Under the pieces are notes generated by a model. That model had not been told where the DNA came from and made no database searches. It worked only from the letters and a program-made list of their open reading frames with translations. A stretch of 63,759 bases of DNA, counting the filler, from Pelomyxa schiedti (Eukaryota; Protista; Evosea), in NCBI GenBank assembly GCA_020536535.1. It is 14 parts of 14 records of this genome, joined end to end, with 100 filler letters (N's around TTAATTAATTAA, not from the genome) between each part and the next. Parts side by side here need not be neighbours in the genome. Positions count along the whole stretch, not along the records: positions 15,067 to 28,558 come from JAHLWZ010001192.1; 13 more parts are not named here. One strand, written 5' to 3'. The translations under genes were made by a program, and so were the position numbers. Below are positions 1-63,759 of this stretch, in pieces; the first letter of the stretch is position 1; each line of letters starts with the position of its first letter.

Positions 1-12288: not shown

Positions 12289-15191
12289 ATGTACACCAGA
12301 ACTCCCACCCACATTGGACTAACTCAATGTTCAGCACTCGACGGACCACTGGAAAAGCAATAATTACTGAACCACTTAAGCAATGTTCAGCACTACCCAG
12401 GCTGACAAATCTCTCTCTCTACACAACTTTTCACAGGAGACATACCTCTCAAAAAGTGTGCTCTTCCATGGGATGATTGTAGCATACCTCAAGTTTGTCC
12501 CTCCCAAGTTTAGCTTTCACGGCTGACATACCTTTCAGCTGGATTTGTGGAAAGTAGCAACCTCTAAGGCATGGGAGAGTCTTGAGGATCTTGAATCTCA
12601 GGTCGGTGGGGGTGCATCCCTGCAAAAGGGGCTGAAGACCTTGCACAAAAGGAAGAGACCACAAAGGAGAGCAGGTTTCCTTTTTGGATAAAGTAATGGC
12701 TGCTGGACTTCTTGATGGTGATGTGCGCACTGGTGTGCCTGGCCTACCCACACATCGGCAACTAGGTATTGTTTGCTATGCTGTGTATGATGATGCAGTC
12801 AGAGATGAATCCCAAGTTCTGCCTCTCATTGAGAGGTACCTCTCTTTCCTTTGCAAGAAGTCTGAAGGAACTAGGGGAACTTATTTTCTGAAAAAACTTG
12901 AAGATCAGGAGAAGGGAAACAGTTAATTGCCCTTGGGGAGGTTAGTACCTACTATTAGCAATGCTATTCTGAGGGCCTTGCTTCTTTGGATAATTTTTTA
13001 ACAACCTGCGTTTTTACATGACCCACTCAGAATCTCATCACCTCAAAACAGCCAAGTGACGAGTTGCCAATGTTCAATTCTATTGTCATCTCAGTTTTGA
13101 GAAGAACTTCCACATCTTTCCAAGCAAACATAATGCAAGTGGAAGTGGATCTGCTGAGAATGGGACATTACTTGCATCAAGAGTGCCACCATGCTGAGGT
13201 TGTATTTCAACACATGGATTTGTCTACTCTCCAAATTAAATCTAGTTCTTGGTTTTAATGTGTGTGCTCTGGCTCTCTGAGACAACATCAGCTATTTGGG
13301 GAATTGAACCTCCTTGGCTGCTGATCAGAGGAGATACCTGAGACAAACATTGATTCACGAGGTATGATAACTGGAAGTTCCACTGTGGAAAAGGCATTCA
13401 GTAACACAGCACTTGGTTCAGACTGATGGGTTCCGTTTCTACAATTGTAGCGCATGAAAGAAACACTATTGCAATAGAATCATGAACAGAGGCTCAACAG
13501 ACATGNNNNNNNNNNNNNNNNNNNNNNNNNNNNNNNNNNNNNNNNNNNNTTAATTAATTAANNNNNNNNNNNNNNNNNNNNNNNNNNNNNNNNNNNNNNN
13601 NNNNNCTGATCTGCCTGTTTGCCTGTTTGAATTTAAGTTAACTTTGTGATGTGGTTAGTTGTTACCCCCACTGAATTATCAGGTGCCAGGTTACTATTAA
13701 TCGTTCCGGCTTCATTACCCTGTTCATGAAATAGTTGAAGCTATTATTTCCGGTGGATTTAAAAGATTAGAACCCACCAACATTAATTATTGTTATTTAA
13801 TATTGCAATCTGTCATTTTGTACCGAATTTCTGCGTCTTCTCGTCCGGATCAGTGTGTTGATCAGGCCCAATGTGGGACAACATCTCATCGGACAATGCC
13901 GACAAGGCTAACCAAAAATCTTCGTCCCCATGCAACTGGGTGCGCACGCCATGCACGAAAAAGTCACTTTTGTGCGTCGTTTTTCTCGGCTCGGGGGAGC
14001 CTCACTGTGTCCGTGAACGCACTCCTCGGTCTGCCTGCAGGATGCGCACCTTACCGCCACTTGGCTGAAGAAAAAAAACACCGGACCGCGGACGATAACG
14101 AAAATGACAGCGTTCCGGTCTGTTGATTATTTTATGAAGGTGGAGGACCCCGGGCGCTCGGGGACCAGTACGCCGTGGACCACGTCCACTGGCGTGCGTG
14201 TCGGTGAGAGGAGGGTGTAGCGGCTCCCCTGGGGAGCGTGGGCCGACCCCGAGGGTGGCGTGGACACACACGGCGTGAAGGCAACAACCACTCCACTCAA
14301 TCCCCTCTCTCTTCTCCTCCTTCCGTTGTGGCATTTTGGTGGCAAGTCGTGCTGTCGTAGGTATCTATTTTCTTTTGTTTTGTTGTTTCTCGTTTGTTTT
14401 GTTTTGGTTTTTTTTTTTTTCTCTTTCGAGCTGTTGAGCCAACGCTTCAATCAGTTCTTTTTGTTTTGCTTTCTTTTTCTTTGTCTCGTGTTATTTAAGT
14501 TTGTTTTATTTCGTTTTCGGTTAGCTTAGTCTTGTTTTTGTTCTTGTTCTCACCTCAACACAGAAGATTCCATGACGAGGAGAAGGGCACAGCGGTATGT
14601 TTCCATTTCTCTTCCGCTTTTCTTTTTTGACTTCTCACATTTGACAACCAGGTGGTGTTGTAGATGTCAGCAGAATGTGTGTGCAGCTCGGCTCCATTCC
14701 ACCGGTATTCCTCTTCTTTGATTCAAACTGTATGCAGTGGGAGTGTCGGCATTGTGGATCTCTGACTTTCAGCAGCTCAGCCCCTCACTGGTTTGTTTCT
14801 TATTTCTTCTTTTTCTCATTTCACCACGACAGACTGTCACCATGGAAATCCCCCTCTCCCTTTTCATCCACTCAGGAGAATGGTGTGCGCAGCTCTGCTC
14901 CGCTTTTCCTCGTCAGGTTTTAGCCTTTTTTTCAGACCCAGTATTGCATCACCTCCAATCCCAGATNNNNNNNNNNNNNNNNNNNNNNNNNNNNNNNNNN
15001 NNNNNNNNNNTTAATTAATTAANNNNNNNNNNNNNNNNNNNNNNNNNNNNNNNNNNNNNNNNNNNNTGATGTCGATGGTGGGGTTGTGCGCTAGAACTTT
15101 GAATGTGGTTTCGGCGTTGCCGCAACTAACGGCCGACAACAGCTCGTCTTCGGGCCTCCGCGACGTACCGAAATCGCTGTAAAACATTTTC

Positions 15192-18100
15192 TCAAAACGG
15201 AATTTTTTTTAGGGGTGGTTTGTGGAATGTGAGTACGGTGTGGGCTAGTGTTGTCACGTTGTCAGGGGGCGAGAACATTGTCCAGTGGTCACCCGGAGTC
15301 GTCGCGTGCTGAGTGACAGCGTTGCCCTGCCCTTGTCCTCCGGCTGCGGCGGCCTGTTCGACAGCCTCGTCAGCGTGTTGGTCCATGACTTGGGCGGTGT
15401 CGAGCTGCAGCAGTGACTTGACGAACTCGTCGTTGTTGGAGGCCCACACTGTAAGAACCGGAGCATTCCACAGTTCAAGGCTGGAAGATGATGATGATTC
15501 CGGAGTTCCGGTTGATGATTCTGATGATTCTGAGGATTCGGATTGGAGGAGCAGGCTGTCGACTAGGGGTAGTGCCTGGTCGGTGAGGTGGATGTCCTGC
15601 ATGAGGTTCTTCACGAGGTCCTGGGCGACCTGGCGCTCCTCAGCGGTATCGTACTTGCACGCGGCGAAGAAGTGGTCCCACTTGGCTTTCTCGTCCGTAA
15701 GCAGCTTCAGCTCTGCCCGGAGCGACGCGGCCGCGACGCCGGACATGCGGCCCTGGCCGCGGACAAACAGGCACATGGAATCCTCCACGTTGCTGGCTGA
15801 TTTGTCCTGTTGCATTGGTTAGTTATGGGAAGTGGAAAGGAAAGGGGGAGGAGAGTGTTTCGCATACGGAAACGTGAGTGGCGTCGATAAGAACTAAGGA
15901 TTCGACTTTGTGGCCCATGGAAATGAGCTTGGTGGCGACGAGCTGTCCCACAATTCCACCGGCCGAGTGGCCGACGATCGTGTAGGGCTCCTTGCAAGTG
16001 GCCAATATTGCTGCGATGTTGCTGTTGACAAGTGCGGTGAGGTCCGTCACATTGTATCCTCGTTGTACAACGTGTACAGCCTAGTTTCAATCAAGTTATT
16101 TATGTAATCAAGTTGTTTGAACAGTATAACTGAGGTTATAACTTATTGTAAATTAAATTGGTATAGAAAGTGTACCCAATTCTCCATCAGTGGGGCAAAG
16201 CTCGAAAATATAGTCTGATTTCCACCGGCTGGTGGGAACAAGAAGACGTGTTTCTTGGAGTCAGGGTTGGTCATTGTGGTGATGACTGATGCTTCTTCCA
16301 CTGGCTTGGCGGTTGTTTCTTGAACTCCGGAAGAGGAAGACATGCCTTCCATCTGAGTAACAAGAGCCAGCGCAATCTGGTTTACAGATGTTAAGATCAG
16401 TCTTGTTTATTTTATTTGTTTACGATTGCGGCGTTACCTTGGAAATTGGAGGGCCGCCCATCAGCAAGACAATGGAGATTGGGATACCGACTTCCTGCTC
16501 AAGTTTTGCACGAACTTCCACAGCCACCATACTGTCTAATCCCATGTCGGTAAGTGGTTTGTTAACATCAACCTGATCCTGCATTTATGTCAGGTATACA
16601 CTTATACAGATGTTCTCTCCATACGGGTTTGAATGATAGGACAGTAGAAATTGTTTCCACAATGCGCCGTTGCATCATTTCCAAACGCTGGGTCCCAGCG
16701 GGGAGCGCAAGCATCTTCTGCATGAATAACTTGCCAGCTGAGGACTGGGCACCAGCAAGTTTCACCACGTTCTGGAACCTGTTTAGGTGTGAGAAAGTGT
16801 CTTCCGATCCGAATTTGACTGACCTTGGGTTCTGGTTTGTGGGGGAGAATGCAGCCCATTGTGCCCAGTCGATTCGTACAACAGCAATGTGTGGTGGGAG
16901 AGGGGTATTGGTGAAAATGAGTGACCCAAGCAGGTCAACAACTTCAGAGGAACTGAGTATCACCAAGCCTGAGTAAAATGTCAGAGGTGCCAAATTACTT
17001 TTTTCCAAGTATACCTTGGGCCTGCATTCCTCTGCGAACGTTTTCAGGTAGTTTAGCCGTCATACCAGCAAGAATTGGACCCCAGTTGATAGCTAAGCAA
17101 GGAAGACCCATCTTTCTTCTCTTGTGGGAGAGCCCATTCAAGAAAGAGTTACCTGCGGCATAGTTTGCTTGTCCTACCAAAGCAAAAACCATGTAAAAAC
17201 CTGGGGCACCCATTTTGGCAGCAATGGACCCGAAAAGAACGAAGAATGACAGAGGTGCTTTCAGCTTCAGTGAGGCTAGGTGCAGATTCCAAGCACCAGA
17301 CACTTTAGGGGCAAGAACTTTGTTTAGCCTATCCCGTGTAAGGTCCTTGACAAAATAGTCGTCAACAAAGCCAGCGCAATGCATTATTCCTCCAATTGGT
17401 GCTACTGCAGTTAGCTCTGCGAATAATGAGTCCACAGCAGCAGGATCGGTGATATCGCCTGAAAAGCATCAGTGGGTTGAATTATGTGTTGTTGTTGTAC
17501 ATCGGTGGATGGAAATGTTTGCTCCTGCACTCCGAAGTCTGTTTAGAAGATCTGTTGGTTCCCGTGCAAAAGGTAAATCAACCAAAGAAACCTATTTTGG
17601 TTGCCCCGTGCCAGCACATCCATTGTGCCACAGATGTACCAAGAGCCCCCAAGCCTCCGGTTAGCTAACACCAAGTCAAAACCACATCCAAGAAAGGAGC
17701 TTCATACCATGTAAATAGCATCTGGATCAAAGCTGGTTGGACAGGTGTCTGTTGCATGAACTGTCGATTCAAGATCAACAGTGACGAGTATCTTGCCAAT
17801 GTGATTGGCTGCGGCCATAAGTCGGAAAGCATGGACCGCATCTGTGATTGGGAAAGCAGTGTAGGGTATTGGCTTGATTGTACCATCTTTTACATGATTA
17901 AGACAGTGAAAGGTGAAAAACTAACAACTCAACCTTCTAGTTTTGATTCCACCTCCCTAAGCAATTCCGAGAAGTATACAGGGTCAGAATCACAGAGAAC
18001 ATCAATGGCAACACTGGCTACAAGAAGGTTCTTTGCAAATGGCTTCAGAGGAAGCTTGCTATTTTCGAAGATGTCCCGTTTTCCAATTTCAATAAATCTT

Positions 18101-21100
18101 CCTTTGTGACGAAGAAGGTGGTAGGATCGGACTAATCCCTCTCCCATTAACGAGTTGAGAACAACATCCACTCCTTCTCCATGTGTAATTTTCATGATCT
18201 AAATGCAATCAAAAAATAGTTCTTCTAAGTGAGGATATACCTGATCAGCAAAGGTTAAGGATCGGGAGTTGAAAATGTGGTCCTCTGGAATGCCAAGCTT
18301 ATTTACCAAGAATTCGCGCTTCTCTTTCTTTCCAACAGTGGCAAACACTTCGCAACCATAATGCTGGCAGAGTTGAACAGCAGCAATTCCAACTCCTCCA
18401 CTTGCAAGGTGAACCAGTACCCTCTCTCCTTTTTTAATATGTGCAACGCGTACTAAGCCTTCATAGGCAGTTAGAAGAACACCTACTTCCAATTAGCAGG
18501 AGACTGAGACGTTATTATATTCGTAACCTGTGGAGGCCACAGCTTCTTCCATAGTGAGATTGGAGGGTTTCTTAACACACAAATGGGCAGGAGTAACAAA
18601 GTGTGAGGCAAATGTTCCGTTGGCGATAGCTATTACAGGGTCTCCAACTGCAAACCCGGTTACACCCTTCCCAACACGGACAATGGTCCCAGCAGCCTCC
18701 AGCCCAACAAGTGTGGAATCATCTTCAGCAGGGTAGAGGCCCATAGCTCGCATTACATCTCGGAAATTGAGAGAAGAAGCTCTCACTTGAATTTCCACCT
18801 CACCCTCTTTTATCAAGTTTAGACTACGGTGTTGTGGTGTTAGAGAAATACCCTTTGGTTCCATTCTTGGAATATGGCACAGGGTCAAACTGTCTAAAAC
18901 CCCTCGCTTACTAATCTCAAGCCGGTAGGCTCCTTTTGAAGCAGTTGTATCGATGATTCGTGAGAGTGACGGTACAACACTTTGCATGAGGCGGTTTCCC
19001 CAAAGTGAAGTACTCCTTATTCCAACAAGGTTATCTTTCCCTGGAGAAAGAATCTCATGTGCTAAAGTAGTTATTTCACTGGGTTTTAGTTAGTGCTGAA
19101 GTGAAGTGCGGAAAGTTTATTGTTACTTTGCAGTTGGAGTGAGGCTCAGATCGATCATGCGAGTGGAAAATGCGGCATATTCCTGAAGCAAAACGTTGGA
19201 GAGGCCCCACAATGCAGATTGGTGAGGGTCAATATCTGTATCTTGTTCGGTAACTTCCTGGATGCCGGTTATGAAGTAATGTGTTTTTGTATAGGCATAC
19301 CTGGCTCCCAGCAGTCACAAGCCACAGTCTAGGTTGGAGTGCGGACTTACCAAGTGCTTGCAAGAACAAAATGGCATCCAGCAGTCCCTCGTTGGCGGGT
19401 TGTTTTACAGCCCACATGAACACCATGAAGATGGGTTGCCCGTCAGCCTGTAAATATCAATACTTGGAAATGGGAAAATGGGAAAACCTGTGCCTCAATA
19501 TGGCTAATCACAGACGGCAACTCATTGGAAGGACATGCCAAGTCTTGACCATTCAATTCCACGCTGTTGGCCTTGCGAATTGAAAAAACAGATCCCCCAG
19601 ACTTGCGTAAAATGCTTACAAGCTCATCCCCATACACCCCTTCAGAGAATACAACAAACTTGCCATTGGGTTTGGTGGGTGGAGCTGGGGAAGTGGTAAT
19701 TGGGGCCCACTCTGTGTGGTAAAACACATCTGTAGATCTTCGTGTGTCTTCAACATAATTGCAGCGGAAGCCATCAATGCAGGCAATTGGCTCACCAGAC
19801 TCAGTGAATATAACCAGGTCCCCAATAAGAGCTAAAACACAATCAATTGTTGTAAATGTGGTTGCTGAGATAACCTCTTGGAGATACAGTGGTAATTTTA
19901 ACATGACAGTACAAGTCTTGAACAGGACTGCGGAAGAAGCGGACTCTATCCATATGGAAGGGCAGATAAATTCCATGAATGTCCTCATTCCTCAGGAAAA
20001 AGATGGCACCAAGACACTGTCAATGAAATTAAAACGGAGGGAAACAAGTAAGTTATCACTACCTGCATCGTTGCGTCCAAAACGGGTGGATGGAAACAGT
20101 ACTTGTCTAAATTGGTGGCAATGTGATCTGGTACATGCAACACCCCGAGAAGCTCGTTATTTCCCACATGAAGGGCACGTATGCTCTTGAACGCAGGTCC
20201 TAACTGGAGTCCCCTCTCCCACATTGCAGTATAGTAGTCTTGCCCACTCACAGAAGCAGTGTTGCAGCGAGCAATTATAGCTGCCGGCGACTCTGGTTGT
20301 GGCAAAGCTCCAGCAAGCCAGGAATCCCTCTCACGGTGGACAGTGGTTGTGGCGTGAAGCATATATTGTGGGTTGGGAGTTTCTCTAGAGAAAAGTAAGA
20401 AACAGCATAAAGTAAAGGGAAGAGAACCCGTCGAGAGTGCTATACAAAGATACCGTTGCCTCGTACGGCGATGTTACAACAAACGAAGTTTGGATAATTG
20501 GTTCACTGTTTGCAGCTGGAAGGAAAAGAGGACGTAAAAACTTAACATCAGTGATCACTTGTGGGCCTTTCCCGAACACCTGGGGGTGTACCACTTAGGT
20601 GAAAAAAACCCTAAAAGAAGATACCGCTGTTGCGGCTTCCAGTGAGCACTCAATGTAAGTAACACCAGGTATAAGTACAGATCCAAACCCTTTGTGGTCG
20701 TACTCCCATTCAAGTGGAGTGCCAGCCGAGACTGAAGCACGCCAGGCTTTAACATCAGCGCCAAGAGTGGCCACTTCTTGTGATAGGAAGGGCATTGTTG
20801 TTGCTGGACTTTGAAGCTTCGATTGAAGCAGCTTCCCCTAAAAGAGTAAGAAAAGAAAGATAACAGTAAGGTTTACTTTTTCACTGTTGGTTGGTTGAAA
20901 CCAGTGCCGCTGCTTGTTCCATGAGTATTTAGGTGTGCGAACGAACTGTGCTTTCTCATCAAACATCCAGTCGAAGTCGACCTTGACATTGCACTCGTGC
21001 AGGAAACCAATGGATTGAAGCAAGGTCTTAGACTCTTCTGTGTCTCTCTTCATGGAGGCAATCACATGTCCTGGTACGATCAATTTTCGATTTCGCATGC

Positions 21101-24100
21101 AATCTTAAAATACCTGGTGTTGGGCTTGTACGGAGGGTACTGGAAACATAGTGCGCTAAAACAGGATGGGGGGATAATTCCACGAAGATGCAGTGTCTTT
21201 GCTTAATCAACTCCAGAATTGCCTGGTGGAATTGAACGGGATTTCTTATTTGCTTGGTCCAGTAGGCAGTTTGAAGATCAGTCCCTGTGACAAGGTGAAT
21301 TTGTTGCATTAGCAGAAAAAGGGAAGCGTACCATTGAATCTTGTGCCAGTAAGAGTACTGTAGATCGGAATACTTTCGGGCTTTGGTGAAAGATGAAGCG
21401 CACCAATCTTCGAATCAAGTTCGGGAAGAAGGTTGTCCAATAGATGGCAGTGGAAGGCGTAATTGACTGGTAAGTATTTCGCGTAAATATTCTTAGCCTT
21501 CAGTGCAGTAACAACTGACTCCAGGGCCTCAGCGTCACCACTTAGAACACAGTTCTCCTCACTAAAGAGATTAGAGGATAGCTGATAAACTGACATCAAA
21601 CCTGTTGACAACGGCAACAGCAAGTTTTCCTGAATGAGACGAGATTAACTGTTCGCACTCAGGAAGAGGGAGCCCAACTGCCGCCATCTTGCCTAAACCT
21701 GTGGCTTTGTTCATCACTTCACTTCTGACGTATATTAATCTAGTTGCGTCTTCAAGGGAGAGCACTCCGGCAACATGGAAGGCAGCAATTTCTCTAAGGG
21801 TAATTATTAGATAGGCAGAGACAAATAAAGATATACCCAAGTGAGTGACCAACTACAGCTTGTGGTACAACGCCCATCTGTTTGTAAACTTCCACAAGGG
21901 CAACTTGGATCGCGAAAAGTACTCGCTGTGCACACACTGTCTCCCCAAGGGCACTCTTACTTTCATCACTGTTGAGGATTTCACGGCAAACGGAGAAGGG
22001 AGGCTCCATTGTGGAAAATATAGAATCTATTTTCTCCAGAGTGTTGCGGAAAACAACGTTTTCTCTGATTATCATTGTTAGAGATGGTACTAAACCGGGA
22101 AAAAAGCGCACTTGATCAACTGTTTAGCCATTTTGAAATGCTGTGGCCCCTGTCCACTGAATAGCATCACCAATCGTTGGGATGAAGATGGGGCTGTGCG
22201 AATTCCAGTGTTCCCCTCTAGAGATCCAAAATCAACAAGAGCTTTGCAGAGCGGGGCACGTTGGGACTCCTGACACACAAACGAAGCCCTCTGAGGGTGC
22301 TGCTCTCGGCGGAGCAAGTGGGTATAAGCAACATCCTGGCATCAAGTAAGTAAGAAAGAAAGAGCTGAACTACAAGATCCAACCCGCAGAGCTATTTCAG
22401 GGTGATTTTCAAGGAATTGGCTCAACTTCACAGCTGAAGCCTTAACAAAGTGTTTTCTCAAAAAAGGAAAACCAAAGGAAAATCTCTCATACCCTCAGTG
22501 AAATGGAGGATCTAGCAGATAAAGAAAGAATGTAGGAATTATCATCGGCAGGGAATGGAGAGTCTACTGCCGGTGCTGATTCTATTACTGCGTGAGCATT
22601 GGTTCCGCCAAATCCTAGATACATTGAGTTGGGTGACTTACAAAAAACTATGTACCAAACGAAGAAACGCCAGCAAGTTTCTTTTTGTTGGGATTCCATT
22701 CACCACCTTGACTGACAGAAATTGGAAGTCCATTGAAGTTTATGTGTGGGTTGGGGTTTTCGAAGTGTATGGACTTTGGGATGAAACCGTGGGTCATGGA
22801 AAGAGCAATCTATAGCTTTTATTGGTAAAAGAGAGAAGAAGGAAAAGTCAACCTTTATGATTGAAGCCATTCCCGATGCGCACTCAAGATGACCAATGTT
22901 GGATTTTACGGAACCTATGACAACCCGTTCTGAATCACTGTACGCACCATTGACCCTTCAAAAAAAAAGTGAGAAGGAGAAAGAAGGTAATACAAGATAC
23001 ATTGGAATATGCTTTGACAATACTTCACCAAGACTGTCAACCTCGATATGATCTCCTAAAGAGGTTCCAGTTCCATGACACTCAAAATACCCTGCCTCTG
23101 AAAGATTTCGGTGGGCATTGTGCCATGTGTCAGTATACAAGGCCTGTTGCGCAAGCCCATTTGGTGCTGTGAGGCCGTTGGACTTGCCATCCTGAGGTGC
23201 ATTGGTGAATTACATTTGAGGTAGACTCTTTTCCATACTTGATTGACACCCGTTCCTGCAATAACGCAGTAGACTTTGTCCTTATCGGCGAGAGCATCAG
23301 ATAATTTCTTCAGCACCAACATTCCACAGCCCTCAGATCTGACATAACCATTTGCTCGTGCATCAAAAACAAAGCAACGCCCATCAGGTGAAAGAGCACC
23401 TGGAATGTGTAAGCCAGGCAAAGGGGATTGTGGTGTACCTGTTTTTGTGAGAGTCAGACCGCCAGTGGGAGTCAGAATTGCATTGACACCGCCAGCTAAA
23501 GCTGTAGTGCACTCATTGTTCCTAAGTGCGTTACATGCGAGATGCAAAGCCACAAGAGATGACGAGCAGGCCGTATCCAGGGCGACACTGGGACCTAAGA
23601 ACACACTTAGGTCTTGGACAGCTACAATTTTCCTCACCTCTGAAGTCGAGCAGATAAGATAGCCTATTGGCGTTCATGCAAAGGAAACTACCCGTTGCAA
23701 AGTAAGCATCAGCGACATTTTCATCCAAAAGCTGAGGAAGTGGTTAAAAACATTCAACAATGGCAGAAGCAACAACCTGCAGCTGCCCATAATCCGAAGC
23801 TGAAAGGCCAACGAAGAGTCCAGTCTTAGAGCCTGCCAACATGGATGCAGGGTGCCCTGAATCTTCTAGTGCCTCCCAGGCCATCTGGTCAAGGTTAGAA
23901 CAGCTAAATTGAGGGGGCGGAAAACCTCCATCATAAGTCGCTGTTGTGGATCTAGCCTCTCAGATTCCCTAGGAGATATACCCCAGAACTCCGCATCAAA
24001 CATATCAATGTCACTGATAAATCCTCCCCACTTAGAATTCATTTTCCCTTTCTTTTGCATATCGGCATCATAGAAAGCATGAACATTGAATCTGAATTAG

Positions 24101-27100
24101 ATTACAGGGTGCCTAGACAGTTTGTAATTACCTAGATTGTGGTATTTCAGTTATGGCATCAACACCATTCTTAAGTAAACTCCAATATGAATCCGAGTCG
24201 GTGCACCCTCCAGGGAACCGCAACGCAAAGCCAACAAGGGCAATAACCTCTGAGTCATCAGTTGGAGTAGAAGTAGTCCAGGTTGGGACCACTGGAAGTG
24301 TTTCCTTTTTTGGTGCATCAATCGAAAGAAAATGCCCAAGCACACTACCTTATGTGGTTGCATCAACTCAGCAAGATGTTTTGACAGTAATGAAATTGTT
24401 GGGAAATCATATACTAAGGCGGGAGACACACGTACACCCAACCAGTCACTGAGCGCCGCTGTAATATTAACCACAACCATGGATTCTACTCCGAAATTCC
24501 GTAGCGGAGTATCGATGTCAATGGCTGTTGGGGAGGACTGCAGCGCTTCTGCAAACTCAGCTGTGAGCCAATTTTGAATTTCCTCCTGAGTTTTCACAGG
24601 TTTTTTCTCTTCTTCTTCCGCAGCGGCCTCTTCTGCTTCAGTTTAGTCATAGAAAAACAATAAGTATCAACCTTTTTTAGGCACAAGGCCAGAAACTACA
24701 GGTAAATCACCCACGTACTTTCCCCAGTCAACTCGTGCCACCAGGACTTGAGCAGGGGTCTTTGTTCCTGCCAGGTACCCAAGAGCTCGGAGTGTGTCTG
24801 CGACATTAAGTGTATATAAACCAACTTTGGCACTCATTTCTTCAGCTCGGGTGTCCTGTTCCAACCATTAATGCAGTGGAAACTCCAATAAAGATTACTT
24901 GTTTGTACTGAATAGAGAGCGCAGGCAGATGCAACTTCCGTCTGAACTGTGCCAATGCGTCAAGGAAGCAATTGGCTGCTGTGTAGTGTGCTTGGCCTCC
25001 TTCTATTGGCTCGTTAGCTATGCATTCGATAGTAATTGTAACACACGTGGAACTGCCGAAGCAAGGGACGAGAACAGGACAAAATGCTGTAAAGTGCTGA
25101 CAGTTTGAGAGGCGAGATGCAAGTTCCAGCTACCAACAATTTTGCTGTCGAGAACGTTTTTAATAGACTCGGTGGTCAGATCTTGAATGCGGGCTGCACC
25201 AAAAACCCCAGCAACGTGGAAGATTCCCATCAGGTTATTTGCCTTCTTGACTACAGCAGAGAGCTGCTGAATATCCGAAACGTCAACCTGAGCCACTTCA
25301 ATTGATACTTCCCCATTTTTCCTCATCTTTTCAATTCTAAGAGCTGCCTCAGGCTTTGGGGCACTTCTTCCACACAATATTAAGGATTTAGCTCCTTTCT
25401 CCGTTAACCAGTTGGCAATTTCAAGTCCAAATCCACCTTAATTCATCAGCAATAGTGAGTAAAAAGAAAAAGTACTTAGTCCGCCAGTTATCAGATAAGT
25501 TCCTTTTGGGTCAATGGCAAGTGAAGGCCACTTGGATGAATCGGATGTTGGAAGAAACTTCATTCTCTTCACTAACTTCTGGCCGTTCAACAATGCGACA
25601 GTTGATTCCTGTTTACATTGGGTGAATAGAAAAGCCACTTGCTAAAGTTGTGTACCATAGAACTTTCAATAGTGGAATTACTTATTTCCTTGGCAAGCAG
25701 AGGAATGTCAGCCTGTGACGAGATATCCACAACAGTTGGTTTCATCTGAGGATACTCAAAGGCGGCGGTTTCAAAAATCCCCTTGATAGGAGATTGGAAA
25801 GGATTCATGTTCATAGCATTTCCAACGCCTGATGCAAAACTCAGAGGGTTGGGGAAACTACTATGGCATCTTACCAAAACAGGCATGCGTAATCACCCAG
25901 AATTTAGTTTTGCAAGGAGAGGTCTTATTTAGCGCTTGTAGAAGTCTAACAGGACCCAAAACTGTCGTGGAACAATCACACTCTGATGAAAGATTGCTCC
26001 AGCAGTACACAAAGCCAGATATATCCTGGGAAAAAGGTAACAGGGGAAAAGGAGGGACAAAAAAAAACTTTTGGAAGTTCGTCTGCAAGCGCTGCAAGAC
26101 TCTCGGCTGAAGTAGACGAGGTGAAGGAGTCCTTCCCAGTGCGAGAGAAAGAGGAACCAAGTTCAACATGCACAATATTGTGTTGCTTGAGATGCTGAAG
26201 AAGGGACTCAGAAATAGAGAACCGTGTTGGTGTTTCGTTGGTCATATGATCATGGAAGAGGACAAGAGTAAGCTTATCATTTCGGGATTTGGGTGCTGGT
26301 TGTGTTGGGACCCAGACTGACTCGTACCTATCACAGTGTTCAGGAAATTATAAAGGGAAAACGAAGATTACATGCACTTCTCAAGGGGAGCTGTTCTGGC
26401 AGAGGTTGTTGGCTGCTGTTTCAGCCAAGGAGGAGTGGTGTTGATCCAAAATCGTTGTGGATCCCAAGAAAGTATTGGTAATTGAACATCCCCACAGATT
26501 GTACCAGGCTTGGATTTGAAAGCCTCAGCATTCCCTTCAAAAAGGAACTTCATGAAATCCATCTTTGCACCACCAGCCCACGCCGAAGCAACGTTACTGG
26601 CCAAAGTCAACCGTTCCTTTTCTTTCCTTGAATCATGGTCAGTGCTTAACACTCAAGGTCTTGAGCCTTACCTGATCAATGTAGGAACTGCATTAACATT
26701 CACAGAAAGTGAATCAGCAATCATTCTGATGTACATGCTTAATACAGGATGAGGTGATATTTCAACGAAAGTGGTGTAGCCATCCTAGAGACAAATGAGG
26801 ATTCAGAAAGCCAATGGGTCAGCCATACCTTAATAGCAGCGGAGATTGCTTTCTGGAAATATACAGGCCTTCTTATTTGTTTGCTCCAGTAGTCGGGGGT
26901 GAGTAGTTTCCCACTGATAAGCTCACCTGTGACCGTGGAGTACATAGACACCTTGGTTTCAGATGGCTCAACAAATGATACCTTAAATCGTCATTAAAGT
27001 CATAAAGGTTTGGTGGTTTGGTAGTACTTTTTCAAGAAGTCTGGGAACCAGTGGTTCAAGCTGTGGTGAATGGAAAACATAATTAACAGGGAGGTATTGC

Positions 27101-28558
27101 ATGCGACAGTCAGGATGTGCTTGCTGTATAGCTGAAAGAAATAAGAGGTGTGACAAATGATGGGTGAAATACCATTTAAACATTGTGTTAAGTGTTCCTC
27201 ATCACCAGAAAGTACAACTGATTTGGGAGCATTATAGGACGCAACAGAAATGAAATCCTGGAAAGGCACGACAAAATTATCTGCTTCTTCGGCTGTTAGA
27301 TTCACAGCACACATTTTGCCCTTTCCTGTCTGCGAAAGAGTCCGGTTACTTATGGTCTAACAGCGGTTCTATTCATACCGCTTCTTGCATTAGATTTGCC
27401 CGGGCAAATATCAACTTGCAAGCTGTATCCAAATCTAAAGCACCACATATGTGTGCAGCAGGTATCTCACCAAGGGAATGGCCAAGGACTGCGCTGAACT
27501 CGAGTCCAAAATGTTCCCACAAATGGGCAAAGGAGACCTGCACATAGGAGTTGGGAGAGTCCTAAACAGCGGGAATTCACAACCTCAAAGAGGAAAAGTA
27601 CAACTTGAGCAACTCTGGTCTGATCCAAAAGGGATTCTTCTACACTCATTTTGCTAAGCTCTTCTCTTATATCCCAGTCCATGCCAAACTCATCAAAGTG
27701 AGTTCCCAGTTCATCACACATCTCTCGGTAATAATCATTGGTAAGGTAGAGCTCACGACCCATGGCATACCACTGTGGGCCTATAGGTATAGTGAGAAGT
27801 GTTTACTAACCAGTAATTACCTTGCCCAGAAAAAACAAGACAAGTCTTATTTTTCCCCGCTACAGCAGTCCCAATGACTGGTTTTCTGGATCCCTTGTTT
27901 TCAGGGGTCTGACAAAGATTAGAATATAAAGGTTGATGATTTAGTACCTCATTGAGATAAGCATCAAGTTGGTTAGCCATTATCTCTGCACTAATGCCAA
28001 CGACTGCCATTCGATGCTTTCTAAGGTCTCTTCTGGTTAGAGATGACAGACAAATCTAAGAGTATTAGAAAAGTGAAAAAGTTGTGCAATAACAGAAAAA
28101 CCTTATAAAGAGGAGGTGGTTCATCCTGAGACAAGAGAGCAAGATACTTGGCAGCAACCCGTCGAAGTGCTTCTGGAGAGTGTGCACTAAAAGGCAGTAC
28201 CCAAATGCGGTCATCAACTTCAGGTTCCTCAATTGACGGGGGAGGGGCGTTGCACAAAATTGCGTGTGCGTTTGTTCCTCCAAAACCAAACGAGCTAACT
28301 CCTCCAATAAGTCCCTTCTCTGACTCTGGCCAGTCCATAACCTTTTTCTTTGTTTAAGTTTCTTTGTTTTCGAAGTGAGACTTACCTCGGTAACAACTTG
28401 AACAGGCATATTTGTGAAGTCAATGTTAGGGTTTGCGGTTTTAAAGTGCAATGATGCAGGGATCTTCTTAGAGTGAATGCACAAAGCCAATTTGATGAGC
28501 CCTGCCAACCCTGCACATGCTTCCAAATGCCCAATGTTACTTTTGGCGGAGCCAATGA
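15192..28558 (-). CDS. Modular type I polyketide synthase, 5' partial: (KS)-AT-KR-ACP-KS-AT-DH-ER-KR-ACP-TE, dozens of short introns
   Basis: KS1: [26 protein letters not shown]1: FSGQG, GHSLG, YVFH. KR1: [18 protein letters not shown]1: FGVESM. KS2: DTACSSS, HGTGT, NIGHLE. AT2: FSGQG, GHSLG, YAFH. DH: [24 protein letters not shown]: SLNFRDV, LASGGVG. KR2: [19 protein letters not shown]2: MGLDSM. TE: FPPAGG, GHSAGG, LIDA, GDHWTM. Confidence 0.95.
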
Positions 28559-29796
28559 NNNNNNNNNNNNNNNNNNNNNNNNNNNNNNNNNNNNNNNNNN
28601 NNTTAATTAATTAANNNNNNNNNNNNNNNNNNNNNNNNNNNNNNNNNNNNNNNNNNNNAAGTGGAAGTGAAGGCAGTTGATGAGTCACACCTCGCCACAA
28701 CAACCAGTGACCACTCATCAACCTCTGTTTTTGCCTTATCCTCCCTCACTCGCCCAAACAAACAAGGAGCTCCAGAGACACAATTTCGTAAAGCAGCCCA
28801 TTCCAGGAGGTGCGTCCATCCTCGCCCCACTCCACTGTGCACATACAGGCACCCACCAGGCACACAAAAAGTCACATCAGGATGTGGCCTTCTTGTCACC
28901 AGCACAACTGTGCCCCACCAATTCCCCAGTCCCCGCTCAGTGATGATGCGCGCCGCGTGGCCCTCCACTACCACCACCCATCATGCAGCAGGAGGTTTGG
29001 GCTTCCATACGACACAGCCACACCACTGTCCAGCCACACTTTCACTGATGCCGTGTCAGGTGCCACGTTGTTCACCATCACTTTGCCAATGGGCGTACTC
29101 CTTCTGTCGATTGTACCCATCACGTTCCGCACCCCAAAAGTGGTCACTTCACGTGTATGGTGCTCATGAACGTTTGAAAGAGAAAACCCGTTTTTTTTCA
29201 ATCGCTGCACACACAACAAATCTCCAGTGAATGAACGATTTATGAAGTGATTCTGCCTTCAAACAAATCAGTGCTTCAATACATGGACTCCTCCCACTTA
29301 AGTGAAAACAGTTTTTGTACGGTACTCCAGAGACTAAGAGAAAATCGTACAGGCCAGCGGTCTTCTTACTTGTGCACATATTGTTGGAGCAAACCTCTAC
29401 AAGGTTGCTACTAGTGAAGAACTCACCCGGCTCGTGTTCTTGAAAACTGGTGCTGCCAGAGTTCCCCCAATTTCAGGAGAAGTGCAACCGGCGTTGTTGG
29501 AGGCCCTGAAGAAGAACCACATGACCTTTTTCAGTGCACTTGCAGGTACATTTGTTGTTGTTTTTTTTTAGGTGTTGGCATTAGGTCCCTGTTCACGTTC
29601 TGGATCGCACAAGTTCGTCCCGAACTTTTTTTTCGGGTCCTTCTTTTTTCTTGAAGAATCAACTGCGCGTAAGGGACCACGATCAAGCGATAATTAACGA
29701 TGACCGAAAGCAAGGGAGGTCCCGTGTCTCTCACGGTGGGTTTGCTAATTAGACTGCGCCGCGGTTTATCCTCACCTCACTTTTGCCCCTTTTTTC

Positions 29797-30144
29797 TTGC
29801 CCTCCCAGAAGAGCACTGGGGAATACTACGACGAGGACATCAACGACGGGGACTATCGTGACGACTCCCATAATAACAACGACGGCGGAGTGCTGGACTC
29901 GGATTCCGACTACGAAGGCGGGGGCGTGTACGATAACCGGCGAGATGGTGGTGGTGGCGGCGGCGTGGCAGCAAGCCCGAGCAAGAAGAAGTCAGCTGCC
30001 GTGGGCCGCGGTGACGGCGGCGACGGCGACGGCGACGATATGGTGATGATACGCCGCCAGCAGCCGCGGGCACAAGCACAGGCCCAGACACGGGCTCAGT
30101 CTGACGACGGCGACCCCGACGACTTGGATCCTGTGTTGCCTCAA
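29797..30144 (+). CDS. Acidic/Gly-rich exon of an unidentified protein, truncated by contig end
   Basis: GC-rich open frame following a pyrimidine tract and CAG acceptor; no recognisable domain. Confidence 0.35.
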
Positions 30145-30243
30145 NNNNNNNNNNNNNNNNNNNNNNNNNNNNNNNNNNNNNNNNNNNNTTAATTAATTAA
30201 NNNNNNNNNNNNNNNNNNNNNNNNNNNNNNNNNNNNNNNNNNN

Positions 30244-31017
30244 NGGGAGTCTGTATTGGATAGTGGGTTGGGACATTCTGTTAAATGCAACAGAAAATGG
30301 CTTGTTGATTATTCTGGGCATGCACTGCAGATGTGGAGACTTGATCATAGTTTCTTCCCTCAAGGCGAGCCTCTGAGATTAGATGTGTCTGGAATGGAGA
30401 CAGGCAAGTCCTTTAGCCTGAGTCTTGGGTTGACACACAGCCAGCCAGTTGACTGCATTGCAGATGGTGATGAGTTGTGCATTGTGGCTGACAAAGATTG
30501 CCGCTGTTGCCTCTGGATTGTGGATATCCAGAGGTGCTTTAACACAAGAGCTCTTGTTGTCACCAAGGAGCTCAATGTTGTGAGGGAGGCGAAATGGGGT
30601 TGTGATTTCTGTCTCACAGACATTCTGAGTGATGCATACAGAAGGCTGCATGTTGTCCTCACTAATGTGAGGACTCCAGGTGTTACCACACTGATACAGG
30701 ATGTTGCCACTGGAAGGCTAACCATTCATCCGGCTACAGTGTCACCAGTGGGTGACACTCACTATGGTATTATGTACTATGATCAGCATGAGCCCTTGTC
30801 ACACTTCAGTGTGTTCCAGACAGGAACAGACAAATTGGTGCGGCAGTGGGCAACAAGTTCCAAAGGGGAGCATCTGTGGGGGAATGGTATGTTCTTCAAG
30901 AAGGAGGGCAGAAGTGTTACATGCAGTGAATCACTCTCAGGGGATCCCATTGCTTCATTCACTGTGCTGGACGTGATGAAGTTCACCCTTCTTTTCTACT
31001 CCTTCACACTTCCCTGA
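30244..31017 (+). CDS. C-terminal part of lineage-expanded F-box-like/beta-rich family protein (5' partial)
   Basis: CNRKWLV, DGDELCIVADKDCRCCLWIVDI and LSGDPIASF align with the protein at 43232. Confidence 0.7.
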   Translation, partial: XESVLDSGLGHSVKCNRKWLVDYSGHALQMWRLDHSFFPQGEPLRLDVSGMETGKSFSLSLGLTHSQPVDCIADGDELCIVADKDCRCCLWIVDIQRCFNTRALVVTKELNVVREAKWGCDFCLTDILSDAYRRLHVVLTNVRTPGVTTLIQDVATGRLTIHPATVSPVGDTHYGIMYYDQHEPLSHFSVFQTGTDKLVRQWATSSKGEHLWGNGMFFKKEGRSVTCSESLSGDPIASFTVLDVMKFTLLFYSFTLP

Positions 31018-31319
31018 TTAGAAGTGAAAGCACAGTTAATAATAAAAAACCTGAGTGGCACAATCATTGATTCAGTCCGGTTCTACAACTCAAAAGTCCA
31101 ATTGGATGAACAACAAAAATTCCAGACGGTCCAATTTGTTTTTTCACCTTATCACTGAAACACCCACTTGCAGGTAAAAGTTTTAACCGGGGTAGCACTG
31201 TGCACTTTTATCTTTCTCTCCCTTCATTCATGATCAGAATCAACAATGCTGAATCTCCAATTCCGATCACAATCAATAAGAGCGACAACGACATCGTCGT
31301 TAATCCAGAATTGCGTGGA

Positions 31320-31872
31320 ATGATAGAATTTCGTGGAGGGATTCTGGCCCGAGACCAAGCCGTGGCACTGTTGCTGTGTCGTAACACCCAATTATTATCA
31401 TGTACTTTTTACTCCTATACACAAGGAGCCCGGGAAACTTTTTTTTTTTTTCCCCCCCTCTCACTTTTACTTTGCAGTGGGAGAAGTGACAACAACAACA
31501 AAAGGCAAAGGCAACAGGCCAATGGGCAAGGTGGCAGTCTCTCTTCTGCCCCAGTGTGTGTTGCATGAGTTGATTCAGTCGTGGGTTCTGGAACCATCAC
31601 GTTGTGTGGCCATTCACATGGAGAGTCCTGATCCCTCTGCCCAGTTTTATCCATTTGACGCGATGTATGTCCTTTTGAGTGTGTCACACACGCTTGGTGT
31701 CACTGGTGGAACACCAAAGGTACTCAAGTCATACGATACACCAGTCCCCAGTGTGAGGTTCCTGAGCCCAACTGTCATGCTGCGCTATGACAGTCATTTA
31801 CTGAGCGCTGTTGACCTCACTGGGAAGAGGGACACTGCTGTTGTGTGGCGACAACGGTGCAGTGCCTGGGGT
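31320..31872 (+). CDS. N-terminal part of the same expanded family (one intron, 3' partial)
   Basis: MIEFRGGILARDQAVALLLC, then intron, then VSLLPQCVLHELIQSWVL...VSHTLGV. Confidence 0.7.
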
Positions 31873-31972
31873 NNNNNNNNNNNNNNNNNNNNNNNNNNNN
31901 NNNNNNNNNNNNNNNNTTAATTAATTAANNNNNNNNNNNNNNNNNNNNNNNNNNNNNNNNNNNNNNNNNNNN

Positions 31973-34627
31973 ATATTCATCAGGGAACAAATGCTCACCG
32001 TGACAATGCAAAATTTGCCTGTTGTTGGTTGAAACAAAGGAATAAATATATGAGTGAGAAAAAAAGAAAAAAGAAAAGGGATACCAGGTGTCTTGACAGC
32101 TCCAAAATAGTGCACGATCTGTAAAAATTGAGGATAAAAAAATTGTTTTTGCCAAGGACCTGTGGACACCTGACTGATTCCAAAATTCGAATTTCAGTGC
32201 TGTAAAAAAAATGGTGAGAGCGAAGACAACAGTCGAGTGGATGGAGCTTGTACAAAAATTCAGTTGCTGAATTTTTCCCTTCTTGATTTTTCACCACTTT
32301 CACTGCAACTTCTTGCTCACGCCTGAAAAATAATTAACAATGGATTGTGAAGTTTACACTGAAATGGTACCAGCTCCCAACCTGGCAGGAGAAGAAGGAG
32401 AAAGAGTTAGTTCGAGAGAGTTTCTCCTGCTAAAGTGCGAAGGAGGGGGAGAAAGATAATACCCAGACAACGCCATAAGCACCTTCCCCAATCTCTCTTG
32501 TAAGCTTCATTTATTGTCGCGAGATTTTGTGATTGAACGGAGTGAGTATAAAGACAAGAGAAGAGAGCGCACTCACACGCAATTCTTCATGATCAAGGGA
32601 AGTGGATATCATGGAGTCAATGGCAATTTTCAAAACAACAAAGTTCTGTTTTGCCGCAAAAAAAAAAAAGAATAAGTGGGAGAAGGGATGCGAATAAAGA
32701 AAGCATACTTGAGGTTCAGCTTTATCTTGAACGGAAAGACAGTAAGCTCATCAGTAAAAATAAAATGGCAAAAAAACCAAAGTGAGGGAGCATTACTGTT
32801 GTGCGCCATGATGATGACATCGGTGTTGATGGTTGTTGTGCACAAAACAGTGAGTGAAACAACAACTTCCATTTCTTCATCCTGGGAACGAATCCTTCAG
32901 CTCAACTCGGTGCAAAAAAGAGAATGTGAAACCTGTTTCAGTGTGGCTGAGGATTCGCTGAACTGAAGTGTATACTGGTGACTCTTTGGTGCCATCACCT
33001 GGAGAGAAGAAATGCCGTGAGTCACTTTTTGTAAATGTGTTTCGTAATTCAGTGTTGTTCAACTCAACCTTAAATGCCACAGGAGACCTTGAAGTGTTGT
33101 TGGTGAGCGTGATTGTTTGTTTCATTTCTGTTCCAACTGGTGCTTGATGTGTTCCAAGTTCAAAATCCAAAACTGAGTGTGGTGTGACCTGGGATGGAAC
33201 ACTTGAGGAGAGGAATAAAAGAAATGGGGTTGGGGTTGGGGTTGGGGGGGGGGATACTTCAAGAGGGAATTTTTCGACTGCAACTTGCCTGAAAAAAGAC
33301 CCGTTAATATGATACTTATTTACTTGAAGTCAGCACATACATTGAAGGGTCAAGAGAAAGNNNNNNNNNNNNNNNNNNNNNNNNNNNNNNNNNNNNNNNN
33401 NNNNNNNNNNNNNNNNNNNNNNNNNNNNNNNNNNNNNNNNNNNNNNNNNNNNNNNNNNNNGGTTGGGGGGGGGGATACTTCAAGAGGGAATTTTTCGACT
33501 GCAACTTGCCTGAAAAAAGACCCGTTAATATGATACTTATTTACTTGAAGTCAGCACATACATTGAAGGGTCAAGAGAAAGTGATTTATCGTATCGTGAC
33601 AAGTCAGACATCTTTGAAAGTGGTGTCATCTCCATGACATTCGCCGCTTCTTCGGGCAGGTCTGATCCACCACCGTTTCTCCCTCTCCTTGAAGGAAAAA
33701 CAATCAGAAAAAGGAGTCAGTGGGTGAGAAAAAAAAAGGAGCACCACAGGTGGATGCATTTGAGTGGAGTCGTACACACCACACGAAGAACATAATGAGG
33801 CCGGCAGCACATCCAGCAATAAGTGGAACACCAAGTCCGACACCAAGGCCGAGAGCAAGTCCCAGCATCCCTTTCTTCCCACCACCATCGCTGCTGCTGC
33901 TCTGCTGACTCAAAAGAGTGTCAGAACTGTCCCCATTGCTCTCGGAAATTCCGGATGCAGACATTACTGTTGATTGGGATGAGCTCGATAGTGATGGATG
34001 AGAAGAGGACTGTGAAAGGGAGGGGTTGTTGCAATCGTACTGCGATAACAGCTGGAAGTAAATTGTGGGATTCGGAAGCTTCCCAACAATTTTCGGTGTT
34101 GGGGAGGAATAAGGATCAATTGCAAGAATGCAGTTGCTCGGTTGTGTGCCTTCCAGATAAGAGGCACTCACGAATCTAAGTGGTGGGAAAAGTCTTGTGT
34201 TAGAACATGACTCTGCTAGGTATATGTGGTGGAGGAACATACAATAAATTGGAGGAGCAGTCCATTGCAAGCCCACCAATGTCAGTGTAGCCTGTCAACG
34301 AGATGAGCGTTGAATAACTGCCGGTGAAGTTCACTCGGAGAATTTGTTTGTGTGTTCTGTCAACCATGAAAATGGTCTTGCAATCCTTGGAAAGCGCCGC
34401 CTCAGACAGATCCTTTGGGCTCACGGAGCCAGACAGCGACATCGTGAATCTCAGTATCCACCCCTGCCCTTTCGGCTCCTCCCAGTATACCGCGTTCTTC
34501 GTTTCGGATGGCGCGTAGCTGGCGATCATGAAGCTTTCCGTGCAGTGCAACGTGACACCAGCCAAGGCCACCTGTCCGGCAAGAGGCTTTTGAAGATTTT
34601 GGTTCTGCGTGCCAGCACATTGAGAAT
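31973..34627 (-). CDS. Single-pass receptor-like (TKL-type) protein kinase, partial at both ends
   Basis: Beta-rich ectodomain, Ser-rich stalk, TM GLALGLGVGLGVPLIAGCAAGLIMFFVW, juxtamembrane Ig/MSP-like HQAPVGTEMKQTITLTNN, kinase motifs IGEGAYGVVW, VAVK, EIRILESVRCPQIVHYFGA. Confidence 0.8.
33240..33581. repeat. About 120-nt sequence duplicated across a 100-N gap (overlapping contig ends)
   Basis: 33240-33360 matches 33461-33581. Confidence 0.85.
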
Positions 34628-34727
34628 NNNNNNNNNNNNNNNNNNNNNNNNNNNNNNNNNNNNNNNNNNNNTTAATTAATTAANNNNNNNNNNNNNNNNN
34701 NNNNNNNNNNNNNNNNNNNNNNNNNNN

Positions 34728-37048
34728 TGCTGCTTGTCTCAGGTTTGCTGACCTTTCAAAAGAAGGGTGTTGGTGTTTGAAGAGCGGGATATTGAAATCC
34801 CCTATCAGGATGGTTGCTGATGTGTTACTTGGGGTGTATCTTTTGTTGACGTGTTCCCAGAAGTCTGCCGCTTCTGGGTGGCCTAAGTATGGTGCATAGA
34901 CGCCGATGATGTCTAAGGCTTGATTCTCCCAGAGAATTTGAACCTTGGACATTCAGCCTTCCATCAGGACTTCGGGTTGTGTGGGGTTGAGGGATTTGAG
35001 TTTGGGTGTTGGTTATTTGTGTGGGATTTTGTATTTGTGTTTTGTATATTTGTATATAGAAATGAGGTGACTTGGTGTGCGTTTATAAAGGATTCCAAAG
35101 TCAAGGGAAAGGTCTTGGGTATCTCGATGATCTTTCTGTGAACTTGATTTCCGAACTTGGTAAGTGATGACTCAGCCTCTGAGTGTCCAGTCTCGAGTCT
35201 TGCAAGTGCGCCTTGCGCACAGTTTGCCTGTGTGTTCGCAGAATCACACAATGCTGTGGTGAGGTGTTCCTGGTTAATGGAAGAACTAACAACACTTCAG
35301 ATGGACATCCCACACTGGCGCAGCTTTCAGACCAGAAGCCAGCATAGATTCTGACTGGCACATCCAAGTAAACAAGCTGCACAGCATTTGGAGACAGAAC
35401 CTGGAAACCAAGAGCCAGAGAAGAAGAAGCAAAGCAGGGCACATGTGTGCTCCTCATGCAGCTCTTAAAACTGCAGTGGGAGTGGACTGGGTAATTTTGC
35501 TGGTGCGTTTTGTTGTGCCGGTGTTCCAACACCGCGTTGAGTCTCTAGGGACTGTTTTGTTGGAGAGAACATGATCACGAGGTGGACGGAATCATCAAAC
35601 TTGGACAGTGCCAGGTGAGGAAGCCATAGGGGTAAGATGCACGGAAGCATTCTTCGAGGGACCCCACTGATTCCAGCAGGAACTAAATCCTCCAAAACAT
35701 CTTCCTCATGGCCACAAGTATTTGGGAGTCTTTCTCATGACATACCCGCAATTTATGATTCCCATCCACTCTTCAATGTGGCAAACAATGTGCCAACCTC
35801 CTCTCAGGACTATAAAGCCCAGTTCATGTTTAAGAACACCCCCCTAAGAAAAAAACGGAGAGGAGCAAAGTTTGTGTTGGGAACATGAAGCACAAATAGA
35901 GAAAACTTACATCTCCCTTTTTTTTTTCTTAGGGGGGTGTTCTTAAACATGAACTGGGCTTTATAGTCCTGAGAGGAGGTTGGCACATTGTTTGCCACAT
36001 TGAAGAGTGGATGGGAATCATAAATTGCGGGTATGTCATGAGAAAGACTCCCAAATACTTGTGGCCATGAGGAAGATGTTTTGGAGGATTTAGTTCCTGC
36101 TGGAATCAGTGGGGTCCCTCGAAGAATGCTTCCGTGCATCTTACCCCTATGGCTTCCTCACCTGGCACTGTCCAAGTTTGATGATTCCGTCCACCTCGTG
36201 ATCATGTTCTCTCCAACAAAACAGTCCCTAGAGACTCAACGCGGTGTTGGAACACCGGCACAACAAAACGCACCAGCAAAATTACCCAGTCCACTCCCAC
36301 TGCAGTTTTAAGAGCTGCATGAGGAGCACACATGTGCCCTGCTTTGCTTCTTCTTCTCTGGCTCTTGGTTTCCAGGTTCTGTCTCCAAATGCTGTGCAGC
36401 TTGTTTACTTGGATGTGCCAGTCAGAATCTATGCTGGCTTCTGGTCTGAAAGCTGCGCCAGTGTGGGATGTCCATCTGAAGTGTTGTTAGTTCTTCCATT
36501 AACCAGGAACACCTCACCACAGCATTGTGTGATTCTGCGAACACACAGGCAAACTGTGCGCAAGGCGCACTTGCAAGACTCGAGACTGGACACTCAGAGG
36601 CTGAGTCATCACTTACCAAGTTCGGAAATCAAGTTCACAGAAAGATCATCGAGATACCCAAGACCTTTCCCTTGACTTTGGAATCCTTTATAAACGCACA
36701 CCAAGTCACCTCATTTCTATATACAAATATACAAAACACAAATACAAAATCCCACACAAATAACCAACACCCAAACTCAAATCCCTCAACCCCACACAAC
36801 CCGAAGTCCTGATGGAAGGCTGAATGTCCAAGGTTCAAATTCTCTGGGAGAATCAAGCCTTAGACATCATCGGCGTCTATGCACCATACTTAGGCCACCC
36901 AGAAGCGGCAGACTTCTGGGAACACGTCAACAAAAGATACACCCCAAGTAACACATCAGCAACCATCCTGATAGGGGATTTCAATATCCCGCTCTTCAAA
37001 CACCAACACCCTTCTTTTGAAAGGTCAGCAAACCTGAGACAAGCAGCA
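34728..37048. repeat. Whole-contig palindrome: arms 34728-35855 and 35921-37048 (1128 bp each) around a 65-nt spacer
   Basis: Mirror ORF pairs with identical translations; mirrored coordinates sum to 71776; the contig ends are exact reverse complements. Confidence 0.97.
36810..37048 (+). mobile_element. Degenerate APE-type endonuclease fragment of a non-LTR retrotransposon (mirror copy at 34728-34966 on the minus strand)
   Basis: IIGVYAP...ATILIGDFNIPL motifs; the upstream DGR motif lies in another frame; the frame runs off the contig. Confidence 0.7.
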
Positions 37049-38634
37049 NNNNNNNNNNNNNNNNNNNNNNNNNNNNNNNNNNNNNNNNNNNNTTAATTAA
37101 TTAANNNNNNNNNNNNNNNNNNNNNNNNNNNNNNNNNNNNNNNNNNNNGATGAGCAAACGAAACTCACTATTGTTTTCTTCTCATTTTTGAAGTGCGGGT
37201 TGTAACCAATACTCATTGCCATTTCATACACAGGTTCCTGTTCTCATTAGTTTATTTGACGCAGAGACTGAATTAATGCTCTATGTAATGATTCGTTAAG
37301 AATATCGAATAAGGACAACATACAACTCCGTTAAGAGTTGCCCATCCATAATACACTCCAACTTTGAAGTCAGGTAATAATTGGTCATATTGCTCGGTAG
37401 GTATATTGGCTAATATTAAATACTACATTAGAGGTTGTGCAACAAGGAATAAGGCAATTGGAGAGGAAAAAAACAATACCGGTTGGGAAGCCCAGTAGCG
37501 AACTTCCTCGGCCGAATCCCACAATTACAGGTCCCTCCATTCTCACGGGAAGACTTACACCGGCCATTTTGACTCGTAGGCAGCCAGCGTTAATTAATGC
37601 TTTTTATTGTATTTTTCCCCGTCTTGTTCAGATGGCTTCTTTTCTGCTTCCGCTAAGGGACAACAAAGAACACCTGTGCTGACGGCGTAATTCTTTGCTG
37701 GTTCTAAATAACTGATTTCATTTGGGTTTTCCATTGTTGTGTGTATGAGAGTGTGTTAAGTGGATGGATATTGCCACTGTAGGTTTCGGTAGTATTTTTG
37801 GTCCTTATTGGCTGTGTGTCATTGTTCTACGCGGAGGCAGCCAACCGTGATTTGTTTTCCCTTCACAGGGTACAGAGAACCAGGACCTTTTCTGACCCGT
37901 TGATGCCAAAAAGTGTGAGTCCCAACATTCACCTTTTGCTTATTTCTTTCGTTTCACAAATATCTTCCCAGTTCCAAACTACAAGCACGCGAGCAACAGG
38001 CAACTTCCCTCGAGGCTGAAAAGCAGAACGCACTCGGAAAGCAAGCTGCACTCAACGAAATCCCCACAAGCAAAGTGCCAAGTCCCTGAAACAAGTGTTC
38101 CGCATCCACAATCACACTGAGGGAGTACTTGTAGTCGTGCAGAATCCCCCCTCAAGAGGTTCTCGTCCTCCTGACCTTCATTAACGGGTGAACTCATAAT
38201 ACCCAACCGAATGATTCAAAGTTATTTATTATTGTCCTCCTTCTTCGTTATTCACAAACTTAGAGACCCCAACGGCGGCATTCAATGAAACAGGTTGTTG
38301 TGAAACAACCAAACGTGAAATCGCCGCGGTTGACACTCAGATCCGGCCCAAGCCCTGCGTCTGCAGTCGCCACTGCCTCTACTTCTGGATCCTCATGAAT
38401 TGGTGTTACCTGTGAAATACACAGCCACTTCTTCCTCAGTCTCCTTCTCCAAGAACCACCCCACCATGCCTCGTCTATCTTCCACCCAATTGACCAACGG
38501 CTTGGGCCCATGGACTGTGGCTGTGTCCTGTCACAGAGTCGAACGCAACGATCACCGATACCCCGCTTGAAAGCTCGTCACATTTTTTCTTCTTCTAAAA
38601 CTCATGCCAGCATTTTTAACTATTATTCAAGTAT

Positions 38635-38780
38635 TTACAAGAAATCAGCTATGTTGGTTGGCATAGGGACGATGGAGGTGTCATACATTTTCTCCAGTTG
38701 GTGCAGTTTGATTTCCTCTCTTGCTGTTGCGAAGTTCACGGCTACGCCTTTCCTGCCAAACCTGGCACTGCGTCCAATCC
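38635..38780 (-). CDS. Last exon of an eIF4A-like DEAD-box RNA helicase
   Basis: RIGRSARFGRKGVAVNF...LEKMYDTSIVPMPTNIADFL* matches the eIF4A C-terminus. Confidence 0.85.
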
Positions 38781-39305
38781 TGTGAGTGTGTTTAGGGACT
38801 TGTATGCAACAATTCAATGTTCATGNNNNNNNNNNNNNNNNNNNNNNNNNNNNNNNNNNNNNNNNNNNNTTAATTAATTAANNNNNNNNNNNNNNNNNNN
38901 NNNNNNNNNNNNNNNNNNNNNNNNNAAGACTTAGGCAATCTTCTCTCCTCATAGGAACCTGAACGTTGATGATCACACCGCCAAAGGGCCTTACCGTTGG
39001 ATAAGGATTATCACAACCTCACAATCCTATGTACGTCGGCTATGATAAAATACGTTATTATATACTGTACTTCCTCCCAAACAAAGCCACTGTAATGAGT
39101 GATGAAAGTTTTTTTCTTAACCACTGCTGTGTTGTGTTTCATAACTGTGCTTTTGCATCACTTCCGAGAAAACTTTTCGGGGTTTATTCAAACAGTAAGG
39201 AAGATCATGTCGCGGTTCGACACACATTCGCTGTTCAAGGGTAAGAAGGAGAGATAAAACAAAATTGAATGATGGGACCATGGTGGCGACGAACAACAAC
39301 TAACG

Positions 39306-40643
39306 ATGGTGTGCCGGTTTTTTTCCTCCATTACTACGACCATGTTTCCAGCACACCCGTGGCACGGTATGTGTTGCCTGTTTTGGCTTGGTTTTTAAAA
39401 TGTTGATCTCACTGTTGCGGTGTACCGCGTGTTCGTTGTAATTATGGGTTTTGTTATTTTTATTTTTAGTATTGTGTTGTTGTGGACAATAATAAAGTAT
39501 CAATATCTATGTAGGCGTACCTATTGGAAACAAGGCACCCAGCGTTGTGACCGCTTTTATTGAGATGGTTCCTTCTGACTCGGTGAAGGTTTGTGCTGTG
39601 CCACATGCAACATCGTTCTGATGTATTTCTTTTTTATGTTGCTGCAAACAGTATGAAGTGGACAAAGTCACTGGATACTTGAAGGTACCCAGCCGGCAAT
39701 TAATAGAACGATACCTCTTTTCTCTAGAGATGCCATTAACAATCAGTGCGATAATATTCTATCGTGTTCCAGGTTGATAGACCTCAAAAGTATTCCAATG
39801 TTGTTCCGACGCTCTATGGCTTCATCCCCCAAACCTATTGTGGTGCCAAGGTATGTGTATATATAAAATTTCCAGCACTTCTTCTCAATCTCTTGTTTTG
39901 CTAAATCAAGGTTGCTGAAAAAGCCGGTGTCAAGGAAGCTGATGGAGACCCCCTTGACATTTGTGTTCTCAGGTGCATATTTTCCTTCCCAACTATTACA
40001 TTATATCTCTATACCGGAGTTGTGATATATACTTTTCTCTGACTTTGCACAGTGAGCGGCCAATAGTGCACGGTGATCTGCTTGTCCAGGCGGTGCCTCT
40101 CGGCGGTATAAGGTTGATTGACCGCGGACAGGCTGACGACAAAATCATTGCCTATCTTCAACAGGTTTCACTTCACATACCCACTTAATAATCTGTTTTC
40201 CCTCTTTTTTGCTCATTAAAGCGAACAAACAAACAGGACGAGTTCTACCAGGGGTGGACAACACTTTCCGACATGCCCAAGGTATTATATTACTTATTTC
40301 TTCCCTTATCCGTGAACATTGATTGGTCACACAGTCACTGGTCAAGAGGCTTGAGCACTACTTCACCACATACAAAAGTGCACCAGGGGAACCATCACTG
40401 TGCGAGATCAAAGAGATTTATGGAGTGGAGGATGCCCACGATGTGATCATGAGGAGCATGATTGATTACAACACATTCACTACAGTCCACACCTTTGGGG
40501 CCTCTGCACTACGCCGCTCAGAGAGGTCATTCTCTGCACCACAATCACCACCAATTCCAATCTCAAGCCTCCTCTCACCACCCCCACAACAACCACCAAA
40601 CTCCACAACAACAACACCAGCCACAAGCACCAGCTCATCATAA
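39306..40643 (+). CDS. ppa: Family I soluble inorganic pyrophosphatase (8 exons), bacterial-like subtype, with N-terminal extension
   Basis: Spliced: [114 protein letters not shown]. Confidence 0.92.
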
Positions 40644-40758
40644 GCACCAAATAAACCCCAGGGTTAATGCCTCATATGTTGAGCCCTCAAAGTGGGTGGA
40701 TACACTGGTGTGCAAGTCAAATGAAGCGGTCCGATTTTGCCGGGTTTGTTGGTGTGTT

Positions 40759-40916
40759 GTGCCGCGGGGCTGTTTCCGCGGCGGCAGTGCGGCTTGTGTT
40801 CCTTGAATCCCGCGGCACCGCGGCACTGACACAAATGGTAGGACTGGGGTTCTGGTCACCGGTGCCGCGGCGGGACCCGACTCAACAAACCACAGGCCGC
40901 ACTGCCGCCCCGGCAC
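40759..40916. repeat. GC-rich imperfect fold-back (MITE-like or structured RNA) between convergent 3' ends
   Basis: 40780-40798 pairs with 40891-40909 (one G-T); 40810-40820 pairs with 40860-40870; outer GTGCCG/CGGCAC. Confidence 0.65.
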
Positions 40917-40919
40917 TGG

Positions 40920-43130
40920 TCATGAAAAAGTATTAATGACAGGGTGTATCAGTGCTTTGTCATCCACAGGAGGAATGTTTTTGTGTGGTGGAAATGTGAG
41001 GCCAGCAAGGAGATCTCCTGGACGTGGGTTGAAGGGTGGTGGAAACATTTGTTCAGATGACACCTCGAGTTTGGCCCTGGGTTGTTGTGGTTGTCCTGGG
41101 TCAAGGGCTTCTTCTTTCACAAGGTTGCCTGTGAATACACTTCCAGGTTTTGAGAGGGGTGGATTTGATGATGGAACTGGCTGGGCAGACTCACCTTTAC
41201 TTGTATTGGTGGTATTGCCATGTGTTGTTTTTGATGACTTTGCAAATATTCCCTGAAGTGTTCTCAGGCTACTGTCTGTGCGCTGATATTCTGTGTTGAG
41301 ACTCTGGCACTCTGCATAGAGTTGCCCAATTGAGTTCTCAAGCTCCTTTCCTTTTGTGACATGTGACGTGCACTCTTTGAGGAGCTCTGTGTTGTCGGAC
41401 ATTGCTTTTGTGCACTCATCAAACTTGCATTTCTGAAGCTGGTGAAGTGAATCTGAAAGCTCCTCCAGAACTGCAAAGGTGGATGACGAGGACAACGCAA
41501 CAGATGTGCGAAATGGTTCTTGTAGGTTCTGAAGCTGCAACCAAGGCTGCTGATCCAACAGGTTCCTTCCATCTGTTTATGTTTTCTCATTCCCATGAAA
41601 TGATACGTGGTTGTTGATTACCTATTGTTGGCCTCTGTGCCTCAGTGTCTTCTGGCCAGCCAGTCAGATTACGTCGCAGAACTGCATGGTACTTGTAATT
41701 ATGGTACTTGATTCCCTCAGAAAGAGTTGCCTTGAGATCAGTCAGAGCCCCTACATGAACCTGAAGTTGCTTGTTCCTGGATTCTGCACTTTGAATGCAG
41801 TGCCTCAGCTGAGTTGCAGCCTTTTCAAGAGATTCCAGCTGAGGTGCAGCCTGTCTCACTTGTGAGCGAAATTTTGTGGCCAGGTCGAATGCCACTTGTA
41901 TTTCACTGAATGGCTCTTCATTGCGGTAAGCTTTAATTCTGGTTTCCTGTTCCAATTGCTCTTCCAGCTGTTGAATGTTCCTGTTGGCCATGCTGAGTTG
42001 TTGGATGAGATCTTCTTTTTGCTCCTCAAGTTCCTTTTTTTACTTAGTAAGCTTTACATGTACATCCTTCAGTTCACCTTCATGTGATTTTGGCAACTCT
42101 TCACGTTTTCCTGAAGTACTTGTGCTTCTTCCAAAAGATTCTGTGCTCAATGAGAATTTTCAAAAGAATGAACCAACAACCTTCATGTTTTGTTCATGGA
42201 TGTAATTTGGCAGTGAAGACCCTGGTTTATGCAATGCAAGGCCATCTAATCCATGAAAGGTGTTGTTTTGGAGGAAGCCCTTAATTTTGTCTGAGGTCCC
42301 AGGGAGCACCAAACAACCCTCACCATAACACTCAAGCACTCCACTCGGTTTCTGTGTGCCTATTTCTCTAAATAAACCATCGAACATGTCACCATTTGGC
42401 CACTTCATAACACCATTCTGTGGGAACCCTCTTTCCCACTGCCCTTCAAATGATGACCCATCCATAGCCCAAGTCTTTTTGCCTCTCCCATGCTCGATGC
42501 CACAGTCCCACTGGCCTTCATACACGTCCCTGCTTGGCCACACATAAACACCATTCCCATGGAACTTCCCATTCAGCCAGTGTCCATCATAGCCCGCGAA
42601 TCCTTCCCTGTCACGAAAATGAAGTGTTCCCATTCCACTCTTCACCCCATGGTCAAATTCACCACAATACACTTCACCAGTCTCCAGCGACTTCAGTGTC
42701 CCACGGCCGTGCATCAATCCCCCAGCCCAGTCCCCATCATACACGGTATCCCACACACCATCACCACCAACAACTTTCTTCCTTCTGTGAACACCCCTTC
42801 CTTGTACCTGATACGAACTCGTTTCTGCATTCCACACCCAGGACTCAGCGTATGTCGTCTGGGCACCGTCTGGATCGTGCCAAGTCCCCGACTTCCACTT
42901 GTTGTCCAGGTATATTCCTTCAAACCAGCCGCCATCAGTACGGTGCCAGACCCCATCGCCATGTCTCTTCCCATTTCTCCAGTAGCCAACATAAGTGGTC
43001 CCATCAGGCAGTTACTCTCCAAGTGAGGACTCCGTCGCCGTCGCGTTTGTTGTTCACGAGTCTGCCTGAATACACACCACCACTTGCATCACTTTGGTTT
43101 GCCACAAAGGCAACCTCAGTTTCCTTCATT
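40920..43130 (-). pseudogene. MORN-repeat + coiled-coil protein, disrupted
   Basis: MORN repeats (YDGDWAGGLMHGRG, YEGQWDCGIEHGRG). Frameshift near 43010, apparent frameshift near 42110, and in-frame TAA near 42040. Confidence 0.7.
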
Positions 43131-43231
43131 GGGGCCGTTCCCGTGGGCCCAAGCGACGGGGTCGTCATTACTCAATAAATCGATTTTTAACAAAGCGGCA
43201 CCAGTCAGGGAATGTGGGACTTTCGGAGAAA

Positions 43232-44630
43232 ATGATCAACGTTGACGATGGTGTTGTGAGAGCCCAGGCACAAGTGTTGGCACTTTTGGGTGCTCGTTGC
43301 TATTCTTCAGTTCCAGCAGCAGCAGAATCATCATCTACTGCTGATTGTGTGGCTGTGCGCCCCCACTCCCCACCCTCCTCCCCATGTTTCCTGTCGGTGC
43401 TGCCGCCGAGCGTGCTGCGTGAATTCTTGCACTCGTGGGTCCTCTCCACCACACGCCGCGTCGTTCTCTGCGTGAGTGCAACCAACGAGCTGTACGACGA
43501 GGACGAGGACGAGGACGACATCGTCATCCCTCCCAGGGTTCTGGTGGTGGTGGCCGTGGGGCCCACCCTGGGGGTGACCGCGGGCCCCGCCGTGGCGTAC
43601 CCCCCTTCCCCGCGGATATCCAGCATCTTCGTCCTTGCGTTCCTGAACCCCGAGCGCCCGGGCAAGGGCTGGGCGGTGGCCGGAAAATCTGCCTCGCTGG
43701 GGCTCACTGACCTCAGAAATGGCCTGCTGTGGGACAAGTCCGTTGTTGGGCTGGGCGACATGTTCGGGGACAACTTTGGGCTGGCAGTCTCCAGCAGGTG
43801 GGTTGTGTACATCCGGGCAGAGGCTTACCCGCCCATGTTTCGCTATAGCTATGCCATCAAGGTGTGGAGGGTGGGCGGGGATGGGTGCCTGGAAGGAGGA
43901 AGGGAACCGGCGGCTGTGCTGGATTTGGGTGATGCGGGTGTTCTGCTTCCTGATTCGCACCCCAATTCCAATCTCAAAGAGATCAAGGTGAAGCTTGCTT
44001 GGACACACTGCTGCGGTGACGGAGGGTGTATTGAAGATGGTGATGAGTTGTGCATCGTTGCCGACAGGAAGTGCAAGTGCTGCTTCAACATCGTGGATAT
44101 CAGGAAGTGCTTGGAATCACAGCGAATCACGGTTATTAAGCGGTTATGTATCTCCAGAGATCCTGCTTGGCGTGACGTTGAAGCATACAGGTTCTTTTCA
44201 AAGCGCGATGGAGGGCTATCTGTTGCATTCTTGATTACAAAGCACCCTTCCGTTTATGGGTTTTCACGTGGAAGTGGTGCTTTGGTTCAGGATGTTGGGT
44301 CTGGCAAATCCATTGTTCTTGACACTGTTTCCAATATACTGCCACTGGATGATGACCACTTTGCTGGAAGAATTGAGGAAGATGGGGCGCCTCCAAGAAC
44401 CGGAGTGTTCCGCAATTGCACAACCGCACTGGTGAGGGAGTGGCCCGAGAACAGAGAAGGAGGAGTTCAAAACAACTGGGGGAATGTTTGTCTTCACAAC
44501 CAATAACCACAACAACAAGATATCATGCTTCGACGCACTTTCTGGCACCCACGTGGTTTCGTTCTCTGTTGTGGGAATTGACCACCCGCCCTTCTTTTAT
44601 TGTCTAATGGCACCTCCATTCTCCTTGTAA
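43232..44630 (+). CDS. Expanded-family F-box-like/beta-rich protein, intronless; frameshift near 44485 separates the C-terminus
   Basis: RAQAQVLALL, FLSVLPPSVLREFLHSWVL, VGPTLGV, DGDELCIVAD. The homologous C-terminus (ISCFDALSGTHVVSF) continues in another frame to TAA at 44628-44630. Confidence 0.75.
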
Positions 44631-45152
44631 TAAATATAATCCGAACTTCAGATTTCCCTGAAAACCACAAAAAAAAAATGTCGTGGACGGTGGAGGGTGG
44701 GGATGGTTGTAAAATAATCGGGACGTTGGCGCCCCCTCATCAAAGGGAACTCATGGAGATGGTTACAAAGCACCCTCTCGTTTATGGGTGGGTATCGGCT
44801 TATGGGTCTAGCATTCCATCTGGGCCCACGCACGCACAAACAAAAAAAACAAACAAACAAACAAAAAGTACCGTATTAATAAAGCGTAAAAACCACACCA
44901 ATAGGGATACTGAAAAAAAAATGTTAATTTAATAGGTACCGGTTCAATAGTGGGGCGAGGTGCCCTTTCACAAAACATGAAACGATCACTGCTATTTTGG
45001 AATCTGGTGGACCATCCAAGGTGTTTTGGTTGGACCTCAAGGGAAGGCAGATNNNNNNNNNNNNNNNNNNNNNNNNNNNNNNNNNNNNNNNNNNNNNNNN
45101 NNNNNNNNNNNNNNNNNNNNNNNNNNNNNNNNNNNNNNNNNNNNNNNNNNNN

Positions 45153-45738
45153 CGGCCAATAGTGCACGGTGATCTGCTTGTCCAGGCGGTGCCTCTCGGC
45201 GGTATAAGGTTGATTGACCGCGGACAGGCTGACGACAAAATCATTGCCTATCTTCAACAGGTTTCACTTCACACACCCACTTAATAATCTGTTTTCCCTC
45301 TTTTTTGCTCATTAAAGCGAACAAACAAACAGGACGAGTTCTACCAGGGGTGGACAACACTTTCCGACATGCCCAAGGTATTATTACTTATTTCTTCCCT
45401 TATCCGTGAACATTGTCACACAGTCACTGGTCAAGAGGCTTGAGCACTACTTCACCACATACAAAAGTGCACCAGGGGAACCATCACTGTGTGAGATAAA
45501 AGAGATTTATGGAGTGGAGGACGCCCATGATGTGATCATGAGGAGCATGATTGATTACAACACATTCACCACAGTCCACACCTTTGGGGCCTCCGCACTA
45601 CGCCAATCGGAGAGATCATTCTCTGCACCACATTCACCACCAATTACAATCTCAAGCCTCCTCTCACCACCCCCACAAGAACCACCAAACTCCACAACAC
45701 CAACACCAGCCACAAACACCAGCTCATCATCCTCATAA
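45153..45738 (+). CDS. ppa: Second copy of inorganic pyrophosphatase (3' part; 5' part lost in the gap)
   Basis: Near-identical exons and introns to 40057-40643; substitutions concentrated in the S/T/P-rich tail. Confidence 0.9.
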
Positions 45739-47173
45739 ACACCAACACAACCAACCAAAGGAACTTTGCACTTCATGTTGGGGTCATCTCTTTAACCCTT
45801 AAGCCTAAATAAGTTGCTGGTCATGGGAAAAACAAGGAGGTTACCCACATTTTTAGGGTTTTTTTTTTAAAGTGTGTTTGCAAAACCAGTGGTTTTGTCG
45901 TGAGATCATTCCCCTCGAGTTTTTGAAATGGAAAATGCCATGTTCCCTGAAGGTGATTAGGTACCAACAGAACCAACACCATGGGGCAACGACAGTCATC
46001 CGCGGCCACCGAACAAGCAACCCACAAAAATGGGGACACCAGTGCCCAACAAACTGAGAGCGAGGGTGAGAGTGGGAGTGGGAGCGTCGATCAACGTCCT
46101 TCCTTCTCACCCTCAGATAGTGTCACAACACGGAAAGTAGAGGTGGAGATCGAGGAGGGTGGCAGCGGTGGATGGGAACCACAGTCGAAGTTGTTGTGTG
46201 CGTTTGATTGGAGTGCTGAGCCTCATTTGTCCATGCCTGTTGAGTGCATAGACGCCAAAGTAACCATTGTCGGAGGTCTGAGATTTTATAGTTTTTGTTT
46301 CTTTTTTCTTGTGGATTGATTGATACAGATAGAGGCACTGGAAAGACTTCTTTGAGCTCTCAGTTGCTGGTTGGGCATTCTTTTTTTTTTTTCCCCTGGG
46401 TCACCATCCTGTAGTATGGGGAAAGTGATCATATACAGGAGAAGAATATTGACGCAGTTTGTACCCTTAGAAAATACAATGTAACCAACATTAAGTCTAC
46501 TTGATGGCATCGACAGAAGGAAATATACCTCAGTGATATTAACTGTAAAATGGAAGTGGTGTGCTCAAAAACTGTCGATCTCCTTCCTACTAAATACCTC
46601 CACTAGTGGGACATCCCTAGTGGAAAATCAGTACCAAGCTTTATTGTTTTGACTTGTTTTACTTACCTTGTTGCAATCTCATCACAAAGGCTAATTCAAT
46701 TAGCAGTATGTTTTTTGCATATTGAAACAAAGTTTGAGTAACGATAGTGCAACAACTATGGCACAGGTGCAAGTTGGTTTTCGACTTCAGGCAAAAGAAA
46801 AAAAATTGCTTGCTTTCAGAAAGTACATGGGGAGGAGGGGGCTGGAACAGGGACCACCTGGGGACCACTGTGTGTCCACATTAGGAGCACCCACATCGAG
46901 CCCGTTGTGATTTTACCTCCACTTTCTCCACTTGGGTAGTGTTTTTTCACATTTTGAGACCACCCTTTGGGAACAGCTTGGAACCCACTCTGGGTGTGAT
47001 TTGAAATCACAGTGCACCACCAACACGGCACCCTAAGGGATGATGGATTCAGTTTACTTGAAAAAGAAAAAAAAATGCCATAACACCGTTCCTCACAACC
47101 CTCTTCCCTCTGCCCCAGGCCGCCAATCCCTACCGAAACACCATCCTCATGTCACTTGGGACTTTCAGAGAAA

Positions 47174-47773
47174 ATGATCAAGGTTGACGATGGTGTTGTG
47201 ACAGCCAAGGCACAAGTGTTGGCACTTTTGGGTGCTTGCTGCTATTATTCTTCAGTCCCAGCAGCTGCAGCAACAGAATCATCATCTGCTGCCGATTGTG
47301 TGGCTGTGCGCCCCAACTCCACCTCTTGTTTCCTGTCGGTGCTGCCGCCCAGCGTGCTGCGTGAATTCTTCTTGCACTCGTGGGTCCTCTCCACCGCACG
47401 CCGCGTCGTTCTCTGCGTGAGTGCAACCAACAAGCTGTACGAGGAGGAGCACGAGGACGAGGACGAGGACGACGATGGCGATGGCGACGGCGGAGCCGCC
47501 TCCTCCTCTCGGGCGCCGCTCCCCAGGGTTCTGGTGGTGGTGGCCGTCGGGCACACCCTGGGGGTTACCGCGGGCCCCGCCGTGGCGTACCCTTCCCCGC
47601 CGCTGTGCAGCATCTTCGTCCTTGCGTTCCTGAACCCTGAGCACCCGGGCAGGGGCTGGGCGGTGGCCGGCAAATCTGCCTCGCTGGGGCTCACTGACCT
47701 CGGAAATGGCCTGCTGTGGGACCAGTGGGTGGGGCTGGGCGACATGTTCGAAGACAACTTTGGGCTGGCGGTC
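47174..47773 (+). CDS. Close paralog/allele of the 43232 gene (3' partial)
   Basis: MIKVDDGVVTAKAQVLALL...FLSVLPPSVLREFFLHSWVL...VGHTLGV. Confidence 0.8.
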
Positions 47774-48110
47774 NNNNNNNNNNNNNNNNNNNNNNNNNNN
47801 NNNNNNNNNNNNNNNNNTTAATTAATTAANNNNNNNNNNNNNNNNNNNNNNNNNNNNNNNNNNNNNNNNNNNNTGCATTGGTTAGCTGGGGGAAAAAAAA
47901 AAGGGAGAAGGGGATACCAGAATCGGCAACTGGAATCCTTTAGCCGTTCCGCACTGGCTTGTCAGGTTAGTCGGAAAGAGAGGAGTAAGTTGAGTGCACA
48001 CCCAAGAGGAGAGCCGCCAAAAAGGAAAGTAGCCCTGATGTGCAAGGAGGTCAAGATTTAACACGGGCTTGGTGGAACTGCCGATCCAATTCAACCAAGC
48101 TGTTCAGTAG

Positions 48111-48730
48111 TTAACAGGAAAAAGGGGGAAAAGGGAAGCGCACCACACTGCGATCAGCCATAAAGGGTGACCACTGGTCCAATTTCAACCAAGCTACTGC
48201 GAGTAAAAAAGAAAGAAAAGAAAAAGGGAAGAGGAAATACAGAGGGGAGTCTCGACAGTGTGGAACATGCAGAGGGGGGGGGGACTCCACCCATACTTCA
48301 TCCCAAACACCTGTGTAGTCAGCAACAGAGACTGCCACATCAGTGCAGTTGCAGTCCCAGATCTCCATAACTTGGTTGTATGAGAGGCAGTAGCGACTGT
48401 CACAGAGTTGAGTGAGGAGCAAATCACGATCAGTCACTGTCCTCGTGATGGAGTTAACCTTTGTTCCAGTATACTCACAGTACTGTGAAACAGAAAAGCT
48501 ATGCTCATCACGTGTGCACATGACGAAGGCATGCCTGTTTGATGCTGTGTGAACAATCAGTACCTCAAGAATGTCATCACCATAGATGGGAGGAGACAGG
48601 GTGATTCTTGTCTCACTAATTGAATTCAAGTGTCCTTCAGAGCACGTAGCTTCTAGTGCAATAACATTCAACCAAAATTTCCCTCCAGGTTGGAGACAAA
48701 CAAGAACTGCCTCATCACCGTGGTGTACAA
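48111..48730 (-). pseudogene. Fragment of a beta-rich expanded-family protein; 5' end replaced by a hairpin junction
   Basis: GDEAVLV...VIALEATCSEGHL...EIWDCN resembles the family's GDE-containing C-terminal region. Confidence 0.5.
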
Positions 48731-48811
48731 CAATCTTCTGAATGTTCCACTGGGAAGTTATGATCACTCCCACCCAGTGGAACATTCAGAAGATTGTTGT
48801 ACAGCACGGTG
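48716..48811. repeat. 39-bp inverted repeat (1 mismatch) with 18-nt loop
   Basis: 48716-48754 is the reverse complement of 48773-48811 except at one position. Confidence 0.9.
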
Positions 48812-49481
48812 CAGATTCTTTTCCTTTTTTTTTCCCTGTTTTTTTAGTTAACAGTATGTCAGCAGGACTAACAGTGATGGTTCTCTCCTTGGCTCCAAGT
48901 GAAGTTGTGCCAGACAGATTTTATGTGCCTTGGTCTAAGCCACAAGTGACTTGTGCAAATGGAAGCCAAGAACAAGCTGAGAGTGGTCAAAATATTGAGT
49001 GCTTTTTTCACCCCAAGTTACAATCCCACTCATTTCTTTTTTAACTCATTTGTTTTGTGGGATTGATACTTGTGGGAGAAAAGTCTGGAGGTTGTAGTGT
49101 CCCTTACACACCTCTGAGTCCAGAAAAAATTTGAGCTGAGGTTAAGGTTGAATGAAGGGATGAATATTGGCCGAGCACTGCAATGTCCCAGTGAGAGTTC
49201 AGGGACATTGCTGTTCCCTACCACATTCAGCCGATCAGGCCAAACTTACCCAAATATTATTTTCGGACCCCCCTCACTATATCTTTTTCCTTTATTAACC
49301 CGTTTTGGGTTTTCCAACGTTCCAGGCGAAGCTTCGATACCTTTTCCACCTGGTTGATCAAAGAACACCAACACAACAGAANNNNNNNNNNNNNNNNNNN
49401 NNNNNNNNNNNNNNNNNNNNNNNNNTTAATTAATTAANNNNNNNNNNNNNNNNNNNNNNNNNNNNNNNNNNNNNNNNNNNN

Positions 49482-50462
49482 ATGTGCAAACAGGAGGGTC
49501 AGTGTGGCGTTGCTGAAATTCTTGGTGCCCAGAGTAACGCCATCCCTCACTCCAGAACAACTCAAGGACTGCCTTGCTTACTCTCTTTCTGGCAACAACA
49601 CATCAGTGGCAGACTGGCTAGAGAGTACATATCACGTTATGATGGATCAACAAGTGAGGGCAAACCACGCTCAGCTGACCAACGAAGTGCTTTCAAATGT
49701 CTGTTCACTCAAGTGTGGGGATGGCATTGGTGGGATACAGTGGTTACTGTCACACTGCTGTTCTCTAATTCACATCAGGGAAGATGTGGTGAATGAAGGT
49801 GTTACATATTTTTTAGAGCAAGGATACATCCGATCTGCCATGCTGTTGCTGAATACATTTGATGGTCTTCCAGTCAGTTGTACCATGTGGAATACAAATC
49901 TCAGCCTTTCACAGGTGAAGGAGCTCGTGTCTCGTGGGAAGTTCTCTGTGGATCAAATTGCTGAGACTGTGTCAGCGCGTTTGGATGTCAGGTCAGGAAA
50001 AGTGGTGAAGTGGTTGATACAGGAGTTCAACTTGAATCGTGAACAAGTGAATATTGACAACCTGGTGGAGGACTTGATCAATGGCAACAAAAGCAACTGT
50101 CTGGAGTGGTTAATTCGCAGGTTCCATTTGACTCTGAATGAAGTGAGTGTGTTTTCTTTATTATCTCAACACTCTTATTTGCACAAACTAAGTCCTGTTG
50201 ACAACAACAGATTGCGAGGATTTGTTCAATTGATAAGATCGGTCGGACAAATACGAGCATTGGTACATGGAAGATGCTGCTGAGAGTGTTCCCTGAAATG
50301 ACAGCCGCATTTGCCATGGAACACCTCCGTGACTTTGTGACTGCAACTCCACTTCACCTCGAGGCTGCAAAGAAATCACTGGGAATCACCAAGGCCCAGG
50401 CTACAGCAGCAGTGGATAAGCGTGTACTCTGGTCGAAATTGCTGTGGTTGGGGGTTGGCTGA
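49482..50462 (+). CDS. Ankyrin-like helical-repeat protein, 5' partial, one intron near 50145
   Basis: Repeated units GNNTSVADWL, SGKVVKWLIQEFNL, NKSNCLEWLIRRFHL; last exon GTWKMLLRVFPEMT. Confidence 0.55.
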
Positions 50463-50469
50463 AGCAACG

Positions 50470-50845
50470 CAATTAATTCTTCATTGCCATAACAATAAAA
50501 TTGAATTATCCACCACCACTGTGACACTAGCCTCGACGCTCTTCCCAAGGTCAACAAATGAGTTAACGGAATGAGTCGACGACTCATTGGCCCAGTGCAC
50601 CTGACACCAACACGGTGGGGACACAGCCATTTCCGCTGTCCATCCTCCACAAGTACGACCGTGGTTCCTACCCACCTGGAGCAACCGACGACCCAGTCGC
50701 GGCCGAACTGCTCGCACAGCGCGCGATTGTGGGACAGCAGCCTCGCTGGGCTCCCTCTCCCGCACCTGCTCAACACAGAGCACCCAAAACCACCAACAAA
50801 CATGCGATCGTGCGTCGATCACTGGCCGAATCGTCGCTGTTGGCT
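50470..50845 (-). pseudogene. Internally deleted, frameshifted tandem paralog of the 50963-52282 gene
   Basis: About 50672-50841 is nearly identical to 52092-52263 (SRCGRGSPARLLSHNRALCEQFGRDWVV); it then jumps to VRCTGPMSRR and VDLGKSVEASVTVVV. Confidence 0.75.
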
Positions 50846-50962
50846 TATTTCTTTGTTGTCCAATTTTTCGGATTTTACGAGGCTAATTTTTCGTTCATCA
50901 CTGAACAAGGAGATGGGGATTTTTTCCGAAGGTGATGGGTGGACAATGGAAGAAGAAGGCGG

Positions 50963-52282
50963 TTACCACTGCGTGTTCGAAGTGGAAGTGGGCTGAGGAA
51001 GAGGGTTGATGATTGTAAGAACAGCCAGATAAGTCCCTGTGATGGCATCACCAATGGAAACTTCAAATTCTTGTTGTCCCACTGTGGCAGCAGACTCACT
51101 GGTGGTCCCTGTTCTTGTTCTTGATGAAGTCGGCTTTGTGGTGGGAACCTGTTGGAGGACACAATAAGTTGTTTTGAAGGTGGGGCAGACACCATTTTGA
51201 GCGTTCAACTCATAACAGTATGAGGGCTGATGACCCCTCAAGGATGCTGATGATACACTGTACACCTCACACACCACTGATGCTGATGAGGAGCGCGTTT
51301 TGGAGGAGGTGCCACGTTTACGCAAGGCAGCGATGTGTGAAGGCCAGATTGTGTAGATATCGGTGTACCTTTCAAAGGAGAATAACCTACGGCCACCAGT
51401 CACGGTGTTGTAAACCATATAACCATAACCATATGGATCACTGTACAGAACGAGGATTGTTCGTGGTGAGGACCAAACCAGGTCAAAGGGAGTTGAGTTG
51501 GAGAGAAAGAAGCTCTTCTTGGACACCACCACTGTGACACCAGCATCGACGCTCTTCTCAAGGCCAACACATGAAATGGATGTCCAATGTGGATCCCACC
51601 CAACACCCTCCTCCCCGTTCCCAACGAATACAATCTCATCGCCACAAGGATCAAATGGAGACATCCTGGCAGCGCGACGGCTCATTGGCACAGTGCACCT
51701 CACACTAACACCGCCGCCGAACGCAGGCACGCCGTTGCTGCCGTCCATCCTCCACACGATCACCTTGTTCGCCGATGTGTCTGCGGTCTGGTGTGGCGGC
51801 CCCTGCACCCTCACAAGCCACCGCTTGTTGCTGACCCAGAACCCGTCGTCGTCGCCGCACATCATCGCGCCCACCAGTGCCGCCACAATTCTCCCCGCCC
51901 CATTCGCAATTATGGAGCCGCACTGCACGAACCTGTCGTAGCCCACGCACTCGCCGACGCGCCCGATCCACAGCCCGGACAGACCCCACTCCCCGACACA
52001 CCTGCACGACACGACGCCGAGCGTCGCGCTCACCCCAACGAACACGTTGACGGCCATGCACCTGGCATTCTCGAGCGCGACGGATGTAGCGAGCCACCTG
52101 GAGCAGCCGACGACCCAGTCGCGGCCGAACTGCTCGCACAGCGCGCGATTGTGGGACAGCAGCCTCGCTGGGCTCCCTCTCCCGCACCTGCTCAACACCG
52201 AGCACGCAAAACCACCAACAAACTGCGATCGTGCGTCGATCACTGGCCGAATCGTCGCTGTTGGTTTCATCCTGCTGTTCAT
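50963..52282 (-). CDS. Intronless expanded-family protein (about 440 aa)
   Basis: DARSQFVGGF, RCGRGSPARLL, GRDWVV, VGVSATLGVV, SNKRWLV, GDEIVFV, DAITGTYLA. Confidence 0.75.
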   Translation of the reverse strand: MNSRMKPTATIRPVIDARSQFVGGFACSVLSRCGRGSPARLLSHNRALCEQFGRDWVVGCSRWLATSVALENARCMAVNVFVGVSATLGVVSCRCVGEWGLSGLWIGRVGECVGYDRFVQCGSIIANGAGRIVAALVGAMMCGDDDGFWVSNKRWLVRVQGPPHQTADTSANKVIVWRMDGSNGVPAFGGGVSVRCTVPMSRRAARMSPFDPCGDEIVFVGNGEEGVGWDPHWTSISCVGLEKSVDAGVTVVVSKKSFFLSNSTPFDLVWSSPRTILVLYSDPYGYGYMVYNTVTGGRRLFSFERYTDIYTIWPSHIAALRKRGTSSKTRSSSASVVCEVYSVSSASLRGHQPSYCYELNAQNGVCPTFKTTYCVLQQVPTTKPTSSRTRTGTTSESAATVGQQEFEVSIGDAITGTYLAVLTIINPLPQPTSTSNTQW

Positions 52283-52424
52283 TTTATTTGAAATGTGAGG
52301 TTTTTTCGAAGGTGATGAACGAATCGACAGTGTTGACTCCCCTTTTTGTGAAACAAGAAGAAAACCACTGATGTATCCTCCAGTTCGTTCCTTTCCTTCT
52401 TGTTGATTAACGCAAACAAAGGTG

Positions 52425-53610
52425 ATGGGGTCCAATCACTCACGCACACCGCGGTTGCTGGACAACAACAATACTGCTCATCGGCGTACTCTCCCTGCAC
52501 CGTCGCCGTACACCACCACGGTGACGACAGCCAAGTCGCAAGCAATGGCCGTGTGTTGTGCCGGAATCATCATCAACAGAAACAAGGGAAACAACCACAC
52601 CACCACCACCACCAACGCCAATAAAGACAACACAGCATCATCACCATTATCACCATCCCCGACGCCGATGATTGCGCAGTGGGCGCGGTCGGGGGTCCCG
52701 TTCAGGACGTGGGCCGAGGAGTGGGTGCTGGCCCCGGCAAGGGAAGCTGAGTGGGAGGTGCCAATAAAGGGGGAGGATGAGAACCCGGAAACGAAGGACG
52801 TTGAGAACCACCTGTATGTGAGTGTGTCACTGACACTGGGAGTGGTCGCACACAGGTGGTCATTGGGTGTCTTGGCCATGACAGGATACTTCACAGCTGG
52901 TGGGGCCCTGCTGCTGGGAGATTGTACAAGTATGGTGTCGTGGACCTGGGTGGCATGCCAGAACCACCACAGGTGACACCAGCACCCCCTGATGGTGGTT
53001 CTTCCTCCTGTTTCCTTACTGCTGACTGTGGTGTGAGTGTGATATGCAACAGAAAATGGGTTGTGGCGTTCGCACCACGTGAAACCCTTCGTGCTTGGAA
53101 AGTTGTTGGGGGTTGTCCTTCAGTCACGACTATGCAATCTTTCCCTATCTCCAAATCCTACAGAGTTAAGTTCTCACCGTGGTGTTGTGATGTTCTCATG
53201 CTGAAGGGTACTTATGACATCACTCTTGTTTTGGAGGAAAGCTTCAATAGGCAGGAATTGGTGATCACGTTGAACAAGGCCCAGGCCAGCAACAACACCG
53301 AGTTTGAGAACATACTGGGCCTGTTGTGGAAGCCCGATGGTTCAATGCTCACGTTGCACACCACATGCGATGATCAGGATTCAAGGGCCATCGTACTGGC
53401 GTCCTGCGCTGCTGTGGACAGCACAACAGGAAAGTCCCATCTCTTTTCACCACATGTCTTTGAGGGACTTGTGGAGGCCTTTGGCAGGGATCACACCTTT
53501 ACTGCCGCTGAAGGAGAATTCCGAGTTCATCACACTGGGAACGACCTCGCATTCCCGTCACTCACTGTTCCATGCTCGTGGGCAAGGCACAAGTCAGGCC
53601 TCATTCTCTC
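52425..53610 (+). pseudogene. Expanded-family member with a frameshift between about 52860 and 52930 (3' partial)
   Basis: TAKSQAMAV, EEWVLAP and VSVSLTLGVV in one frame; CNRKWVV and VLEESFNRQELVI in another. Confidence 0.6.
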
Positions 53611-53710
53611 NNNNNNNNNNNNNNNNNNNNNNNNNNNNNNNNNNNNNNNNNNNNTTAATTAATTAANNNNNNNNNNNNNNNNNNNNNNNNNNNNNNNNNN
53701 NNNNNNNNNN

Positions 53711-54459
53711 GCTCTTAAGATTGTTGAACAGCAATTTAAGATTATACAGTCCAACTTCTCACTGCTGGACCAATTGTCGTGTGTACCTGCCGTTTTTTCC
53801 CTTGTTTTAACTCAGCCATTCACATAGAAACTGTCCACCTGATTTGAAAAATGTTGTTACAACTATTCTTTGGGCTTCCCGCCACTACGATATCGAAGAA
53901 TTGCAACAAGCACGCAGTATTTTTTTTTCCTACTGGAGAAGTAACCTTTCCTTAGTTCACCAACGAGTTATCCCTGAAGTACGGTGCCAAATTTGTGAAT
54001 GATGCTATGGAGAACAAAAACCTTTCCGTCAACGCCGATGTTGTTGCCCTGCTGTCTCCTAAAGCGGTAACCCAAGAGCAAGTTACATCACTCATCAGTG
54101 CATTAGAAAGGGACTTCGTTCAACCAGAGCAACCTACTTCAACTACCCCGATTACGGCAACCCCGGAGCCTTCTTCCTTTGACGGTAGAAAACTCCGGAT
54201 TTTTCACTATCACTTACCCCCGCAAATTCTAGGCTTTGAAGTAGTAAACCCCTCCGCGCCGCCGCTTTCACCATCCTCTACACCAATTGTAAATCCTCCA
54301 ACATCCACACAACAAAATACACCCGCAACCACACCACCACACTCCCACATCACAACCCCCCCAACATCAAAAACTAGCAGCCCCTTATCAAATGATGCCA
54401 TACAAAAGGACCTTGAAGCCAGGCTTGCCGCACTAAAATTCGGCGCCAAAAACTCCTGA
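53711..54459 (+). CDS. IST1: IST1-like ESCRT-III-associated protein (regulator of Vps4), 5' partial
   Basis: CPPDLKNVVTTILWAS...IEELQQAR...LKYGAKFVNDAMEN; C-terminal MIM1-like DLEARLAALK. Confidence 0.75.
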
Positions 54460-54610
54460 GCCAAAAATGCCGCTTTTCTATCTTAATATCTTTGTAACAT
54501 ACAAACAAAAAAAAACCAAGGCATTATGCCAAATTGAATTGAAGTGATTTTTTTTGTATTCCAAGTGCAAGTGACTGCAGTAGAGTTTGGTTGATTGTTT
54601 GTTCATGGCT

Positions 54611-57600
54611 CTAGTCTTCATAGTCACTATCATCGTCACCCCCAGCGTCGTCACTTGAGCTGCTGACACTCTGTAATGCCTCCTCGTCGTCACTTCCACT
54701 GGAACTGCCGGATTCTGAGGATGATGAGGATGACGACCCGGAATCGGAACCCTTCCTGGATTTGGATTTGGATTTGGATTTTGGCTTGCGGGATGATGAG
54801 GCCGGTGATTTGGTTTTGGAGCGGGATTTGCTGGAGGATTTGGGTGTGGTTGTTGCTGACGGTGTGGATGTAGTTGTTGTAGTGGTGGTGGTTGTGGATG
54901 ATTTTGTGGGGGTTTTGGAACTTGTTGAAGTATCTTCCTCACTGTCGGATTTCGCATCCTTTTCATCATCGGAAGCAATGCTCTTCAGTCTACGCTTCCT
55001 TGTTGAATGCATTTCTTCCATTTGGTTCTCTTGAGAATGCGTTAGGAATTGCTATGCTAACAAAAAAGCGGCATACTTGACTTGATGGGGCTACTCTCTG
55101 ATTCAGAACCGGGTCTGTCTATTACTGATTTGGATGTTGACTCCTAAACTGCTTAGTGATGATCCTGATGCAAAGAGGAGGAACGCACCATACTACTGTT
55201 GGCATCTTCAGTTTTCACAGAGGATTTTTCCGAAGGTATTTTTGGGGTCTAAAGCTTTGGTGAACATTTCCATGTTTGATGGGCACATACTGTTGGCTCT
55301 GATTTTTTGAAGAATTCAGTGATGGGTGTTTCCGGATCCTCTTTCTTCCTTCTACCTCCTCTCTTTGGAGTTTTCTTTGAAGTTGAGTCGTCGGGTTCTT
55401 TCTCTGTCAAAGTCAGGAAAATACATGAAAAAGGAGGAGTTGACTTAGTGCTTTTCTTCCTCTTGGTTTTCTCTCAGCCTTCACGGGAGTTTCGTCATCT
55501 TTGTGAAGATATTAGATCCGCTGTCAACCATTTTAAGCAGGAAACCTTTGACTGGCTTCTTTACTCGAGGTTTGGTGGGTGCTCTTTTCCGCCTGCCACC
55601 AGACACAACTTGTGTAGTAGTGTTCTTCTCCAGCTCTTCCACTTCTTCTTCCCATATCTGTTTGCTTCTGAGATGCAAGAAGAGAAGTTGCCATACCTTC
55701 AGTGCTTTCTCAAAGTTGTCCAGGTCGGTGAGGTACATTTGGTCAAGGGTAGTGGCCAAAAGTTTGTCCAGTTGCTCGCGTCTCTCTTGCAGCTCTTTTT
55801 CAAGTTTCTTTGCTCTCTCAACAGTTAAGGACCAGATTGGCATCCTTTCCATGACTAAGGAAAGAGATTGTGTGCCGGGAATGGGAGAAACCTCAGAAGG
55901 TAGTCGTAGTCGCTCGCCTTGGCGCTCCCTCCTGCACTATCCCGAGATTCTTTTTCCTCTTCAGTCTCGCTTTTGTCAGAGTCCTCTGGCTTCGCTCCTA
56001 CCCGCTTCTGTGTTTCACTTTGAGTAGAGTGGAAATAGAGGAGACTCTTGTACTCTTGTTGTTGGGAAGGCATCAAAGTGCATCTCAGCAAGTTGGTTTA
56101 GCAGCTCCTCACTTCGGCGATTTGTCACCTTGACTTCTTTTGCTATGACACATCGTATAAACCGCACCTTTACTAAAGTAAGAGTCGATCAAATGGGTTT
56201 GAGGCACCTTATTAGACAACATTTTCCACTGCAATTCTAAATCCTGGGCAAGGACATCTTTCCGTTTTTGGTACATCTCCATACGAACGCTGCTTGTGTG
56301 TTAGAAGAGCTGTACAAAAAAAAGTTTAAACCTAACCTGAAGAAGGCTTTAAGTATATCCTCCGCACTGCCATAGGTGGTAATCTGTTTATCGGGATTGA
56401 AAGCTTTTTTGAGAGGTTAGTATTAAGAATAAACAATTGATTGTGGGAACCTGTCAGATTGCGCAACGAGATGGAAGATCTGAGTTTTAACTTTTTGATC
56501 ACGTCACTTTCTTCCATGTGTTGGAGCAACTCGACTTCAAAGTGCACTGTGGTGTGGGTGCTATAGTCGCGATAGTCCTGCAGGAATGAAGGAAAACAGC
56601 AATCACAATAAGCTCACTTGTAATTTGGGAGAAGGACGTTGAACCTTGACAATAGGTTCGATTTTTCCATCCTGACCCATTCTTTTTTCAAGTAACTCTT
56701 TGAAGTTCTGTGTCCAGGACTGAACAGGAAGTTCAGTGATGTCCAGTGTTGTTTCATCTTTCCACTTTTTTATCTGAGTGACAATTTGAGGAAAAGCCGT
56801 GAGCGAACCTTCCAACGGCCATATGCATAAGTTTTACGGGCAGTCGTGTCGTACTCAATTTTACCCTGTAATCCTTCATTGAGAAGTGGGTTGCATTTTG
56901 TTGGTGCCGTTACCTTCCAACCGCGGTACCATGGGTTCATTGGATTGAGGGGTTGTGACCCAATCAAGTTTCGGAGGTTGCTCAATATATCACGGGGATT
57001 ATAGCAAGGAATGCTTGTACTCCTATCATAGGTGATAAGTACAATAACAAGGGAAAAAAAGGAATACCATCCAGTCCCAATGCCCTCAGCACCGTTCACG
57101 AGAACCATGGGAATAATTGGTATGTACCTTTTGTTTGAGATGTCAAGTGCTATGAAGGGTATGAACACCTGTTACCATTTTGGTTCTATCGTTTTTCCTT
57201 CCTCGTCCAAGTATGACAGAGCTGCGTCGTCATCTGGAAATAATTTTCACGCAGGGCTTGGAGAAAAAACAAAAAGGGAAAGAACAAACCAGGATGAAAA
57301 ATACTCCTGGTGATCGAAGATAAACTTGTGTATATGTACCTGGCCGAAGCTTGGTCTGCAAATCAAGGAACAGAATGGAGGGAAAAGTAAGAACTCTTTT
57401 GTTTATACAGCAAAGAAATACCGGCGCCTCCCTTTACCTTGATTAGTACAAAAAAGAGTAAGACAGTAGGAACTGTACCATTAACCGAGTGCCAAACTGT
57501 CCTGACGGAATGAGAAGCTATTTGGTAAATGAGTGTAGAAAAGGAAGAAAGGAGCGTTCAACATTGATATTGTTTGCACCAACGTAGTTCTGAGCGAGAT

Positions 57601-60600
57601 TCACAATTGTTCCCTGTAAACTTGCCTCCCCGTGGTGATAAGCTTTGCAGATGAGAAGATAGTACTTAATCAAGAACTCTACCTGAATTGCTGCTTACAA
57701 TGCCACTCAACTCTGCAACCTGTGTTGAATGGCTATCAGATCGAGCAGATTTTGAAAAAAAAGATCTTACCTTGAGCTCTTTTTTAATCCTCTTCTTGAA
57801 AAATACATACAGCACTTTTCTCTGTGCTGGCTTGAAGCCATCAAGTACATTTGGGATTGACCTTTCACAGTCATCAAGAGAGTACAAAATCAATTCCTGT
57901 TGTGTAATGAGTGGACCCATAATAAACTGGAGAAGGAAAAACTCGACCCTATTCACAAAGTCAGTGTATGAGACTTCTTCTACATCTTGATCAAGAAAAG
58001 TGCCTTCTTCAAATTCTCTCATCCAATCTTTTCTATCATCAGCTTTCGCTTTGCTGAATGCCAGGTCAATTGCCTTGGACAGTGTGAGAACGAATTTGCA
58101 TCAAGGGTGTTGACCTGGTCATCCTCTTCCCCAGAATATGAAAAAGAGATTCTATGTCTGTCAATGTTTTTGAAGTAGCGTTTTCCTTCTGCATCAGTAC
58201 TGCAATTACGAATTATTAGGAAAAGAAACAGTACAGGATGCCCTCAACCTTGTACCCAATCCCTTGTAGTATTTGATGCGCCAGCCGGATTGTGGGGTGC
58301 TCTTCTTCCAAGCTTCAAACTACAATGAAATTAGATATCAAAAAGGTGGGAACAGGTAACCTCAGGCATGGTGAAGAAACACATCTCCTTTTTCCCTTTT
58401 GTGGCCTGAGTGATGAATGAGTGAAAATAGTGGAGTTAAGAGTGCAACTTTCACAATTGGCGTTATAAATTCTTGCAAGAATCCTGGGGTTTTAACAAGG
58501 GATGGCCAAAAATGGTGGACAAAGTTTATTATCAGCCCTTTAATGTGCGATCCATCGAAATCCTTTTGTCATTTGTGGGAAACTCGTGTTGTACGAGTTC
58601 TGGTTTACCTGATCTGCCATGATCATGATATGTCCATATCTCAAATCTGATTTTGCATTGGAGTCATACTTTTTACGGTAATCCAGACCAACTGCCTGTG
58701 GCAAGGGTAACTCAGCTAAAGGTGGGAAGTGGTCGGGTAACCTGGCAAATAGCGGCAATTTCTGCATTGGCGGCAATACGTTTATGAGTAGAATCCCTAA
58801 CATTGAGAACTTTTCCTCTGAGAGGAAGAACTCCATACAGATCTCTGCCAACAACACTGAGCCCAGCCACAGCAAGTGACTTAGCACTGTCTCCCTCTGC
58901 AATAACAGTTAAAATTACATGACTAGAACGTACACATTGTTTCATTGCGGCACCTGTAAGAATCAGGGTGCACTTTAATGCGTTCTTGCGACCAGCTTGA
59001 TTGGCATCATCAAGCTTGGCCAGGCCTTTTGGTCGTCTCTTTGTTTGGCGTCCACCCTTCCTTGCAAGCATCTGCGCTGACTTGGCCTCGGCCCTACAAA
59101 GAACAGTGTGAGTACTGTGATGGAGTTCTGGATTGTGAAGGGTAACACAAACCATTCTAGGGCTTTTTCCACAAGTCCACATTTTTGAACTAGAAAAAAA
59201 AACTTACCAGGGATTATGGAAGAAACATAGAAACCAGATTTTTCAAATTTCTCATCAAATTTGGGAGATGAACCGAAGTTGACTGGCTTTGTAATGAGTG
59301 TCTCTTTTGTCTAGAAAAGTGTATGACCCACTGAAATTGTGAATAACACTTGTTTACCTGGGAATCAAAGGCCGGATTTTCAATAAGGGAGCGGACAAAC
59401 AACCACATGTTCGCTTTGATTTGAAATGGTTTAATTTCAACACCATGTTTATTCTTCTTGTTGATGAGTGCACGCAGTAGAGTGGCAAGCTTGTCTGGGT
59501 CTTGTAAGTTGAAATGCAGGAGGAATGGACCAACCAGCAATCATGTTCACGTGAGTGCCACCTCTGATTGTACAAATACTGTTGACAAAGCTTACCTTTT
59601 TGGAGTCTAAACAAAAAAAACCCAGCTGGGGACTCATCACACCTGTTCAAATTGACCTTCCTTAGAGAGTGTGACGCCAATCTCCCATCTATCTGACTTG
59701 CTATAGATAACTTGTTCCACACTCTCTTGGGTGTACAATTTTACGTAATCAGGAAAAGCTTTGATTTTAATCTGATCTCCATTCAAATAGATCTTGGAGG
59801 AGTTCACTGGCAGTGAGTAAAACAGCACAGAACTACCTTTTTGCCGGGATTGCATCCAGCAACATCATAAACTCGTTTGTAAAGCAGCGATAAGGTATCA
59901 GAGTCGAGATCTTAAGAGGCATCATAAGTGAACTCGATTTCTCGTGCGCCGTGTACCACTCATTTGGAATCGTGGAAAATCTGGTTTGAAAACGACTTTC
60001 GTGTATTCCTTTGATGATTTTTTGATTGATGCGGTCCCTATTTGCCCCATGTTCTCTGTCCATGTCTTTTCATAACTTAGATAATTATAATTGCCTCCAT
60101 CTAACTTCTACCTGTTTGTAGACGTTTGACCCGTCTGCAGTCTCAACACTAAACTCTGTGCTGAATATATTTGCCAGCTTTGCACCATATCTGTTTACTT
60201 GTGAGAGAAAGAAAAAGAACAGGCAGGCAAACCCGTTTCTTCCACCAGTAACTTTTCTTACATCATCTCGGTAATTACTGCCTGTCAGTAGTTGCTAGGG
60301 GTGCTTCAGTAAGAAAAAAAAAATACTCCTGTAGAAGTGGAAAGGGAAAAAGCCAGTACCCCAAAAATCATCTCTGGGATGTAAACTTTCTCCTTTTGGT
60401 GAATTTCCACGGGAATGCCTACATGTTTTAGAAAATGAATGTAGCTGGGGTCAATTTTACCTTTGCCATCATTGAACACAGATATTGTGCCAGCTTCTTG
60501 ATCGATATCCACTTTGATGGTTGACATGGATGGATCTCTCTGCATTAAAACTACAATGAGGTACAAGAAACTGTCATGTGGGATAACCTGGAAATTATCA

Positions 60601-60918
60601 GAGGCATTGACCAGAATTTCATCGAAGATTTTGTACAAGCCAGGTGTGTAGCTTATGTTCTTCAAGACCATTTTCTTATTCTCGTAGTCAAACACCCACA
60701 TTTCTTGTTGTTGTGTTTCCACCGATCTGCCAAAAAAAAAAGGGTGAGAAACCTTGCTCAATTCACATTTGAAGTCATATACCCAATATAGGTATCTGGT
60801 CGTTTCAGGATTTGCTCAACGTGAGTGAGCTTTTGGTATATATCTTCATTTGTGAGCGCTGCAGCACCTTCACTCGGTTCGTCACCTTCCTACAGTTCCA
60901 ATTGAGAAATTAGAAGTC
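54611..60918 (-). CDS. TOP2: DNA topoisomerase II (type IIA), highly intron-rich, 5' partial
   Basis: YQKLTHVEQILKRPDTYIGS, KIFDEILVNASDN, GGRNGYGAK, LTEGDSAK, PLRGKVLNVR, IMADQDFDGSHIKG, DGFKPAQRK, YHHGE, ASARY (catalytic Tyr), LVNGAEGIGTGW. Confidence 0.97.
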
Positions 60919-61019
60919 NNNNNNNNNNNNNNNNNNNNNNNNNNNNNNNNNNNNNNNNNNNNTTAATTAATTAANNNNNNNNNNNNNNNNNNNNNNNNNN
61001 NNNNNNNNNNNNNNNNNNA

Positions 61020-61427
61020 ATGAAGTTCTGGAAGATGAAATTTTCACCGAGTCAACTCCCATGGCCTTGCGATGCATTGTACGCACAGTTCTTGTCTCTG
61101 TGACCTGCGTTATTGCAATCATTTTCCCCGATTTCAGCGTTTTCTCCAATCTGGTACTCTCTTTCCTACAAAGCCGCAAATATATTACACAAATGCGGAG
61201 ATCAAAACCAACGGTTAACCGTTGTCTAGGTTGGCTCTATCTTGATACCTATTGTTGGGTTTCTCGTTCCTCCGTTCCTCTTCTTCCGTCTTGTGCTATT
61301 CCCAAAAAAGAACCGGGGCTTCAAGTGGAAGCTTATGGCGGTTCTCATGGTGTGTATGATTATATTTGGTGTAATCTTTCAAATAGTGGGCATATATGCC
61401 ACTGTGATGAAAAATTTTGTCTTATAA
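61020..61427 (+). CDS. C-terminal exons of an amino-acid/auxin permease (AAAP/SLC36-38)-like transporter
   Basis: LRCIVRTVLVSVTCVIAIIFPDFSVFSNL...IPIVGFLVPPFLFFRL and a final TM helix. Confidence 0.7.
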
Positions 61428-61574
61428 AAAACTCCTTGCACAAAGTTGTAATTCTGAAGGTTGTTGTGAGCTGCTTTTTCCAGCTCTTCGGTGCCTTGTT
61501 TTCAGAAGAAGTTGGTCTTCGATGAACGGTCAAAAATGATCACAGCCAAGGGGAAATAATAAAAATAAGTGAGT

Positions 61575-63759
61575 ATGAGGACAATAATTATTGTCCTCCT
61601 GGTGACGCCCCTTTGTCTCCTCGTCGGTGCCACTCGTAGAACCCACCGTGATGGGATTATGGGTTCGTCACTCACGTCCTCTTCCTCGTCCTTGTCGTCT
61701 ACCAGTGAGAGCATTAGTGAGACTGAGAGGGAATTGTTGAGGGCTGAGGCTGAGGCCGTGTGCGATCTGTACACCGAATTGAAACCGGCTTCATGGAAGG
61801 ACCCTTGCGAGGAATACACTGAGGAGCCTCCCTGCAACGAAACCGCATTTGAGGGATTGCAATGTTTGGATGGGCACATCTCTTCAGTGTACTTACTCTT
61901 TTTCCCTCCTTGTTATTTTTTGGGCAGTCTTTTTTTTGTTTTTTGAAACGTACACTCCAAGATATTTGATGGGAGATGCAACAAGGCAGGGAACAATTCC
62001 GCCAACAATTGGAAACTTTTTGCAACTGGCAACACTGTAAGTGAAAGATTACTACTATCTTTTTGTTTTTCATCTCTTCTATTTCTATTCAGGGATCTGT
62101 CCCGCAATAAGATTGCTGGAACAATACCAGAAACTTTGTCCCGACTGCGTGAATTAGTAACGATGTTTGCTCCCCATCTCCCCTCCAGTGGTATTAATAG
62201 AATGCTCTTGTCAGATCTCTTTGGAACAACAGTCTAACCGGAGAAATTCCGTGCCTTCAGAATCTGACCTCTCTGATTCTCATGTTTCGTTTCATTTTCT
62301 TTTGTTAAAAGCAAGACCAAGTGTCCCAAAAAGAGATTTGGATTCGAATTTGTTGACTGGAGCACTGCCAACTTGGATTGTGGAGTTCGCCGACCTATTT
62401 CAGCTGTATGTACTTTTTATTACCCGTCATAATATCAGGAACGTCAAACCAGAAGGATCAACATGAATCATTTAAGTGGAGTGGTCCCTCCCCTTCCTCA
62501 CTCCCTGCAGGTAATCATCTCCTCACTTGTGCGAAGCCTTTGTATTTACTATTGGGTCCACAGATTCTGACCTTGGCGGAGAATACTTTCTCTGGGACTT
62601 TGGATGTCTTTTCGAATCTAACTCTTCTCGTCCACTTGTGACCCCCCATGGTACTGTTCCATTCAAAGGAGTCTAACAAATCATAGGGATCTATGTGGAA
62701 ACCAATTCCGTGGATCTATTCCAAGTTCGTTTTCAGCAATATCTAGTTTGCAAAACTTGTAATATTTCAGTTCACTCCAAATTTTGGACATACATATCCA
62801 ACGCACAAAAGGCTGTTATCACGAAATCAACTCACAGGAGCCCTTCCATCAAAATTACTCTCTGGAAACAGACTTTTTACACTGTACTCCTCTTTATCTT
62901 TTTCCTCTCCGAGACCTCATTTGAATGAAGAAGTTTGGACCAGAACCTGTTGTGTGGCACTCTTCCAAACTGCTCGCTTTCCACGACACTTGGTAACATG
63001 TGGGTGTTTATCTTTTCTATCCTTTTGGTTCAAACTCAAATACAGCCAACTTTTCTCGAACCAACTCTCTGGCGAACTCCCAGCAACCCTGTTCTCTACA
63101 GCAGTGAAGAAATTGTAATTTGCCTTCCATATAGAGTATTAACAACCTTCTCAAGGCTTTTGCAAAATAACTTCTTCAATGGGACTCTGCCAATTTTCAA
63201 GGCCCCGAAACTTCTCAATCTGTATCACTCATTTTCTTTTTCCCACTCTGACTGTCAACGCACAGGGACTTGTCTTCAAATATGATTTCCGGACCGATCA
63301 CGCAGGCTTTCTGGCTTTCCGCACCAAAATTGAACAGCTTGTAAATCCAACTTTTTCCAATACAACCATGTCAGTGCTTACTCAGGAATATGAGTCACAA
63401 TCTCTTGTGTGGTTCAATTGAAAGTTATAATGGCACAATTCGATCATTGTGTGCTTTATGTTTAGGAAAACATGACACTAACGGATTACAGTGACCTGAG
63501 CTATAATTTCTTGAATGGCACTCTCCCACTGGTCCTTTCAGGAGGGAAATTCGTCTGGTTTTCTCTCCTCCCTTGCCAAAAAACTCACATTCTACAGTCA
63601 CTTGGAACAGAACTGTTTCACCTGCAATGGTTGCGTGATGTGCGGATGCAACAACACCAGGGACCCATCCGAGTGCCCCAATCAACTCGCACCACCATCA
63701 TCATCCCCCACCTCATCATCAATGTCCCTGTCCTTCTCATTACCCCCAGGATCCATGTC
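61575..63759 (+). CDS. Secreted/receptor-like leucine-rich-repeat protein, about 13 LRR exons, 3' partial
   Basis: Signal peptide MRTIIIVLLVTPLCLLVGA, Cys cap, repeats such as DLSRNKIAGTIP, LDSNLLTGALP, LCGNQFRGSIP, LFSNQLSGELP, DLSYNFLNGTLP, then a Cys-rich cap and Ser/Pro stalk. Confidence 0.88.

Follow-up and report, generated by a model that had tools for sequence, protein, structure and literature searches.

An expressed, intron-rich assembly-line polyketide synthase gene in the nuclear genome of Pelomyxa schiedti

Results

A spliced minus-strand gene encodes two modules and a terminal thioesterase

We analysed a window of 63,759 nucleotides (filler included) from the Pelomyxa schiedti assembly GCA_020536535.1, in which the piece from JAHLWZ010001192.1 carries the gene described here. 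A single reading frame of ~3,636 codons runs on the minus strand from 28556 to 15192, with its stop codon at 15192-15194, and is split into 55 exons by 54 GT-AG introns, which are short (39-95 nt, median 44 nt) and dense (about four per kb); there are up to three further in-frame intron candidates beyond those modelled, in the intervals 23390-23450, 17150-17210 and 16770-16830. The 5′ end is truncated by the edge of the piece, and the visible part is the 3′ 13.4 kb. Pfam was run on stop-free pieces and single exons of the minus strand and, combined with motif reading, gave the domain order KS(C-part)-AT-psiKR-KR-ACP-KS-AT-DH-psiKR-ER-KR-ACP-TE. Plus-strand ORFs of the piece had no Pfam matches. 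The features are as follows.

15192..28556, minus strand: polyketide synthase (PKS) gene fragment with 55 exons separated by 54 GT-AG introns (scripted model with RNA introns forced, plus exon-wise Pfam)
28213..28556, minus strand: KS1, C-terminal part only (PF02801, 3.8e-10; PF16197, 1.9e-13)
26626..27845, minus strand: AT1 (PF00698 matches and motifs; exons backed by RNA contig X4 record 21)
25674..26379, minus strand: psiKR of module 1, a structural KR subdomain (alignment with the module 2 psiKR)
24899..25515, minus strand: KR1 (PF08659, 8.3e-32; KR match 25437-24900)
24367..24588, minus strand: ACP1 (PF00550, 6.8e-14)
22583..24250, minus strand: KS2 (PF00109 and PF02801; ketoacyl-synt and Ketoacyl-synt_C, 24096-22700)
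21048..22176, minus strand: AT2 (PF00698 on four exons; Acyl_transf_1, 22123-21031)
19812..20801, minus strand: DH (PF14765, PS-DH, 3e-17)
17747..18858, minus strand: ER (PF08240, 1e-13; PF00107; PF13602)
17037..17734, minus strand: KR2 (PF08659, 1.9e-33)
16438..16684, minus strand: ACP2 (PF00550, 1e-9)
15195..16256, minus strand: TE, terminal thioesterase (PF00975, 2.2e-11 on the Ser exon)

The final gene model was scripted by forcing the 15 RNA-confirmed introns and then curated against motifs and templates. A minimum-intron model was dropped, since it cut out the ECHGTGT motif, as was a self-trained model, which lost AT and TE exons though RNA shows them to be exonic. The RNA evidence consists of spliced contigs from single-cell protist transcriptomes (runs X3 and X4), whose joints directly show no fewer than 15 GT-AG introns, each 39-49 nt long. 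RNA contigs of 733, 1276 and 1380 nt equal sums of model exons, and the exact agreement in length over 25047-26541 and 26828-28558 implies further introns beyond the 15 direct joints. RNA contigs also extend 787-1391 nt beyond 28558, so the missing 5′ part of the gene continues for at least 1.39 kb past the edge. The RNA-checked exons all come from the 5′ half of the gene, and exons downstream of 22600 are predicted.

The initial annotation had proposed one nuclear gene, not a contaminant, encoding a module with KR as its sole reductive domain, then a fully reducing one, and a TE. Exon-wise Pfam together with an RNA contig bridging ACP1 to the start of KS2 (X3 record 17, 23996-24851) showed this to be the case; the contig is open throughout, and no stop was found when one was looked for between ACP1 and KS2. 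The locus could instead hold two adjacent single-module genes, or be a bacterial contaminant or chimeric contig, as the bacterial best database matches and the differing GC content at the 3′ end (GC3 of 0.69 vs 0.43, a deviant composition in the last exon) might suggest. Two separate genes are at odds with the open RNA contig across ACP1 and KS2. Spliced RNA with spliceosomal GT-AG introns rules out a bacterial gene, which would be an uninterrupted ORF, and identity to bacterial proteins is only 30-35%. Against a chimera, the TE continues through the GC shift with its residues correctly ordered: Ser, Asp 27 residues on, and then His. We conclude that these alternatives are largely refuted, and we give them almost no weight.

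The visible domains keep their catalytic residues

Motifs read from the model show that all of the catalytic residues expected in the visible domains are present, as initially claimed, with one residue, the TE Asp, now reassigned. In module 1, the C-terminal part of KS1 (Ketoacyl-synt_C and KAsynt_C_assoc at 28556-28100) contains the second catalytic His in KSNIGH (28527-29), and AT1 (Acyl_transf_1 match at 27800-27000) has its Ser at 27475-77 in GHSLGE and a YVFH motif. The spacer between AT1 and KR1 had no Pfam match and aligns with the psiKR of module 2, not with its DH, which agrees with the earlier claim that module 1 has no DH. Exon lengths across this psiKR sum to exactly 1,276 nt, the length of RNA contig X3 record 18. 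KR1 has the Lys, Ser and Tyr residues (Tyr at 24983-85); motif reading found no LDD motif and no diagnostic Trp, so KR1 is not typable by the usual motifs. ACP1 carries its Ser (24481-83) in an unusual GVES motif.

Module 2 opens with KS2, whose catalytic residues are Cys 23566-68, His 23075-77 and His 22889-91, and which holds either a 13-residue insert or an unspliced 39-nt intron. AT2 has its Ser at 21842-44, again in GHSLGE, and a YAFH motif. In DH, His 20694-96 lies in HxxxGxxxxP and Asp 20075-77 in DxxxQ, while ER (ADH_N and ADH_zinc_N matches at 19089-17932) shows LNFRD and a GGVG NADPH motif. KR2 has Lys, Ser and Tyr (Tyr at 17160-62) and a VDD (B-type-like) motif, and ACP2 has Ser 16531-33 in a GLDS motif.

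The TE has its best PDB match in the DEBS TE, and its lid is expanded and of low complexity. The Ser lies at 15964-66 in GHSAGG, and the Asp is now placed at 15883-85 in LIDATH, 27 residues after the Ser. The His (15285-87, in PGDHWTM) is in the last exon and was placed only by colinearity with a scripted profile of 10 bacterial terminal TEs, which gave 42 bits with GDHW on the His column. Searched alone, the last exon had no thioesterase match in Pfam or PDB and gave a weak lead at most in Atlas.

Constraint on the gene and a doubtful spot in KR2

Comparison with DNA runs X1 and X2 from the same organism gave 40 listed differences, 22 synonymous, 6 non-synonymous and 12 intronic, and the indels (4/4) were all inside introns. 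Differences that are mostly synonymous and indels confined to introns indicate that the gene is under constraint; both expression and purifying selection are shown for the 5′ half. Separately, from the N-terminal part of KS2 upstream, the depth of DNA coverage is about twofold and the contigs are fragmented.

At one spot in KR2 (17552-17592), the sequence can be read either as a 40-nt intron or as a 1-nt frameshift. Translated in another frame, the putative intron yields 13 residues that align with the β2 strand of template and bacterial KRs, which means that the assembly contains a 1-nt error, that KR2 is without this strand, or that the gene is broken there. A broken gene would be a decaying one, in which a real frameshift near 17592 would end the protein upstream of the KR2 core, ACP2 and TE; the β2 alignment would fit this, as would the slightly better score and fewer gaps obtained by reading through with an X at the break. 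However, the 40-nt length and GT-AG ends match the intron population, the downstream ACP2 and TE frames are open with intact motifs, and an assembly indel is the simpler explanation. We therefore regard decay as very unlikely.

The closest matches are bacterial modular PKSs

Over 2,084 residues the model aligns colinearly with a Sorangium PKS, covering two of its modules that directly follow one another. Overall identity to the best bacterial modular PKSs is 30-35%. The KS2 exon also found bacterial modular PKSs as its best matches (46-63% identity); the representatives search ranks by summed score, so that giant bacterial PKSs dominate and may hide a closer single-KS relative. The exon scored 112 bits against CurL, 78 against Dictyostelium Pks16 and 57 against animal FAS. 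When the KS2 piece served as query in a word-index protein search, only fragments were returned (43-62% identity), those with a named source being bacterial; the best of these was rejected as a eukaryotic relative, having a bacterial context and being broken by frameshifts. No contig encoding either of two window ORFs was found in a contig search, a 31-nt exact pattern from the first exon had no match in JGI metagenome contigs, and no named orthologue was found in the literature. The initial suggestion of an origin by horizontal transfer is unsupported: the KS2 exon favours bacterial PKSs such as CurL, yet overall identity is so low that any transfer was not recent.

These scores also bear on a lipid or FAS-type megasynthase of the same architecture, resembling the multimodular FAS/PKS of apicomplexans, whose modules would act iteratively or extend a long acyl primer, yielding a long-chain hydroxy fatty acid for the wall or membrane and not a small signal or lactone. 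Consistent with such a function, both ATs appear malonyl-specific, the last module is fully reducing and FAS-like, no methyltransferase or other tailoring domain was found by Pfam or motifs, and there is precedent in CpFAS1 and similar protist multimodular synthases, which function as acyl elongases (PMC2995488). Against it, the terminator is a thioesterase and not the reductase of CpFAS1 and CpPKS1, modular PKSs far outscore FAS in comparisons with the KS2 exon, and a KR-only module is foreign to FAS. We consider a megasynthase of this kind rather unlikely.

Discussion

We have shown that the gene is a nuclear, expressed, cis-AT assembly-line type I PKS of a microbial eukaryote. Two KS-bearing modules share one open frame with ACP1 fused to KS2; each contains its own AT (PF00698), complete with active-site Ser, a reductive loop of its own (KR only in module 1, DH-ER-KR in module 2) and one PP-binding domain. 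The protein ends in a PF00975 release domain with a Ser-Asp-His triad, of which the His exon alone is not significant.

Bacterial cis-AT modular PKSs (Sorangium, actinomycete, CurL, DEBS) have the same ACP-KS fusion between modules, the same psiKR-KR or DH-psiKR-ER-KR loop and the same kind of terminal TE. Unlike them, the present gene is nuclear, with ~54 spliceosomal introns and 30-35% identity overall, and has the KS2 insert (or unspliced intron) and the enlarged low-complexity TE lid. Dictyostelium PKSs (Pks16, Steely enzymes) share its type I KS-AT-DH-ER-KR-ACP chemistry and likewise come from an amoeboid eukaryote, but they are single-module and iterative, with one KS where here two KS-bearing modules are fused in frame.

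Multimodular type I PKSs have been described before from protist nuclei (PMC10394414, PMC4661987, PMC9301873, PMC2995488), and assembly-line PKSs are catalogued in amoebae, choanoflagellates, apicomplexans, dinoflagellates and algae (PMC10394414, PMC4661987). The gene therefore belongs to a known kind; it is a further example, not a new type, and the novelty claimed for it in the initial annotation is weaker than stated. Compared by description, Cryptosporidium CpPKS1 and CpFAS1, Toxoplasma TgPKS2, chlorophyte and haptophyte PKSs, and the listed amoeba and choanoflagellate assembly-line PKSs are likewise multimodular and nuclear. CpPKS1 and CpFAS1, which start with an acyl ligase-ACP loader, are however intronless and reductase-terminated whereas this gene is intron-rich and TE-terminated, and many algal multimodular PKSs are trans-AT whereas this one is cis-AT.

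We know of no modular PKS product from the source lineage. Our best reading, which we hold to be quite probable, is that the locus is the 3′ end of an expressed nuclear assembly-line PKS gene whose enzyme would release a 5-hydroxy acid or δ-lactone. The YVFH motif of AT1 and the YAFH motif of AT2 each suggest malonyl specificity, so both ATs would load malonyl units. The penultimate module (KS-AT-psiKR-KR-ACP) would then leave a 3-hydroxyl, and the last (KS-AT-DH-psiKR-ER-KR-ACP) would add a fully reduced C2 unit, shifting that hydroxyl to C5. The TE would free the 5-hydroxy acid, or the δ-lactone through attack by the 5-OH, with starter and chain length presumably set by the missing 5′ part. 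The C5 hydroxyl proposed initially thus follows by colinearity logic, from which we also infer the released product. The twofold DNA depth and broken contigs could reflect upstream repeats of near-identical KR-only modules, the visible part then being just the tail of a longer line. The product of such a line would be a 1,3-polyol chain released as a δ-lactone, in a new protist class of signalling or defence lipids, but we think this whole reading improbable.

To our knowledge, hardly any product of a eukaryotic assembly-line PKS has been identified. The present gene leaves the known occurrence of such PKSs unchanged, and it provides a well-validated case of an extreme intron regime. It is compact, apparently intact and expressed, its last two modules are readable, and it ends in a releasing thioesterase. 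These properties recommend it as a manageable target for expression in another host, through which a hydroxy acid or lactone could be traced to a protist gene.

Gene model and domain content

The minus strand of the sequence analyzed (positions 15067–28558 of the window) carries an expressed and constrained two-module polyketide synthase (PKS) gene whose 5′ end is cut at 28558. This strand has more and longer open stretches than the plus strand, on which eight long ORFs gave no Pfam match. We ran Pfam scans on stop-free minus-strand pieces and then on single exons; database, family, and structure-library searches were all performed exon by exon, and the spliced protein was joined and compared in scripts only. 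The gene model was obtained by dynamic programming with 15 clearly listed RNA introns forced, and the remainder was curated using motifs and bacterial templates. It comprises 55 exons, 54 introns (39–95 nt, median 44; GC 37% versus 48% in exons), and 3,636 codons, with the stop codon at 15192–15194.

Domains in gene order, with Pfam support
First from 28556 downwards, minus strand: Ketoacyl-synt_C and C-terminal extension (KS1)
After Ketoacyl-synt_C, minus strand: Acyl_transf_1, module 1
Between Acyl_transf_1 and KR of module 1, minus strand: stretch without a Pfam match
Minus strand: KR, module 1 (8e-32)
Minus strand: PP-binding, ACP1 (7e-14)
Minus strand: ketoacyl-synt N and C, KS2
Minus strand: Acyl_transf_1, module 2, in four successive pieces
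Minus strand: PS-DH (3e-17)
Minus strand: ADH_N and ADH_zinc_N, ER
Minus strand: KR, module 2 (2e-33)
Minus strand: PP-binding, ACP2 (single-exon scan, 1e-9)
Exon with GHSAGG, minus strand: Thioesterase PF00975 (single-exon scan, 2e-11)

The intron regime is extreme, with 54 introns in 13.4 kb (minus strand, 15192–28556), 51 of which measure 39–52 nt. Their phases are distributed 28/17/9, phase 0 being the commonest, and 32 of them have a YTRAY branch-like motif 5–25 nt ahead of the 3′ end. The last exon (15192–15806) is unusually long at 615 nt and GC-rich (58%; GC3 0.69 versus 0.43 elsewhere). Part of the TE lid encoded by this exon is an insert of low complexity, Ser/Glu-rich and Ala/Gly/Gln-rich. 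The three introns closest to the exon (61, 95, and 61 nt) are longer than the others.

Catalytic residues

The initial annotation had described the visible catalytic residues as apparently intact, and motif reading finds them so in KS, AT, KR, DH, ACP, and TE. KS1 retains the KSNIGH His, and KS2 has DTACSSS, ECHGTGT, and KSNIGH. Both ATs contain GHSLGE, followed further on by YVFH or YAFH. Judged by established AT specificity motifs, the Phe at this site suggests malonyl units for both ATs. Each KR has the Rossmann TGGxGxxG along with Lys, Ser, and Tyr; KR2 carries VDD at the LDD position, which is B-type-like and fits a following DH, and in KR1 both LDD and the diagnostic Trp are absent. The DH shows HxxxGxxxxP, a YGPAF-like motif, and DxxxQ, and the ER shows LNFRD and GGVG. 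The phosphopantetheine Ser lies in GLDS in ACP2 and in an unusual GVES (24481–24492) in ACP1, versus the usual G-x-D-S. In the TE, we found FPPAGG, GHSAGG, an Asp 27 residues past the Ser (LIDATH), and PGDHWTM 33 residues before the end. The last exon by itself was not recognizable as a thioesterase. A TE profile, scripted by us using terminal TEs taken from ten bacterial matches, scored 42 bits over the N-terminal half and aligned GDHW to its His column, in a second match not significant alone; an Atlas search offered a weak lead to a thioesterase.

Module 1 without a DH

The claim that module 1 is KR-only withstood a search for a cryptic DH. Within the 318 residues from AT1 to the KR1 Rossmann motif, there was no HxxxGxxxxP and no Pfam family match, and this spacer aligns with the structural KR subdomain that follows the DH in module 2, not with the module 2 DH itself. 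Its exons are covered by a 1,276-nt RNA contig that checks the model, described below.

Transcription, splicing, and constraint

Four public runs from one study contain the stretch: two DNA-like (X1 and X2) with the organism code "organism A" and two single-cell RNA-seq (X3 and X4) labeled "protist metagenome." We compared the RNA contigs with the window over 22600–28558. At many sites they skip 39–49 nt with ends CT..AC on the plus strand, that is, GT..AG on the gene strand, which bears out the earlier reading of a nuclear gene with many GT-AG introns. Three RNA contigs served as an independent test of the model. X3 record 18 (1,276 nt) equals the model exon sum from 26541 to 25047 exactly; X4 record 21 (1,380 nt between 28558 and 26828) matches exactly; and X3 record 17 (733 nt, 24851 to 23996) crosses three introns and runs from the KR1–ACP1 linker through ACP1 into KS2 in an open frame throughout, with none of the stops between ACP1 and KS2 that separate genes would have. 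Because these contigs agree with the model and the ACP1–KS2 frame is open, modules 1 and 2 form one transcript and one reading frame. Introns 26785–26828 and 22956–23000 were also confirmed by loose ends of RNA contigs. RNA contigs extend 787 and 1,391 nt past 28558, so the transcript has at least the remaining KS1 and about 130 more codons.

Comparison of the window with the DNA-like runs lists 40 differences (12 intronic, 22 synonymous third-position, and 6 residue-changing). These, together with indels that are all intronic (4 of 4), support both the reading frame and purifying selection.

Irregular spots and possible upstream copies

At about 17552–17592 in KR2, the model requires a 40-nt intron. 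In another frame, the same 40 nt encode 13 residues that align with the β2 segment of the bacterial template KRs, and reading through with X at the break leaves fewer gaps; the assembly may have a 1-nt indel at this spot, the frameshift may be real, or KR2 may be without the β2 strand. Three in-frame GT..AG stretches may be extra introns. That at 23400–23438 in KS2 (39 nt, stop-free) encodes 13 residues absent from all bacterial templates and is probably one more intron, with no RNA joint listed there. Directly before the KR2 Tyr, at about 17174–17200, 27 nt encode nine residues (FYMVFALVG) lacking in all templates; being too short for local introns, this stretch may be a true insert. The third candidate is 16779–16823.

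Over 23830–28558, X1 and X2 are broken into contigs of 260–1270 nt that differ by 1–2% from the window, at a depth ∼2× that of the long contig over 22600–23829, with loose ends diverging at 24685, 26183, 26747, and 27912. RNA runs over this region match the letters of the window. The pattern could reflect allelic variation, a paralogue, or duplication of an upstream module, with a breakpoint within KS2. X1/X2 contigs also link 24710 to 26161, omitting 1,450 nt, with just 23 letters on one side. The join has CC..AA ends and 4 extra letters and is not an intron; similar PKS sequences have probably given rise here to a repeat or an assembly artefact.

Relatives and origin

Searched exhaustively with HMMER, the 118-residue KS2 exon matched giant multi-KS proteins, with 46–63% identity over that exon. 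Among ten matches looked up, seven had a source name, all bacterial (including Sorangium, Saccharothrix, Actinokineospora, Dactylosporangium, and Marininema), and three had none. Compared in scripts with the same proteins, the whole model reached only 30–35% identity; two successive modules of a Sorangium protein are colinear with it across 2,084 residues. Against solved structures, the KS2 exon scored highest with CurL (112 bits), followed by GfsA and PikA (92), DEBS/Lsd14 and MAS (83), Dictyostelium Pks16 (78), LovB (70), and animal FAS (57). A word-index search, whose length limits hide full-length eukaryotic proteins, returned fragments only (43–62% identity), the named ones bacterial. Its top fragment (P0154, L001:7998–20768, on a bacterial metagenome contig) lies in a bacterial neighborhood; the hybrid PKS-NRPS there is split into many short ORFs, apparently by assembly frameshift errors. 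Taken together, these comparisons indicate an enzyme of bacterial modular type that is not near any sequence seen. On this sequence evidence, a recent horizontal transfer is excluded; an ancient one may have occurred.

Proposed product and place among eukaryotic PKSs

Used colinearly, both modules would extend the chain with malonyl units. The penultimate module would leave a 3-hydroxyl, and the last would add C2 and reduce it fully, placing the hydroxyl at C5; hydrolysis or lactonization by the TE would then yield a 5-hydroxy acid or a δ-lactone. Instead of this colinear use, the enzyme may iterate, skip modules, or have a lipid-type role.

Of the catalogued assembly-line PKSs, eukaryotic ones make up about 4%; they abound in dinoflagellates and apicomplexans, and amoebae and choanoflagellates also have noted examples (PMC10394414). 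Algae commonly have multimodular PKS enzymes (PMC4661987), and apicomplexan ones have been described (PMC9301873, PMC2995488). Given these reports in protists and algae, the kind of enzyme is already known, and the Pelomyxa schiedti gene is a new, well-supported member of the eukaryotic assembly-line PKSs.
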